From Candidatus Aldehydirespirator sp. (GTDB lineage: Bacteria; Actinomycetota; Acidimicrobiia; Acidimicrobiales; Aldehydirespiratoraceae), in the NCBI GenBank assembly GCA_965219165.1, contig CBDCMW010000002.1, positions 2,219,445 through 2,283,444 of the forward strand: DNA of 64,000 bases, in the 5' to 3' direction. Each line of letters begins with the position of its first letter. Within the stretch, counting starts at the first letter, position 1. The position numbers were made by a program, and so were the translations under genes. The notes beneath the pieces are model-generated. The model saw only the letters and a list, made by a program, of their open reading frames with translations, was not told the origin of the DNA and did not search any database. Below, in pieces: positions 1 to 64,000 of this stretch.

Positions 1-2
1 TG

Positions 3-791
3 GAATCGACGTTCGCAATACCCAAGAGCTGGTTCTATGACCTGAACACCTACGACGCGGCAGACCTGCTCGGCGCGTCAGTGGGCGTGGTCGCTGTGGT
101 CCTGGGATGGAACCGTGCCGACACCGAGACCTTCGCCAGTCTCACCGCCAGCATGGGGCTGCCAGCCGCCGTCGGCGCCAATCCCCTATTGCTGGTCGTC
201 GTGGTCGTCGCTGCAGCCAAAGCCTTCCACAAGGCCCGCCCCGGCGGCGAGTACACCGAACTCGTCGACGGCGGATTCAAGGGCGCCGTCGGCTCCGGAG
301 CGACACTGGCGGCGGTCGCGCTCGTGGGCTCGGCCGGCGGGCCCGCGGGGGTGGCGCTCCTGGTCGGCATCACCACGGGCATCGTCGCCAACTCCGCAAC
401 GAAGAACGTGAGCCTGACCGCAATCGGCCGGTTCGTCGCTGAACGGGAAGCACCGCGCCGCGCGCTCGGCGGACCCCAACACCGCTACAACGACCGCCGC
501 GGCGGCCTCGGCCTCGGCCCCCAACGCTCCGCTCCCCCACCATCGAGGCACCAGGTCCTCGGAGTGGTAGGTGGTCGCCACCCGCCGGCCCCGACATGGG
601 GGCTCGCGGTGTTACCGGTCGATGCCGGCCCCGACATGGGGGCTCGCGGCGCTACCGGTCGATGCCGGCCTCGCCCCGTCGGCGGGGCTCGTCGGCCAGT
701 GGCGCCAGGGCCCGCGCCAGGTCCGGGACGCTGGCAGCGATGGTGTCCCACACCAGCTTGTGGTCGATGTCGTCGTAATCGTGCGCGATGA
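3..791 (+). CDS. Membrane protein, 5' end outside window (partial); true stop uncertain
   Basis: The frame is open from base 3. It contains hydrophobic stretches (LLLVVVVVAAAKA, GVALLVGITTGIV). The tail after about 450 overlaps the convergent hepT and a tandem repeat, so the C-terminus is doubtful. Confidence 0.4.
   Translation, partial: ESTFAIPKSWFYDLNTYDAADLLGASVGVVAVVLGWNRADTETFASLTASMGLPAAVGANPLLLVVVVVAAAKAFHKARPGGEYTELVDGGFKGAVGSGATLAAVALVGSAGGPAGVALLVGITTGIVANSATKNVSLTAIGRFVAEREAPRRALGGPQHRYNDRRGGLGLGPQRSAPPPSRHQVLGVVGGRHPPAPTWGLAVLPVDAGPDMGARGATGRCRPRPVGGARRPVAPGPAPGPGRWQRWCPTPACGRCRRNRAR
584..670. repeat. 40-bp tandem repeat, 2.2 copies, each unit carrying a GC hairpin
   Basis: The unit gccggccccgacatgggggctcgcggYgYtaccggtcgat occurs at 584-623 and 624-663, with a partial third copy at 664-670. 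Each unit contains ggcccc-gacatg-ggggct. The array lies between convergent genes. Confidence 0.85.
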
Positions 792-1017
792 AGTTGCGCA
801 TGGCGCGGGCCTTGGCCAGCGGCAGGTCGGGCCGTTGGGCGACGAGGCGCTGCGAGAGTTTGCCGGCGGCCTCCCCGATGATCTCGAGTTGGCGTTCGGC
901 GGCCGCTCGGACCAGCCAACTGGAGTCGAATCGGTCGCGTCCGGCCTCGACAATCTCCTCCAGGCGAGCCGCGGCGAGCATGATGTGGGATATGAAGTCG
1001 CTGTCGCGGCCGCTCAC
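652..1017 (-). CDS. hepT: HepT-like HEPN (DUF86) toxin
   Basis: Has the R-x4-H motif (RNFIAHDY). It is 121 aa and overlaps the upstream MNT gene by 4 bp. Confidence 0.85.
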   Translation of the reverse strand: MSGRDSDFISHIMLAAARLEEIVEAGRDRFDSSWLVRAAAERQLEIIGEAAGKLSQRLVAQRPDLPLAKARAMRNFIAHDYDDIDHKLVWDTIAASVPDLARALAPLADEPRRRGEAGIDR

Positions 1018-1316
1018 AGCGTGATGGCGTCCTCTAGGATGCCGCGGTGCTTGTCTTTGAGTCCGCCCGCTGAGATCACGTCGACGTCGCCGCCGAGCAC
1101 CTCCTCAAGGTCCAACTTGAGGCCCGCCAGATCAAACAGCGACGCGCCGTCTTTGAATCGGGCCAAGAAGTCATAGTCGCTGTCGTCGCTGTCGTCGCCG
1201 CGTGCCACCGAGCCGACCAGGGCTATCGAGGCGGCCTTGTTGCGGGCCGCGGCGGCGCGGATCGCCTCGCGGTGCTTCCCGAGAACGTCATCGCGGCGTG
1301 CTCCCACAAGCCCCAT
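1014..1316 (-). CDS. mntA: MntA-like minimal nucleotidyltransferase antitoxin
   Basis: Has the GSVARGD and DYDF NTase motifs. It is 100 aa and translationally coupled to hepT. Confidence 0.85.
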   Translation of the reverse strand: MGLVGARRDDVLGKHREAIRAAAARNKAASIALVGSVARGDDSDDSDYDFLARFKDGASLFDLAGLKLDLEEVLGGDVDVISAGGLKDKHRGILEDAITL

Positions 1317-1554
1317 AGTAGGCGCTGGCGACCCACTGCCGGTGACCTGCCAGTCACGTTCACGGCGACATCGCCTATCGTCCGCACATACATCGCGCCA
1401 CGGAGAGGGCCATCGCCGCCGGCAGGAGGCCCGAGTCCGAGGCTGAGGAGACCGAGCTGTACACGACCATCGATGGTGCGTTCAGGTGCCTGATCCTGGA
1501 CTTCGAGATCAAGGGGATCACGGTTCCACCGCCCGATCAAGCGACGCTGCCCCT

Positions 1555-2368
1555 ATGACTCTTGACGTCGGGGCGCTCAGGAACCTCCTTTGCGAGCGCC
1601 TCTGTGAGGACGTGGGTGTCGATGAGCGCCCGGACGGCGAGCTCATGCTGCGCACGCATTTCTCCTTCCCTGACGGCGACGGCTGTCCCTTCCATCTGGC
1701 CGAAGCGCCCTCAGGCGGCCTCCGCCTGTCGGACTGCGGCCACACCCTCATGCACATCAGCTACGACCACGACATCGACTCGTTCCTCTCCGGCACACGG
1801 GGCATGCTGCTCGAGCGCATCGTCGCCGAGAGCGGCATCCACCACGACAGCGGAGTGTTCTCCGTCGACACATCCGTCGACCGGCTGCCCGAGGCCATCT
1901 TCAGATTCGGTCAGGCATTGACCAGGGTCTACGACCTGACCCTGCTGTCGCGATCCAACGTCGGCTCAACCTTCTACGACGACCTGGCCGACTGCCTCTC
2001 GGCCTTAGTGGACGAAGCCAAGATGCAGCGCGACTACCAACAGGAAGTGCCTCCCCACGTGGTCAGAACGACGGTGCCCAACGCGGATGCGTACCCGGTG
2101 GACTACCGCATCGATGGAAAGAGCGGCATCCCGTTGTTCCTTTACGGTGTGCCCAACCGTGACAAGGCGCGGTTGACGACGATCATGCTCGGCTACTTCC
2201 ACCGGCACGGTCGGTCTCTTGTTCGAATCGATCATCGTCTTCGAGGACCAAGCCGAGATCCCGAGAGTCGATCTCGCGAGACTCTCCGATGTGGGCGGGG
2301 ACATGATCTCATCGCTGGAGTCGACCGCGGATCTCAACCGGAAGCTCCTGGTGCGCATTGCCGCATGA
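1555..2368 (+). pseudogene. DUF1828/DUF1829-like gene with a +1 frameshift near 2210-2216
   Basis: The frame from ATG 1555 reads MTLDVGALRNLLCERLCEDVGV...LGYFHRHG. The credible continuation LLFESIIVFEDQAEIPRVDLARLSDVGGDMISSLESTADLNRKLLVRIAA-stop lies in the +1 frame and ends at 2368. Confidence 0.6.
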
Positions 2369-2710
2369 TCGCCGGAACGACGGCCCCTGGGGTGAGTCCG
2401 CCAGCCGGCCCACAACGACCAGCTCCCCGCCGCGGCGCACCAACTCCAGCGCCGACAACTCGGTGTGCACTTCCCGAAGCCCCAGAGGTGCCTCGCCGAC
2501 CCACCCACGCCAACATCGCTGCGGTCTCGCGCAGGCCGCGGTCTGGGCCGCCCTTCGACGAGCTGTCTTGACCAACTCGGTGACGGTGCCAGTGCGTAGG
2601 CGGCCGACCCGCCGGCCGCGCCGGGTGCGCGGCGGCCAGAACTCCGAGTCGTCCTCGTAGCCGCGGTTCGCCCACACGTCATATAGGTCTTAGTTTCGCT
2701 GGGTGTCGTC

Positions 2711-2770
2711 GTCGGGCCATGCGTAGGGGAACAGGCGGGCGTCGGGCCATGCGTAGGGGAACAGGCGGGC
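2711..2770. repeat. Perfect 30-bp tandem duplication
   Basis: gtcgggccatgcgtaggggaacaggcgggc occurs at 2711-2740 and again at 2741-2770. Confidence 0.9.
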
Positions 2771-3077
2771 GTCGTAGCCGCTGTCATGCCAGCGTGCCGT
2801 CGCACGCCGGCCTTGGTGGCGATCGCCCACGTCCACGCTCGGGGGTGAGCCTAGAGTTGGCTGCGAACTGCCGAGAGGGAGGAATGTCGGTGGCCATGAG
2901 ATCCTGCCCAGTGGCGGCCATGTAGCTGCCCGCTGGCGGCCAACAGTTCTGCCCAGCGGCGGCCAACAGGACTGCCCGCGTTGAAGTCCGTTTCCCGTCG
3001 GGGTCCACCGCGGCGGGGTGCTCCTCCTACTCGAATGGCCGGTCACGACAACCGTGACCATCGAGCAGGAGGAGCCA

Positions 3078-4562
3078 GTGAAGTCTCGCGAGGAAATCAT
3101 GAACATGTTGGAAGCGTTCGACCTGACTGGGTCGTTGCGTGGCGCCGGTGAGCTGGCCGGCGTGTCTCATCACACCGTGGCCCGTTATGTCGCTGAGCGC
3201 GACGAGGGTCGGCTGGGGGGTGTGGGCCCGGTGCGCAGGGGGCGGATCATCGATCCGTGGCTGCCGAAGATCGAGGAGTGGGTGGAGCGCTCCTGTGGCA
3301 AGATCCGCGCCGATCGTTGCTATGCCAAGCTGAAGGCGTTGGGGTTCGAGGGTTCGGACCGCACGGTGCGCCGAGCGGTCGCTGAGGTGAAGGCCAACCA
3401 TCGCCGTGGCCGGCGGCGGGTGTATCGGCCGTGGATCCCCGAGCCGGGCATGTGGGCGCAGTGGGACTGGGGCGCGGGTCCGGTCATCGCCGGCCGAAGG
3501 ACGAATCTGTTTTGTGCGTGGCTGGCGTGGTCGAGGTTTCGGGTGGTGATCGCGACCTGGGACCGCACCCTGCCCACGGTGATCGCCTGTGTCGACCGTG
3601 CCATGAGGGCCTTCGGTGGTGCACCGACGTATTGGCTCACCGACAACGAGCGCACGGTCACGATCGATCACGTCGCTGGGATCGCTGTGCGCCATCCGGA
3701 GATCGTTGCGGTCGGCGGCCACTACGGGATCACGGTGGCGACGTGTGTGCCGGCGGATCCGGAGTCCAAGGGCGGGTCAGAGGCGACGGTGCGGGTCGCT
3801 GAGGCCGACTTGGTGCCCACGGACGCGAACCTGCGCGGTGACTACGCCAGCTGGGCCGAGCTGGTCGAGGCCTGTGAGGCGTGGATGGCCGAGATCAACG
3901 GCCGCCAGCATCGGGTTACCCGGCGGCCGCCGGTCGAGATGCTCACCGAGGAACGGCATCGGCTGCACGCGCTGCCCGAACGCCCATACACGGCGGTGCT
4001 CGGGGAGACCCGGAAGGTCTCTTGGAGCTCCACGATCAGCTTCGGCGGCGTGACCTACTCGGTCCCGCACACCCTCGCCGATGAGACAGTGTGGGTGCGC
4101 GTCGACGGTGAGCGGGTCGTGGTCACCCACTGCGCATCGTCAGGTCCAATCGAGGTTGCCCGCCACCAGCGTTCGACGCCGGGGCATCCGATGATCGACG
4201 ACGCCCACTATCCGCCACGCCCGGCTGGGCCGCTCGGGCGGCGTCCGAAGCCGACGAGCGCGGCCGAGGCCGAGTTCCTCGCTATCGGAGACGGCGCCCG
4301 CACCTGGCTCGTTGAAGCAGCCGCCGCGGGCACGACCCGCATGAAGGTCAAGATGGCCCAAGCCGTCACCCTCGCCCGACTGCACGGCCAGATCCGCGTT
4401 GATTGGGCGCTCGGCCACGCCGCGATGTTCGGCCGCTTCGCCGACGGCGACCTGGCCTCGATCCTGGCTGCTGACCCGCCCGGACACCGCCGGCGCGCCG
4501 ATGACGTGCACTCGCTGCAGCCCGGCACCGCCGCCTGGGGTCGCCTCGGAGGCGACCGATGA
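3078..4562 (+). CDS. istA: IS21 transposase IstA
   Basis: Has an N-terminal HTH (GELAGVSHHTVARYV) and a DDE integrase core. AGGAGG lies 5 nt upstream of GTG 3078. The ORF track starts earlier, at 3018. Confidence 0.9.
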   Translation: MKSREEIMNMLEAFDLTGSLRGAGELAGVSHHTVARYVAERDEGRLGGVGPVRRGRIIDPWLPKIEEWVERSCGKIRADRCYAKLKALGFEGSDRTVRRAVAEVKANHRRGRRRVYRPWIPEPGMWAQWDWGAGPVIAGRRTNLFCAWLAWSRFRVVIATWDRTLPTVIACVDRAMRAFGGAPTYWLTDNERTVTIDHVAGIAVRHPEIVAVGGHYGITVATCVPADPESKGGSEATVRVAEADLVPTDANLRGDYASWAELVEACEAWMAEINGRQHRVTRRPPVEMLTEERHRLHALPERPYTAVLGETRKVSWSSTISFGGVTYSVPHTLADETVWVRVDGERVVVTHCASSGPIEVARHQRSTPGHPMIDDAHYPPRPAGPLGRRPKPTSAAEAEFLAIGDGARTWLVEAAAAGTTRMKVKMAQAVTLARLHGQIRVDWALGHAAMFGRFADGDLASILAADPPGHRRRADDVHSLQPGTAAWGRLGGDR

Positions 4563-5323
4563 ACCCAGCACCGATCGACGAGGTCGTGGACCTGTTGCGC
4601 ATCCTGCGCCTGCCCCACATGCGCACCGCAGCACCGGAGTTGTTGGCCACCGCCAAGGCTCAGCGATGGGACCCAGCCGAAGCAGTCAAGGCGCTGCTCG
4701 CCGAAGAGCTCGCCGGCCGCCAAGCATCCTCCATCAACAGCCGTCGCAAGGCCGCCGGGTTCCCCACCGGCAAGACCTTCGACGCCTGGGACGAAACCGT
4801 CAGCTCGATCCCGGCGCCGACCCAGCGGGCGCTGCGCACCCTGGAGTGGATCCACCGTCACGAGAACCTCGTCGTGTGCGGACCATCAGGCACAGGCAAG
4901 ACGCACTTCCTTGAAGCGCTCGGCCAGGCCGCCGTCGATGCCGGCCACAAAGTGTCCTGGTTCAGTCTCGAGCACCTCGGCGCGCTCGTGCGCCGCCACG
5001 GCGCCGACGACACCGCCGCCAAAGCGATCAAGCGGATCATGCGCACCGACGTCATCGTCATCGACGACATAGGCCTGCTCCCCGTCGCCACCGAGACCGC
5101 CGAGGCGCTCTACCGCGTCGTCGACGCCGCCTACGAGAAACGCTCCATCGCCTTGTCGAGCAACCTTCACCCCGCCGGGTTCGACGAACTCATGCCCAAG
5201 ACCATCGCCAACGCCACCGTCGACCGGCTGCTGCACCACGCCCACGTCGTCATGACCGCCGGCGACAGCATCCGCCTCACCCAAGCCACCGCCGGCAAGG
5301 GGGTGACGCCACTGACCAACTGA
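4559..5323 (+). CDS. istB: IS21 helper ATPase IstB
   Basis: Has Walker A (GPSGTGKTH) and Walker B (VIVIDDIG) motifs and an ATGA overlap with istA. Confidence 0.9.
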   Translation: MNPAPIDEVVDLLRILRLPHMRTAAPELLATAKAQRWDPAEAVKALLAEELAGRQASSINSRRKAAGFPTGKTFDAWDETVSSIPAPTQRALRTLEWIHRHENLVVCGPSGTGKTHFLEALGQAAVDAGHKVSWFSLEHLGALVRRHGADDTAAKAIKRIMRTDVIVIDDIGLLPVATETAEALYRVVDAAYEKRSIALSSNLHPAGFDELMPKTIANATVDRLLHHAHVVMTAGDSIRLTQATAGKGVTPLTN

Positions 5324-5432
5324 CCCAACGGGCAGAACACCTGGCCACCACCGGGCAGTTCTGTTGGCCACGGCTGGGCAGTTCTACTGTCCGCCACTGG
5401 GCAGATCCCACTGGCCGTTGACAGAGGAACTC

Positions 5433-5621
5433 ATGACCGCTGTTCCTGTCACCGGCGCCGACCCACAGACCGCCGAGGAATCTGTGACGCTCGCTGACCT
5501 CGACGCCGGCGTCGGCAACATCCCCGACGTGCCCGAGGAGGAAGTCGCCGTGCGCTACTTCAGCGACGAAGCCCTCCAAGCGGCAATCCGACTGCGCCGC
5601 AACGGCCGCAACATCGGCTAG
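5433..5621 (+). CDS. Small acidic hypothetical protein (62 aa)
   Basis: ATG 5433 lies 3 nt after GAGGAA, which is also the IS21 target duplication. No recognisable domain. Confidence 0.3.
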   Translation: MTAVPVTGADPQTAEESVTLADLDAGVGNIPDVPEEEVAVRYFSDEALQAAIRLRRNGRNIG

Positions 5622-5658
5622 CCGCAACCCAGGTGCAAGCCGGATTCGACGAGGCGCG

Positions 5659-6912
5659 TCAGGTCCAGAGGGAGCTGATCGGCAGGGCCCAGAGGCGATC
5701 GCCCAGCGGGAACGCAGCAGGGCCGGTGTGAAGCACTATGCCGGCCAGAAGCTGGTCGCCGGTGTGATCTCGCAGCCAGGCGAGGTGGCGGGCGTCGTCG
5801 ACGGTGGGTGCGGCGGTGGCCTTGATCTCGAAGGCGACCAGGCGCCGCGCGTCCAGTTCCGCGACGACGTCTATCTCGTGGCGCCCGTGGTGCTGTCTGA
5901 GGTGATACAGCCGGCAGCGGTGCGCGCTGACGGTCGCCTGGGCCCGCAACTGCGCCACCGCGAGCGTCTCCAGCAGGCGCCCCAGCAGGTTGCCGTCGCG
6001 CATCGCTGAGCGGTCGGTGGCACCGGTCACAGACGCCAGCAGCGACGGATCGACCAGGAACCGCTTGGGTGCCAGCGACAGCCGTTTGAGCCGGTTCGAC
6101 GTCCAGGCGGGCAGCTCGTCGATGATGTGGAGGCGGCCGAGCAGGTGAAGGTAGCGCAGGACGGTGCGGCGGTTGATGCCCGCGGCCTCACAGAGGGTGC
6201 TGTCGTCCACCACGCCGGCCGAGTTGAGCGAGTACGCCTCGAAGAAGCGGGCCAGCCGGACGCTGTCATAGCCTCCGCCGGCCATCTGGGAGTCGCGTGA
6301 GACGATCTCTTCGACATAGGTGTCGAGCCAACTGCGCCGGGCGCGCTCTCCCAGTCCAAGCGCAGCCTGGGGGAATCCGCCCCGCAGGGCCATCTCGAGG
6401 TAGTCGCGCAGGTTGGGGCTCCCGGCGCGGACCGCGGCCCGCGCCCCGAGCGCGGCCAGATCCCCCCGCGCGATCCGGTCGACCAGCGGCGCCTCGGGGG
6501 CTGCGAGCTGCTCCCCCACCGTCATCGGGTACACCGCGATCCGGGTGACGCGGCCGGTTCCCGGCCAAGTCTCAGCCTCGGTCTCGGCCCGTATCGACCC
6601 CGTCAGCACGAACCGTCCCGGCCGGAGCTCGGCGTCGCAGGCCCGTTTGACCGCGCCCAGTACCCGGGGCACCTCCTGCCACTCGTCGAGCAGGACCGGC
6701 TCAGCCAGACCCTCGATGGCCGCGTCCGGGTCGGCCGCGACCGCCAGGGCCTCGGCCGGGCGATCCAGCCGGATGATGGTCCGGGCGTAACGCGCCGCGG
6801 TGGTGGTCTTGCCCGAAGCCCGCGGACCGACCAGCGCCAGCGCCGGAAGCTCCTTCAGGAACTCGGTCATGAGCGAATCCGCAAGACGCTCCAGATACTC
6901 GGCCACACCCAC
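5659..6912 (-). CDS. AAA_14/DUF4143 ATPase, paralog 1
   Basis: Has Walker A GPRASGKTT and Walker B-like LLDEWQ. The C-terminus has a PD-(D/E)xK-like EIDVV...FEIKAT motif. Length 417 aa. Confidence 0.85.
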   Translation of the reverse strand: MGVAEYLERLADSLMTEFLKELPALALVGPRASGKTTTAARYARTIIRLDRPAEALAVAADPDAAIEGLAEPVLLDEWQEVPRVLGAVKRACDAELRPGRFVLTGSIRAETEAETWPGTGRVTRIAVYPMTVGEQLAAPEAPLVDRIARGDLAALGARAAVRAGSPNLRDYLEMALRGGFPQAALGLGERARRSWLDTYVEEIVSRDSQMAGGGYDSVRLARFFEAYSLNSAGVVDDSTLCEAAGINRRTVLRYLHLLGRLHIIDELPAWTSNRLKRLSLAPKRFLVDPSLLASVTGATDRSAMRDGNLLGRLLETLAVAQLRAQATVSAHRCRLYHLRQHHGRHEIDVVAELDARRLVAFEIKATAAPTVDDARHLAWLRDHTGDQLLAGIVLHTGPAAFPLGDRLWALPISSLWT

Positions 6913-6913
6913 A

Positions 6914-6969
6914 GACTACCGACCGCCGACACCGGGCACTACCGATATTTGACAGACTCAGCTACCAAC
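6914..6969 (-). promoter_or_regulatory. Three direct ACTACC(G/A)A repeats upstream of ATPase paralog 1
   Basis: gactaccgac at 6914-6923, gcactaccgat at 6936-6946 and cagctaccaac at 6959-6969, immediately 5' of the GTG start at 6912. Confidence 0.4.
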
Positions 6970-7153
6970 AATCGACACATCGCATTGCAACGAGGCGTTC
7001 ACTGACTTGGGAATGGTCGCAGCGCGACCTGGCCGTTCGCAGGCGACAACGGCATGGGCGCGGCTCCCCAGACCTCGCTGCACAGCCTTGTAGCGCTGGC
7101 TGCAAGCCACCTCTGGCCCAGCGCAGCGACGCCCGGACCTTGCCGACGGGATC

Positions 7154-7519
7154 GTGACACAGCAAGAACAGCAACTAGCAGAACAGATCGCCGCGGCGCT
7201 CTCCTTGGGCTCGACCGACCTTCATGCCACACCGAGCCCCACGAGCCCAGTGGAACTCAAGGCAGGCATGAACGTGTGCTTCACCGGAACCTACGTCGTC
7301 AATGGTGCTCGCGTGGGCAAGGAGACACTGGAGAAGATCGCGACGCAGGCCGGGTTGAGACCGTTGAAGACGCTAACCAACAAGTGCCAGGTGCTCGTAG
7401 CCGCCGACCCAATGTCACAATCCGGCAAGGCCCGAACAGCTCGCAAGAGGAGCATTCCGATCGTCAGCGTTGAGGACTTCATCAATGCGACCGACAGGGT
7501 TACGCCCCTATCGGATTGA
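7154..7519 (+). CDS. Stand-alone BRCT-domain protein (121 aa)
   Basis: VCFTGT...GKETLEKIATQAGLRP...CQVLVAADPMSQSGKARTARKRSIPIVSVEDFI resembles the LigA-type BRCT fold. The gene is divergent from ATPase paralog 1. Confidence 0.65.
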   Translation: MTQQEQQLAEQIAAALSLGSTDLHATPSPTSPVELKAGMNVCFTGTYVVNGARVGKETLEKIATQAGLRPLKTLTNKCQVLVAADPMSQSGKARTARKRSIPIVSVEDFINATDRVTPLSD

Positions 7520-7585
7520 CGCGCCATCGCGCTGCAGCGGCCAACACGCTCAGAGAGTGCTGACGGTGCTGACGGTTCCCAGGCA

Positions 7586-7978
7586 TTAGCGCGCTGATCG
7601 AGCCTTCGATTCCCGGGGCAGCACGAGGGCTCCTCCGTCTTCGGCGTCCGCGACGGTGAGCGGCGGCATGGCCGGGTGCCGCCACTGGTCGGCGTCCACT
7701 GCCGAGATCTCTGAGGCTCGGCCAGTGCGGTCCCGGAGCCTGCCCGCGTTCCTCGCAACCTGCTCGGGCAGTTGCTCCTCGATGTCGCAGCCCTTGAGGA
7801 AACGGTTCGTGACCGGATCGATGCTCTGGCGTCCCGTCAGGCATTCCGCCAGCACCACCGAGGGCACCACCGGCGGCCAGATGCCCCGGCGCTTCAACGA
7901 TCCGATGCGAGCCGCCGAACGGCGATCTCGGCCGGCGAGTCGGGTAACGGCCCCCGAGTCGAGAACGACCGCTCCCAT
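7586..7978 (-). CDS. vapC: PIN-domain toxin (VapC-like), copy 1
   Basis: Reads VVLDSGAV...LAECL...TVADAED. It has an ATGA overlap with the upstream antitoxin and is about 90% nt-identical to the copy at 58175-58570, except at the 3' end. Confidence 0.75.
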   Translation of the reverse strand: MGAVVLDSGAVTRLAGRDRRSAARIGSLKRRGIWPPVVPSVVLAECLTGRQSIDPVTNRFLKGCDIEEQLPEQVARNAGRLRDRTGRASEISAVDADQWRHPAMPPLTVADAEDGGALVLPRESKARSAR

Positions 7979-8193
7979 CAGGCGTCGGGCACCTTCTTGA
8001 GGTGACGCTCAATGCGGTCGCACCAGGCCTCGGCCTCGGCCACCTCTTCCGGTGACGGCTCGCCGACCTCCTCAATAAGTTCGGCGAGATAGCGGTCCGC
8101 CTCCTGCAGAAGCTCACTGCGGCGTGCGGGGGCCGAGTTTCGAGCACCTCGGCCGTTGCGCACCGGGGTATGAGCCTCTCCGACCGTTGCCAT
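7978..8193 (-). CDS. Antitoxin partner of PIN toxin, copy 1
   Basis: Small acidic protein (LAELIEEVGEPSPEEVAEAEAW) starting at the internal Met MATVGE, coupled to vapC. Confidence 0.6.
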   Translation of the reverse strand: MATVGEAHTPVRNGRGARNSAPARRSELLQEADRYLAELIEEVGEPSPEEVAEAEAWCDRIERHLKKVPDA

Positions 8194-8361
8194 ACACGAA
8201 ATGATACAACATTGATGAACAATCGCAACGTGGATCAACCGTGCAGGCTGGTATCTACGCCTATCCTTGTGCTGTCAGCTGTTCGAGGGGCAGACTTCGG
8301 GCCCCGCAGCGCGCGGCTGCTGGCCAGCCAGCTTGCGTGTATTCGGTCGTAATACAGTATC

Positions 8362-8670
8362 GTGGCAACGACCCCGTTCGATATCGACCCCCTTGACGAC
8401 GATGACCCCTTCGAGATCACCAGCCAGGCCCCGCACCTGTTCAAGCACGGCCCGCTTGGGATTGATGACATCTTCGATGTGTGGCGCAGCGACCCGTTGT
8501 TCTACCCCTCCAAGCCGCCGGCCCACTGGCTAATGGTCTCGCAGGTCAGTGGCCTGGTGCTGGTGGTCCCCCTCGCGCCCGCCGAGTCTGGCGACCCGAA
8601 CAAGTGCCGGCCCATCGGGTGCTATGTCGCCGCGAGCCATCTGGCCGCCCGCTACCGGGATGACCGATGA
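8362..8670 (+). CDS. BrnT-like (DUF497) toxin
   Basis: The pattern F-x...LFKHGPLGIDDIFDVW...GLVLVVPLAP...CRPIGCYVAASHLAARY parallels BrnT. The toxin-first gene order and the ATGA overlap with an RHH gene also fit. Confidence 0.55.
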   Translation: MATTPFDIDPLDDDDPFEITSQAPHLFKHGPLGIDDIFDVWRSDPLFYPSKPPAHWLMVSQVSGLVLVVPLAPAESGDPNKCRPIGCYVAASHLAARYRDDR

Positions 8671-8903
8671 ACGACGGAGGAATGACTCCCGAAGAGGAGC
8701 ACGACTTCTACGGCAGGCCCGAGAACCAGGTACCCCAGGGACCGGGACGGCGCCGCAAGCAACGAATGACCGACCCCGTGCCGGTGCGGTTCCCGCCCGA
8801 GATGCTCGAACGGGTCAAGGCGGCGGCCGACGCCGACGACCGCTCCGTGTCGTCATGGATTCGCCGGGCCGTCGACCGCACTCTCCAGTCCGAGCAATCC
8901 TGA
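8667..8903 (+). CDS. BrnA-like ribbon-helix-helix antitoxin
   Basis: The C-terminal segment VPVRFPPEMLERVKAAADADDRSVSSWIRRAV is a CopG/RHH motif. Confidence 0.65.
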   Translation: MNDGGMTPEEEHDFYGRPENQVPQGPGRRRKQRMTDPVPVRFPPEMLERVKAAADADDRSVSSWIRRAVDRTLQSEQS

Positions 8904-8959
8904 ACCACGTCGATCAGGCCGGGCGCGCGGCCTAGAACCTCAGCCGGCCGATCAGCCGT

Positions 8960-9094
8960 TCAACGCCCGGTCGAGCGCGGCCATCTCGTCGCGATGCCAG
9001 CGCCGGGCTGATGCCCATGTCTGCCGAGCGCATCGCCCGCCGCCAGTCCCAGCAGGCAGCCCCGGAACCGGTCCCGCTCAGCGGGTTCGCTCAC
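8960..9094 (-). pseudogene. ADP-ribosylglycohydrolase N-terminal stub (44 codons)
   Basis: VSEPAERDRFRGCLLGLAAGDALG is the ARH/DraG N-terminal signature. There is a GTGA overlap with the phosphatase stop. The frame ends after 44 codons, next to the TA pair. Confidence 0.55.
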
Positions 9095-9651
9095 GCGGCG
9101 CCTCCCGGTGACGGCTCGGTCCAGTTGCGGATGTAGGCCCGCTGCTGTCCTGTTTGCGGCGAGCGGGGGTGGCGGTACCTCTTCTCCATTCCCTGCCACC
9201 GGTGCGCGATCGCGGCCAGAGCCTCGTCTCCCGTCATGCCGTGGCGCACGAGCCAGCAGCCGACCACGGTGCCGGTCCTGCCGATGCCGCCCCAACAATG
9301 CAAGTACACGTTCTTGCCGCCATCCAACGCCTCGTCGATGGCGTCGAGGATGCCGGCGGTCTGCTGTCGGCTGTGCGGCACGTTCATGTCGACGATGGCA
9401 TGGCGCTCGTGCACGAACCCGGTGCCGAGCCGGCTGGCTTCCTGGGCCGCGATCCCGGCATAGGGCTCCAACCCCTCGTCCCGCTGGGTCAGGTCGATGA
9501 AGCAGTCGAGGCCGGCTTGGAGCAGGGTCCGCAACCTGGCGGCGGCTTCGACGCGATTCCACGCGCCCGGATATTCCCCCGCCGCGAACCGGCCCGGATC
9601 GACCCAGTAGGTGTTCGCCATCGGCCGATCGTCTCTGCTTAGTGCGTTCAT
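9091..9651 (-). CDS. Cys-based protein tyrosine/dual-specificity phosphatase
   Basis: Has the HCWGGIGRTG P-loop (HCx5R[ST]). Confidence 0.8.
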   Translation of the reverse strand: MNALSRDDRPMANTYWVDPGRFAAGEYPGAWNRVEAAARLRTLLQAGLDCFIDLTQRDEGLEPYAGIAAQEASRLGTGFVHERHAIVDMNVPHSRQQTAGILDAIDEALDGGKNVYLHCWGGIGRTGTVVGCWLVRHGMTGDEALAAIAHRWQGMEKRYRHPRSPQTGQQRAYIRNWTEPSPGGAA

Positions 9652-9687
9652 GTCCTCACCTCTGAGCTCCGGTCTAGCGGCCGGCGG

Positions 9688-9756
9688 TCATAGCTTGGCA
9701 ACGATCTTCTCGATGGTGTTCCGAACGGCGGCGGCGAAGCCCACCGGAGGCCGGGT
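9688..9756 (-). pseudogene. DUF1697 C-terminal remnant (22 codons)
   Basis: ...AAVRNTIEKIVAKL-stop matches the end of the intact DUF1697 gene (NWNTLEKIVAKL-stop at 11663). In-frame stops lie upstream. Confidence 0.5.
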
Positions 9757-9801
9757 TCAGGTGATCTACGCCGACGGGACTCGGTGTGCCCGAGAGCGCC
9801 C

Positions 9802-11502
9802 TCACACCCCACTGACGTCGGTGAGCCACTCCGTAAGGATCGCGAGGAAGTCGGGGGCGAACTCGCGCTTCAGCCTGGCGTACTCGTTGACGCTGCCGGT
9901 GACGGCCTCCTGGAAGAGGTGATTCGTCGAGAAGATCGTGGCGATCGTGTGAGTCGGGACGCTCGACTCGGTGATGGCCTCGGACATGGCAGTCGAGTTG
10001 GCGGCTGCCGGAACCTGCGTATCCAGCTCGCCGTACAGGGCGATGACCGGAACGTCGAGGGCGGCTATGGCCGGCCTCGGGTCGTGCTCGAGGAACGACT
10101 CGAACCACGGGCTGTGCCATGTCGCCAGCTCTTCGGCGACGATGGAGTCCACTAAGGCGTCCTCGTCGGGTATCGCCTCCCGCGTCTGCTTCGGCATTGC
10201 CTCGAACTGTTGCTGAACCAGAATCCGCATGGTTGCTTCCGCCTCGTCCCATCCCTGCCCGGTGGCGACGGCGCGGAACACCGATTGCTGGAGCGCTCGG
10301 AACTGTTCGAACTCCTCGGCTGCGGCGCCGGACTCCTCGAAGAGCTCGAGCTGCTGCGCCGCCAGGATCTCCCCGGCAGGCACCGCAGGGGCAGCCAGAA
10401 GGGCCACGAAGGCGACGCCGTCGGTGCGGTTGGCCACCACCGGTGCGACGATCCCGCCCTCGCTGTGGCCGACCAGCCCGACGTTGCCGGCGTCGATGTC
10501 GTCGCGGGAGCGGAGCACGTCGACCGCGGCTTCGACATCGCCGGCACGGTCCTGGAGAGTGGCCTGCAGGCCGTCGCCCGTGGAGCCGCCGACGCCCCGG
10601 TCGTCGAACCGCAATGAGGCCACACCGGCGCCGGCCAGATGGTCGGCGAGCACTGCGAACAGCCGGAAGCCACCGATGTCGGAGTCCCTGTCCTGGTCGC
10701 CGCTGCCGCTGATCAGGACGACCGCGGCGTGGGGCCCGTCGCCCTCGGGCAACGTCAACTCACCGGCCAGGACGATGTCGCCGTTGGAGAAGACCACCTC
10801 CTCGCGGCGAAACGACGCACCTTCGCCGTACTCGCTGGGATCCTCGAAGCGCTGCAGCCAGAAGGTCTCCGCCATGCCGCCCTGGGTGAATTCGCCCTCG
10901 ATCACCCCGTCGCGCACTTCGCCCTCCCAGAGGGCGAGCCCGATGGGTGAGTCCAACTCGAAGTGGATGCGGCCCGCATCGAGCACGACGTTCGACAGCG
11001 GCAAACCGGACACGCCCTGGATGTCGATCGTCCCTCGAAGACCGTCTCCGGATGCGGTCATGTCCAGCGCAAAGGGCAGGTTGGCGGGTCCCGGTATCAA
11101 GATTTCGCCCTCCCAGCGCCCCTCCAGGTCCGCAGACCCCACGCCGGTCGCCCCGGCAGCATCTGGGGCGTCGGGATCCGCAGGCGCTGACGGTTGCGCC
11201 GGCTGGCTCGTGGCGGTCGTGCTGTCGACCGTCTCGACCGGCTCAGGGCTGGCGACCGTCTCCTCCGCGACCTCCGGAGCGTCCGATTCTGCAGGTGGCA
11301 GCGGTTCGGCCGGCGATGCCGACACCTCCGTGGAATCAACCGCGGCTACAGGCGCCGGCGCGGCCTCTGAGGGCGAGAGTTCCTGACCGCCGCACCCCGC
11401 CGCGGCAAGCAGCAGCACGACGAACACCGCGGCAAGAAGCCTGATATGTGTCACCTTAGCCAGCAATCGAATCTCGCAGGGGCACGGTTCCGGATCAGTC
11501 AT
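9802..11502 (-). CDS. Secreted lipoprotein, alpha/beta hydrolase
   Basis: Has a signal peptide and lipobox (LLLAAAGC), a Pro/Ala/Glu/Asp-rich low-complexity linker, and the GHSEGG nucleophile elbow. The start is uncertain: ATG 11502, GTG 11454 or ATG 11616. Confidence 0.75.
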   Translation of the reverse strand: MTDPEPCPCEIRLLAKVTHIRLLAAVFVVLLLAAAGCGGQELSPSEAAPAPVAAVDSTEVSASPAEPLPPAESDAPEVAEETVASPEPVETVDSTTATSQPAQPSAPADPDAPDAAGATGVGSADLEGRWEGEILIPGPANLPFALDMTASGDGLRGTIDIQGVSGLPLSNVVLDAGRIHFELDSPIGLALWEGEVRDGVIEGEFTQGGMAETFWLQRFEDPSEYGEGASFRREEVVFSNGDIVLAGELTLPEGDGPHAAVVLISGSGDQDRDSDIGGFRLFAVLADHLAGAGVASLRFDDRGVGGSTGDGLQATLQDRAGDVEAAVDVLRSRDDIDAGNVGLVGHSEGGIVAPVVANRTDGVAFVALLAAPAVPAGEILAAQQLELFEESGAAAEEFEQFRALQQSVFRAVATGQGWDEAEATMRILVQQQFEAMPKQTREAIPDEDALVDSIVAEELATWHSPWFESFLEHDPRPAIAALDVPVIALYGELDTQVPAAANSTAMSEAITESSVPTHTIATIFSTNHLFQEAVTGSVNEYARLKREFAPDFLAILTEWLTDVSGV

Positions 11503-11662
11503 ACTGCGGCCAGAACGCCGCGTTTGAACTAGGCGGCTGCGTGTGAAACACAGGGGCGACACCGCCATGCTCCGAAAAGCAATCGAGGAATCGAGGCGCT
11601 CCCGGGAGTCAGGCAAGAGGCGTCGTAACCCCCGGTGATCTAATCGGCCACGCGGTCAGCGG

Positions 11663-12199
11663 TCATAGCTTGGCAACGATCTTCTCCAGGGTGTTCCAGT
11701 TGCGTGCCGTGGCGACGACGCCGAACCGCTTCTCGAGGTACGCATACGCGAGAGTCATCGCCTTAACACCATCGGGAGTCCAAACGTAGGCCTCCGCACC
11801 CTCGATGGCGATGACCTCGGGGCTGTGGTCCTCCCCCAGTAGAGCCTCCACCACCTCGGGTGCGGGCTCCTGCGACAGGAACATCACCAGGTAACGCGAT
11901 GGGTCGGAGACGACCTCCCACAACGGATTGCGCTCAAGCACCCCCCGAACCTGGTCCGCCGTTCGCACGACGCAGGCAACGTCGACGCCGAACTCGTCGC
12001 TGAGCAACCGCTGCACGGCGCCGGCAACCTCGTCGGGACGATCCTCCGCGGTGGAAACGATCACGTTGCCGCTCTGCAACACGGTGGCCACATCCCCATA
12101 GCCCTCGCCCGCCAACTTCGACCTGAACTCCGCCATCGATACCCGATTGCGGGTCCCGACGTTGATGCCCCGCGGCATCACCAGATAGCGCTCAGTCAC
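11663..12199 (-). CDS. DUF1697 family protein
   Basis: The N-terminus RYLVMPRGINVGTRNRVSMAEFR is typical of DUF1697. Length 178 aa. Confidence 0.8.
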   Translation of the reverse strand: MTERYLVMPRGINVGTRNRVSMAEFRSKLAGEGYGDVATVLQSGNVIVSTAEDRPDEVAGAVQRLLSDEFGVDVACVVRTADQVRGVLERNPLWEVVSDPSRYLVMFLSQEPAPEVVEALLGEDHSPEVIAIEGAEAYVWTPDGVKAMTLAYAYLEKRFGVVATARNWNTLEKIVAKL

Positions 12200-12663
12200 A
12201 GTTCAGCTGCCGTGGTTCGTGCGAGGAACCGTTCGAGGTGGCCGGCGAGAACTTCGGGCTGGTCGATCGGGATCAACGTGCGGCTGTCTTCGACCCAGAC
12301 GAGCTCGGCATTCTCGAAGTGCTCAGCCATCGGCACCCGCTTCTTCGACAGGCCGCCGAAGGTGACCGGCAGGTGCCACAGCAGGCGCGGGCGCAAAAGC
12401 TGCGACGTCACGAAGGTGCCCCCCGGCACAGACGCGTTGAGGCACAGGAGCCGCCCGGGCAGGCCCGGTGGATAGTTGTCGAAGGCCTCACAGGACACGA
12501 GTACCAGGTTGTTGACCCGATCCGAGCCGCCCGGGCTGATCACGAGCTGGGCACCGCCCCAGTCGTTGCACACCAGCGTGACGTCGCGCAGATCGAGTTC
12601 GACGAGGAAGTCAGCGATCATCTTGGCGAGCGATCCGAGCGTCAGATCGGCGTCATCGAGCAT
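12196..12663 (-). pseudogene. Alpha/beta hydrolase (epoxide hydrolase/dehalogenase-like), N-terminally truncated
   Basis: Begins just before the nucleophile elbow (VCNDWGG). About 100 N-terminal residues are absent, and the MOSC stub ends only about 80 bp upstream. Confidence 0.55.
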
Positions 12664-12745
12664 CGGCGTGCGGTGCGCTCCGAACGGAGGCGCTCGCGCG
12701 CCAAGCGATGAAGCAGCGCCTCGGTCTCGGGGTCCGGCGGCTTCG

Positions 12746-13048
12746 TCAGACCTTCTTGACTCGGTCTCCGACGCGGATCGTTCCCGGCTTCACGACCCGA
12801 GTGTTGATGCCGCGAAGCCTGAGCCTTCTGCCGGTCTGGGAGTTGACCCAGCGCTGTGCGGCGAGGCCGTACCGGTCGATGAACTTCGCGCACCCGGTGT
12901 GGGGTATCGCGGTGACCTCGATCAGCGCCTCGCCGACGGCCAGTCTGGTGCCTGCGGGCAGGTTGTCTTCGCTGAGATCGAAGTCAACGTAGAGCTGGTC
13001 GCCGGCGAGCGGCCAACGATGGACCGGGCCTGCCAACACCTCGACTGC
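12746..13048 (-). pseudogene. MOSC-domain C-terminal fragment (about 100 codons)
   Basis: Reads GTRLAVGEALIEVTAIPHTGCAKF...RGINTRVVKPGTIRVGDRV. The N-terminal half is replaced by the ATPase gene that ends at 13099. Confidence 0.6.
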
Positions 13049-13098
13049 GCGTGAGTCCCTTGGAGGCCGATGGGGCGAGGCCGCATGATTGACCGGGG

Positions 13099-14334
13099 CT
13101 AGCTCCAGAGCGTGCAGATGGGGATCGCCTCGATGCGGTCGCCTAGGCGGTAGCGGGCTGGGCCGGTGTGCAGCAGCGCGCCGGCTTTGAAGCGGTCTCC
13201 GAGTTCGTCGCGAAGCCACACCAGGTGCCGGGCGTCGGCTGGTTTGGGCGCGCTGTGCGCCTTGATCTCGATCCCGACCAGTCCGCGCGCTCCGAGGTCG
13301 GCGACGATGTCCACCTCGTGGCGGCCGTCGCGGTCGCGCAGGTGGTGCAGCTTGGGCCAGCTGGGGTCCAATACCGCCTCGGCGCGCAGCTGGTTGGTGA
13401 CGAACGTGTCGATCAGGCGGCCCAGCAGGTGGCCGTCGCTCATGGCCACAGCGACATCGGCGCCGACCGCGGCGCCCCACAGCCCGGTGTCGGCGACGTA
13501 GCGCTTGGGTCCCCTGGCCAGGCGCTTGAGGCGGTTGGTGCTCCATGCCGGGAGCTCCGCTATGACGCCGAGGTCGGACAGGAGCGCCGCGTAGGAGCGG
13601 GCGGTGCGCCGGTCGAGGCCGGCGGCCTCGTGGAGGGTCGAGTCGTTGACGATTCCGGCCGAGTTGAGCGCGTAGGCCGTGAAGAAGGCGCCGAGGCGCA
13701 CGGGGTCCGGGCCCCGGCCCGGTCCGGCGTGCTCGTGGAGCAGGAGTTGCTCCACATAGCTCTCAAGCCAGGCCCTTTGGACGCTGCCCTCGAGCTCGAC
13801 GGCCGCCTCGGGGAATCCGCCCCGCAGGGCGATCTCTGCGTAGTCGCGCAGGTCGGGAGGGTCTGACGGCAGACGAGGCGGCTCCGCGCCGAGCAGCCCG
13901 TCGATGAACGGGCGGCCGGGCCGCGAGCGCTGCTCGCGGACCGTCAGCGGGTGCATGGCGACCCGGATGAGTCGGCCCGTTCCCGGCCACAGGACCGGGT
14001 CCGAATCGGACCGCACCGACCCCGTCAAGATGAAGCGCCCCGGACGGCGCTCGGAGTCGACGGCCCGCTTGACCGCCCCCAGCACCTCGGGGCATGCCTG
14101 CCACTCGTCGAGGAGCACCGGCTCGGGACGATCCCTCAGCGCCGCGTCGGGGTCCGCCCGGAACGGGAGGGCCTCGCGCTCGTTGTCGAGCCGCACGACG
14201 CTCGTAGCGTGCCGCAACGCTGTCGTGGTCTTGCCTGAGGCCCGCGCGCCGGTGATCATCACCGCTGGCGCCGACCCGAGTATCTCCGAGATCCAGGGGT
14301 CGACCAAGCGCTCGAGATACGCCTCCATGGTCAC
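13099..14334 (-). CDS. AAA_14/DUF4143 ATPase, paralog 2
   Basis: Has GARASGKTT, LLDEWQ and HEVDIV...IEIKAH motifs. Length 411 aa. Confidence 0.85.
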   Translation of the reverse strand: MTMEAYLERLVDPWISEILGSAPAVMITGARASGKTTTALRHATSVVRLDNEREALPFRADPDAALRDRPEPVLLDEWQACPEVLGAVKRAVDSERRPGRFILTGSVRSDSDPVLWPGTGRLIRVAMHPLTVREQRSRPGRPFIDGLLGAEPPRLPSDPPDLRDYAEIALRGGFPEAAVELEGSVQRAWLESYVEQLLLHEHAGPGRGPDPVRLGAFFTAYALNSAGIVNDSTLHEAAGLDRRTARSYAALLSDLGVIAELPAWSTNRLKRLARGPKRYVADTGLWGAAVGADVAVAMSDGHLLGRLIDTFVTNQLRAEAVLDPSWPKLHHLRDRDGRHEVDIVADLGARGLVGIEIKAHSAPKPADARHLVWLRDELGDRFKAGALLHTGPARYRLGDRIEAIPICTLWS

Positions 14335-14359
14335 ATCCTACCGTTGCGCAACAGGAAGA

Positions 14360-14464
14360 ATGTCGTTATAGCGCAGTGTTCGATGCTGTTCCGGTCGCTT
14401 CAGCGCATGAGTAGATGTCACTATAGCGCAGTGACGAAGCCTGTTCCGCATGTGCCTATAGCGC
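14360..14464 (-). promoter_or_regulatory. Three direct ATGT(C/G)NNTATAGCGC repeats upstream of ATPase paralog 2
   Basis: atgtcgttatagcgcagtg at 14360-14378, atgtcactatagcgcagtg at 14415-14433 and atgtgcctatagcgc at 14450-14464. Confidence 0.45.
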
Positions 14465-14698
14465 TCGCACCGGCATGCCGCTCATGCACGAACTCTGTAC
14501 CCAGCCGGCTGGCTCGGTTCTCGGTCGACCAGCGCGGCCTCGAGGCCCTTGGCGCGCCGGGCGACACGCCTGCCATGCGGCCCGAGGCGAGCGCCACGCG
14601 ATCCAGGACCTGCCAGAGCGTCGGGCACCATGAGGTCGACGTAGACGCCGTCGGGACTGACCCATCTGCCCGGGGGCTCACACAGTGTGAAGCCGAAC

Positions 14699-14910
14699 GA
14701 CGCGTTGAGGCACAGCAGCCGCCCGGGCAGGCCGGGTGGATAGTTGTCGAACGCCTCGCAGGACACGAGAACGAGGTTGGCGACCCGATCCGAGTCGCCC
14801 GGGCTGACCACGAGCTGGGCGCCGCCCCAGTCGTTGCACACGAGCGTGACGTCGTGGAGATCGAGTTCGACGAGGAAGCCGGCGATCATCTTCGCGATCG
14901 ATTCGAGTGT
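14699..14910 (-). pseudogene. Internal fragment of a second alpha/beta hydrolase paralog
   Basis: TLESIAKMIAGFLVELDLHDVTLVCNDWGGAQLVVSPGDSDRVANLVLVSCEAFDNYPPGLPGRLLCLNAS is about 88% nt-identical to 12442-12650. Homology is lost on both sides. Confidence 0.55.
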
Positions 14911-15274
14911 CGTGGTGGCGGTGTTCTTTGCTGACCTTGTCACCCGTGTCGTTCCACGGCACACGAGCAACCAGCAACGCATCCGGCGTAGCGGCCCAAT
15001 CGCGAACTCCTCCTGCGCCTACTGCCCTCACCTCACCCAAGGACGCAAGCTGGGGAACTGAGCGGCAGCGCCCACAGGGGGCCACTCAGCGGTTGGCGTT
15101 GTCATACTGCTGCGGTACGGTTCGGCCGCTCGGGCGGCACTCCATGCTGAGGGCTAGGGGCCGGGCGAATCGCTGTCAAGCACCGCACGGTGTCAGCCGA
15201 CAGCCGCGAAGCGGCCCGTGCACCCGGGTGGTAGCTTCGCCGCTGCATCGTCAAGCACACGTGGAGGCACGGAA

Positions 15275-15451
15275 GTGGCTGAAGTTCGAATCGTGACTCG
15301 CGAGCAGATGCTCGACGAGCTCACAGAGATACTCGCGGACGAGCACATGACGCTCGACGAGTTCACCGCCGCAGGACAGGCCGACGTTCTCGACGACGCC
15401 TTCCATCGCGATCTCTGGCTCTATTACAGGGACTGGATCATCAAGGAGTGA
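15275..15451 (+). CDS. Small acidic hypothetical protein (58 aa)
   Basis: GGAGG lies 7 nt upstream of GTG 15275. There is a GTGA overlap with the next gene. No recognisable domain. Confidence 0.45.
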   Translation: MAEVRIVTREQMLDELTEILADEHMTLDEFTAAGQADVLDDAFHRDLWLYYRDWIIKE

Positions 15452-16146
15452 CAGAAGCGACGCTGCGCGACGGAACGGAGAGGTTCGCCGACACCCTCAA
15501 CAACATCGTCGAGGCCACGATCGACACTGACATTCGGTTTCGGACCGACATCGCCGCGGATGCCGAGCGGGCCAACCTCCAACCGATTCAGCACCCGGGA
15601 CGCCGCTCGAACGGGTTCCCGCTCGTCCGCCCGGGCGACAATCCCCAAGCGCCTGCCCTACTGCTCGTCGCAGGGTTCGCTGTCGAGATGGACGACGCGG
15701 ACCGGCATCTGCGCGTCGCTAGTTCGACGATCGGCCTCTGGGTAGACATCACCGGGGCACGCAAGGATCCGCGCCCGCTGATCCGAGTCGAGTACGACCG
15801 CCGCAGAGTGGCCAGCGACCGAGCGGCCGCACACGTCCATCTCCACGCGCACTCTCCCGAACTGGCCTGGGTATACGGATCCAGCGGCCGGCCCGCTCCC
15901 GATCTCCATCAACTCCACTTCCCGGTGGGCGGTCAGCGATTCAGGCCGACACTGGAGGAGTTCCTCTTGTTTCTGAACCGGGAGCGCCTATACACCGACT
16001 TCAAGGACGGCTGGAGGCCAGCTGTGCTGGCCTCCCTTCGAGAGCGGGAGGAGGTTCAAGCCTCGGCGACTGCGAGGCGCTTCCCCCAAGCGGCCGCACG
16101 CTCACTAGAGCGCCTCGGCTACAGGGTCATAGCCCCGGCAGCGTGA
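15448..16146 (+). CDS. Hypothetical protein (232 aa), His-rich HVHLHAHS motif
   Basis: Clean ORF coupled to 15275-15451. I could not assign it to any family. Confidence 0.55.
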   Translation: MTEATLRDGTERFADTLNNIVEATIDTDIRFRTDIAADAERANLQPIQHPGRRSNGFPLVRPGDNPQAPALLLVAGFAVEMDDADRHLRVASSTIGLWVDITGARKDPRPLIRVEYDRRRVASDRAAAHVHLHAHSPELAWVYGSSGRPAPDLHQLHFPVGGQRFRPTLEEFLLFLNRERLYTDFKDGWRPAVLASLREREEVQASATARRFPQAAARSLERLGYRVIAPAA

Positions 16147-16213
16147 GGACCTGCCCGCCGACCTCCCGTCGAAGAGATCAGATCGCCAGTTGAGGAGTGA
16201 GGGTGCCGAGCGG

Positions 16214-18262
16214 TCAGAGCCGTTCGGGTTCCATGTGGCACCACTCATCGGTGCGCATTCTCCAGCCGTTGTCCTCGATGGCGATCTTCTTGCCGAAGGT
16301 CAGCCCCCATAGTGCTGTCATCGTGATCTCCCAGCGCACCCTTCGGTCTGTCGATTCGGCCACCCTGATTGTGTAGCTCGCTGTGGGCAGAGGGCTCAGC
16401 TCCTCTCTCAGGACTGCGCCGGGGGTGGGGAGCCCTTCTTCCAGTGGTTCAGGCACCTCGTAGTGCCCTTCCGACATCAGCGGGCAGTCGGAGAAGTCGG
16501 CGGGTGCCTGCAGTTCTTCGTGCTCTCGCATCAGGATGCGCCTGACGTCGTCGCTGTGGCCGGCATCGGTCAGGCACCACCGGGCCTGCTCAATACGCCA
16601 CAGCCCGTCGGCGGTGCGGCCGGCCTCCACAATGCCGAGGTGTATGACCCCGTCGGAGTCCTCCACAACGATCCGCCATCGATCTGATCCGAACCCGCGC
16701 TCGGCAACCTCGATGTCGTAGAGAGGCTCCGACAGGTCCCCGAGGTGGGCCAGAAGAGCTCGGGTAGCTGTCTCAAAGGTGTCAGAACCCCCGGTGTCCC
16801 GACTGTCGTGAGCGGCGAAAGTGGACCCCGTGCGACACGGGAACGAGTCACGGTACTCCGCAGACGTCAGCGGATCGGCGACCGCGGTGAGGGGCTTGGG
16901 CGGGAAGTGGAGCCCGTCATAGACCCAGCGTTGGCCCAGCGGATCGGACAGCTCGATGGTCACGGAGGTCGACGGGTTGTCCGGGCACGTCGCTGCTCCC
17001 GCGACCGGAACGACGGCGAACGCCACCAGCACCGCTTCGTCGGTCTCGATCACCTGGGGGTCCCTCAGCGCTTCTCCCATCTCTCGACCGCTGGCGCATC
17101 CACGCTCGGTGACCAGCAGGTCGACGGTCGTGTCGGCGGCACCGGGCATCGAGTCGGGGTCGAGGCGCACCTCGGCGCGGGCGAGCCCGGCCGGGAGCGG
17201 GACGGCCGGTTCACACGGGCGACCGGCGGCCTCCCCCGAGAAGATCCACTTGTCACCCTGGCGCTCGACGCCCGCGACACCGAAGCCGTCAGCGGCCAGA
17301 GCCGCGAACGTGGCCCGGTCGTCGTCGATGCTGATGACCACCCACCGTCCTCGGGGCAGGGTCTGGCCCCCGGGGGCGTCGAGCTCGCCCCTCAGCGCGT
17401 CCACGGCCGGGTGGTCGACCTCGTCGATCGAGGGCGGGTCGATCATCTGCGAGTAACGCACCGCCGGGGTGCCCGGACACGACACGAGGGGATCCTCCAC
17501 ACCGAGGTCGGGGATCACATCGAGCGGCCCGCTCGGCGGTTGCGACGTGCGAGTGACCTCGACACACACCGCCGAAGGGTCCGGGACGAGCTCTGCGATC
17601 TCGGCAAGGGCGCCCTCCGGCGGGTTCACAAGATCTAGATGGACGCGCTGGCGGCTGATGTAGAGCCCCGAACCGTCCAGGCCGAAGTCCCGACCGGCGA
17701 TCGCCCTGTGCACCCTGTCTGCCATGGCCAACAGCTCGGCCTCGCTGAACCGCACTCGGACCACGTCGATGACCACGTCCTCTCGTTCGCCCAGCGTCCG
17801 AGGATCGGTGACCGGTGGGCGCGGGTCGACGGCGGGATAGTCGTCCGGGGAGGGGGCGCGGGCCAGGATCGCCTCGCGATGAGCATCGGGATCGTCGGTG
17901 AATCCCAGAACGAGCGCGCCGCCGTTGGCCCGATCGATCCAACGCCCGCCGAAGGTGTCGGGATGCTCCATCGCGTACGTGGTCAGCACACCCTTGACGA
18001 TCGGATCGGGATTCTGGCGGGCGCCCATGGTGCCCTCGAACCGCGACCCCAGCCGGGGGACGTCATCGCAGTGCGCCAGCCCGGCCGTGGGGGAAGGTTC
18101 GGGCTCGGAGCCGACAACCGTGGGGGAAGGTTCGGGCTCGGAGCCGACAACCGTGGAGGAGGGGCCGGGCTCGGAGCCGACAACCACGACGTCCGCGGAA
18201 TCGGCACCGCTGCATCCGACGGCCAGCACCGCCACAGCCAACAGTGTCGCCGACGCCTTCAT
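16214..18262 (-). CDS. Large secreted lipoprotein, unknown function (682 aa)
   Basis: Has a signal peptide and lipobox (LAVLAVGCSG), followed by VVGSEPEPSPT repeats. Confidence 0.7.
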   Translation of the reverse strand: MKASATLLAVAVLAVGCSGADSADVVVVGSEPGPSSTVVGSEPEPSPTVVGSEPEPSPTAGLAHCDDVPRLGSRFEGTMGARQNPDPIVKGVLTTYAMEHPDTFGGRWIDRANGGALVLGFTDDPDAHREAILARAPSPDDYPAVDPRPPVTDPRTLGEREDVVIDVVRVRFSEAELLAMADRVHRAIAGRDFGLDGSGLYISRQRVHLDLVNPPEGALAEIAELVPDPSAVCVEVTRTSQPPSGPLDVIPDLGVEDPLVSCPGTPAVRYSQMIDPPSIDEVDHPAVDALRGELDAPGGQTLPRGRWVVISIDDDRATFAALAADGFGVAGVERQGDKWIFSGEAAGRPCEPAVPLPAGLARAEVRLDPDSMPGAADTTVDLLVTERGCASGREMGEALRDPQVIETDEAVLVAFAVVPVAGAATCPDNPSTSVTIELSDPLGQRWVYDGLHFPPKPLTAVADPLTSAEYRDSFPCRTGSTFAAHDSRDTGGSDTFETATRALLAHLGDLSEPLYDIEVAERGFGSDRWRIVVEDSDGVIHLGIVEAGRTADGLWRIEQARWCLTDAGHSDDVRRILMREHEELQAPADFSDCPLMSEGHYEVPEPLEEGLPTPGAVLREELSPLPTASYTIRVAESTDRRVRWEITMTALWGLTFGKKIAIEDNGWRMRTDEWCHMEPERL
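18085..18183. repeat. 33-bp x3 in-frame tandem repeat in the lipoprotein linker
   Basis: ccgtgggggaaggttcgggctcggagccgacaa at 18085-18117 and 18118-18150, with a diverged third unit at 18151-18183. Confidence 0.85.
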
Positions 18263-18499
18263 GTCCGCTTAGACGACACAGCCTCTCTGGGAGTTCCCGA
18301 CCCGCTGCCAAGCGATAGCCGTCCAAGCAGAGTCGGCCGTAGCCAGGCTGGACATACCCCACAATGGAATAGCACATGCAGCGTTACCGCCGCCGAGTTC
18401 CCACGTCCTCAGAGGACTCCGTAGCAGACGCGCTCGGCGGGGCGCGCGGCTTCCTGCGTGCCACCGTCTTGAAGGCCTCTTCCGCGGGCGAGAGGCCCC

Positions 18500-18626
18500 G
18501 CAGCGCTGTCGCCGAACCGGGTGGCGATGCTGAGACTTGCGACCAAACTGACCACGACGCCGGGCGCGACGAACGACGCCGATGTCGATGCCCTGACATT
18601 GGCCGGTTTCTCTGATCGTGACATCC
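18500..18626 (+). pseudogene. Fragment of a CMD/AhpD-like gene (paralog of 20856-21404)
   Basis: AALSPNRVAMLRLATKLTTTPGATNDADVDALTLAGFSDRDI aligns with 21190-21316 at both nt and aa level. There is no flanking homology. Confidence 0.55.
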
Positions 18627-18881
18627 CGACTGGCCGACGTGCTGGTCAAGGCGTTCGGCCCGCCCCGAGTCTTGGCCGCAGTGCTCGCCCGCATCGACAA
18701 CATCGACACGGCGCACATCTACGGACTCCGGGCGGCACGCCTCCTAGGCGGCAGCGCCGACCGTGCTGTCGGCGACATCAACGTCCTGGTTCTCGGTTCG
18801 CCCCGTGCTCGGCACAGTCATGTGCGAAACGTCGGGCGCCGCCGGTCAATCTGGCCGGCGACGCACAGCGAACCTGTCTTG

Positions 18882-19079
18882 TCAGGCCGGTTTGACGTTC
18901 TGAGCTTCGTCTCCCTTACGGCCGGGCCCGATGTCGAATTCGACTATCTGCCCTTCGTGGAGGCTTCTGTGGTTCTCGCCGACGATGTTGGAGTAGTGAA
19001 CGAACACGTCGTCACCGCCGTCGCGCGAGATGAAGCCGAAGCCCTTGTCGCTATTGAAAAACTTGACAGTTCCTCGCAT
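18882..19079 (-). CDS. Cold-shock protein (CSD)
   Basis: Has RNP1/RNP2 motifs: [15 protein letters not shown] and VFVHYS. Length 65 aa. Confidence 0.92.
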
Positions 19080-19612
19080 TGATTCTCTCTCTATGCCAAC
19101 CGGACCTGGTGCCCAGTGTCAATGTGAGTCTATGCCGTGCCGGTGCCGAACCGGGCGCGCCCGATCCAGCCCGGCGGGCATCGGTCTTCGGCTCCGCTCA
19201 CGCGTTGGCCGATTCGAGTCTCGGGAGCCACCTTCACAGCCCCAAATCCCGGCGCCGCTCGGTCCCCGGGTTTCCGGCTCGCCGAGTCCGTGGACCCAAG
19301 CCGCCACGATATCATTCTCGATGTCATGTGGTCGGTGGAGGTGGATCCTCGCTCCCGCACACTGACGATGCTGTCCGCCATCACCCCGCATGGTCGGCAC
19401 CCCCTCCTGCGTTGTGGGGCTCGCCGGGAGCGCAATCGCGCCACCCTCGCCCGCCTCGTCGACGAACCCCGCCCCCAGCCAGAGGATTGACGCCGTGGCG
19501 GTGGACGGCATGCTCCTGTCGCGGCCCGACCGCATGGCGATCCTCGGCGACTCCGTCGCCGTGCACGCCATCGCTGCCGCGGGCGCCGGGAACCTGCCCA
19601 GACTCACTAGCC

Positions 19613-20803
19613 ATGGCTGCTAGCACCACCCGCACCGACGCGGCCGCGGTGGCCGCGTCGGGCGCGTTGCTGGCGGCGGGGGCCATTCCACAGATCATCT
19701 CTGGCCCGCTGGCGCCCTACCTGCGGCTGGACCTGGGCATCAGTTCGTCGGAGCTGGGGCTGGGCCTGTCGCTGTCGGCCGTTCCCGCCGTGGTGCTGTC
19801 GGTGTGGGGCGGACGGATGACGGACCGCATCGGCGGGATCGCCATCGGCCGGCTCACATGCATCTGCTCCGGCTTGTTCGTGGTCGCGCTGTCCCAGGCG
19901 CCCAGCACAGCGTGGTTCGTGGCGACGCTGGCCGCAGCCGGATTCCTGCGGGTGCTCTCCGAGCCGAGCTCCTCGAGGATCCTCGTGGACCTGCTGGCCC
20001 GCACGCCGCGCGTCCTCGCCTTCGGCATCCGCGAGGCGTCGTTGCCGCTGCTCGTGCTCGTGTCCACCGCGGTGCTGCCCGTGTTCGGCGACTGGCTGGG
20101 CTGGCGCACCGTCTTCGCCGCATCCTCGATCGTCGCGGTGGCGGGGCTGTGGCTGCTGCTCGGGCCGGTGCGGCCCCGCGGGCAGGCAGGCACACCGGAC
20201 TCCGCGCCGAACCCGGCCACACCGGTCCCAGCCCAGCAGCCAGAGAGCCCCAGCGGCGATGTCGCCTCTTTGGGATTGCGCTTCTATGGCGGCGCCGCTC
20301 TGCTCATGTTCAACCTGGTCGTGTTCAACTCCTTCGCGTCGCTGTCCTTCGTCGACTCCGGAGCCAGCGCCGACGCCGCGGCGGCCCTGGTGGCGGCCTC
20401 GGCGGGAGGAACCGTGCTCATGCGCATCGGCTGCGCCCACGCGGTCACCCGGCGCGGGCTCAACGCTCGCTCGACCCTGGCAGCGATGGCCGCGGCGGCA
20501 GTCGTCGGCTACCTGGCCATGGCCACCGGCAACAGCGCTCTGATGCTCGTCGGCATACCGGTCGGATACCTGGCCGGCTGGGGATGGACTCCGCTGCTGT
20601 ACAGCCACATAACCGTCGGGCGCGAGCAGTCCACGGGAATGATCACCGGGGTGGTGTCGACCCTGTTCGCGGCCGCAGCCATCGCCGGCCCAGTCGCGGC
20701 CGGCTGGGCCGGCGAGCAGCTCGGCTGGTCGGCGGTGTGGGCCACAGCAGCACTGTTCTCGGCGCTAGCGGCCGCCCTCATGGGGTACCGGCACCAGCAT
20801 TGA
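19613..20803 (+). CDS. MFS transporter
   Basis: Multiple TM segments and the GGRMTDRIGG loop motif. Starts at ATG 19613, not at the 19079 ORF start. Confidence 0.8.
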   Translation: MAASTTRTDAAAVAASGALLAAGAIPQIISGPLAPYLRLDLGISSSELGLGLSLSAVPAVVLSVWGGRMTDRIGGIAIGRLTCICSGLFVVALSQAPSTAWFVATLAAAGFLRVLSEPSSSRILVDLLARTPRVLAFGIREASLPLLVLVSTAVLPVFGDWLGWRTVFAASSIVAVAGLWLLLGPVRPRGQAGTPDSAPNPATPVPAQQPESPSGDVASLGLRFYGGAALLMFNLVVFNSFASLSFVDSGASADAAAALVAASAGGTVLMRIGCAHAVTRRGLNARSTLAAMAAAAVVGYLAMATGNSALMLVGIPVGYLAGWGWTPLLYSHITVGREQSTGMITGVVSTLFAAAAIAGPVAAGWAGEQLGWSAVWATAALFSALAAALMGYRHQH

Positions 20804-20855
20804 TTCCCAGAATCGCAGATTCGCAGAGTCGCCGACTCGTGTGAGACGCTGCACC

Positions 20856-21404
20856 ATGGCACGCATCAAGATCATTCCCGACGACTCCTGGGACGGCGCG
20901 CTCGGTGAGCTCCATCCCCAGGTCGTCGATCGCGCCTACGGCCGGGTCGACAACATCCTCGCCGTGCACTCGCTGAACCCGCGCGGCATGGCGGCACACC
21001 AGGGTCTGTACGAATCGGCCATGGCTGGCACTGCGACGCTCCGCAAGGTCGAGCGCGAGCTCATCGCCCTGGTCGTGAGTCTCGAGAACGACTGCCACTA
21101 TTGAGTCGTCCACCACCGGCGCGGTCTGCGCCGGCTGATCAACGACGACGAGCTCGCCGCGGCGATCGAACAAGACTGGACAACGGCAGCGCTGTCGCCG
21201 AACCGGGTGGCGATGCTGAGATTCGCGATCAAACTGACGACCGCGCCGGGCGCCATGAACGACGCCGACGTCGATGCCCTGAGACTGGCCGGCTTCTCTG
21301 ATCGTGACATCCTCGACATAGTCGAGGTCGTCGGCTACTACGCGTACGCGAATCGGATCGCCGACGGTCTCGGCATCGAGACCGAACCTTGGAACACCGG
21401 CTGA
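20856..21404 (+). CDS. CMD/AhpD-like peroxidase-related protein with in-frame TGA (candidate selenocysteine) at 21102-21104
   Basis: A single 183-codon frame. It reads ...LIALVVSLENDCHY-TGA-VVHHRRGLRRL...AGFSDRDILDIVEVVGYYAYANR. The TGA sits where the family has the second Cys of CxxC. Confidence 0.6.
21116..21134 (+). promoter_or_regulatory. SECIS-like hairpin
   Basis: ccggcgc-GGTCT-gcgccgg is a perfect 7-bp stem starting 11 nt after the TGA, with a GGUCU apical loop. Confidence 0.5.
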
Positions 21405-21501
21405 CGACGGATGGACAGAGAGGCGTGATCCTCCTCGGCTGTGCACTCTCCGACACGGGGATCGCCACCCAGGAATCCAGCCCCTAGCGTGGAGACTCCG
21501 C

Positions 21502-22500
21502 ATGACTGAGGACGCCGCGGGGCACGGGGGAGGAGACGCGGTGACCGATGACGACGCCGTGCACGGCGACGACTTCTGTTTGGCCAACGGTCTGGCCGGC
21601 GAGGCGCTGTCGATTCCGTCAGCGAATCCCAAGAACTTCCATCAAGCGATCTCCGACACCGATGCGATGCCCCGCCAGGACCTGTGGGCAAAGCTCTTCC
21701 TGCCCCACGGGCCCGGACCGTTCCCGGTCGTGATCATCGTCCCGGGCAGCCTCGGGCTCCAACAGCCCCACATCGCGATCGCGGCGACGCTCACCGACGC
21801 CGCCGTCGCGGCGTGCGCCATCGACCCGTTCCGCCGTCGTGGCGTCGTCAGCACGGTCGACAATCAGATCCAGTTCTCCTTCGCTGCCAGTGCCTGGGAC
21901 GTTCTCGCCACCGCTGAGTTCCTTGCGGCCCGCCCCGAGATCGACGCAGCACGAGTCGGTGCCCAAGGCCACAGCCGAGGCGGCTCGGCGGTGCTGAGCG
22001 CCGCGTCGGTGCACCTCGCAGCAGCAGCCAACGCCCCCAAGCTCATCGGGGTGTACGCCGCCTATCCCTGGTCGGGACACCAGTTCCTGAACCCCGCCGT
22101 CGGGGCTACACGCGTCCGCGCCATCATCGGCGATCTCGACGACTGGTGCTCACCAACGCAGGTCCAAGCCCACATCCATGCCATACGGGCCGCTGGTGGC
22201 GATGCGACTGTGCGGATCGTGGCGGGCGCACGCCACAGCTTCGACCGCACAACCCCCCTCGAGCACATACCCCACGCCTCCGTGACGCCCGGAGCGCCCA
22301 CCGTCTACATCGCAGACGACGGCGCCTTCATCCTGCCGACCTCCGACGAGCCAGACCCGAAGCTGGTCGATCTCGACGGCTTCCTCTACGCCATCAACGC
22401 AGGCTTCGGAGTCCGCGGCGCCCACATCGCCGGAAGCCCCGAACTCGCGCCGCTCTTCATGAACGACATGACGACATTCTGGACCGACGTCACGAGGTAG
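21502..22500 (+). CDS. Dienelactone hydrolase family protein
   Basis: Has FPVVIIVPGS and the GHSRGG nucleophile elbow. Confidence 0.75.
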   Translation: MTEDAAGHGGGDAVTDDDAVHGDDFCLANGLAGEALSIPSANPKNFHQAISDTDAMPRQDLWAKLFLPHGPGPFPVVIIVPGSLGLQQPHIAIAATLTDAAVAACAIDPFRRRGVVSTVDNQIQFSFAASAWDVLATAEFLAARPEIDAARVGAQGHSRGGSAVLSAASVHLAAAANAPKLIGVYAAYPWSGHQFLNPAVGATRVRAIIGDLDDWCSPTQVQAHIHAIRAAGGDATVRIVAGARHSFDRTTPLEHIPHASVTPGAPTVYIADDGAFILPTSDEPDPKLVDLDGFLYAINAGFGVRGAHIAGSPELAPLFMNDMTTFWTDVTR

Positions 22501-22657
22501 ATCTGCCGCGAGCCGTCGCGGGCCGCCGGCCAGCCCATCTAGTGCCAACCGACGCAGAGCAAATAGCAAGACGGGTAAGTTTCCCGTGCCCCTCGATTGA
22601 CCGCCCAACCAGGCCTCCCAGCACGGCCCGGCAAGCAGGGCACCGCGGCATCGAGAC

Positions 22658-25600
22658 CTAGAGGACGTTGCCGTAGCGGTGGGTGGTGCGGGTGACGGCC
22701 TGCTCGCGCAGGTAGTGGAGCAGCTCGACGCGGCCCTCGGCGGTGACGGGGTCGTCGGCGATGTGGACGCCGGCGTCGTTGCCGGCGGCTCGCAGCTCGC
22801 GGCTGCAGGTTCCCACTACCCGGACCCGCTGGATGTCCAGGACGTCGAGGCGGGCAGCGAAGGCGGCCGCGGTCTCGTCGGCGGCGCGCGACTCGATGAG
22901 GGCCACGTTGCAGCGGCGGGCCGCGGCCCGGACTCGTTCGACGTCTCGGGGCGCGGCGTCGGCCTCGGCCCGCAGCGCCATGCGGGGCAGGCACCGGTAG
23001 CGCAAGACGTTGGACTCGCAGAACAACCCGGTCGGGTCGTGCTCGACGCCGAACTCGGTTTGCCAGGCCGCCTCGTCGCTGGCTCGGGCCGCGGCCAGCC
23101 ACTCGTCGTCGCTGAGGCCGGTGTCGACCGGGTGCCAGGTGCCGAGGCGGGCCACGTAGTTGGGGCCGCCGGCCTTGGCGCCGGGACCGACCGAGGACTT
23201 CTTCCAGCCGCCGAAGGGCTGGCGGCGCACGATGGCGCCCGTGGTGGGACGGTTGATGTAGGCGTTGCCGACTTCCACTGCGTCGGTCCACTGTCGGATC
23301 TCGGCGGGGTCGAGGGTGTGGATGCCGCCGGTGAGGCCGTAGTCGGTGGAGTTCTGGATGGCTATGGCGTCTTCGAGCGTCTCGGCTCGCATCAATCCCA
23401 GCACCGGGCCGAAGCACTCCGTCAGGTGGAACCACGAGCCGGGCCGCACCCCGAGGCGCACGCCCGGCGTCCAAGTCTGCGCGCCGAGGCGTCGAGGCGC
23501 GGCCAGCCACTCCTCGCCGTCGTCGAGGCGGGTCAGCGCCCGCAACAGCTTGCCCTCGGGCTCGTTGATGGTGGGACCCATGGTGGTGGCCACATCGGTG
23601 CTGGGTCCGACCTGGAGGCTGGACACTGCGTCGGTGAGCTGGCGGCGCAGGCGGGGCGAGTCGTAGGCGTCGCCCACGCAGATGGCGAGGCTGGCCGCCG
23701 AGCACTTCTGCCCCGAGTGGCCGAACGCGGAGGCGACCAGGTCGGCCACGGCCAGGTCGATGTCCGAGTTGGGGGTGATCACTATGGCGTTCTTGCCCGA
23801 GGTCTCCGCGAACAGGCGCAGGTCGGGCTTCCACGACAGGAACATCGCGGCGGTGTCGTAGCCGCCGGTGAGGATCACCGCGCCCACCTCGGGATGGGTC
23901 ACCAGATGCCGGCCGACCTCGCCGCCGGACGTGCGCACGAACCCGACGAGGCCCCGGGGCAGGCCCGCGGCCCAGCAGCACTCAGCCACGATCTCCGAGC
24001 AGCGGGGCGTCTTGGAGGACGGCTTCAATACGGCGGCGTTGCCCGCGGCCAGCGCGGCGAAGACTCCGCCGGAGGGTATGGCCACCGGGAAGTTCCACGG
24101 CGGCACCACCAGCACGGTTCCGAGCGGCTCGAACCGAGCCAAACCGGAGGCAGCCAGCTCTGAGCCGGCCGGATCGAGGGCCCGGTCGCCGTACCAGCGG
24201 GCGAAGTCGATGGCCTCGGACACCTCGGGGTCGGCCTCGGCGATGGTCTTGCGGCCCTCATGCACCATGGCCGCCACCAGGTCGCCCCGGCGGCGGGCGA
24301 GCTCGCCGGCCACCCGCCACAGCAGGTTCCGGCGCTCGGCGGGCAGGCGGGCGGCCCAACCCTGCTGCGCCCGGGCGGCGGCGTGCACCACCCGGTCCAC
24401 CTCGTCAGTAGTCCGGCTGAAGGGCGCGGCCGGGCCGCTCCATTGCCCCGAGACGATCTCGCGGGCCCAGGCCCGGTTGGGTGCCAGCGCGGGATCGGTG
24501 TCCGGCTCGTTGAAGAACCCCGCCGCGGCGACGGCCGGCTCGGGCTCGCGGCGGCGGTCCTGTTGGCGGCGCGGGGCGCGGCCCACCGACCACCGGCCGG
24601 CGACCGCGGTGCGGAACTTGGCTGCCTCGGCCTCGAAGGCGGCGCTGCCGGGCTCGAGGCCGAACAGGTGGTGGATGAAGTTCTCCTCCGACGCGTTCTC
24701 CTCGAGGCGCCGGAACAGGTAGGCGATGGCCACATCGAAGTCCTCCGCGGCCACTGCGGGCGTGTACAGCAGCACCCCCCTGCCGTCTCGGCGCAGAAGC
24801 TCCGCCTGGGTGGGCGCCATGCCCTCGAGCAGCTCGAACTCCACCCGGTCACGAACGCCGCGCCGTCCGGCCAGCAGGTCGGCCCAGGCCACGTCGAACA
24901 GGTTGTGGCTGGCCACCCCGACGCGCACCGACGCGGTGCGCTCACCGGTGAGCACCCAGTCGAGGCAGCGCTTGTAGTTGGCGTCGGTCTCGGCCTTGCT
25001 CCGATAGGGCGCCTGGGGCCAGCCGTGCAAGGCCGCCTCCACCCGCTCCATGGCCAGGTTCGCCCCCTTGACCAGGCGGATCTTGATCGTGGCGGACCGC
25101 CGGCCGGCGGTGACCAGGCCGTTGTGCCAATCCACCAGGTCCTGCAACGCGCCGAAGCAGTCGGGCAGGTATGCCTGCAGCACGATGCCGGCGTCGACCG
25201 CCGCGAACTCGGGCTCCTGGAGCAGTTCTCGGAAGGCCGCGGCGGTGAGCTCGAGGTCGTGGTACTCCTCCATGTCGAGGTTGATGAAGGTCGGCGGCGT
25301 TGTCGCCGCGGCCGCTCGAAGCAGAGGCCGCAGGGCCTCGACCACCGGCTGCAGCGACCCGTCGAAGTCCCAAGGATTCAGCTGTGACACCACCGCGGAG
25401 ACCTTCACCGACACGTAGTCCACGTCGGGCTGGGCCAGGGTGCGGAGCACCTCCTGGTGCCGTCGCCGGGCCTCGGCGTCGCCGAGCACGGCCTCGCCGA
25501 GCATGTTGACGTTGAGCGAGTAGCCCGCCGCGGCCCGGCTCTGCAGGTGGGCAGCCAGCCGCTCGGGCTGGGAGTCGACGACGAGGTGGCCCACGAGCGC

Positions 25601-25954
25601 CCTCATGCGGCGCCGGGCGATCGGCATCACGATCCTGGGAAACGTCGGCCCGAGCCGGGCGCCGACGCGCAGCAGCAACCGGTCGACGGGCGACAGGAAG
25701 GCGGGCAACTCGGCCTCAGCCACCAGCGACGCCAACTGCCGCGCCGACACCGCCGGATCCTCGGGCCGGACCACCCGGTCGACGAAGCGCATCGCGAAGG
25801 CGGTGCCCGGCCTGTCGCTGACCACATCCGCCAACCGTCTCGCGGCCGAGCGCTCCCGTCTCGACTCCGACGTGCTGGCGGCCTCCAGCCAGCACTCGAC
25901 CCGCTCGACGGCCTCGTCGGCCAGCAACTCGGGATCCTTCGGGTGGTCGTCCAC
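22658..25954 (-). CDS. putA: Bifunctional proline dehydrogenase / P5C dehydrogenase
   Basis: Has an N-terminal PRODH barrel (LNVNMLGE, IKIRLVKGAN, YLFRRLEEN) and a C-terminal ALDH domain with GQKCSAAS. Length 1098 aa, with no RHH domain. Confidence 0.9.
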   Translation of the reverse strand: MDDHPKDPELLADEAVERVECWLEAASTSESRRERSAARRLADVVSDRPGTAFAMRFVDRVVRPEDPAVSARQLASLVAEAELPAFLSPVDRLLLRVGARLGPTFPRIVMPIARRRMRALVGHLVVDSQPERLAAHLQSRAAAGYSLNVNMLGEAVLGDAEARRRHQEVLRTLAQPDVDYVSVKVSAVVSQLNPWDFDGSLQPVVEALRPLLRAAAATTPPTFINLDMEEYHDLELTAAAFRELLQEPEFAAVDAGIVLQAYLPDCFGALQDLVDWHNGLVTAGRRSATIKIRLVKGANLAMERVEAALHGWPQAPYRSKAETDANYKRCLDWVLTGERTASVRVGVASHNLFDVAWADLLAGRRGVRDRVEFELLEGMAPTQAELLRRDGRGVLLYTPAVAAEDFDVAIAYLFRRLEENASEENFIHHLFGLEPGSAAFEAEAAKFRTAVAGRWSVGRAPRRQQDRRREPEPAVAAAGFFNEPDTDPALAPNRAWAREIVSGQWSGPAAPFSRTTDEVDRVVHAAARAQQGWAARLPAERRNLLWRVAGELARRRGDLVAAMVHEGRKTIAEADPEVSEAIDFARWYGDRALDPAGSELAASGLARFEPLGTVLVVPPWNFPVAIPSGGVFAALAAGNAAVLKPSSKTPRCSEIVAECCWAAGLPRGLVGFVRTSGGEVGRHLVTHPEVGAVILTGGYDTAAMFLSWKPDLRLFAETSGKNAIVITPNSDIDLAVADLVASAFGHSGQKCSAASLAICVGDAYDSPRLRRQLTDAVSSLQVGPSTDVATTMGPTINEPEGKLLRALTRLDDGEEWLAAPRRLGAQTWTPGVRLGVRPGSWFHLTECFGPVLGLMRAETLEDAIAIQNSTDYGLTGGIHTLDPAEIRQWTDAVEVGNAYINRPTTGAIVRRQPFGGWKKSSVGPGAKAGGPNYVARLGTWHPVDTGLSDDEWLAAARASDEAAWQTEFGVEHDPTGLFCESNVLRYRCLPRMALRAEADAAPRDVERVRAAARRCNVALIESRAADETAAAFAARLDVLDIQRVRVVGTCSRELRAAGNDAGVHIADDPVTAEGRVELLHYLREQAVTRTTHRYGNVL

Positions 25955-26029
25955 GCCTCGTTCGCCCCTTCCTGCCCGGGGATCAGCTCGTGTTCCACAC
26001 CATGATGCAGGCCAGCGGAAAGCCCGGTC

Positions 26030-26857
26030 TTGGACGATTCAGCGCGCCACGGCAGCCGATCCGTCCAATGCCGACCGCGAGGTACTGTCGGCAGCGTGGA
26101 CACGGGCTCGCAACGCGACACAGGACCCGAGGGAGTCCTCGAGGCCCAGCCCGAGGTCTTGGAACTGATCGACCTGCTCGTGGACGTGATGTTCTGCATG
26201 AAGGACACCGAGAGCCGCTACCTGGCCGTCAATCCCGCTTTCGTGAGACGAGCCGGGCGCAAGTCCAAGCGCGACGTGATCGGCCGGCGCGCCACCGACT
26301 TCTTCACCGCCCCGCTGGCGCAGCGCTACGAGGAGCAGGACCGCCGGGTGTTCGCCACCGGACGGCCCCTACGAGACGAGCTGGAGCTGATCCGGCGCGA
26401 GGACGGGGGGCTCGGCTGGTACGTGACGACCAAACTGCCGGTCGCGGCCCCCGACGACCCGGGGCGGATCAGCGGCCTGGTCAGCATCAGCCGCGACCTG
26501 CGCACCCCGAGTTCCGACGAGGTGGTGGTGCGAGCCCTGCAGCGGGCGGTCGAGCATGTTCGAGAGAACCTCTGTGAGACGATCCGGGTGGCGGACGTGG
26601 CTGCCGCGGCGGGCCTGTCCCAGTCCCAACTCGAGCGCCGGATGCGAAACGCGTTCGGCCTGTCAGCCATGCAATACGTGCTCAGGGCTCGGGTCGAGCG
26701 GGCTGCCGAGCTGCTCGCCAACACCGACCTGCCCCTCGCTGAAGTGGCCGTGACCGCCGGCTTCTACGACCAGGCCGACCTCACCCACCGGTTCGCCCGA
26801 CTCACGAGCGAGACCCCGGCCCAGTTCCGAGCCCATCAGCACAAGATCTCACGCTGA
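26030..26857 (+). CDS. PAS-domain AraC-family transcriptional regulator
   Basis: Has an N-terminal PAS-like region and a C-terminal AraC HTH (LSQSQLERRMRNAFGLSAMQYVLRARV...TAGFYDQADLTHRF). It is divergent from putA. The start is uncertain. Confidence 0.75.
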   Translation: MDDSARHGSRSVQCRPRGTVGSVDTGSQRDTGPEGVLEAQPEVLELIDLLVDVMFCMKDTESRYLAVNPAFVRRAGRKSKRDVIGRRATDFFTAPLAQRYEEQDRRVFATGRPLRDELELIRREDGGLGWYVTTKLPVAAPDDPGRISGLVSISRDLRTPSSDEVVVRALQRAVEHVRENLCETIRVADVAAAAGLSQSQLERRMRNAFGLSAMQYVLRARVERAAELLANTDLPLAEVAVTAGFYDQADLTHRFARLTSETPAQFRAHQHKISR

Positions 26858-27002
26858 CGCGGCTCCGCCCAGCGGGCCCTGCCTGAGTCCCGCCGGGTGG
26901 AGGGACTAGGCGCATCAGGCTCTGCGCGGGTCGCAAACACAGACGCTCCGAGGCTCTAGAAGATCGCAGGACTGACTATCCACAACACGGTACCGTCGTT
27001 GC

Positions 27003-28454
27003 GTGACGCCGGATCAGACGCCTGTCATCGTCGGCGTGTCCATCACGGCACCGCACGATCCGGATGCGCTCACAGAGCCGGTCTCGCTCATGATCGACGC
27101 GGCACGCGCCGCGATCGACGACTGCGGCGGCGCCGGCATGGGCCCGAGAGTCGACCTTGTTGGCGTCGCTGGAGGCTTGTGGCGCTATCGCAACCCCGGG
27201 AGCTGGATCGCCGCGGCGATCGAAGCCGACGCCCGCACGCTCTTGACCACCATCGGCGGGCAGACACCGGTGGCGCTGCTCGCTGAGATCGCCGATCGCA
27301 TCCAACGAGGCGCACTCGGCGCGGCGCTGATCGTCGGGGGCGAGTGCACCCGGTCCCGCCGGATGGCGCGGCGACAGGGCATCGAAGTCCCGAGGCTCCC
27401 CGAGACACAGCCTTCGCCCGACGAGTTCTGGGGACCGCCGCTGGTGATCGGAGATCCAGCCGCGGAAGCCGTCGCCGGCGATGTGCCCAGAAACGCCTTC
27501 GCGCTCCTCGAGAGCGCCATAAGGGCAAGGCGGGGCGAGTCTGTGGCCGAGAACCGCCGTCGGGCCGCGGAACTCTGCGCAGGATTCTCCAAAGTTGCCG
27601 CTGGCGTTGAGCATGCCGCCACTCGGCGTGCGATGTCACCGGGAGAGATCGCCGAGGTTTCCCCCACGAATCGGATGGTGAGCTGGCCGTACACGAAGGC
27701 CATGGTGGCCAACAACACGGTCGACCGGGCCGGCGCCTTGGTCGTCTGCTCGCTGGCAGTCGCACGAGAACACGCAATCGCGCAAGACCGCATGGTCTTC
27801 CCCTGCCGCATCGCCCTTGCCGACGACACCGAATTCGTGGCGAGCCGGCGCGACCTCGCCACCAACCCCGGCCTGCAAGCAGCAGCCGACGACATTCTCG
27901 CGGTCACCGGAGACTCCGCCAGCATCAGCCACATGGATCTCTATGCCTGCTTCCCCTCAATGGTTGCGCTCAGCATGGACGCGCTCGGGATCGTTGATCG
28001 TCGCCCTCTCACCGTCTCGGGAGGCCTCGGGTTCACGGGCGCGCCCGTGAACTTCGGCGCGGGCGAGGGACTCATCGCCATGGTGGATCGTTTGCGCGAG
28101 GACGCCCCGCACTGCACAGGCCTGGTGCAAGGCAGCGGCGGCATCGCGGCCAAGCACGCTCTCGGCCTGCTGTCCTCGTCTCCGCCGATGTCGCCGTACC
28201 TCACCTCGCGGCAGACCGCGGCACTGCACCCCCGCGATCTCGCTCCCCCGGACCGTGACGGGCCAGTCATCCTCGACGCCGTGACCGTGGACTTCCTCCA
28301 GCCATCACCCACCGTGGTCGGGCTGGTCCGCTTCGAAGACGGAACACGACGCTGGGCCACCGCACGCGACCAAGCGACGATCGACGCGGTCACCAACGAC
28401 GAGACGGTCGGCACCTCCGCAGACATCCGGGACGGTCGCCTGATCCTCCATTGA
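27003..28454 (+). CDS. Thiolase-like (acetyl-CoA acetyltransferase family) protein
   Basis: Thiolase-fold N- and C-domains read from the translation (IVGGEC...; SGGLGFTGAP). Confidence 0.65.
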   Translation: MTPDQTPVIVGVSITAPHDPDALTEPVSLMIDAARAAIDDCGGAGMGPRVDLVGVAGGLWRYRNPGSWIAAAIEADARTLLTTIGGQTPVALLAEIADRIQRGALGAALIVGGECTRSRRMARRQGIEVPRLPETQPSPDEFWGPPLVIGDPAAEAVAGDVPRNAFALLESAIRARRGESVAENRRRAAELCAGFSKVAAGVEHAATRRAMSPGEIAEVSPTNRMVSWPYTKAMVANNTVDRAGALVVCSLAVAREHAIAQDRMVFPCRIALADDTEFVASRRDLATNPGLQAAADDILAVTGDSASISHMDLYACFPSMVALSMDALGIVDRRPLTVSGGLGFTGAPVNFGAGEGLIAMVDRLREDAPHCTGLVQGSGGIAAKHALGLLSSSPPMSPYLTSRQTAALHPRDLAPPDRDGPVILDAVTVDFLQPSPTVVGLVRFEDGTRRWATARDQATIDAVTNDETVGTSADIRDGRLILH

Positions 28455-28530
28455 CCTTGCCCCGACTTGGAGCCTCCCCCCAACCGGGGGCCCCGACGCT
28501 GGCGGCTCCCCCCGTCCGCTCACCCTCTCG

Positions 28531-28719
28531 ATGCGGTGCGCGTCCGGCAGCCACAAGCAGCTCGCGCTCACCCCGGTCGTGGTCGCCGCCCAGATCGCAG
28601 CAGACCTCCAGATCAGCATCCACACCGTCAGGAACCACGTCCGCAGCCTGCGCAGCAAACTCGACGCCAAGACCAAACTCGAAGCGGTCGTCACCGCGAT
28701 GCGACACGGCCTGGTCTAA
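28531..28719 (+). pseudogene. LuxR-type HTH C-terminal remnant
   Basis: QIAADLQISIHTVRNHVRSLRSKLDAKTKLEAV is a GerE/LuxR HTH. There is no receiver or effector part, and the N-terminal half of the HTH is missing. Confidence 0.45.
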
Positions 28720-28771
28720 CCGCCCCTCAGTTGCGCCAAGGCCTGGTCTAACCGCCCCCCAGTTGCGCCAA
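28708..28771. repeat. 32-bp tandem duplication spanning the LuxR-stub stop codon
   Basis: ggcctggtctaaccgcccctcagttgcgccaa at 28708-28739 is repeated at 28740-28771 with one substitution. Confidence 0.9.
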
Positions 28772-28920
28772 AGCCGCTTCAGCCAGTACCAAGAAGTGTG
28801 TTTGACGTGGGGTTGCAAGAACCGGCTCGCTGCCGATCTCGGGGTGACTCAGCGAGACCGCGGGAGCGCAGCGGCGATCGATCCGAGCACGGTCCGATCA
28901 TCGTCGGGCACCCACAGGGT

Positions 28921-29568
28921 CTATGAGGGATCATCTGAACGCGGCGCAGCCACAGCTCCGATGACCCGCATGATCAGGGCGTTCCACTCGTCTGCGGTCG
29001 GTGCCGGCCGACCCCTCGATCCCACGGAAATGGCCAGGTGGGTTCCCAGACCGAGGGCTTGGCACAACAACACCATGGCCTCGGTGCTCAACGACGGGTC
29101 GATGCCTCCGGATTCCTTGCCTTCAGAGACCATCGCGGCAAGGGCGTCCGCCTCGGCCGCAAGAAACCGCGAGACAACCTCGGCGAGCGACTCATCGCGC
29201 CGCGCAGCCACAAACGCCTCGAGCGTCACGTCTCGAAACCCGTGACCGCTCGGCGACAACAGATTCGTGCCCAACGCGGCGAACTTCTCCGCGGCCGGCA
29301 TCTCAGCGTTGCCGACCATGAACACCCTCCGCTGGGGTGTCACGTAGGCGACGACGGCGAGGAAGAGATCGCGCTTGGTGGGCCAGCGCGCGTAGACGGC
29401 ACCACTGGTCAGACCGCACCGTCGGCCGACCTCAGAGACCCTGGCCGCCTCGAAGCCGCTCTCACCGAATACTTCGACGGCAGCGTCCAGCAGGCGCCTC
29501 GTGACCTCCTGGGACTTACGAGAGCGCCCCACAGCGTTGCCAGACTCACCGTCTACAGGCGGGCGCAT
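28921..29568 (-). CDS. TetR-family transcriptional regulator
   Basis: Has the N-terminal HTH LLDAAVEVFGESGFEAARVSEVGRRCGLTSGAVYARW. Confidence 0.8.
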   Translation of the reverse strand: MRPPVDGESGNAVGRSRKSQEVTRRLLDAAVEVFGESGFEAARVSEVGRRCGLTSGAVYARWPTKRDLFLAVVAYVTPQRRVFMVGNAEMPAAEKFAALGTNLLSPSGHGFRDVTLEAFVAARRDESLAEVVSRFLAAEADALAAMVSEGKESGGIDPSLSTEAMVLLCQALGLGTHLAISVGSRGRPAPTADEWNALIMRVIGAVAAPRSDDPS

Positions 29569-30237
29569 GTGCGGCGCTTCGTAGCTGATGTGCGAACTCG
29601 GGTCAGCATTGCCCGACAGCCGTCACTACGTCGAGGCTGCTGCGAGCCGTGGGTGCCCGAAATGGTGTCGTGGCTGGTCCGGCCGCGTGTTCGTGTTCGT
29701 TGATGCGGCGATTGTAGCGGGTCGTTCGGATGAGCCGAAGGGGCACCGCCGCCGCCCAGCACGTCTCACGCTGCCCGACCCGGCCACCGAATGCGTCGGC
29801 AGGCTCCAAGCTCATTGCATCATCCTTCGTCGCTGTAGCCGCGGGACGCCGATAGGGACAGCACCGCGCCGTCAGAACTTATTGCAGTACAAGGAATAAC
29901 ACGAAGCCAGCAGCACGATCATACCAGTAGACGCCCGGCATCACGAGCACGCTGCCGGCCTGCGGGGGCCGGAACTCTGTCGTGTGGGTTGACTCCCGAC
30001 CTTCGGTCCCCCAGTTCCGTCAAGGCCGTTTCAGCCAGTACCAACAAGTACCAAAAAATGCATCTGACGTTGGGTTTTGCAAAATCGGCGTAACAAGCCG
30101 TACCTGTGGATAACCCCCGATAACGGATCGTCCGTTAGAACTTTCGTTAGAAGTTCTTCGGGGCTTTGAGCGTGCCAATGCCCAACCCGTCAGTCCGAAC
30201 CGAACCTCACCTCCCGAGCTAGAGGCGGGATATCTGA

Positions 30238-31386
30238 TCATTCCTGGACGGATCCGCCACTGGCAGGCTCGCACACCCAGACGGTGGCGTCCATACCGCC
30301 TGCAGCGCGGTATCGCTGCTCGACAACGGCGCAGAATTTCTCGGCTCCATCGGTCCGCACCAGCGCCACCGCGCAACCGGCGAAGCCGGCGCCGGTCATC
30401 CGCGCCCCTAGACATCCCGGACTCGTGTGGGCGATCGCCACCATCTGGTCGAGGGCGGGGCCAGACACTTCGAAGTCGTCGCGCAAGCTGACGTGGCTGT
30501 GGCTCATCAAGGCGCCGAGGGCCTCCCCGTCGCCGCGAGCCATCGCCCGCGCGGCGTCTAGAGTGCGGCGGTTCTCAGTGATCACGTGGCGGGCCCGGCG
30601 TCGCTCCGTGACGAGCGCATCCGGCAGACGATCTAGATCAGGAAGATCAGCATCGCGCAGCGCCTGGACCCCTAGGGCGGCTGCAACGCGCTCACAGTTC
30701 TCGCGGCGCTCCGCATAGGCCGATCCGACCAACGGGCGGCGGGTGTTGGTGTCCATGATCACCACCGTCGAGCCGGACGGAACAGTGAACGGCTCTGACT
30801 GCAGCGAGCGGCAGTCGATCATCAACGCATGGCCCCCGACAGCCGAGGCCGAGACCAGTTGATCCATGATCCCGCTCGGTAGACCGAGAATCTCGTTTTC
30901 TACGCGCTGGCCCAGCCTGGCAATCTCGGCCGCGGACCACTCTGCCCCTGCTAGGCACAGGAGGACCTGACACATCGCCACCTCCAGGGCCGCGGACGAT
31001 GACAGCCCCGCACCGATCGGAACGTCGGTGGCAATGGAGGCTCGCCACGGCTCGGGACGAACGCCCTGCTCGGCAAGCAACCGGCTGACCCCCCGTATAT
31101 GCGCGGCCCAGTCAATCGGATCGATGCGAGTCTGGCGAGGTCCCAGGACGGCGCGGCCGAAACCTTCAGAGACGACCTCGCTATCGACCCCTCTCGGGTT
31201 CCGGCTGACTGCGATCGCGGTATCGAGCGGGATCGCCATAGGCAGCACAAACCCGTCGTTGTAGTCCGTGTGGTCACCGATCAGGTTCACGCGGCCGGGT
31301 GCTCGGCTCACCAACTCTGGAGCGCCCCACAACCGGTGATGGCGCTCTACCGCCCGCTCCACCGCTGCGCCTGCCCGCTCCGTCAT
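30238..31386 (-). CDS. galK: Galactokinase
   Basis: Has the APGRVNLIGDHTDYNDGFVLPMAI signature and the GHMP motif GAGLSSSAA. Met50 of the ORF gives a typical 382 aa. Confidence 0.85.
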   Translation of the reverse strand: MTERAGAAVERAVERHHRLWGAPELVSRAPGRVNLIGDHTDYNDGFVLPMAIPLDTAIAVSRNPRGVDSEVVSEGFGRAVLGPRQTRIDPIDWAAHIRGVSRLLAEQGVRPEPWRASIATDVPIGAGLSSSAALEVAMCQVLLCLAGAEWSAAEIARLGQRVENEILGLPSGIMDQLVSASAVGGHALMIDCRSLQSEPFTVPSGSTVVIMDTNTRRPLVGSAYAERRENCERVAAALGVQALRDADLPDLDRLPDALVTERRRARHVITENRRTLDAARAMARGDGEALGALMSHSHVSLRDDFEVSGPALDQMVAIAHTSPGCLGARMTGAGFAGCAVALVRTDGAEKFCAVVEQRYRAAGGMDATVWVCEPASGGSVQE

Positions 31387-31519
31387 GGCGGGCACTGGCC
31401 ACTCGCTCGGCCCCGATGAAGGCGTCTCGGCTGAGTCGCTCGCAGGCGCAGCCTGAACCGACGCGCCTGCCGCCGGAGTGGCCGTGACGACTGCACCGGC
31501 TCCGATAGGTGGGCGACGG

Positions 31520-32914
31520 TCATGGTGCGCCACCTGCGGGACAGGAGCGCCGCAACGGCTCAGGAATCATGTCGCCGTGCGCCTCGATCAGATCGTCCAC
31601 CAGAGACCAGATCTGGTCAAGGTCGAGTTCGCTGGCGGTCCGGGGATCGAGCATGGCCGCGTGGTACACGCACTCGCGACGCCCAGACTTCAGCGCCTCG
31701 ACGGTCAACTCCTGGGGTGCGATGTTCGTCCTGATCAGCGCCGCCAGATGCGCCGGCAGGCGCCCCACGGCTGTCGGTGAGAGGCCCTCACTGCTCACCG
31801 TCGCCGGAACTTCGACGATGCACTCGCTAGGAAGGTTCTCGATCAGGCCGTCGTTCCGGACGTTGACGTACACCGTGCGCTCAGTTCCGGTCTCGAGGCT
31901 GTGGATGATCCGGGGCGCGAACTCGTCGCTACCGGGAACCTCCACGGAGCTGGAGGGATCCTCGAGGCGGACCCTCAACTCATCCCATCCCGCGATCTGC
32001 AGTTCGCAGCGCCGTATGTACTCGCGTACGGGAACCTGGAAACGCTCGGCCAGATCGGGACGGTGGCTCCTGAGGAAGTACGGGGTGTACTCCGCGAAGT
32101 GCTCGCTCGACTCCGTCACGAAATAGCCGACGCGGCGCAACATCTCGTAGCGGACCGCGTCGGGAAGGCCCCACTCGCCGCGCCTGGGGGCGTCGGCGGG
32201 GTCCGGGTACAGACGCTTGAGTTCCGGATAGAGGTCGCGGCCGCGATGCTCGAGGCGGAGGAAGAAGGCCATGTGGTTGATGCCGGCCACGACGTAGTCG
32301 AGTTCCTCTACTGCGATTCCGAGGTCCGAGGCCAGGTGGGCGGCGGTTTGGGGCACGCTGTGACACAGTCCGTAGACCTCCACCTCGCAGAACTCGGCCA
32401 GTCCCCACAGGTTGATGGCCATTGGATTCGCGTAGTTGAGAAGCACGGCGGCGGGGCACCGCCTCTTCATCGCCTCAGCCACCTCCACGAGGGCCGGGAC
32501 GGTCCGCAGGCCCCGCATGATGCCGCCAATGCCGACCGTGTCGGCGATCGTCTGCTGCAGTCCGTAGCCCTCGGGCAGATCGAAGTCGATGACTGTGGCC
32601 GGCTCGTATCCGCCAACCTGGAACATCGTGACCACGTAGTCGGCCCCCTCAAGGGCTGCCTCCAGGTCCGTCGTCGCCCTGACGCTCGCCGCGGCGCCCC
32701 GTGCCTGAACCAGTCGCAGGGCCACAGTCTCCGACGTCGCAAGCCTGCGCTCGTCGATGTCGTGAAGACGCAAGTCGAACTCGTCGCGCAGATCGTCGAA
32801 GGCGAGTAGATCACAGACGAGGCCGCGGGCGAACACCGTGCTTCCCGCTCCGGTGAACGCGACCGCTACCACTTCGCTCCTCCTCGCAGAAGGCTGCTCC
32901 TGAACGGATCGCAC
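31520..32914 (-). CDS. Glycoside hydrolase family 4 (alpha-galactosidase/alpha-glucosidase type)
   Basis: Has an N-terminal NAD-binding segment (VAFTGAGSTVF), GLCHSV and INHMAFF motifs. Confidence 0.8.
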   Translation of the reverse strand: MRSVQEQPSARRSEVVAVAFTGAGSTVFARGLVCDLLAFDDLRDEFDLRLHDIDERRLATSETVALRLVQARGAAASVRATTDLEAALEGADYVVTMFQVGGYEPATVIDFDLPEGYGLQQTIADTVGIGGIMRGLRTVPALVEVAEAMKRRCPAAVLLNYANPMAINLWGLAEFCEVEVYGLCHSVPQTAAHLASDLGIAVEELDYVVAGINHMAFFLRLEHRGRDLYPELKRLYPDPADAPRRGEWGLPDAVRYEMLRRVGYFVTESSEHFAEYTPYFLRSHRPDLAERFQVPVREYIRRCELQIAGWDELRVRLEDPSSSVEVPGSDEFAPRIIHSLETGTERTVYVNVRNDGLIENLPSECIVEVPATVSSEGLSPTAVGRLPAHLAALIRTNIAPQELTVEALKSGRRECVYHAAMLDPRTASELDLDQIWSLVDDLIEAHGDMIPEPLRRSCPAGGAP

Positions 32915-32921
32915 CCTAGGC

Positions 32922-33071
32922 GGTGCAAGCCCTCGGCCGCCGGGTGCCCGAAGACATCGCCGTCATCGGTTTCGACGACATTGAGATGAGCACGTTCGTA
33001 ACTCCTGCGCTCACCACGATCCGCCTCAACCGATTCGCCTGTGGGCAACCCAATCTTGTAGATCGGCACTG
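32922..33071 (+). pseudogene. LacI-family regulator C-terminal stub
   Basis: GRRVPEDIAVIGFDDIEMSTFVTPALTTIRL is preceded by an in-frame TAG. The stub lies between two minus-strand catabolic genes. Confidence 0.55.
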
Positions 33072-33179
33072 AACCTAGCCGACGGGCGTCGCCCACCCCA
33101 GCAGACCACGAGACAGAGATGAGGCTCCGCGCCCGTCCGTCCATTGGGAGATGCATTGGAAGTTGAGCGGTCGCGCCGG

Positions 33180-34475
33180 TCATTCCCGCCAATGTGCGCC
33201 CTCCGGGTACGCGAAGGAGTCTGCTGTGGCGGGACGGAAGGCGGTTCCCGCACCGGGCTGGGTGGGCAGCCGGTAGCGGCCCGCGGTGACCTCCACAGGC
33301 TGGGCCATGTGCTCGTGGAGGTGGTCTACGTATTCGAGGGCCAGTCGAGCCGGGTCGGCGGCGACGCTGACGGCGTTGAAGAAGGCGAAGTGCTGGACGG
33401 CCTCGCACAGGCCGACGCCCCCGGCGTGGGGAATTACGTCGACTCCTGCGTGGGCAGCTAGCAGGATCATGGCGACCAGGTCGTGAACGCCGGCGACTCT
33501 GGTGGCGTCGATCTGCAGGATCTGGGCGCCCCCGAGTTGCAGCAGCTGTTTGGCCATCGTGGGGTTGGCGAGGTGCTCGCCGGTGGCGATGGGCACCGGG
33601 TGCACGGCCTTGGCGATGGCGGCATGGCCGACAAGATCGTCGGGATGGGTGGGCTCCTCGACCCAGCGCAGATCGAATTGCGCGAGCTGGTCGATGGCGG
33701 CGATCGCTTCGGGGACGCTCCAACGCTGGTTGGCGTCTATGGCCAGAGCGGTGTCAGACCCGATGGCGCAGCGGGCGATGCCGAGCCGCCTCCGGTCGCT
33801 GGCGAGGTCGGCACCGACCTTGAGCTTGATGGTGTTGAAACCGTCATCGAGGGCTTGTCGGCACAGCCGGTCGAGCTTGTTGTCGTCATAGCCCAGCCAG
33901 CCTGGAGAGGTTGCGTACGCGGCGAGGCCGTCACGGTGCAGATCAGCGATGCGGCTGTCGCGCTCGCTGCGGCGCTCCTCGAGCATCTCCCGGGCGTGTG
34001 CTGGGTCCAGGAAGTCCGCCAGGTAGGTCCAATCAACTAGAGCAACGACCTCGGCTGGCTCCAGGTGGCCCAGCGTGGCCCACAACGGACGTCGTTCGCG
34101 CTTGGAGCGCAGGTCCCAGACTGCGTTCATGACCGCGCCCACTGCCATGTGAATCACGCCCTTGTCGGGACCCAGCCACCGCAGCTGGCTGTCCCAGGTG
34201 AGTTCCCGGTTGATCGCGCCGGGATCCTCCAGCAGCTCGTCCAGACTTCTGCCCACCAGGCGGTCAGCGACCGCGGCCACCGCGGCGGCCTGGATGTCGT
34301 TGCCGCGCCCGATGGTGAACACGAAGCCGCAGCCGGTCAGATCCGGATCCGACGTCGACAGCTCCAGGTAGGCGGCGGAGTAGTCAGGGTCGGGGTTCAT
34401 GGCATCGGAGCCGTCGAGTGTCCGGCTGGTCGGAAACCGCAAATCAATCACCGCGGCGGCTCTGATAGTGGTCAT
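33180..34475 (-). CDS. L-fuconate dehydratase (enolase superfamily)
   Basis: Has RFPTSRTLDGSDAMNPDPDYSAAY plus the IKLKVG, AIDANQ and EEP metal-ligand pattern. Starts at MTTIRAA. Confidence 0.8.
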   Translation of the reverse strand: MTTIRAAAVIDLRFPTSRTLDGSDAMNPDPDYSAAYLELSTSDPDLTGCGFVFTIGRGNDIQAAAVAAVADRLVGRSLDELLEDPGAINRELTWDSQLRWLGPDKGVIHMAVGAVMNAVWDLRSKRERRPLWATLGHLEPAEVVALVDWTYLADFLDPAHAREMLEERRSERDSRIADLHRDGLAAYATSPGWLGYDDNKLDRLCRQALDDGFNTIKLKVGADLASDRRRLGIARCAIGSDTALAIDANQRWSVPEAIAAIDQLAQFDLRWVEEPTHPDDLVGHAAIAKAVHPVPIATGEHLANPTMAKQLLQLGGAQILQIDATRVAGVHDLVAMILLAAHAGVDVIPHAGGVGLCEAVQHFAFFNAVSVAADPARLALEYVDHLHEHMAQPVEVTAGRYRLPTQPGAGTAFRPATADSFAYPEGAHWRE

Positions 34476-34506
34476 CGCACTCGAACCTCTCGAAACCCGC
34501 ACGGCT

Positions 34507-36606
34507 CTAGAGCCGGGAAGTCAAGCCCTGTGTTGATCGGTTGGTCCAGAGACCGGCGTGCAGCGCAGCTCCGACCACTCCGCTGAGATCTCCGTGGGCA
34601 GCGAGGGCGACCGGAGGTGGCGGCCGCAATGGCGCTAGGAGAGCCTCAAGCCGCGGACCTACAGCCTCTAGGAGATGTCGGCCTGCCTTGGAAAGCCCGC
34701 CTCCTAAGACCACTATCTCTGGATCGCTGAAACACACGGCTGTGGCGAGGCCGTGGGCCAGCGCGTCCATGGCGGTGGACCAGACCCGCGCCGCGACGGG
34801 ATCCTCGGACAATGAGGCCACGATCTGCGCGACGCCGAGGGCTTGTCCCGTCTCTCGACGGTAGGCATCGCTGATGGCTCGCCCGGATGCCACCCGCTCG
34901 AGGGGGCGGCTGTCGCTGCCGACCGGTACGAATCCCATCTCGCCTGCCAGTTGCGAGCCGCCGCGCTCGGTGCCGGCGACAGTGAAGTGGCGCGAAGCCA
35001 CGCCCGTTCCGACAGACACGTACAACATCGACGCAGCGCCCACGCCGCGGCCTGTTTCCCACTCGGCTCGGGCCCCGAGGTAGGCGTCATGGTCCAGCAC
35101 GACTGGCAGCCCAAGACCCCGCCCCACCGCGGCGGACACGTCGATATCGCGCCACCCCAGATTCGTCGCTTCAATCACTACGCCGGATGGACCGTCCACG
35201 ATGCCCGCACAACCAATCCCGACTCCACGGACGTCGGCACCCTCCGCGGTGCACACGAGTTCGTCGATCGCTTCACGGATGGCTGCCAGGACCGCGGCAG
35301 CCGGCTTGTCGGGCCCTGTGCGTCCCCGCAGCACTCGGCCCAGCCCCGTGCCGTCGTAGACCGCTGCCTTGAAGGCGGTGCCGCCGATGTCGACGCCGAT
35401 GGCGGCAGATGAGAGCGCTTCGGATTCCAAGCTTGTGTTTGGCGATGGGGATTGGGGGACATTGATGCGCTCGGTCCGGCGGTATGCGATCCTTCCTTCG
35501 AGCATGGTGGCTACCGGATGAAGCTGCGCGTCCACGATGGCGATATCGGCCCGGCGGCCTGGTGAGAGGCGGCCGCGTTCGGTGTCGCCGAGTAGATCGG
35601 CGGGGTTCGTCGATGCGACCGCGGCCAGCTCATCCCATGTGGCGCCGGTGACTCTCTGCACCTGCCGGACCGCCTCTGGCATCGTGAGCAACGAGCCGGC
35701 GAGGCTTCCATCGCCGTTACGGGCCGCTTCACCGCACTCGACGATCTCGCTTCCGATGCGGTAGGTACCAGCCGGCGCGCCCATGCCGGCCATCGCGTCG
35801 GTCACCAGGAAGATGCGGCCGGGTCCGGCCAGGCGCCAAGCGATCTGGATGGCTTCCTCGCTGAGGTGATGATCATCGGCGATAAGCGAGACATAGGCTT
35901 GGGAGTGCAGTAGCCCAGCACCAGCCGCGCCCACCTCACGGTGATGCAGCGGCCCCATCCCGTTGAAAACATGGGTTAGTCCCGACGCTCCCGCGTCGAG
36001 CGCGGCGAACGCCTGTGCCGCAGTTGCGGCTGTGTGTCCGAGCGAAACAGCGATCCCCGCCTCGACCAGCCGCGCGATCGAGTTCGATGCACCCTCCACC
36101 TCGGGGGCGATGGTCACAAGAGCCACTACATCCGCCTCGCGCAGGAACTCGACTGAGAGTCCTTCAGAGCCGCTTACGAGTTCGGTGCGCGGATGGACGC
36201 CCGCGTAGTCGGGCGCGAGCTCGGGACCCTCGATGTGCAGGCCGAGCGGCACCACGCCCCGATACCCGGCCGGCCGGGATCTGATCGCGTCATAGGCGGC
36301 TCGCCGCTGCTGAGGGGGTGAGGTTATGACCGTGGGTAGGAATGCAGTCACGCCGTGGCTCAGGAGCCGCTCGCCGATCGACCACATCTTCGAGGGGTCG
36401 GTCGTGATGTCGTGGCCGAAAGCGCCGTTCAGTTGCAGGTCGACGAATCCGGGCAGGGCCACGTGCGGGGTGAAGTCCACATCGGTCCGGCGGCCCAGGC
36501 CGTCGTCGGGTAGCGGACCCACCTCGACGATGCGGCCGGACGCGACGGTGATACGGCCGCAGTAGAGCCCACCCCGTCCGTTCGGCAGCATGGCGGCTAG
36601 GCGCAT
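34507..36606 (-). CDS. Fusion: N-acetylhexosamine-6-P deacetylase (NagA/AgaA-like) + ROK-fold sugar kinase
   Basis: Residues 1-385 carry the NagA pattern (GFVDLQLNG, LGLHIEGP, THVFNGM, DAMAG). After a Ser/Pro linker comes a ROK-like domain (IGVDIGGTAFK...GGGLS). The start may be Met6 (36591). Confidence 0.8.
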   Translation of the reverse strand: MRLAAMLPNGRGGLYCGRITVASGRIVEVGPLPDDGLGRRTDVDFTPHVALPGFVDLQLNGAFGHDITTDPSKMWSIGERLLSHGVTAFLPTVITSPPQQRRAAYDAIRSRPAGYRGVVPLGLHIEGPELAPDYAGVHPRTELVSGSEGLSVEFLREADVVALVTIAPEVEGASNSIARLVEAGIAVSLGHTAATAAQAFAALDAGASGLTHVFNGMGPLHHREVGAAGAGLLHSQAYVSLIADDHHLSEEAIQIAWRLAGPGRIFLVTDAMAGMGAPAGTYRIGSEIVECGEAARNGDGSLAGSLLTMPEAVRQVQRVTGATWDELAAVASTNPADLLGDTERGRLSPGRRADIAIVDAQLHPVATMLEGRIAYRRTERINVPQSPSPNTSLESEALSSAAIGVDIGGTAFKAAVYDGTGLGRVLRGRTGPDKPAAAVLAAIREAIDELVCTAEGADVRGVGIGCAGIVDGPSGVVIEATNLGWRDIDVSAAVGRGLGLPVVLDHDAYLGARAEWETGRGVGAASMLYVSVGTGVASRHFTVAGTERGGSQLAGEMGFVPVGSDSRPLERVASGRAISDAYRRETGQALGVAQIVASLSEDPVAARVWSTAMDALAHGLATAVCFSDPEIVVLGGGLSKAGRHLLEAVGPRLEALLAPLRPPPPVALAAHGDLSGVVGAALHAGLWTNRSTQGLTSRL

Positions 36607-37808
36607 GTCGCTCGGCCCCCGGTGCGGTCCTCGACAATGTGTTGTGACAGCAACCCGGGGGACGACCCCCTCGACGGGACGACGCCCTTGCGCAGGACCT
36701 GTTGCTCATATTTGTCTGCAAGGATATTCGGACCCTGGCGGGTGTCTTCGCCCAAAGGGGTCTGTCCCGTCGTGGGATCCAGTTCCACATGGGCGTGAAC
36801 CCCGAGCGGGGCGTCCGGGTCCAGGCCCTTGGCCAGGCCGCGCCGCAGACCGGCGAGCTGGGACACGATCAGGCAGGCCACGGCAGTCGATACTTCCGAG
36901 GCGCCGCGAGGAGTCTCGATGCTGCAGCGCGGGTCCGGGCCCACCGTGAACACCCGGGCTCCGCAGGCCTCGATGTCGGCTGCCACGGCGAGCTCATGGG
37001 CGAGGCTGGTGCCGCACAGGACGAGGGCGGCGGTGCGCTGGTCCGCGAGCGAGATCGGTCCGTGGCGGAAGTCCAGGACGGGCAACCCTTCGGCGAACGT
37101 GGCCGACATCTCCTTGATCTTCAGCGCGGCCTCAGGCGCCAGCTGCCCGTTCAATCCACTGCCGAGCACGAACACCGACTCGAGCGATGAATCCGCAAGC
37201 TGCTCGGTCATGTCCGGGGCCGCTTTGATGACTCCCTCACCCATCTCGCTGATCCCCTCGAAGACGGCCGCGGCGTTGCTGCCGGCCGCGGTGAGCTGCG
37301 CGGCCAGGGAGGCCAGGAGCATGCTGGTGAACGATCTCGTCTGCACCACCGACTCCTCCGAGGCGAAGTCGACGACGACGGATTCGGTGCACACCTCGCT
37401 CAGCGGACTGTGGGGGCTTGCAGTCACGGCCATCAGCGTCGAGCCCAGCCTGCCGGCTCGCCGGCACGCTTCGATCGTCTCGGTGGTCTCGCCCGACCTG
37501 GAGACGGCGACCACCGTATGGGCGCGGGGTGACTGCGGGTCCGATGCAAGCCAGATCTCCGAGGCCGCCTCGGCCCACGCGAACGTCGGCAAACTCCGAC
37601 GGTGGGCGAAGGCCAGCGCCCGGGCGAGGTGAGCCGTAGATCCACAACCGATGTACAGGGTCGGCCCCCGAGTCAGCTCGTGCTGCAACGCAGTTGCGGA
37701 CACCCCGACCTCGACGGCTCGAGGCCAAAGGCCAGGCTGGGAAGCGATCTCCGCAGAGGTCGCAGACCCGGCGCCGTGACTGGCGGCCTGGGTCTGCGGC
37801 TCGGTCAC
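36597..37808 (-). CDS. SIS-domain sugar-phosphate isomerase/deaminase (AgaS/GlmS-C-like)
   Basis: Has two SIS repeats (GCGSTAH...VSRSGETTE; VLGSG...). Confidence 0.7.
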   Translation of the reverse strand: MTEPQTQAASHGAGSATSAEIASQPGLWPRAVEVGVSATALQHELTRGPTLYIGCGSTAHLARALAFAHRRSLPTFAWAEAASEIWLASDPQSPRAHTVVAVSRSGETTETIEACRRAGRLGSTLMAVTASPHSPLSEVCTESVVVDFASEESVVQTRSFTSMLLASLAAQLTAAGSNAAAVFEGISEMGEGVIKAAPDMTEQLADSSLESVFVLGSGLNGQLAPEAALKIKEMSATFAEGLPVLDFRHGPISLADQRTAALVLCGTSLAHELAVAADIEACGARVFTVGPDPRCSIETPRGASEVSTAVACLIVSQLAGLRRGLAKGLDPDAPLGVHAHVELDPTTGQTPLGEDTRQGPNILADKYEQQVLRKGVVPSRGSSPGLLSQHIVEDRTGGRATCA

Positions 37809-39139
37809 GCCGTGCCCGATGGTGCGCTCGGGCCCCCCGTTCGGTCAGCGTCCAATAGAAGAGATTGGGACGAGGCTTCGTCTGGAACCTGCTCCGGCAG
37901 ATCCCGGGGATCGACTACTGTGCTGTGGCGACGGGCCTCTTCGATGGCGAAGGCCACGCGGTGGGTGCGCAGGGCCTCCCCGAACGCTTGCCGTCCTGCC
38001 TTCGTGGGCTCACCGATCTCGTCCAGGTACCGGTGCACGAGGGCGCGGTCGCCGCCGCCGTGGCTGGCGCTCAGGCCTGCGCGCTCGGCACCATCGGCAG
38101 CCCAGAACCGGCGGCGCCGATCAGAAAACGAGTAGAGCTCGACCCCCGCGGCGGTCACAGTGGCCTCCGCTTGGGTGCCCGAGATGATCGTGTGCCTGCT
38201 GCGCAACTCGGTGAACGCGCTGAGGGTGATCGTGGCGGTCTGACCGCCCGCGAACAGCAGTGACGCCACCTGGGTGTCAGCCCCGTCGTTGTCGCCGAGG
38301 TAGACGCACCGGCCATACCGGCTGTTCTCCAATGCGTCCCTGACCGATGCGACCGTCTGGTCGGCCGCGACGGCCTCGACGGGCCACGAGAAGTCTCCCG
38401 CGAGGGCCGCGTCCAGGTAGATCCTCCGAGCGTCGTAGACACAGTCCACCGAGCAGTCAATACAGCGCTCGGCAGCACCGGTCGGCCTCGATTCGGGTCG
38501 GAAGTGGGTGAGGCTGGCGAAGGATGACACCGCCACGCACTCGGAGTCGATCAGGTGCATGATCCAGTCCACATCATGGCACGCCTTGGCCACCATGAAA
38601 TCAGCGGCCGTGGCGGTGGAGTGCCAGTTGCCCCGGACGAACGAGTGGGCGAAGTGCCAGAACCCGACCGGCTCGAGATGCAGAACGTTGACTATGTCGC
38701 CTATGGCGCCGTCGGCGATCAGCGAGCGCAGCAGCCGTGTGTATGGCGCATACCGCAGCACGTGGGCCACCAGGATGGGCGGGGCGGCATCGCCGAGTCC
38801 GGCCCGGAGCCGACAGCAGTCCTGCCATGACCGCGCGATCGGCTTCTCGATCAACATGGGCACTCCCAGCCGAGCGAACCGCAGGGTCGGCTCGACGTGC
38901 ATGTCGTCCATCGTCGCCACGATCACGCCGTCGACCTCACCGGCGTCCAGCTCGAGGGCGTCCCAACTCGACGCTCGCCGCGCCCCGGCCGACCCGAACG
39001 AGCTGAGGAGCCGCCGCTGCTTGCGGACGTCGGGCTCGGCGACGGCCACGACCTCGGCGCCGCGCTCGGCGGCCAGACGGGCGTAGGTGTAACCCCTCGT
39101 TCCGGCCCCGATCACCGCCAGCTTCAGACCTTGGTTCAC
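37805..39139 (-). CDS. Gfo/Idh/MocA-family oxidoreductase
   Basis: Has the Rossmann N-terminus LKLAVIGAGTRG and EKP. GTG 39139 is chosen because the longer ORF overlaps the permease gene. Confidence 0.7.
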   Translation of the reverse strand: MNQGLKLAVIGAGTRGYTYARLAAERGAEVVAVAEPDVRKQRRLLSSFGSAGARRASSWDALELDAGEVDGVIVATMDDMHVEPTLRFARLGVPMLIEKPIARSWQDCCRLRAGLGDAAPPILVAHVLRYAPYTRLLRSLIADGAIGDIVNVLHLEPVGFWHFAHSFVRGNWHSTATAADFMVAKACHDVDWIMHLIDSECVAVSSFASLTHFRPESRPTGAAERCIDCSVDCVYDARRIYLDAALAGDFSWPVEAVAADQTVASVRDALENSRYGRCVYLGDNDGADTQVASLLFAGGQTATITLSAFTELRSRHTIISGTQAEATVTAAGVELYSFSDRRRRFWAADGAERAGLSASHGGGDRALVHRYLDEIGEPTKAGRQAFGEALRTHRVAFAIEEARRHSTVVDPRDLPEQVPDEASSQSLLLDADRTGGPSAPSGTA

Positions 39140-39146
39140 CGTCTGG

Positions 39147-39995
39147 TCAACCCTTCGAACTGCCGGATAGCAGGCCGCTAGCGAACTGTTTCTGCAACAA
39201 CAGATAGTAGATGAGAATCGGTATAGAGGCCAAGAACATGATCCCGAACATCTGCCCATAGTCGTTGTTGTACTGGCCCAGAGCCACAAAGATCCCTGAG
39301 GTGATTGTTATGCCCTGGCTGGGTCCCAGGATGAACAGCGGCGTCACTAGGTCGTTCCAGGTCCACAAACCGATAAAGATAGCGACAGTCGCAGTCGCCG
39401 GGCGCAGCAGTGGAAAGACGACGTACACCAGCGTCTGCATCGGACTAGCGCCGTCAACGAGAGCAGCCTCATCGAGATTCCTGGGGAGTGTCGACATAAA
39501 GCCGACGTAGACGAACACGGCGAATGACAGAAAGCCTCCCCCGACGTTGAACAGCACCAGCCCGGTAAACGTTCGAGCGATACCGAGAAATTCCAGCACC
39601 TCGACTGCGGGGATGAAAACCACATGAGGGGGGATCATCATGCCCGACATCAGCACTATGAGAGCGATCTTTGTGATTCTGTTCCGGCGCCGCACTACCC
39701 AGTAGGCGACCGTGGCGGCGACGGGGACGATGATGATGACGGTGGCAATCGAAATTATCATGCTGTTCCGCAGCCCGATCCACAACAGATTGTCAGAGCG
39801 AGTCAGGCCGTCGACCAAATTCTGCGTGGTGACGGGGTTCGGCAACGCCAAGGGTCGGCGCGAGATCTGCGTGTTGATCTTGAGGACATTCACCACGGCG
39901 ATGTAGAGCGGAAGCGAGAATGCTGCGACGGAGATGCCAGCGAGCAGAAAGCGCGTCTGACGTGACAGTGTTGTCTCGCGGGTCCTGTTGCTCAC
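39147..39995 (-). CDS. Carbohydrate ABC transporter permease
   Basis: Multi-TM protein with the EAA-loop region (LDEAALVDGASPMQT). Confidence 0.85.
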   Translation of the reverse strand: MSNRTRETTLSRQTRFLLAGISVAAFSLPLYIAVVNVLKINTQISRRPLALPNPVTTQNLVDGLTRSDNLLWIGLRNSMIISIATVIIIVPVAATVAYWVVRRRNRITKIALIVLMSGMMIPPHVVFIPAVEVLEFLGIARTFTGLVLFNVGGGFLSFAVFVYVGFMSTLPRNLDEAALVDGASPMQTLVYVVFPLLRPATATVAIFIGLWTWNDLVTPLFILGPSQGITITSGIFVALGQYNNDYGQMFGIMFLASIPILIYYLLLQKQFASGLLSGSSKG

Positions 39996-40891
39996 AACTG
40001 GACCTCACGACGTCGCATCAGACCGACCAGGATTGCCGATACAGAACCGATGATCAACAAGAGCACAAACGCAATAGATGACGCGTAGCCGGTCCGGTTG
40101 TTCGTGAACCCCATGCGCAGGAGGTAGAACACTGCGGTTTCCGTCCGGAAGCCTGGACCCCCGCCGGTCAGCACGGCCACGTGGTCATAGAGTCGGAGTG
40201 TGGTGATGAGGACGATCGTCACTGCGATGGTCACGCCTTGCGCCATGAGCGGAAACGAGATCTTGGAGAAGCGCTTCCACACTCCTGCGCCGTCGATCAG
40301 GGCGGCCTCCAATAGCTCATCCGGTACCGACTGCAGGGCCGCTAGGTAAACCACGGTAGTGAAGCCGATCATCTGCCAGATAACCACCGCTGCAATCGAC
40401 GAGAGCGCCAAATCCGGTTTGCCCAACCATGGCTCGGCCAGGCTTTCCAATCCAATGGACTCAAGAACCGAGTTCAGGATCCCACGGTTGGACAGGATCG
40501 TGACGAAGATGAAACTCACCACGACTGCACTCAAGACTTGAGGTATGAACACCAGCGTACGGAGAACACGATAGTAGCGCGACGTCCCATCCAACACAAT
40601 AGCCAAGGCCAATCCACCCAGATTCGCGCCGATTGTGACGGCGATTGTCAACTTCGCCGTGTTCTTGAGAGCCCGGTGCAGCGGCTCGTCGCCGAACAGT
40701 TCGCGATAGTTGTCGAGGCCGACGAAGTTGGCGTCGTTGAGCAGTGGATTCTGGTCGGTGAACCCGACATAGAAGCTGATTGCCAGAGGAATGAGAACGA
40801 ACGTCGTGAACAGCAGCAGGCCTCCAGAGGCCGCAACCTCGAGCATCGTGATGCGGCGCCCTCCGCCCCGACGAGGACTCAATCGTTGCAC
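39992..40891 (-). CDS. Carbohydrate ABC transporter permease
   Basis: Multi-TM protein with an EAA loop (LLEAALIDGAGVWKRF). It overlaps the next permease by 4 bp. Confidence 0.85.
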   Translation of the reverse strand: MQRLSPRRGGGRRITMLEVAASGGLLLFTTFVLIPLAISFYVGFTDQNPLLNDANFVGLDNYRELFGDEPLHRALKNTAKLTIAVTIGANLGGLALAIVLDGTSRYYRVLRTLVFIPQVLSAVVVSFIFVTILSNRGILNSVLESIGLESLAEPWLGKPDLALSSIAAVVIWQMIGFTTVVYLAALQSVPDELLEAALIDGAGVWKRFSKISFPLMAQGVTIAVTIVLITTLRLYDHVAVLTGGGPGFRTETAVFYLLRMGFTNNRTGYASSIAFVLLLIIGSVSAILVGLMRRREVQL

Positions 40892-40982
40892 GGACGACCT
40901 CCCTCAGGAGAAACTCCTCGGCCTGCGGCACCTGGCACCGCAGGCCGAAGAGAAGTCGCGCAAGTTTACAGGGAGGCCTGCT

Positions 40983-42485
40983 CTAGCTGTTTGCGGCGTC
41001 GAAGGCTTCGTCGAGTCGGGCCATCTCGTCGGCGACATCGTCACCGAGGAAGATGTTCTGCGCTGTCGCGTAGAACTCATCGTTGAAGCCCGGGGGCATG
41101 AGCATCCGGTCATTGACGGTCCAGGCGAATGGGGGCACGACGATGCTGCTCGTGTCCGTGGTCCAGGCGAAGGCGTCGTTGTAGATAGGCAGCACTTCAG
41201 CACCGAGATCGGGCGCTCCCTGTCCCTTCACGTACACGAACAAGCCGTCGGACTCGATCAGGAAACGCGACACCTCAGGGTCGGTGTGCCAGTTCTGCGC
41301 GAATTCCATCGCTCTGTCGACATCCTCGACCAGTGCAGAGACCGACAAGTTGCCGCCGACGTGGAGCGGGATCACCACATTCCCGCTGTCGGTGGGGAAC
41401 GGGAATACACCGACAGGAAAGTCGGCTTGTCCGGCCGCACCCAGCCACCACGAGCCCATCATGTACATCGCTGCCTCCCCGTCGAGGAAGGCGTTGGTGG
41501 CGCCATCGTAGGCGACGCCGAGCGCTCCGTCATCAACTAGGCCCTCATCGACGAACTGCTTCCACTTGGTGGCCGCGGCCACAACATTGTCATCGGAGAA
41601 CGACACCTCGCCGGCTGTGCGCTTGATGACCCAATCGGGGTCCTGGCCCAGCACGTCGACTGCCATGAGCGTGGAGAGCGTCAGCGAAGCAGACCAAGGC
41701 TCCGCTCCGGCGTAGGAGATGGGCACGAGCCCTGCATCCCTGGTTGCCCTCGCAACATCGAGGAACTCGGCGTAGGTGGTCGGGACGTCTAGACCAAGCT
41801 CAGCAAAGACGCTCTCGTTGTAGAAGACCATAGTGATGATCTGGCCACCCGATGGCGTCTGCCAGGCATTGCCGTCGATCTTCGTGGCATCCGGGAAGAG
41901 GTAGTGCTCGTTGAGGTAGTCGTCGCGGTACGGGACCAGCAGGTCGGCCTCCACGAAGTCATTGACATTCAGTGCGGCCAGAACATCGGGGAGCTGGCCC
42001 GCGGCTTGGAGTTGCTTTGCGTAGGCCGTCCTGTCGAGATCCGGAGTCACGAGTTTGACGACATTCACCCCGTCAATAGGTGCTGCTGCTGCGGCCAATG
42101 TGGCGTCCCAGAACTCGGGAGTAAGCGCCGGCGTCTCAAAGACAAGCACCTCCAGATCGAACTCTTCCGCCGCGGGTGCAGCATCGTCGTCCGTCGCGGG
42201 TGCAGCATCGTCGTCCGTCGCGGGTGCAGCATCGTCGTCCGCCGCGGGTGCAGCATCGTCGTCCGCCGCGGGTGCAGCATCGTCGTCCGCCGCGGGTGCA
42301 GCATCGTCGTCCGCCGCGGGTGCAGCATCGTCGTCCGCCGCGGGTGCAGCATCGTCGTCCGTCGCGGGTGCAGCATCGTCGTCCGCCGCGGGTGCAGCAT
42401 CGTCATCGTCGCCACACGCCCCGGCGATCAAGGCCAACACCAGAAACACACCAAAGAGTCGCACAATGATATTGGACTTAGACAT
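40983..42485 (-). CDS. ABC transporter sugar-binding lipoprotein with repetitive acidic linker
   Basis: Has a signal peptide and lipobox (LALIAGACG), then ten DDDAAPA(A/T) units, then a family-1 solute-binding domain. Confidence 0.85.
   Translation of the reverse strand: MSKSNIIVRLFGVFLVLALIAGACGDDDDAAPAADDDAAPATDDDAAPAADDDAAPAADDDAAPAADDDAAPAADDDAAPAADDDAAPATDDDAAPATDDDAAPAAEEFDLEVLVFETPALTPEFWDATLAAAAAPIDGVNVVKLVTPDLDRTAYAKQLQAAGQLPDVLAALNVNDFVEADLLVPYRDDYLNEHYLFPDATKIDGNAWQTPSGGQIITMVFYNESVFAELGLDVPTTYAEFLDVARATRDAGLVPISYAGAEPWSASLTLSTLMAVDVLGQDPDWVIKRTAGEVSFSDDNVVAAATKWKQFVDEGLVDDGALGVAYDGATNAFLDGEAAMYMMGSWWLGAAGQADFPVGVFPFPTDSGNVVIPLHVGGNLSVSALVEDVDRAMEFAQNWHTDPEVSRFLIESDGLFVYVKGQGAPDLGAEVLPIYNDAFAWTTDTSSIVVPPFAWTVNDRMLMPPGFNDEFYATAQNIFLGDDVADEMARLDEAFDAANS
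42168..42410. repeat. 24-bp x10 in-frame tandem repeat
   Basis: The unit cgYcgcgggtgcagcatcgtcgtc encodes DDDAAPA(A/T) on the minus strand. Confidence 0.9.
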
Positions 42486-42498
42486 CGAGAATCCTCCT

Positions 42499-42514
42499 GA
42501 GTAATCGATTACTC
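42499..42514. promoter_or_regulatory. LacI-type operator, perfect 16-bp palindrome
   Basis: GAGTAATCGATTACTC lies just upstream of the RBS of the binding-protein gene. A TACAAT -10-like hexamer sits nearby on the coding strand. Confidence 0.6.
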
Positions 42515-42674
42515 GATTGTACAACACAACCTCAGCGATCTGTCAAGTAGCGGTTGTGGGGTGGGTCCCTGCACCGTTCGGCCCAGCGCCGGCCCGAGGC
42601 GGCGCCGAGTCGCGCTGAGGCCGAGTTGCGTGAGTGGCTGCGGGACTTCGCTGGTTGCCATCCATGGCTCCGGT

Positions 42675-42865
42675 GGCGCAAGGCTCATGCGGGGGCTCAC
42701 CGTGAGGGGCTGGCCACCAACCCCCAAGCGCACACGCCGCATCTGGCGCGACGAACGCCTTCAGCGGCCTCCTCAGCGCAAGGCCAAGCGCCACCGCCTC
42801 TCAGACGGCACCGCCGCACGGCTGCGCGCCCAGGGTCCCAACGATGTGTGGGCGCTGGAAGACCC
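42675..42865 (+). pseudogene. IS3-type transposase (OrfB) fragment
   Basis: KRTRRIWRDERLQRPPQRKAKRHRL...RAQGPNDVWALE resembles the segment just before the IS3 integrase core. Confidence 0.45.
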
Positions 42866-42954
42866 ACCAGCACCAACCAACACACCCATAGCACCTGGAC
42901 TCACAAACGGGTCCCCGTCAGTTGCTGATTAGCCATCGGCTATTGTTCACGACC

Positions 42955-43971
42955 ATGGCGACAATCCGTGACGTGGCGACTGAGGCTGGATTATCGACGG
43001 CCACAGTGTCCCGAGTGATGAACAACAACGGCCGCGTGGATGTGGCGTTGGTAGCTCGCGTGAACGAGGCCATTGACCGGCTCGGCTATCGGGCGAACCC
43101 GCTCGGCCGCGCGCTGCGACGCAAACGGACGCCTATCTGGGGCTTCCTGGCATCTGACATCGAGGCTCCTTTCTTCGCGTCGCTCCTGCACGGGCTCGAA
43201 GGACAAGCATTGCTAAACGGCAAGCTGCTCATGCTGTGCAACACAGGCGAGGACCTCGAACGAGAGCGCCAATACATCCAGACAGCGCTCGATTACCAGT
43301 TCGGTGGCCTTGTCATCGCGGCGGCATCGATGACCGCGACCGAGTTGGACGTGCTCCAAGACGAGATGCCCGTCGTGCTGGTTGACCGCGTCTCGGCTAC
43401 CTACCCCGAGATCGATGCAGTGCTGGTCAACAACCACCTTGGGGCCCACTTGGCGGTGACTCACCTGTTGGAGAATGACTACCGGCGTATCGGGCTCATA
43501 GCCGGTCCGTCGGACATCAGCACGGCTCATCAGCGTCGAGCGGGCTACTGCTCAGCGCTCGTCGACTATGGGATCGGCGTGACTGATGACCTCGTCGTGA
43601 CCGGCGATTTCTTCGCCCCCAGCGGCTACACAGCAGCAACGGCACTTGTCACGGCGGATCAACCTGCGGACGCGTTGTTCGTTGCAAACGGACAGATGGC
43701 CGTGGGAGCTTACGCTGCGGTGCGCGACCTCGGCCTCTCCATCCCAGATGAGTTGGGGTTCGCTACATTCGATGACGATCTGTGGATGACGCTGGTCGAT
43801 CCATCACTTACCGTTGTGCGGCAACCTGCCTACGAACTCGGCGAGGCTGCAGCCCATATTCTGCTGCGTAGAGAAAGCGTTAAGGATCCTGAAGCGGGCG
43901 AGGTCGTCCGCCACATCTTGGAACCCGAACTAATTGTGCGGGCCAGCAGCTACCGCGGGGTGGGCCCCTGA
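42955..43971 (+). CDS. LacI-family transcriptional regulator
   Basis: Has the HTH MATIRDVATEAGLSTATVSRVMNN and a periplasmic-binding-like effector domain. Confidence 0.85.
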   Translation: MATIRDVATEAGLSTATVSRVMNNNGRVDVALVARVNEAIDRLGYRANPLGRALRRKRTPIWGFLASDIEAPFFASLLHGLEGQALLNGKLLMLCNTGEDLERERQYIQTALDYQFGGLVIAAASMTATELDVLQDEMPVVLVDRVSATYPEIDAVLVNNHLGAHLAVTHLLENDYRRIGLIAGPSDISTAHQRRAGYCSALVDYGIGVTDDLVVTGDFFAPSGYTAATALVTADQPADALFVANGQMAVGAYAAVRDLGLSIPDELGFATFDDDLWMTLVDPSLTVVRQPAYELGEAAAHILLRRESVKDPEAGEVVRHILEPELIVRASSYRGVGP

Positions 43972-44022
43972 TTTGGGTCCGCGTGCCGTGCGGTGGGCCA
44001 GCACCGTTCGCCGTCAATCGGC

Positions 44023-44439
44023 TCAGAGGACACCCTTGCGAACTGTCGCGTTCCCATAAGGACGCGGCTCACCTGTCTGCACGATGACAACGGCGGAACT
44101 GGCGTAATCGTAGAAATCGTGCCGCTTGAGTCCCACGACGTGCTCATCGGCTACCCCGGCGCGTCCGAGAACGGCTCTGCACTCAGCATGAACCTCGACC
44201 TCGCCGCGTGGTTCGGCCATCAACATGGCGCTGGGCAGATCGTCGATATCCACCGGAATTGCCGAGACTACGGCCTCAAGCGCTTCCGGTGTAGAACATC
44301 CCACAAGCCGGACGACCGGCGGACCCAAGGAGCCCGCGGGGAAGTTGCGATCTACAATGGCTGCCACGTCCCCGTGCCCCATCCCGGCCAAGGCCATGAG
44401 CAGTTCCGGGGACAGCCGCGGGTCAACACCGATGATCAT
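44023..44439 (-). CDS. fucU: RbsD/FucU-family mutarotase
   Basis: Has LSPELLMALAGMGHGDVAAIVDRNFP and a C-terminal YGN. Confidence 0.75.
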   Translation of the reverse strand: MIIGVDPRLSPELLMALAGMGHGDVAAIVDRNFPAGSLGPPVVRLVGCSTPEALEAVVSAIPVDIDDLPSAMLMAEPRGEVEVHAECRAVLGRAGVADEHVVGLKRHDFYDYASSAVVIVQTGEPRPYGNATVRKGVL

Positions 44440-44448
44440 TTGACTCCT

Positions 44449-44464
44449 TAGTAAACGATTACTC
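44449..44464. promoter_or_regulatory. Second LacI-type operator (near-palindrome)
   Basis: TAGTAAACGATTACTC occupies the same position relative to the RBS as the 42499 site. A TATAGT -10-like hexamer is adjacent. Confidence 0.55.
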
Positions 44465-44568
44465 GAACTATAGAACGTGTCGTACAGGAGCCGCAAACGA
44501 ACCGGTGTCGTTCGCTAGCGCGGTTCAACCTGTGCCATCGCTTACTCCCGACGGACTATTTTCCCAGA

Positions 44569-44877
44569 GTGTTGAGGGCCCTTCAGCGCCTGGGGGCGCG
44601 GGTGTTTCATGTGAGCGTGCCCACGCCACCTCAGCGGGCGCCGGTGCCGGTGCGCTCCACCGGCGCCTCCGATGTCGGCTCCGTCGCGCGGGGCGACGAC
44701 AGCGACGACAGCGACTACGACTTTCTCGCTCGCTTCGCCGAAGGCGCCTCCCTGTTCGACCTCGCCGGGCTCCAACTGGACCTCAAGGAACTCCTCGGGC
44801 GCGATGTCGACGTGATCTCCGTCGGTGGCCTGAAGGACAAGCATCAGGGCATGCTCAACGACGCCATCACACTGTGA
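44569..44877 (+). pseudogene. Decayed second MntA-like nucleotidyltransferase
   Basis: GSVARGDDSDDSDYDFLARFAEGASLFDLAGLQLDLKELLGRDVDVISVGGLKDKHQGMLNDAITL is close to copy 1. The N-terminal 30-40 residues are unrelated. Only about 5 codons of the downstream HepT remain. Confidence 0.55.
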
Positions 44878-44962
44878 GCCAGCGCGACATCAAGAATTCC
44901 CCAACAATGCCGCGGAACTGCGGCATTCACGATGCGCGGACCTTCCGCTTGCCCCGTGGGGG

Positions 44963-46237
44963 TCAGGGACCGAGCAGCGCGGCGGGCACGACCGCGATCC
45001 CGTCGCGGTCGCGGTAGGCGTGTCGGCCGGTGGTGACGATCATCGCGTCGGCGAGGTCGGACCCCAGGCGGTCGGCGAGCCAGCGCAGATGGACGGTGTC
45101 TTCGCGGTTCGGGGTGGTGGCCAGCTTGACCTCAATGGCCAACAGGCGCCGGTCCTTCTCGACGATCAGGTCAATCTCGCGGTCGTCGTTCCATGTTCGC
45201 AGATGCCCCACGGAGGCTCCGGCGGCCTGCGCGTAGACCCGCACGTCCAAGGTGACCAGCGACTCGAACAGCGCCCCGAGCAGCGGCCCCGCGCCGAGCC
45301 CCCGGGGAGCGGCCGGACTGCCGCTCACCAGTCCCGAGGCGGTGGCACCGATCAGACGCGCCGCCAACGCCGGGTCGGAGAGATGGTGCTTGGGGCCGCG
45401 CTTGAGCCGGCTCAAAGGATTGCCCAGCGGCCACCACGCCAGCAGCGGGTCGACCAGCCACATCGCCTCGAGCAGGTCGCGGTAGACGGTGGTGGTGCTC
45501 TTGGCCGGCTTGGCGGACTCGCCGCCGGTGGCCGCGTCCCTGATCGTCTCGTAGGTGGCTGTGGTGGAGGTGGCCGCGGCGTAGGCGGTCAGCCAGCGGC
45601 GCACGATCCCTGGGCGCCTGGCCCGGTGGCCCATCAGGGGCAGGTCGTGGTCGGTGGCTCGGTCCAGGTAGCCGTCGAGCAGGTCGGGCCGCGCGGCAGG
45701 CTCGGCCAGGCGCATACCCGGGAAGCCGGAGGCCGCGATCTCGCTGGCGTAGTAGTCGAGCGCGGCATCAGTCTCGCCACCGATATCGGGACGGCCGCCG
45801 GCGAGCAGCTGCGCGAGGCTCACCGAAGGAGACGCCGCGCCGCGCTCGAACAGGCTCATCGGCCTCATCCGCAAAGTGACGATCCGCCCGGCGCCGGAGT
45901 GGGTGGGCGCGGTCTGCGGCGACGCGGACCCGGCCAGCAGGAAGGTCCCCGGCCCGGCGCCCCGGTCCACCGCCCGCCGCACGAGGTCCCACGACGGCGG
46001 ATACCGCTGCCATTCGTCGATGAAGACGGGCGCCTCACCCCGCACGAGCCGGCCGGGGTCGGCTTCGGCGAGCGCCATGGTCTCGGGATCGTCCAGATCG
46101 TAGACAGTGCGGGCCCGCCGCAGCGCGGTCGAGGTCTTGCCCACGGCCCGTGGCCCCTCAAGACACACAGCGGGCAGCCCGTCAAGGAGCCGGTCGAGCT
46201 GATCGTCCACGATGCGAGGCTGGTATGCCTGGTTCAC
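44963..46237 (-). CDS. AAA_14/DUF4143 ATPase, paralog 3
   Basis: Has GPRAVGKTS, FIDEWQ and EIDLIV...IEVKLA motifs. Length 424 aa. Confidence 0.85.
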   Translation of the reverse strand: MNQAYQPRIVDDQLDRLLDGLPAVCLEGPRAVGKTSTALRRARTVYDLDDPETMALAEADPGRLVRGEAPVFIDEWQRYPPSWDLVRRAVDRGAGPGTFLLAGSASPQTAPTHSGAGRIVTLRMRPMSLFERGAASPSVSLAQLLAGGRPDIGGETDAALDYYASEIAASGFPGMRLAEPAARPDLLDGYLDRATDHDLPLMGHRARRPGIVRRWLTAYAAATSTTATYETIRDAATGGESAKPAKSTTTVYRDLLEAMWLVDPLLAWWPLGNPLSRLKRGPKHHLSDPALAARLIGATASGLVSGSPAAPRGLGAGPLLGALFESLVTLDVRVYAQAAGASVGHLRTWNDDREIDLIVEKDRRLLAIEVKLATTPNREDTVHLRWLADRLGSDLADAMIVTTGRHAYRDRDGIAVVPAALLGP

Positions 46238-46244
46238 AGCTCTT

Positions 46245-46327
46245 ACACTACTATTTATCAGCTTGTAACACTACTAATTCTCAGACTAATCCTCTAGACT
46301 ACTAATCCTCATATCCCTACACTACTG
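46245..46327 (-). promoter_or_regulatory. Four or five direct ACACTACTA-type repeats in an AT-rich leader upstream of ATPase paralog 3
   Basis: acactacta at 46245-46253 and 46268-46276, gactactaa at 46297-46305, acactactg at 46319-46327, plus a partial agactaatcc at 46283-46292. Confidence 0.45.
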
Positions 46328-46516
46328 ATCCACGCTCGCGGCCAGCCGGGACCCGTAGGAAGCCGTCTGGAGGGCCGTGGGATGGCGAACCGTGGGTGTC
46401 ACACCTGGTTCATACTCTCTAGGTATGCGATTGTCGGCGACAGCTGTCTGGAAGCCGCACGAAGGCTGCTGCCCTCTCTTCGAAGTGTGCAGCCTGTGGC
46501 GGTTGAGGAGGACCTC

Positions 46517-46705
46517 ATGGACATCATCGGGTTGATTGCTCGTGCCCCTTGGCGTGAGGCGATGACCTATCGGGATTCGTGGCCCCACGAGTATGTAATG
46601 GTGAAGAAGGACGGGCAGGAGGCGCTGCTGGCGGCGTTTTGTGCTCGGATCGAGGCGGGCGAGGGGGTGGAGTGTGAGTTCTTCAATCAGCGGCGCGGGT
46701 ACCTG
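46517..46705 (+). pseudogene. Hypothetical gene truncated at the repeat boundary
   Basis: MDIIGLIARAPWREAMTYRDSWPHEYVMVKKDGQEALLAAFCARIEAGEGVECEFFNQRRGYLF runs straight into the duplicated segment that starts at 46706. Confidence 0.35.
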
Positions 46706-48303
46706 TTCGACAGCAAACGCGTCTACTCGGTGGCCTGCGCGCTGAGCGGTGAGGCTCACCGCTGGTCTTGCACGATGACTGTGTCGGTGCGGGAGCGGCC
46801 GAATACTTCGGGGGCGTAGATTTCTTCGGCTTTGGCTGGGGGCACGACGAAGGTGCCCGGGGTGGTGGCCCGGACGACGTAGCTGTATTCATGGGTGCCG
46901 GCCCGCAGGTACGACGAGAAGGCCTCGGCACGATCGTCGCGGAGGTTCTGGTGCTCGTACCAAGTCCACCACCACCATGAATCGGCGGCCCCGCCGCGGC
47001 GGGCGTCGATCTCGCCGGTCACCGCCAGTGCCGGGTTGAGCGACTCGAAGCCTGCGGGCATGGGATCGACCAGCGCCATGTTGGTGCGTCGGCTGTCGTT
47101 GACCATGGTCACGTTGACCCGCACCTGGGCCCCGGCCAGCACATGCCAGACATCGTCGTCGTCGAGCCACACATCGCCGGGATCGTCGACTGCCTCGTAG
47201 CTGCGCTGCACCACGAAGCCCCGGTCCAGAGGATCCAGGTTGAGGTCGTCGGGGGCGTAGCGAAGACCGAGGCGGTAGTAGAGGCGGCCTTCTCCGTCCT
47301 TCTCGACGATGAGATCGGAGTCGCCCACTGCCAGCAGCTCCGCCATCGGGACCAGCGTCAGGGCGCGATCGGTGCTGCGCCCGGAGAACTGGTGCTGCGC
47401 GGCGTAGAGGTCGCCGAGCCACACCCGGGCAACAAAGTCGGGATCGGTCGCCTCGAAGGCGGCGAAGTAACGGTTCAGGGCCAGCAGGATGAACGAGTTC
47501 TCCTGGACGTTGTTCCAGCGTCCCTTGACCCGGTTGGCCAACAGTCCAGCCACGACCTTGGCAACGAGATCCGACTCGGGAGCCATCGTGATCAGAGCAT
47601 CGAGCACGATGGCGTCGGTGCGGCGGTTGGAATGCAGTAGCAGATAGGCGTCTTCGCCGTAGTCCGTGACGAATGCGGCTGCCCCCGCGGACTCGACGAC
47701 TCGGTTGTTGAGGACCCGCTCGATACTGGCTTCGACGGCGTCGTCGTCGACTACCGGCCAAATCCAGGCGAGGGCATCCGACTCCAGATCCGTGCCCCGG
47801 CGTTCCCAGAGGGCGAGGGCGGCGCGGGCGTCTCGATCCCCGCCCAGCGATCGGACATGAAGCGCGTAGGCCGACAGCATGTCGGTGCTTCGCTGGCTGT
47901 AGCCGGCCGGGATCCGGTCTTCGATGCTCTGCAGATACCAGTGCCCGCTGGCCATGACGCCATCGGACACGGTGAAGCCCTCGTTCTGGGCGACTGTCAG
48001 AGCATGCATCGCCTGAATCGACTGGTACGGGCTCGAAGGACGGTTGCGCGACCACCACCCGAAGCCGCCATCGCTGTTCTGGAGGGCCGACAGTTCGGCG
48101 ATGTCGCGGCGCACGGCGGCGTCGAGTTCGTCGGGGCTGGCGAGACCCTCGGCCTCGAAGGCCCCGAGCACGTCGCGCAGCGCCGAGATGGCCAGGATGC
48201 GGCTGGCGTAGGCATCGGAGCTGGCGTACCGATAGTCGGAGAGGTACAGCACGGCGTCGGTCAGGGCCTGGAGCGCGGTCGATGAGGTGTTGATCTCGAG
48301 CCC
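46706..48303. repeat. 1598-bp direct repeat, copy A (about 99% identical to 59608-61205)
   Basis: A constant offset of 12902 bp holds across both ends. I counted about 14 substitutions and no indels. Confidence 0.95.
46756..48303 (-). pseudogene. Alpha-2-macroglobulin-like C-terminal 515 codons (duplicate copy)
   Basis: Identical to the C-terminus of the 59658 gene apart from 5 aa changes. It lacks its own N-terminus and is out of frame with the upstream fragment. Confidence 0.7.
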
Positions 48304-49754
48304 ACTTCATAGACGGTGCCGCCGGCCGTCGGCCCGGCGATGGTCATGGTGCGGCCGTGCACCGAGACCGTGGCGCCGGGGAGCTCTGGCGTTATGGAGA
48401 TGTCGGCCGCATTGAGCGTCTCGGCATCCAGCGTGTTGTTGAACCAAACGGCGAGCGCACGCCCCGGCCGACACCCTTGATATGGGCAACTTGTGTCCTC
48501 CAGCCGCAGCGGCGCGTACGTATTGGCCTCCACAATCGACGAGTTGCCGCTGGTGTTCGGGCCCTCGGCCGACGGCACATGCGGGCCGACCTCGATCCGG
48601 ATCGATGAGTCGGGCTCGAGCGGCGCCGCCGGGCGGAAAGCGACCCATGCGTCGTCGAGTGCATACCCGAGCAGGGAACTGATGTACTCATCGCCTTCGA
48701 TCTCGGCAGCACCGGCAAGGCGGATCTGATGCTGTTCGCCATCGGCTGAGAACGTGACGGCCTCAAGCGCCGCGGCAGGTTCGATCCGCTGATCGAAGGC
48801 GACGAGGAAGACCGGTCGGAGATCGAGCGAGTCGTGCTGGGGGATGAGCCACGCCATGCTGGGCGCGGGGGTCTCGAACTCGACGCGAACGGCCTCGGCC
48901 AGTTCGCCGCCGGACTGCGACGTCGTCGGTGCGGGGACTTCGACCACATAGGAGGTCGCCATCGGCAAGCGGTCGAATATCTCCGGGTCGTGTTCGAAGC
49001 GGAGTGTGCGAGTGCCGATCCATTGCCAGCGCCCCGGCAACGACGGCGTGATCGTGACTGGAATGTCGAGGTCGTCGAGTTGGCCGATGGTGGCGAGCGG
49101 CACCATCGGCTGGTTGAAGGTGACGCTGACGAAGGGAGCGATCCCCACATCACCCTCAGGCTGCACCCGCAGCACCGCCAGGGGTCCGGGATCGACATCG
49201 GTTGCGTCGATGTCCGGCCCGGCCGGGAACGGCCGATCAATGGTCTCGCCGGTGCGGGGCGGCGGCAGCGTCTCGGGCGGGCGGTTGAAGTCGGCTGCGT
49301 CGCTCTCGTCGTCGTCCCATGGCGGCAGTCGGTCGGTCACCGAGCGGATTTCCGCAGCATCGAGCGGACTGCCGTCTACTCGGCTCACCGCGGGCGAACT
49401 CAGACCGCCGATTGCATCGCCCTCGCTCAGGCGAACGGTCAAGACTGTTCCCCGCCCCGAACCGCCCAAACCGCGGGCCGAAGCTATGGGAGCAAGTGTG
49501 GGAGCGTGGCCGGACCGGTCGCCCTCGCCGCCAGGAGCAGGTGTGGAAGCGTGGCCGGACCGGTCGCTCTCGCCGCCGGGAGCAGTTGTGGGAGTGTTGC
49601 CGGACCGGTCGCTCTCGCCGCCGGGAGCAGTTGTGGGAGTGTTGCCGGACCGGTCGCCCGCTCCCGCTTCAGGGTCGCCATCGCCTGAGCAGGCGCTGGC
49701 CAGCAGCACAACAACGATTCCGACGATTAGGCAACGCCTCAAATGTTCCGGCAT
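48304..49754 (-). pseudogene. N-terminal lipoprotein/Ig-like portion of an alpha-2-macroglobulin-like gene, fused out of frame to the repeat
   Basis: Has a signal peptide and lipobox (LLASACSG), DRSGNTPTTAPGGES repeats and Ig-like segments. The frame runs 14 codons into the repeat and stops at 48261. Confidence 0.6.
49497..49665. repeat. 45-bp x ~3.7 in-frame tandem repeat
   Basis: The unit tgtggRagYgtKgccggaccggtcgcYctcgccgccRggagcagK encodes DRSG(N/H)..T.APGGE(S/G). Confidence 0.85.
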
Positions 49755-49959
49755 GGATTGGCAGCCCTCCTAGTGCAGTCGGGAGGTTATGACGACGCAA
49801 GGCACGGATCAGTTCCCAGGATCTATGGGCACATCCGAACAGCACTGGGGTGCTCACGCAACTCGGGACACCCAAGGGTGTCCAAGCGGGCGGTCCTGAG
49901 ACAGACCCGGCCGCCGGCGACCCCCGGAAGCAACGTTAGAACTTTGGCCGATCTCAGAG

Positions 49960-50142
49960 TTATCCACAGGTGGGCCTACCGAGGTGCATCCCGTCGATGG
50001 GCGAGGCGTTAGCGAACGTCTCGACCGAGATGCTGGCGGTAGCCTCGCCGTCGATCAGGTTCAGCACGGGCTCGGCCGCGAAGCGAGCCAGGTGCCGTCC
50101 AGCGGCGGCAACGTTCTCCTCGAAGCTGGCTGCGGTTGCCAT
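49960..50142 (-). pseudogene. Aldehyde dehydrogenase N-terminal stub (about 55 codons)
   Basis: VLNLIDGEATASISVETFANASPIDGMHLG is the typical ALDH start. The frame then ends abruptly. Confidence 0.5.
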
Positions 50143-50172
50143 TTGCGTCTCCTGTCGGCGCCGGTTGCGAGG

Positions 50173-50568
50173 CTATGGGCTGTCGGACTGGGCGAGATGG
50201 GTACGGATGTGGTTGCGGTTGATGCGCAGCGCCGGGTCGATCAGCTGGACCTCAGCGCTGATGGCGACCGGATGGTCGGGCTGAAGCGGAGCCAGCACCT
50301 CGTCGACGGTATCGATGAGCCGGGTCAGGAAACGCTGGACTATCTCAGGTTCCCGGCCGGGTCCGATGCGAGCCGTCAGGCACACGAACCCGTAGGAAGG
50401 GTCGCCGTCGGCGATTCGGTAGTGGTCGCGGGGCGCGGCTCGGGTGCGCAACCCGCCCAAGGCGGGGAGACCGTCGTCGAGGGCGGCGGTGTGCACCGCG
50501 GCCAGCAGCGCGTCGGTGTCGATGAGGTCGGCCAGATTGGCCGAGTATTCGATGATGATGTGAGGATG
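50173..50568 (-). pseudogene. 5-carboxymethyl-2-hydroxymuconate isomerase-like (tautomerase) gene lacking a start codon
   Basis: PHIIIEYSANL... is the CHMI N-terminus, but the codon before Pro is CAT. No start would leave Pro at position 1. Confidence 0.55.
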
Positions 50569-50589
50569 CTCGCGTTGCGCCCACTGTGA

Positions 50590-51294
50590 TGTCGACGATC
50601 CTGGGGTCAACCGGCTGGTAGGGGCTCTCGTCCAGGGCCTGGCGGAGCGGGAAGTAGTAGACGAGCTTGCCAGGGATACGACGACGGTCCCGGCGCTGGG
50701 GGGTCGCCGTGAGAAGCACTGACTTGCCGGAGAAGTGCTCCAGAATCGATAGCCACGTCGACGCAGGGGCGTGGGGGGCCTCATCGACTACGACTAGGTC
50801 AAAAAGATCCGTGGGTGGTGGATTCGTATCGAAGTGGGAAGGACTGATCAATGCAATAAGCCCGACCACCACATCAGCCTCGTCGAACCGTGACCAGTTC
50901 GAGTCTCTCCCGCCTCGACCACTACCGGCCCGGCATCGGCGGGCATCTCGAGAGCGCCAATCTCACGGAGGGTGTCCTGGCTCCGGAAGTGCGCAACCGT
51001 CTGGCGTCGCAGCTCCTGACTTGGGACAACGACGAGCGTTCGCCTCGCGCCGGCAAGGAAGGGGCTTGCCAACGCGATTGCCGTCTTTCCCACTCCAGTT
51101 GGCACCGACACAAGCGGAGAATCAGCACCAACGAGACTCCACTGGGCTACGGCGGCCCCCAGCGCAGCGAACTGTGGTCGACGCCACGACGGAGAACCCT
51201 CAGCTCGGAAGAGCTGAAATGATGCAGCATCGGTCGAGCTGTAGAACCCCGTCACGGCATGATCTCCTTTTGGACAGTGCGCAACGTCGGCCAC
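50590..51294 (-). pseudogene. SF2 (DEAD/DEAH-like) helicase N-terminal half, frameshifted and 3'-truncated
   Basis: Motif I VPTGVGKT is in one frame. Motif II VVDEAPH and motif III LTATP are in another, with the shift near 50870-50930. There is no C-terminal RecA lobe. Confidence 0.6.
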
Positions 51295-51771
51295 GCCGCG
51301 CCAAGCAGTACGACTCTGCTCAGGACGACCGAGCTGTCTCCGGCGACATGGCTGTCGAGCGCTCCATCGTCTGGAACGCTCGACGGTGCCGGGACACCTG
51401 ACGGATCGGGGCTCACTACTCCGCCACCGCAGGGGCCGTTAGTGACGAGCGTGTGACCCACCCAAGAGCGAATTGAACCCCACAGGGGACGGAGGGGGGA
51501 CTTGAACTCACCTCCCCGTCACGGCATCTAGCGGCGTCCTGCGGCAACAAGCGGCGTAGAGCGGCAACTAGCGCAGGCAAGAACCGCTCCCTTCCGCTGA
51601 ATGCCGCTCAACAGCGCTGCCTGCCATTAGCAAACCATTTGCAGAGCGACACCCCTGACCCGGCTGTCACCACGCGGTCTCTCTGGGCCGTGCTGAGGTG
51701 CCCCCCCGGGGTGACGCCGACGACCGAGCAGATCACCGACGATTGCCTCCCCTGGCGATGTCTCTTGGCCG

Positions 51772-52074
51772 TTAGGCGAAGTCGTCGATGCCGTCGATCA
51801 GAACGTGGTGGCTGATCGAACCAGCCTGGCGGGCTTTGAGGTGGGGCGCATAGGCGGGATCGTTCATGAACGCGAGCACGGCCTCTTTGGAGGGCCACTC
51901 GAGGATGATCCGCAGTGCCGGATCCTCCCCTTCCCCTTCGACACGCTCGTGGCCCGCCGTGCGGGCCAGTTACTTGCCACCGTGACCGGCGATGATCTCG
52001 CCGACCGGTTCGAGGTAGCCGGGGATCCAGTCTTCGCTGGTCGGCGTGACCTCGAGTACGGAGTAAGTCGTCAT
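51772..52074 (-). pseudogene. DUF1330 gene with an in-frame TAA at codon 35
   Basis: Reads MTTYSVLEVTPTSEDWIPGYLEPVGEIIAGHGGK-TAA-LARTAGHERVEGEGEDPALRIILEWPSKEAVLAFMNDPAYAPHLKARQAG... DUF1330 has Tyr at that position (GGKYL). Confidence 0.6.
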
Positions 52075-52104
52075 TGGCTGTTTCCTTTCTTCATTCGGGT
52101 GACG

Positions 52105-52344
52105 TCAGGAGTCGATGCGGGCCAGCAAGGCGCCTTGGGTGATGGGGACACCGTCGGGCACGAACTGGTACATGACGCCCGCTACCGGGGCTTCGACGTC
52201 TTGGGATGCTTTGTCGACCTGGACTTCGGCGATGACCTGGCCGGCGACCACCTGCTCGCCATGGTTGACGAACCAGGTTCCGACGACGCCTTCGGCGGTG
52301 GGGTCCTGTTCCGACATGATCGGGAACGGGACCTCGGTGATCAC
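52105..52344 (-). CDS. Stand-alone lipoyl/biotinyl-attachment domain protein (79 aa)
   Basis: Has the lipoyl-lysine context EVQVDKASQDVEAP and an ATGA overlap with the E1-beta gene. Confidence 0.75.
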   Translation of the reverse strand: MITEVPFPIMSEQDPTAEGVVGTWFVNHGEQVVAGQVIAEVQVDKASQDVEAPVAGVMYQFVPDGVPITQGALLARIDS

Positions 52345-53363
52345 GACATCAGGTCCTTGGCCGCAGCGGCGATCCTTTCGCGCGTGGGCAGGATCCCGTA
52401 CTCGAGCGAGCGAGCATACGGAATGGGGACATCGGGCACGGCAAGACGGGACACCGGCTTGGTCAGCATCGTCGGGTCGGTCTCGGCCACGATGGCTGCG
52501 ATCTCGCCCGTAAGCCCGAAGCTCTTGTAGTCCTCGTCGACGACCAGCAACTTGCCGGTCTTCGCCACCGATTCCAACACGGTCTGGCGATCGAGAGGTA
52601 CGAGGCTTCGCAGATCGACGACCTCCAGGCTGATGCCCTCGCCTTCGAGCTCCTCGGCAACGTCGAGGCTGTGCTGCACCGACAGCGAGAGCGTGACGAG
52701 GGTGACATCGCTGCCTTCGCGTGCGATGGCGGCCTCACCGATCGGGACGGTGAACGCTTCTTCGGGGACGTGGGCGACCGAGCGCGGGTTCTTCTCCATC
52801 CACACCAGGCCCTGAGCGCCCTTGTGGAAGAGGTAGACGACCGGGTTGTCGTCGCGGATGGCCGAGGTCATCAGACCCTTGGCGTCGTAGGGATTGGAAG
52901 GCACGACCACCTTCATCCCCGGGAGATGGGCGAACGTCCCCCAGAGGCACTGGGAGTGTTGCGCGGCGTCGGAGTAGCCGGCGCCCGTGGCGGACATGAG
53001 CACCATCGGCACGTTCACTGCGCCACCGGACTCGTAGTGGATCTTCGCCATGTGGTTGCTGATCTGGTCCATGCAGACGCCGTAGAAGTCGACGAACATG
53101 AGCTCGACGACGGGGCGGAGCCCTTCCACTGCGGCGCCGATGCCGGCACCGATGAAGCCGGTCTCCGAGATCGGGGTGTCCATCACCCGCTCGGGTCCGA
53201 ATTCGCCGAACAGGTCGGTGGTGGATCCGAAGATCCCGCCATAGGCGCCGACGTCTTCGCCCATGACGAACACGTCGGGGTCGGCACGCATCTCGAGACC
53301 GATGGCTTCCGCCATTGCCTTGGCCGTGGTGATCCGGCGGGTGGGTGTCTCAGTCGTGGTCAT
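52341..53363 (-). CDS. acoB: 2-oxoacid (acetoin/pyruvate type) dehydrogenase E1 beta subunit
   Basis: Transketolase-like pyrimidine-binding and C-terminal domains read from the translation. Confidence 0.8.
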   Translation of the reverse strand: MTTTETPTRRITTAKAMAEAIGLEMRADPDVFVMGEDVGAYGGIFGSTTDLFGEFGPERVMDTPISETGFIGAGIGAAVEGLRPVVELMFVDFYGVCMDQISNHMAKIHYESGGAVNVPMVLMSATGAGYSDAAQHSQCLWGTFAHLPGMKVVVPSNPYDAKGLMTSAIRDDNPVVYLFHKGAQGLVWMEKNPRSVAHVPEEAFTVPIGEAAIAREGSDVTLVTLSLSVQHSLDVAEELEGEGISLEVVDLRSLVPLDRQTVLESVAKTGKLLVVDEDYKSFGLTGEIAAIVAETDPTMLTKPVSRLAVPDVPIPYARSLEYGILPTRERIAAAAKDLMS

Positions 53364-53391
53364 TGCGTTGTTCTCCTGTCGGTCTGGTTGC

Positions 53392-54369
53392 TCAGGCGAA
53401 GACGTGCAGCAGGGCGTCTTCGGGGGCGGGAATGGGGCTGGCGACCGCGAATTGGATTGCGGCGTCGGCGTCGGCGTCGGCGGCTCCTTTGATGTCGTCG
53501 ATCTGCGCCTCGGCCAGGTCGCCCGACTCGACGAGTGCGGCGGCGTAGCGGGGAATGGGGTCGCGTTCGTCGACGGTGTCGAGATCGGCTCCTCGGTAGG
53601 CCTGCGCGTCGCCCTCGAAGTGCCCCCAGAGCCGCAGGGTGTGGATCTCGATCAAGCTCGGACCCTCTCCGGCCCGGGCCCGGTCGATGGCGGCACCGGC
53701 GGCCTCGAAGACTGCTTCGACATCGTTGTCCTCGACCCGCACGCCGGGGATGCCATAGCCCGCCGCCCGATCGGCGTTGGAGTTGATGGCGGTCGACGCG
53801 GCGCGGGGAACCGAGATCGCCCAGTCGTTGTCCTCGATGACGAAGATGACCGGCAGGTTCCAAACCGCAGCAAGGTTGAGCGACTCGTGGAACGCTCCCT
53901 GGTTGGCCGCCCCTTCGCCGGCGACGGCGACGGCGACATTGTCGGTGCCGTTTCGCTTCATGGCGAGCGCTTGGCCACAGGCCACGGGGTAGCCCTGGGC
54001 GATGATCCCTGAGCAGGAGAAGTGGTTCTCCGGATCAAACAGGTGCATGTGACCGCCCTTGCCCTTGCACAGGCCGGTGGTGCGGCCGTAGATCTCAGCC
54101 GTCATGGCATTCATGTCGACGCCGTGAGCCAGCGCGAAGTGGTGAGGCCGGTGCGGCGCGGTGATGGCGTCCCCCTTCTTCATGTGAGCGCAAACGCCGA
54201 CGGCGGCCGGTTCCTGTCCAGCCGAGAGATGCATTTCCCCCGGGATCAGACCGGCCCCGATGTCCCAGGCCGGCGCCTTGTCAGCGTGGTACTCCTGCAG
54301 GATTCGGGACTCGTATTGCCTGACGCGGACCATCTCGGTGTAAAGGTCGAGTCGGTTCAGTGTTTTCAC
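53392..54369 (-). CDS. acoA: 2-oxoacid (acetoin/pyruvate type) dehydrogenase E1 alpha subunit, TPP-dependent
   Basis: Has the TPP-binding segment GEGAANQGAFHESLNLAA. AAGGAGG lies 7 nt upstream of GTG 54369. Confidence 0.8.
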   Translation of the reverse strand: MKTLNRLDLYTEMVRVRQYESRILQEYHADKAPAWDIGAGLIPGEMHLSAGQEPAAVGVCAHMKKGDAITAPHRPHHFALAHGVDMNAMTAEIYGRTTGLCKGKGGHMHLFDPENHFSCSGIIAQGYPVACGQALAMKRNGTDNVAVAVAGEGAANQGAFHESLNLAAVWNLPVIFVIEDNDWAISVPRAASTAINSNADRAAGYGIPGVRVEDNDVEAVFEAAGAAIDRARAGEGPSLIEIHTLRLWGHFEGDAQAYRGADLDTVDERDPIPRYAAALVESGDLAEAQIDDIKGAADADADAAIQFAVASPIPAPEDALLHVFA

Positions 54370-55465
54370 GTTGATACCTCCTTGGGTTCGGCTTGGTTGC
54401 GCCTACGGGCGTCGGGAGCGCCTCGTCACCGGGGCGAATTCCGCGGCCGACGACGCCAGCTGCCGCCAGATGACCGTGGGTGGCGGCGTGTTCGAGGGTT
54501 GTGGTCACATCGACGACGACGGGGCCGTCCGCACGCAGCGTGATCGCGGGACGATTGGCCGGTCCGAAGCGGAACATGCGTTCACCATCGATGGCGACGA
54601 CACCGCCAGCGGCCCGCGCGACGACGGTCGAGTCGGGCTCGAGAACTGAGACAGAGCTGACGCCGACGGGCTCGACGAGTCCCGGCGCGATCGGTGCTCG
54701 CACGATGATGGCGACCGGCTCGCCGAGGACGAGTGCCAACCCCGTCGGGGAACGGCGCGGTGTCGGTTGCACGTGGCCGCCGATCGCCGACAGTCCGATG
54801 GCGTCGGGCTCAGCGAAACACACGAACAGCTCCGAGATCGACGTCGAATCCCACAGCGCACCGGCGCCGACACCGTCGCTGTCGGTGATGGCGACGTCGA
54901 CCAGGGCTTCTTCGACACGATCGCCGCAGTGGACGATGAGCTTCTTCGCTCGGTAGGTGCCAGCCTGACGGCTGTGCGGGTTGGTGGCGACGAGCCCCGC
55001 CGCCAGCCCGGCGACGGTCGGTTCCACCGGTCGCGGGAAGGCGTTGTTGGTTCCGGTCGAGATCGAGACCAGCGGGACATCCGCCGATGCGGCCGCCACG
55101 ACCCGGTTGGTTCCGTCGCCCCCGAGGACGACGATCGAGCCGACTCCCGCGTCGACGATGGCTCTCGTGGCGGCGGTGGTATCGGCACTGGTCTGGGCGA
55201 TGTCCTGGTCGACGAACTCCAGCGCAGGCCAACCCCCGGCGGATGCCCGTTCGGCGAGACGACCGAGGCCGTCCATGATGCCAGCCTGGTCGGCCATCGA
55301 GATGACCCGTTCCACACCGGTAGCGGCGAGACCGGCCAGTACTCGCTGGAGCCGGTTCAGCTTGTCGTGGGTGGTCACCGCGCCTCCGTGGGCGACGAGG
55401 CGGCGGATATCGCGTGCCGAGGCAGGATTGGCGATCAACCCGACTGTTGTCGTGGCTGTCTTCAC
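54281..55465 (-). CDS. acoX: AcoX-like ATP-NAD kinase family protein
   Basis: Has VGLIANPASARD and VVLGGDGTNR. GGGGGAGG precedes GTG 55465. The 3' end overlaps acoA by 89 nt. Confidence 0.65.
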   Translation of the reverse strand: MKTATTTVGLIANPASARDIRRLVAHGGAVTTHDKLNRLQRVLAGLAATGVERVISMADQAGIMDGLGRLAERASAGGWPALEFVDQDIAQTSADTTAATRAIVDAGVGSIVVLGGDGTNRVVAAASADVPLVSISTGTNNAFPRPVEPTVAGLAAGLVATNPHSRQAGTYRAKKLIVHCGDRVEEALVDVAITDSDGVGAGALWDSTSISELFVCFAEPDAIGLSAIGGHVQPTPRRSPTGLALVLGEPVAIIVRAPIAPGLVEPVGVSSVSVLEPDSTVVARAAGGVVAIDGERMFRFGPANRPAITLRADGPVVVDVTTTLEHAATHGHLAAAGVVGRGIRPGDEALPTPVGATKPNPRRYQRENTEPTRPLHRDGPRQAIRVPNPAGVPR

Positions 55466-55552
55466 CCCGACCGCACCTCCCCCGGTGTACCGAAACCGAT
55501 GTCGAGCCGCCCGAACGCTCCCCAGAGGTTCGAGCACCACGTCAAGGGTACA

Positions 55553-56604
55553 TCACCTCGCGGAGGCCCTGTGTCTCAACATGAGACAGCCCTGAGACAG
55601 CCGCTGATCCACGATCGGACCGCGGTGGCTGATCGTGACTAGCCCGGCATCCACAGACACCTCCACGGTCTCACCCGTGAGCCACACACCAACGGGATAC
55701 GGCTGGGCTGCGAAGCTGATCTTGCCTACCGCGGAGACCTTGCGTGTCGTCGCCGCCTGCGTGGGGGTCTGTTTGGACTCAGCGGGACGGTCCTCGATGG
55801 CCAGGCGGAACCTCTCCCACGGCACGACGTCGCCGATCCCCTGGTGACGGCGTTCGAAGATCCCGTTCTCTCGACAGATCCGATCAAACAGCACCTCACC
55901 GCCCGCGCTGGGCCCGAACCGGCCCGTGAACACCTTCGCATTGTCAGTGAGGACCTGATCAGGCACTCCCCACGCCCGCATCGCCTTGCTCAGCGCGTCA
56001 CACGTCGGGCGCGACGTCGCCCGCTCCACCACATGAGCCGACACTCCGAACCGCGAATGGTCGTCGATCCCCTCACGATCGACGCCTTGGAGCCGCCAAC
56101 CAGCATCACCCCGCCGACCACGTCCATCTGCCACAGCTCCATCGCCCTGCTGCGCTCCCAGCGCTTGTAATCGGATCTCTTCCGCCTCCTCGCCTCAGGC
56201 TGGATCAGCCCGTGACGCACCAGGCAGCGATACACCGAGGACCGCCCCGGCAACGGCTGAACACCCCGGGCCTCGAGTCCGAACAACAGCGTGCGCGGCC
56301 CCCACCCCGGATTCTCCCGCCGCAGCTGAACCACCAAAGCCTCCACCTCAGCTGGCATCTGATGCGGACACCCATCAGGGCGCGGCGACTGATCCGCCAA
56401 CCCCGCCAGACCCCTCGACGCATACCGCCTGAGCCACCGATGCACCGTCTGGCGCGTCACCCCGAACCGCAACGCCGTCGCGCAACACCTCCAACACCGC
56501 CCCATGCCGCTGCTCCACCACACCGAGCTCCACCAACACGACGACCCCCTCCCAACAGGTGACGACCAGGCCGCCACACACTGAAGAGGGCTCAGCACCG
56601 CCAA
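55553..56604 (-). mobile_element. Decayed IS481-family element (transposase with at least 2 frameshifts and an internal deletion)
   Basis: The segments GVTRQTVHRWLRRY, RPDGCPHQMPAEVEALVVQLRRENPGWGPR, MELWQMDVVGG and IDDHSRF...VLTDNAKVFTGRF are spread over three frames. Subterminal TAACACAnnnACCGGAGCC repeats occur at 56619-56640 and 56675-56696. Confidence 0.7.
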
Positions 56605-56760
56605 ACGCGGACCATCCCGTATAACACAGCTACCGGAGCCAGTGTCGCCCAGCTACCGGAACCGCGTCCCAAAGGTGTAACACACCCACCGGAGCCAACG
56701 CGTCAAGCATGTACCGGGACAGCATATCAACCGCTCAGATCGCTCCAGACCGCGTGACAA

Positions 56761-57753
56761 TCACGGCGGCGACCGCTGTGCGGCGTCGGCGGTGTGGGCT
56801 CGGTGGTACGCGGTCCAGACCTCGGGGCGGAGCCTTCCCCGCTGGGGCACGTCGAGTCCGCGGGCGCGGGCCCAGGCTCGGACCTCGGCCGTGGTCGGTT
56901 CCAAATCGGGGAGTTCGTGGCGCGGTGCCGGAAATCGATCGGCGAACGTGTCGGCGCCGGCGGTGCGGCGGTGCTCGGCTACGGCGGCGCCAAAGAACCG
57001 GTAGGTCCACTCCTGGGCCAGGGAGCGGGTCTCGCAGAACACGATCGGCACGCTCGGATAGCGCACAGCGGCTTCGCCGAGGGTGTCGGCAATGATGGCT
57101 GGGCGGACCCGGTCGAGTTTGAACAACTTCGAGTACCGGTCCTCTACGATGACCGCGGCCCGCTCCAGGGAGGCCAGACCGGCCAGCAGATACCAGAGCT
57201 TCCCTCCGGTGATGGTGGCCACCAGGTCGGCGAGACTCTTGCGTTCGACCCCGGCGAGGATCCGGCCGTCGTGCTCGACGGCGTAGTCACCGGCATGCAG
57301 GGCGCGCCGGACGGTGGTGGCCTGCTGGTGGGAGAACTTCCAGGCGTATCGCTCGTGGCTGTCGACGATGATCTCCAGGCTCTGCACGCCCGAAGCCCGA
57401 GCGGTCGGCAGCGACACGTTGGGGCGGGCTTGGTTGCGGGTGCGGGCCGACTGCCAGAACACCACCTGGCGGTTCCTGGCGGTGGCGAACACGAACTGGG
57501 AACGGTTCTCCCTTCCCCGATCAAGGACCAGATCGATGGTCGCGCCCCTGCGCACACAGGACCGCACCGGGACCCGCTCGATGATCGAGGGATCAGCCGG
57601 CCAGTCCTGTGATGGATGACAGTAAACCTTCGACATCCGGGGCCACGTCTCGCGCACCTTCAACACCACCGGCCCGGACCCCAGCGGCAGCCGCACCAAG
57701 AACGGCAACGACGACGCACCGTCAGGGTTGCGGGCAACAACAAAGTCCTCCAC
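56761..57753 (-). CDS. ERCC4-type nuclease with C-terminal Lsr2-like DNA-binding tail and unknown N-terminal domain
   Basis: Has the ERCC4 catalytic pattern GDYAV...ERKSLADL...ED. The C-terminal TAEVRAWARARGLDVPQRGRLRPEVWTAYHRAH matches the Lsr2 C-domain pattern. Confidence 0.7.
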   Translation of the reverse strand: MEDFVVARNPDGASSLPFLVRLPLGSGPVVLKVRETWPRMSKVYCHPSQDWPADPSIIERVPVRSCVRRGATIDLVLDRGRENRSQFVFATARNRQVVFWQSARTRNQARPNVSLPTARASGVQSLEIIVDSHERYAWKFSHQQATTVRRALHAGDYAVEHDGRILAGVERKSLADLVATITGGKLWYLLAGLASLERAAVIVEDRYSKLFKLDRVRPAIIADTLGEAAVRYPSVPIVFCETRSLAQEWTYRFFGAAVAEHRRTAGADTFADRFPAPRHELPDLEPTTAEVRAWARARGLDVPQRGRLRPEVWTAYHRAHTADAAQRSPP

Positions 57754-58174
57754 ACCAAGACACTAGCCACGCCCCAAACCCACGAGCCGGTCACCGGACT
57801 CGGTGACAACGAGTCGCTGTCGGGCGCAGCGAATTCCCTTCCGAACACGCGCTCCCATTCGTAGGTCGGCACGATGGTGACCGTCGACGGTGCGAGCGGC
57901 AATCAGCGCGAAGTGCTGTCGCCGGCCCCGCCGGTGGCAGCCGCCTCACGCAGCGCAGCCAGGAACGTGCCACATCGCCGCGCAGCACCAATCCCGGCCG
58001 CCAAAGCCGCGATTCAATCAGACAGCAGGGTACGCGTCCCGTGTGATACCGCCGTGCTTCATCCGAGGCCAGAGTCGGTGCAGGCCTGCCTCACCCTCAA
58101 CGCCTGTGCCACGATCGACCACTTTGGCGAAGAGCTCGCCTTCGCCTACCTGGACTGGCTGTGGGATGGAGGCC

Positions 58175-58570
58175 TCAGGGCCGCTCCACGGCGACGCCTA
58201 GCGCGTGGGCTGCGAGCGCGCCGAGATCCTCGGGGTCGGTGCTCAGCACTATGCCATCGGGCTCAGCCATGGCGATGGCAACGGCGTCCACTGCCGAGAT
58301 CTCTGAGGCTCGGCCTGTGCGGTCCCGGAGCCTGCCGGCGTTCCTCGCGATCTGCTCGGGCAATTGCTCTTCGATGTCGCAGCCCTTGAGGAAACGGTTC
58401 GTGACGGCATCGATGCTCTGGCGTCCCGTGAGGCATTCTGCCAGTACGACGGAGGGCACCACCGGCGGCCAGATGCCTCGGCGCTTCAACGATTCGATGC
58501 GAGCCGCCGAGAGGCGATCTCGGCTCGCGAGTCGGGTGACCGCCCCCGAGTCGAGAACGACCGCTCTCAT
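58175..58570 (-). CDS. vapC: PIN-domain toxin (VapC-like), copy 2
   Basis: Reads MRAVVLDSGAV...IVLSTDPEDL, with an overlap to the upstream antitoxin. Confidence 0.8.
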   Translation of the reverse strand: MRAVVLDSGAVTRLASRDRLSAARIESLKRRGIWPPVVPSVVLAECLTGRQSIDAVTNRFLKGCDIEEQLPEQIARNAGRLRDRTGRASEISAVDAVAIAMAEPDGIVLSTDPEDLGALAAHALGVAVERP

Positions 58571-58785
58571 CAGGTGCCGGGCGCCTTCTTGAGGTGGCGC
58601 TCGATGCGGTCGCACCAGGCTTCGGCCTCGGCCACCTCCTGCGGTGACGGCTCGCCGACTTCCTCGATCAGTTCGGCAAGATAGCAGTCTGTCTCGTTCA
58701 GAAGCTCACTGCGGCGTGCGGGCGCGGGGCTTCGAACGCGCCGGCCGTTGTGTGCCGCGCTTCGAGCCCCTCCGACCGTCGCCAT
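58570..58785 (-). CDS. Antitoxin partner of PIN toxin, copy 2
   Basis: MATVGGARS...LAELIEEVGEPSPQEVAEAEAW is a paralog of 7978-8193. Confidence 0.6.
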   Translation of the reverse strand: MATVGGARSAAHNGRRVRSPAPARRSELLNETDCYLAELIEEVGEPSPQEVAEAEAWCDRIERHLKKAPGT

Positions 58786-59062
58786 ACATGAAATAATACA
58801 GCATTGATGAAGAATATCAACCCGACGAGTCGTCACAGATCAGCTTGGCCAGCCAGCCCACGCGTCCGGCAGCCGGCCTAAAGCCGATGTCAGTGGCCGG
58901 ACGAGCCAGGAAACGCCGGACCGACATGAGCGGACCCCGTTCGCGGGCTGTCCAGTCTCGTGCTAGTAGCGCTCGTGCCGGCGCCCAGAGGACGAATCTC
59001 GCGGCAGTTGGTGGCAAGACATTGCGTTAGCACAGATGAAATTCTTGTACTGCATGGGGCGG

Positions 59063-59520
59063 ATGTCTGCATCAGTGCTTCCTCGGCACGTCTCGGGCGA
59101 GATCGACGCCGCGCTGGGCGGAGCACGGGTGATTCTGATTCACGGCGCCCGGCAGACGGGCAAGACCACGCTCGCCCGGCAGGTATGCGACCGATTGGGA
59201 GGCACATTCGCCACGCTCGACGATCCGGCTCTGCTGGAGGCGGCCCGAGGCGACCCGGTCGGATTCGTCGAGCAGCCGGGACCGCTGGTGGTCGACGAGA
59301 TCCAGCGGGCCGGCGATCCGCTGGTGGCCGCAATCAAGATGGCCGTCGACCGCGATCCGTCACCGGGTCGGTTCGTCATCACGGGTTCGACGAACTTTCT
59401 GACCGTGCCCACGGTGTCGGAATTGCTGGCCGGGCGGCTGGCCATCATCGATCTATGGCCGTTCTCGGCGGGCGAACTTGCCCGCGGGCCCGCTGAGAAC
59501 TTCGTCAGCGTGGCGCAATG
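59063..59520 (+). pseudogene. AAA_14/DUF4143 ATPase paralog 4, N-terminal fragment only
   Basis: Has GARQTGKTT and VVDEIQ, and homology ends near ARGPAENFVS. The DUF4143 nuclease-like half is missing. Confidence 0.65.
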
Positions 59521-59607
59521 TGCCTGTCGCCGACACCGGTCTCGACGCGGTCGACTGGAGCATTCCTGCGTGACTGTGAGAGTCTGACGCCCCAGCAGCA
59601 CGACAGA

Positions 59608-61205
59608 TTCGACAGCAAACGCGTCTACTCGGTGGCCTGCGCGCTGAGCGGTGAGGCTCACCGCTGGTCTTGCACGATGACTGTGTCGGTGCGGGAGCGG
59701 CCGAATACTTCGGGGGCGTAGATTTCTTCGGCTTTGGCTGGGGGCACGACGAAGGTGCCCGGGGTGGTGGCCCGGACGACGTAGCTGTATTCATGGGTGC
59801 CGGCCCGCAGGTACGACGAGAAGGCCTCGGCACGATCGTCGCGGAGGTTCTGGTGCTCGTACCAAGTCCACCACCACCATGAATCGGCGGCCCCGCCGCG
59901 GCGGGCGTCGACCTCGCCGGTCACCGCCAGTGCCGGGTTGAGCGACTCGAAGCCTGCGGGCATGGGATCGACCAGCGCCATGTTGGTGCGTCGGCTGTCG
60001 TTGACCATGGTCACGTTGACCCGCACCTGGGCCCCGGCCAGCACATGCCAGACATCGTCGTCGTCGAGCCACACATCGCCGGGATCGTCGACTGCCTCGT
60101 AGCTGCGCTGCACCACGAAGCCCCGGTCCAGAGGATCCAGGTTGAGGTCGTCGGGGGCGTAGCGAAGACCGAGGCGGTAGTAGAGGCGGCCTTCTCCGTC
60201 CTTCTCGACGATGAGATCGGAGTCGCCCACTGCCAGCAGCTCCGCCATCGGGACCAGCGTCAGGGCGCGATCGGTGCTGCGCCCGGAGAACTGGTGCTGC
60301 GCGGCGTAGAGGTCGCCGAGCCACACCCGGGCAACGAAGTCGGGATCGGTCGCCTCGAAGGCGGCGAAGTAACGGTTCAGGGCCAGCAGGATGAACGAGT
60401 TCTCCTGGACGTTGTTCCAGCGTCCCTTGACCCGGTTGGCCAACAGTCCAGCCACGACCTTGGCAACGAGATCCGACTCGGGAGCCATCGTGATCAGAGC
60501 ATCGAGCACGATGGCGTCGGTGCGGCGGTCGGAATGCAGCAGCAGATAGGCGTCTTCTCCGTAGTCCGTGACGAATGCGGCTGCCCCCGCGGACTCGACG
60601 ACTCGGTTGTTGAGGACCCGCTCGATACTGGCTTCGACGGCGTCGTCGTCGACTACCGGCCAAATCCAGGCGAGGGCATCCGACTCCAGATCCGTGCCCC
60701 GGCGTTCCCAGAGGGCGAGGGCGGCGCGGGCGTCTCGATCCCCGCCCAGCGATCGGACATGAAGCGCGTAGGCCAACAGCATGTCGGTGCTTCGCTGGCT
60801 GTAGTAGGCCGGGATCCGGTCTTCGATGCTTTGCAGATACCAGTGCCCGCTGGCCATGACGCCATCGGACACGGCGAAGCCCTCGTTCTGGGCGACTGTC
60901 AGAGCATGCATCGCCTGAATCGACTGGTATGGGCTCGAAGGACGGTTGCGCGACCACCACCCGAAGCCGCCATCGCTGTTCTGGAGGGCCGACAGTTCGG
61001 CGATGTCGCGGCGCACGGCGGCGTCGAGTTCGTCGGGGCTGGCGAGACCCTCGGCCTCGAAGGCCCCGAGCACGTCGCGCAGTGCGGAGATGGCCAGGAT
61101 GCGGCTGGCGTAGGCATCGGAGCTGGCGTACCGATAGTCGGAGAGGTACAGCACGGCGTCGGTCAGGGCCTGGAGCGCGGTCGATGAGGTGTTGATCTCG
61201 AGCCC
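59608..61205. repeat. 1598-bp direct repeat, copy B
   Basis: See 46706-48303. Confidence 0.95.
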
Positions 61206-64000
61206 GCCGAACTGAGGAATCACGTCTCGCGGCGCGGCTATCGACTGGACGACCGCGCCCTCGTCGACCACCCCGTAGGTGGCGAATGCCTCGCTGGTGG
61301 CCGGGGTGTACACAGGCAGGGCGACGATCTGGGCGTCGGCGTGGTCGCCCGACACCGCCACCGCCCGGAAGCGGGCTGTGCCCGGTGAGTTCGTTCGCGC
61401 CGGGAACCGGACCTCGACCCGATCGTTGGCGGGCACCGTCACCCGCCGTCCCGGCGACCCGGCCAGCTCGAGGTTGGAGGTCTGCACGACCAGGTCCACC
61501 TCCATGGCGGAGTCGGTTTGGTTCTGGACGACGATCGGCAGCTCGAACTCGTCGCCGTAGTTCAGGAACCGGGGGGCCGAGGGCCGGACCTGGAGGGGCA
61601 ATTGCGCGGTGATGGCGGACTCGGCCGTGCCGAAGCGCTCGGCGCCGTCGACCGCGACCGCCATCACCCGGTAGCGGGTGAGGTTGTCGGGCAGGTCGAA
61701 CTCGACCGTGATCCGGCCCGCGGCATCGGTGGCTGCCTCGGGGTCGAACAGTGCCAGAGCGTCGAGGTTCTCGCGGACATCGACTTGGAGTCCTGCCGAG
61801 CCAGACCCGTCGCCCCCGTCGAAATCCGCGGCCTCCTCCAGCTCGAGGGCGGCTGCCTCGGATTCTGCGTAGTCCTCCTCGATCAGGCGAAGGAGCTCTT
61901 GGGGGCTCTCAAGCAGGATGGTGCCTCGGCCTCGCGCGGTGTGCAAGTGCGCCGTCCGAGGACGGTAGAAGACATCGATGGGGTCGATCAACTCGTAGCC
62001 CGACACGGCCAGCACCGCCTCGTCCACAACGATGAGAAGCACGTTGGCCCCCTCGATCGGATCACCGCCGGCATCGTTGACTTCCACCGCGATGCTCGCG
62101 GCCGCGCCGGGCTTGACCACTGTCGACGCGGGCTCGGCTGTGACGTCGAGAGTCCGCAGCAAGGGCGGGACTCGCAGCAAGGCTTGCCCGGACGCATAGG
62201 CGGGACGATGGGGCACACCGTCCAAGCTGGTTCCGTCATCGGCGGTTCGCTCGGTGGTGGAGACAATCTCGACCTGCACCGCGAGCTCGGGAACATGATC
62301 GTCGGTGATCGGCACTTCGAGAACGGCGGCATGGTCAGCGATCTCGAAGGTGCGGAGCTCGATGATCTGGTTGTGGGCGATCGTCAGGAGGCCGGTCGCC
62401 GAGGCGAAGGGCGAGTCGACGAGGATCTCTGCAGTGTCGCCCGCGGCGTAGCTCTCGGCATCGGGAATCAGGTTGGCGGCTTCGAGATCGATTCTGCGGC
62501 TCGGTGGGCCGCTTCTTGCGCCGGCTACCCAGCGGGTCAACTCGCTGCGGCTGGTCCGCCCCGCGTCATCGACGACGTTGGCAGAGATGCGGTAGCGGCC
62601 TCCGATGTCAGCCGCGAACTCGCAGTCGACCGGCGTCTGCTCCGAAACGGCCTCGCAGGTCTCTGCGTCCATCGGGACCTCAGTCCACTGGCCGTCGACG
62701 TACTGGTTGACGATGCGCGCCGCGGTGATCTCGAAGGATCGGCCAGGAACCGGGTTGCCGTCGATGTCGGTTACCACGGCGCCGATGTCGAGCCCGTCTC
62801 CGGCCCTCACGAAAGTACGGGCGGAGCGAACACCGACATAGAGGCTGGCGGAATGGACCAGGACGCCGGTTGCCGATGCCCATTGCTGGCGGTTCACGTC
62901 GAGCACTCGAGCTTCAGCGGTCACCGTGGTGGGGAGATGGTCGCCATCGCCTTCAAAATCCATGCGCAGGTAATGGCTGCCGCTGGAGTCGGTCCTGCCC
63001 GAGAAGGTCTCGCGCCGCGGCTCGGCCCACGGCTCGTCGAAGTCGCCGAAGTACCACCATGGACGCCATACGCCGAACGTGAACTCGCTCCAGTTGGGCG
63101 GGGAGTACGAGCCCTGCCGGGTGGTGACCGTCCAGGTGACCTCGGCGTCGGGGAGGGGGCCGCCGGAGAAGTACGTGGCGTCGACCGCGGCCACCGCCGG
63201 CTCGTCGACCAGATGGGGACCGGCTGATTCGAGGCGTGCTTCCACTTCGAACTCGGGGCGGCGGAACTCCTGGACCTGGAACGAGTGATGGTGCCGGCCA
63301 CTTCCGGGGCTGCCCGGACGCTCAAACACGATGCTGCTCCAGCCGAGGTTTGCCCCTTCCGGCAATTCGACGGTGAGATCAAACCCGCCGTGGTCGTCCA
63401 AACGGATCTCACCGTTGCCGAGATCGTTGCCGAACGGGCCGACGACACTGTAGGTGACCAGCTCTCCGCGGGGAAGGAACTCGAGGTCGCCATCGCCGCT
63501 CAGATCGAGCTTTCGAACCCAGCCCTTCAGGTGCAGCGTCTCGCCGGGGCGGTATATGCCGCGATCATCCGCGGTGTACCAGATGGTCTGGTCAGCCTGC
63601 GGCCTCGCCGCGACGCTCACCGGGTTGAGGGCCCGGTCGGCGCCGAGCGAGGCGACGACCCACCCATGCCCGCCGAGATCGAGCGAGGCGCGGGCGAGGC
63701 CGTTGTCATCGGTGGTGAGCGTCGCGTCCCGGCCCTCCAACTCGATTTCCACACCGGCCAGCGGATCGCCGGAGCGCAGGTCGGTGGTCCACACCGCCAC
63801 ATCGCGATAGTCGGTGATCATGTCGACGCCGATATCGGTGTCTTGCACCCAGGCCATCGTCGACTGGCCGGTCGAGGTCTCTGCAAGCCGGCCAGCGCCG
63901 TCGACAATCATGACCACATGACCGTGCTCGCCGTCGAGGGCACCGGAGAGATCTATGGGAACCTCGGTGAGGGCGTCATGGTCGATACCGGTGTCGACGA
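59658..64000 (-). CDS. Giant alpha-2-macroglobulin-family protein, N-terminus beyond the window end (partial, more than 1440 aa)
   Basis: Has long beta-rich MG-like repeats. The A2M-type C-terminus reads YLRAGTHEYSYVVRATTPGTFVVPPAKAEEIYAPEVFGRS. The frame remains open past 63917 to the window edge. Confidence 0.7.
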   Translation of the reverse strand, partial: VDTGIDHDALTEVPIDLSGALDGEHGHVVMIVDGAGRLAETSTGQSTMAWVQDTDIGVDMITDYRDVAVWTTDLRSGDPLAGVEIELEGRDATLTTDDNGLARASLDLGGHGWVVASLGADRALNPVSVAARPQADQTIWYTADDRGIYRPGETLHLKGWVRKLDLSGDGDLEFLPRGELVTYSVVGPFGNDLGNGEIRLDDHGGFDLTVELPEGANLGWSSIVFERPGSPGSGRHHHSFQVQEFRRPEFEVEARLESAGPHLVDEPAVAAVDATYFSGGPLPDAEVTWTVTTRQGSYSPPNWSEFTFGVWRPWWYFGDFDEPWAEPRRETFSGRTDSSGSHYLRMDFEGDGDHLPTTVTAEARVLDVNRQQWASATGVLVHSASLYVGVRSARTFVRAGDGLDIGAVVTDIDGNPVPGRSFEITAARIVNQYVDGQWTEVPMDAETCEAVSEQTPVDCEFAADIGGRYRISANVVDDAGRTSRSELTRWVAGARSGPPSRRIDLEAANLIPDAESYAAGDTAEILVDSPFASATGLLTIAHNQIIELRTFEIADHAAVLEVPITDDHVPELAVQVEIVSTTERTADDGTSLDGVPHRPAYASGQALLRVPPLLRTLDVTAEPASTVVKPGAAASIAVEVNDAGGDPIEGANVLLIVVDEAVLAVSGYELIDPIDVFYRPRTAHLHTARGRGTILLESPQELLRLIEEDYAESEAAALELEEAADFDGGDGSGSAGLQVDVRENLDALALFDPEAATDAAGRITVEFDLPDNLTRYRVMAVAVDGAERFGTAESAITAQLPLQVRPSAPRFLNYGDEFELPIVVQNQTDSAMEVDLVVQTSNLELAGSPGRRVTVPANDRVEVRFPARTNSPGTARFRAVAVSGDHADAQIVALPVYTPATSEAFATYGVVDEGAVVQSIAAPRDVIPQFGGLEINTSSTALQALTDAVLYLSDYRYASSDAYASRILAISALRDVLGAFEAEGLASPDELDAAVRRDIAELSALQNSDGGFGWWSRNRPSSPYQSIQAMHALTVAQNEGFAVSDGVMASGHWYLQSIEDRIPAYYSQRSTDMLLAYALHVRSLGGDRDARAALALWERRGTDLESDALAWIWPVVDDDAVEASIERVLNNRVVESAGAAAFVTDYGEDAYLLLHSDRRTDAIVLDALITMAPESDLVAKVVAGLLANRVKGRWNNVQENSFILLALNRYFAAFEATDPDFVARVWLGDLYAAQHQFSGRSTDRALTLVPMAELLAVGDSDLIVEKDGEGRLYYRLGLRYAPDDLNLDPLDRGFVVQRSYEAVDDPGDVWLDDDDVWHVLAGAQVRVNVTMVNDSRRTNMALVDPMPAGFESLNPALAVTGEVDARRGGAADSWWWWTWYEHQNLRDDRAEAFSSYLRAGTHEYSYVVRATTPGTFVVPPAKAEEIYAPEVFGRSRTDTVIVQDQR

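Follow-up and report, generated by a model that had tools for sequence, protein, structure and literature searches.

An AhpD-like gene with an in-frame TGA

The window analysed here is the whole 64-kb stretch of DNA (G+C content 67%, GC3 in genes approximately 0.8-0.9). It contains a frame running from an ATG at 20856 to a TGA at 21402-21404, in which the sole internal stop is a TGA at 21102-21104 (context ...SLENDCHY-TGA-VVHHRRGLRR...), and which the ORF list breaks into 20841-21104 and 21207-21404. An earlier note on this DNA had given the positions of the frame, the TGA, the ORF split and a hairpin downstream, and all of these proved right on rechecking. Under a GC3-based filter, no TGA in the 64-kb window other than the one at 21102-21104 has a strong coding signal on both sides. 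The gene, its internal features and its surroundings are as follows.

20856..21404, forward strand: candidate AhpD-like selenoprotein gene (TIGR01926, CMD fold), complete, 182 residues plus terminal TGA
21093..21104, forward strand: redox motif C80-H-Y-U83, with TGA 21102-21104 at the second Cys position of CxxC
21117..21133, forward strand: conserved core of the putative SECIS, 6-bp stem 21117-21122/21128-21133 and loop GGUCU 21123-21127
21116..21134, forward strand: 7-bp form of the hairpin, with an outer C-G pair (21116/21134) that is present in the window and not conserved
21402..21404, forward strand: true TGA stop of the gene, with no SECIS 3' of it
18500..18630, forward strand: relic of a second gene copy, 132 bp, corresponding to nt 331-462 of the gene at 90% identity
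18882-19079, reverse strand: cold-shock protein, neighbour
19616-20803: MFS transporter, neighbour
21502-22500: dienelactone hydrolase-family protein (DLH), neighbour
22658-25954, reverse strand: PutA, neighbour
AraC/PAS regulator, neighbour

None of these neighbours suggests a partner protein for the interrupted gene. Near the gene, four sizeable ORFs have no Pfam match at E <= 0.001 (16214-18262, reverse; 27003-28454, forward; 14482-15018, reverse; 15448-16146, forward), one of them encoding 682 aa.

With Cys placed at the TGA, the product scores 138.4 bits against the NCBIfam model TIGR01926, “peroxidase-related enzyme” (cutoff 81.8), in a match that is nearly end to end (residues 27-177 on profile positions 25-176 of 178), and 44.2 against Pfam CMD (cutoff 23). 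PDB relatives 3c1l, 2pfx and 6k40 (“AhpD”) are found at 1e-29 to 1e-23, so that the fold can be regarded as already fixed, and they carry Cys in the column of the TGA. The pattern E-x11-C-x2-C-x3-H, the catalytic signature of Mycobacterium tuberculosis AhpD, is matched in the product as E68-x11-C80-x2-U83-x3-H87, and HMM score and catalytic signature both place the product in TIGR01926. The window protein shares its CMD fold and its E68/C80/U83/H87 signature with M. tuberculosis AhpD, but would have Sec for the second Cys, belongs to the “peroxidase-related” TIGR01926 subfamily rather than to AhpD proper, and has no ahpC partner gene nearby. It is likewise distinct from NF041238, “AhpD_rel_CFYUT (seleno)protein”, an AhpD-related family with Sec at the same CxxU position: the score of 41.8 bits lies far below the cutoff of 175 and comes from the C-terminal part only of a 357-position model, and the product is not a member.

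Conservation of the TGA and of the frame across it

To place the TGA in an evolutionary context, relatives were collected by a scan of one genome per GTDB species, giving 76 loci. Loci L001-L060 come from Acidimicrobiia metagenome-assembled genomes (MAGs) at 63-93% identity, including Candidatus Aldehydirespirator, Poriferisodalis and Spongiisocius, lineages which are largely sponge-associated (PMC11706023). Of 65 homologs that are at least 60% identical (approximately 60 Acidimicrobiia MAGs), 64 have a TGA at the aligned codon. The sole exception is a second copy in L041, in which 7 nt including the TGA have been lost and the frame is shifted. The earlier note had placed the TGA at the second Cys of the redox motif, and this is borne out by more distant homologs (25-41% identity), all 14 of which have TGC or TGT in this column, as well as by five full-length Cys forms in the protein databases.

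The sequence downstream of the TGA evolves as coding sequence. Orthologs align across the codon (residues 1-179), the 59 unique genes contain no other in-frame stop and no frameshift, and dN/dS has a median of 0.131 before the TGA and of 0.215 after it. Intact frames and a low downstream dN/dS together indicate that translation continues in frame into the 3' half and that purifying selection acts on it. Residues E68, C80, U83, H86 and H87 are invariant in all 59 unique genes. Since the terminal stop is also TGA in 57 of the 64 TGA-bearing genes, UGA must still act as a stop in these organisms and has not been reassigned genome-wide. The gene therefore shows properties expected of a bacterial selenoprotein gene: a UGA aligned with Cys, a UGA kept in orthologs, and a 3' region that evolves as coding.

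A few relatives depart from this pattern. L081 (protein P0001) has a genuine TGG (Trp) at the Sec codon with the hairpin intact, and L082 (P0002) has TTA (Leu), its stem being preserved by a compensatory double change from G-C to U-A. Each is known from one short metagenome contig (1.9 kb in the case of L081), and these variants may be recent Sec-loss mutations or sequencing errors. The extra copy at L041 19097-19626, minus the 7 nt that span the TGA and frameshifted, still contains the hairpin sequence, and would be either a pseudogene or an assembly error.

A hairpin laid over a conserved peptide

In the window, the hairpin ccggcgc-GGTCT-gcgccgg (21116-21134) begins eleven nt past the TGA; its 6-bp stem begins 12 nt and its apical loop 18 nt after the UGA. 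The predicted free energy is -14.0 kcal/mol for the 7-bp hairpin alone, -10.7 kcal/mol for the 6-bp core and -23.3 kcal/mol for a 49-nt context, the last with z = -2.7 relative to dinucleotide shuffles. Neither strand of the 64-kb window has another hairpin of 5 bp or more with a GGTCT loop, and the combination of TGA and hairpin goes beyond chance. Among 46 distinct sequences, an RNAalifold consensus and pair counts delimit the conserved core as a 6-bp stem with GGUCU, the loop being invariant (46/46). The seventh pair (15/33) is open in 17 of the 46, so that the perfect 7-bp hairpin described in the earlier note stands for the window while only its 6-bp core is a property of the family. A predicted lower stem, GUCGUC/GACGAC, was rejected, as only 83% of cells pair and one of its pairs is broken in 22/46 sequences.

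How much of this conservation reflects RNA rather than protein is complicated by the peptide beneath it. The residues RRGLRR, encoded as CGN-CGN-GGN-CUN-CGN-CGN, force four of the six stem pairs and the GG-CU of the loop, which makes a perfect hairpin less surprising than it looks; the informative sites should be the third-position pairs and the loop U. Formal covariation is weak, with one compensatory pair and unimpressive shuffle controls, because the element barely varies, and as covariation is unconvincing alone we turned to synonymous sites instead. The Gly codon at +7 is GGT in 59/59 unique genes, against a GGT share of 14% among the other Gly codons of these genes; in most of the other conserved Gly columns, three or four codons are in use. 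The Leu codon at +8 is CTG in 59/59. Pair +5.3/+9.3 is kept in all 46 distinct sequences (GC in 36, GU in 8 and CG in 2, the CG of L058 and L059 being compensatory), and pair +6.3/+8.3 in 45/46. When synonymous codings of RRGLRR are sampled according to the family's own codon usage, stem plus GGUCU is expected in 1.8% of cases; it is observed in 57 of 59 genes. These figures show a constraint on loop codon choice that acts at the level of RNA.

Relatives with Cys in place of the TGA are informative here. The Cys forms P0007-P0009 are 53-56% identical to the window protein and keep the peptide HHRRGLRR, and the hairpin in Cys-form loci ranges from intact with one G-U pair (L077), through loss of the closing pair (L078), to a decayed state in which the loop has GGC and two pairs are gone (L079 and L080). 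This gradation looks like a series of fossil SECIS elements left after replacement of Sec by Cys, on which RNA-level constraint would have been relaxed. In a divergent TGA form (L085, 46% identity), where the peptide is HHGESLRL, the same offset is occupied by another 6-bp hairpin, whose loop contains G-U.

Comparison with known bacterial SECIS elements

The bSECIS model specifies a loop of 3-9 nt, an upper stem of 4-16 bp, a G in the first two loop positions (pattern G[G|U]), a UGA-to-loop distance of 16-37 nt and a free energy of -7.5 kcal/mol or lower (PMC13188914). Judged by this model the window element qualifies on all four of its criteria, having a loop of 5 nt that starts with GG, a stem of 6-7 bp, a distance of 18 nt and a free energy of -10.7 to -14.0 kcal/mol. 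A likeness to the fdhF SECIS, which the earlier note had put forward, is exact in two respects when set against E. coli K-12: in fdhF, where the Sec-UGA is codon 140, the loop is also GGUCU and also starts 18 nt after the UGA. Both elements lie inside coding sequence. They differ in that fdhF encodes an unrelated protein (formate dehydrogenase H, Sec140) in another phylum, that the stem in the window gene is a perfect G+C-rich helix of 6-7 bp with no visible bulged U, and that fdhF has a long lower helix for which no conserved equivalent exists in the AhpD-like element, where SelB binding is putative. Rfam covariance models gave no match at the gathering score, and a permissive scan of the element returned only a chance match (E = 6) to an unrelated family; Rfam covers bacterial SECIS poorly (bioRxiv 10.64898/2026.04.03.716425).

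Taken together, we consider it very probable (approximately 0.93) that this is an AhpD-like gene with a Sec-encoding TGA and a bona fide bacterial SECIS. The proposal of a CMD/AhpD-like selenoprotein with which the analysis began is upheld by the conserved TGA, purifying selection downstream of it, agreement with the bSECIS model and the constraint on loop codons.

Selenocysteine machinery and further candidate selenoproteins

ARAGORN detected no tRNA-Sec in the window or in 70 loci, which cover less than 1% of each genome, and tblastn found no homologs of SelA, SelB or SelD (probed with the E. coli sequences) in the window or in approximately 1.6 Mb of related loci, again less than 1% of each genome. 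With so small a fraction sampled, the absence of sel genes is uninformative rather than negative. A lone tblastn match, adjoining the gene in L017, is by sequence the GTPase TypA/BipA and not SelB. Indirect support comes from the literature on related organisms: a sponge Acidimicrobiia bin, bin76, has two SelA and one SelB, and bin134 has neither (PMC5649159 Table S4); all 84 complete genomes of Actinomarina (class Acidimicrobiia; Actinomarinales) are reported to encode selA, selB, selC and selD (bioRxiv 10.64898/2026.04.03.716425); and Sec traits are on record for other Actinobacteria. The earlier note had weighed the rarity of Sec in high-GC actinobacteria; the organism belongs to the Acidimicrobiia (marine, probably sponge-associated) and is not a classical actinomycete.

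Further indirect support comes from three relatives (L018, L013 and L027), in which another redox gene interrupted by TGA lies no more than 10 kb from the first; in each of them Pfam matches run across the TGA. In L018, an ORF at approximately 17935-19258 on the minus strand (TGA 18670) encodes an AhpC/TSA-Redoxin protein with the motif W-U-G-C, and CCUGCC-GGUCU-GGCAGG, with the same loop as the AhpD-like SECIS, lies 20 nt past its TGA; this gene is probably a “Prx-like (UGC)” selenoprotein. L013 (forward, TGA 14675) and L027 (forward, TGA 12516) encode an SLH plus Redoxin/thioredoxin-fold protein with the motif W-U-P-T-C and a 6-bp hairpin approximately 34 nt downstream. This gene is conserved in both MAGs at a distance of 4 kb from the AhpD-like one, which makes a second selenoprotein probable. 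All three genes fit known Prx-like selenoprotein families that have been reported as neighbours of AhpD-like genes. Other candidates fared less well: recurrent “REV*HE” frames that have GGUCU hairpins, seen in L030, L032 and L034, were discarded as antisense to a 611-aa gene, and most of the remaining TGA candidates look like antisense-frame noise.

Alternative explanations

Some observations weigh against reading the UGA as Sec. Two homologs have TGG and TTA, respectively, at the Sec codon and an intact hairpin; one Cys form (L077) also keeps an intact hairpin, and the Cys forms share RRGLRR; bin134, from a sponge Acidimicrobiia, lacks SelA and SelB (PMC5649159); and the element has no Rfam match. 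Among the explanations that dispense with Sec, the one that survives best, improbable as we judge it, is that a tRNA for Trp, Cys or Gly, whether near-cognate or suppressor, reads through the UGA and that the hairpin serves as a general stimulator. This would accommodate both the failure to see Sec machinery in the window and approximately 1.6 Mb of loci (less than 1% of each genome) and the natural TGG variant with its intact hairpin. However, the site is the catalytic Cys of CxxC, at which known selenoproteins of the TIGR01926 family have Sec; loop and spacing equal those of the SelB-binding element of E. coli fdhF; and other redox genes of the relatives have TGA at the active-site Cys, one of them with the same loop. 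Trp at the redox Cys would moreover abolish dithiol chemistry, and the TGG form is known from one metagenome contig of 1.9 kb.

Less credible still is a split gene, in which the UGA ends translation and the C-terminal half is a product of its own (82 aa plus 63-100 aa). Gene callers report exactly these two products, but the window has no start codon between the TGA and a GTG at 21207, and a separate product starting at this first GTG would lose 34 conserved residues, including H87 and the invariant HHRRGLRR. The halves also lie in the same frame, exactly one codon apart, in 59 genes, and the junction lies inside both the CMD fold and the catalytic motif.

We give almost no weight to a pseudogene created by a recent TGC to TGA nonsense mutation in a Cys-type CMD gene, with the hairpin a by-product of the RRGLRR codons: four of six stem pairs are indeed forced by the peptide and shared by Cys forms, and the gene is known in decayed form (as the relic at 18500-18630 and as the frameshifted L041 copy), but a TGA in the same codon in 64/65 homologs from approximately 60 genomes, down to 63% identity, together with a downstream dN/dS of 0.215 in 59 genes without further stops or frameshifts, rules out the fresh nonsense mutation that the earlier note had named as the alternative, and the synonymous sites of loop and stem are frozen.

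Proposed mechanism

On the selenoprotein reading, the gene would encode a 182-residue AhpD-like thiol/selenol oxidoreductase in which the UGA at 21102-21104 is read as Sec. The 6-bp mRNA hairpin with its GGUCU loop would act as a bacterial SECIS: SelB-GTP with Sec-tRNA(Sec) would bind the loop and deliver Sec at the UGA, roles for SelB and tRNA-Sec that we infer, as we do the incorporation of selenium at this codon. The terminal UGA, which has no hairpin, would lead to termination. With Sec at the position of the nucleophilic Cys of AhpD, reduction of peroxides or of oxidised peroxiredoxin partners, via a selenenylsulfide with C80, is the most likely activity of the predicted enzyme. We regard the gene as a real but ordinary selenoprotein gene for a predicted AhpD-like antioxidant enzyme.

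Relation to the known AhpD-like selenoprotein family

The AhpD-like selenoprotein family, discovered in metagenomes of the Sargasso Sea and GOS, has been known since 2005 and is abundant in marine data, with 27 CxxU sequences from the Sargasso Sea and 299 from GOS (PMC13188914; PMC1088965; PMC2398784), and “AhpD-like protein, TIGR01926, CxxU” is a row in the table of a 2026 review (PMC13188914). With Sec also reported in Acidimicrobiia and sponge symbionts, the novelty of the gene was over-rated in the earlier note. Compared with this family (COG2128 / TIGR01926, CxxU), the window gene belongs to the same HMM family, has the same Sec position and shares the SECIS directly downstream, the marine origin and the occasional Prx-like selenoprotein neighbours; there is no essential difference. 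What our analysis adds to the family is its assignment to Acidimicrobiia (Aldehydirespirator, Poriferisodalis and Spongiisocius), its frequent tandem copies and a near-invariant SECIS within HHRRGLRR. The lineage assignment, the dynamics of multiple copies and relics and the overlap of SECIS and conserved peptide can be called mildly new, the basic biology being already known. The gene also illustrates cleanly how a SECIS can overlie a conserved peptide, with loop and spacing identical to those of fdhF in a distant phylum.

This overlap raises a speculative possibility, that it might ease switching between Cys and Sec in the AhpD-like family. Because the codons of HHRRGLRR give four of the six stem pairs and most of GGUCU, a working SECIS would lie near any Cys form. 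A stronger version, in which the conserved peptide pre-adapts the family for Sec so that few synonymous changes lead from a Cys form to a SECIS, strikes us as rather unlikely. If it were true, it would account for the place of AhpD-like proteins among the commonest marine selenoproteins, for the coexistence of Sec, Cys, Trp and Leu variants with intact or “fossil” hairpins, and for the several tandem Sec copies kept by sponge-associated Acidimicrobiia, possibly as part of a symbiosis-linked enlarged selenoproteome.

Database annotation of the interrupted gene

The Sec form is common and systematically mis-annotated, with gene callers routinely splitting the gene. We examined the best 120 relatives among 5.8 billion database proteins. 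Of these, 98 are C-terminal fragments of approximately 100 aa that start right after the TGA, many of them named “peroxidase-related enzyme [Acidimicrobiales bacterium]”, and four are N-terminal fragments ending C-x-Y. Six more are “full-length” proteins with W at the Sec column, five are true Cys forms and one has Leu. The W is mostly not a real Trp: in three of the four cases checked (P0003, P0004 and P0015) it is a TGA read under genetic code 4, and only P0001 has a genuine TGG. The three are JGI metagenome gene calls (L083, L084 and L085), and that for L083 also runs through the true TGA stop, which gives it a false C-terminal tail. The window's own gene is recorded as products of 82 aa and 63 aa in all three assemblies shown.

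The main value of the present result accordingly lies in annotation correction and ecology. Joining the halves would restore a conserved, predicted antioxidant selenoenzyme across many Acidimicrobiia MAGs. The gene also identifies these lineages as users of selenium, a point of relevance to the ecology of trace elements in sponges and the ocean.

Gene copies and rearrangement at the locus

Several relatives (L004/L005, L024, L046 and L052) have two intact copies of the gene a few kb apart. The relic at 18500-18630 in the window is intergenic, adjoins the cold-shock gene and has neither the TGA/SECIS part nor an intact frame; its place is taken by an intact gene in L001 and L003, which suggests that the window has one decayed copy besides the intact one. 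The exact 82-aa N-terminal product was found on 10 contigs of ENA long-read assemblies, among which a 2.06-Mb contig (L087) is syntenic with the window and 95-96% identical to it, and therefore comes from the same or a sister species. L086, L087 and L088 are 95-98% identical to the window near the gene and diverge downstream of position 10550. Downstream of the gene, one of the three has DLH and PutA, and the other two have a LysR regulator and other genes. The locus appears to lie at a rearrangement-prone spot.
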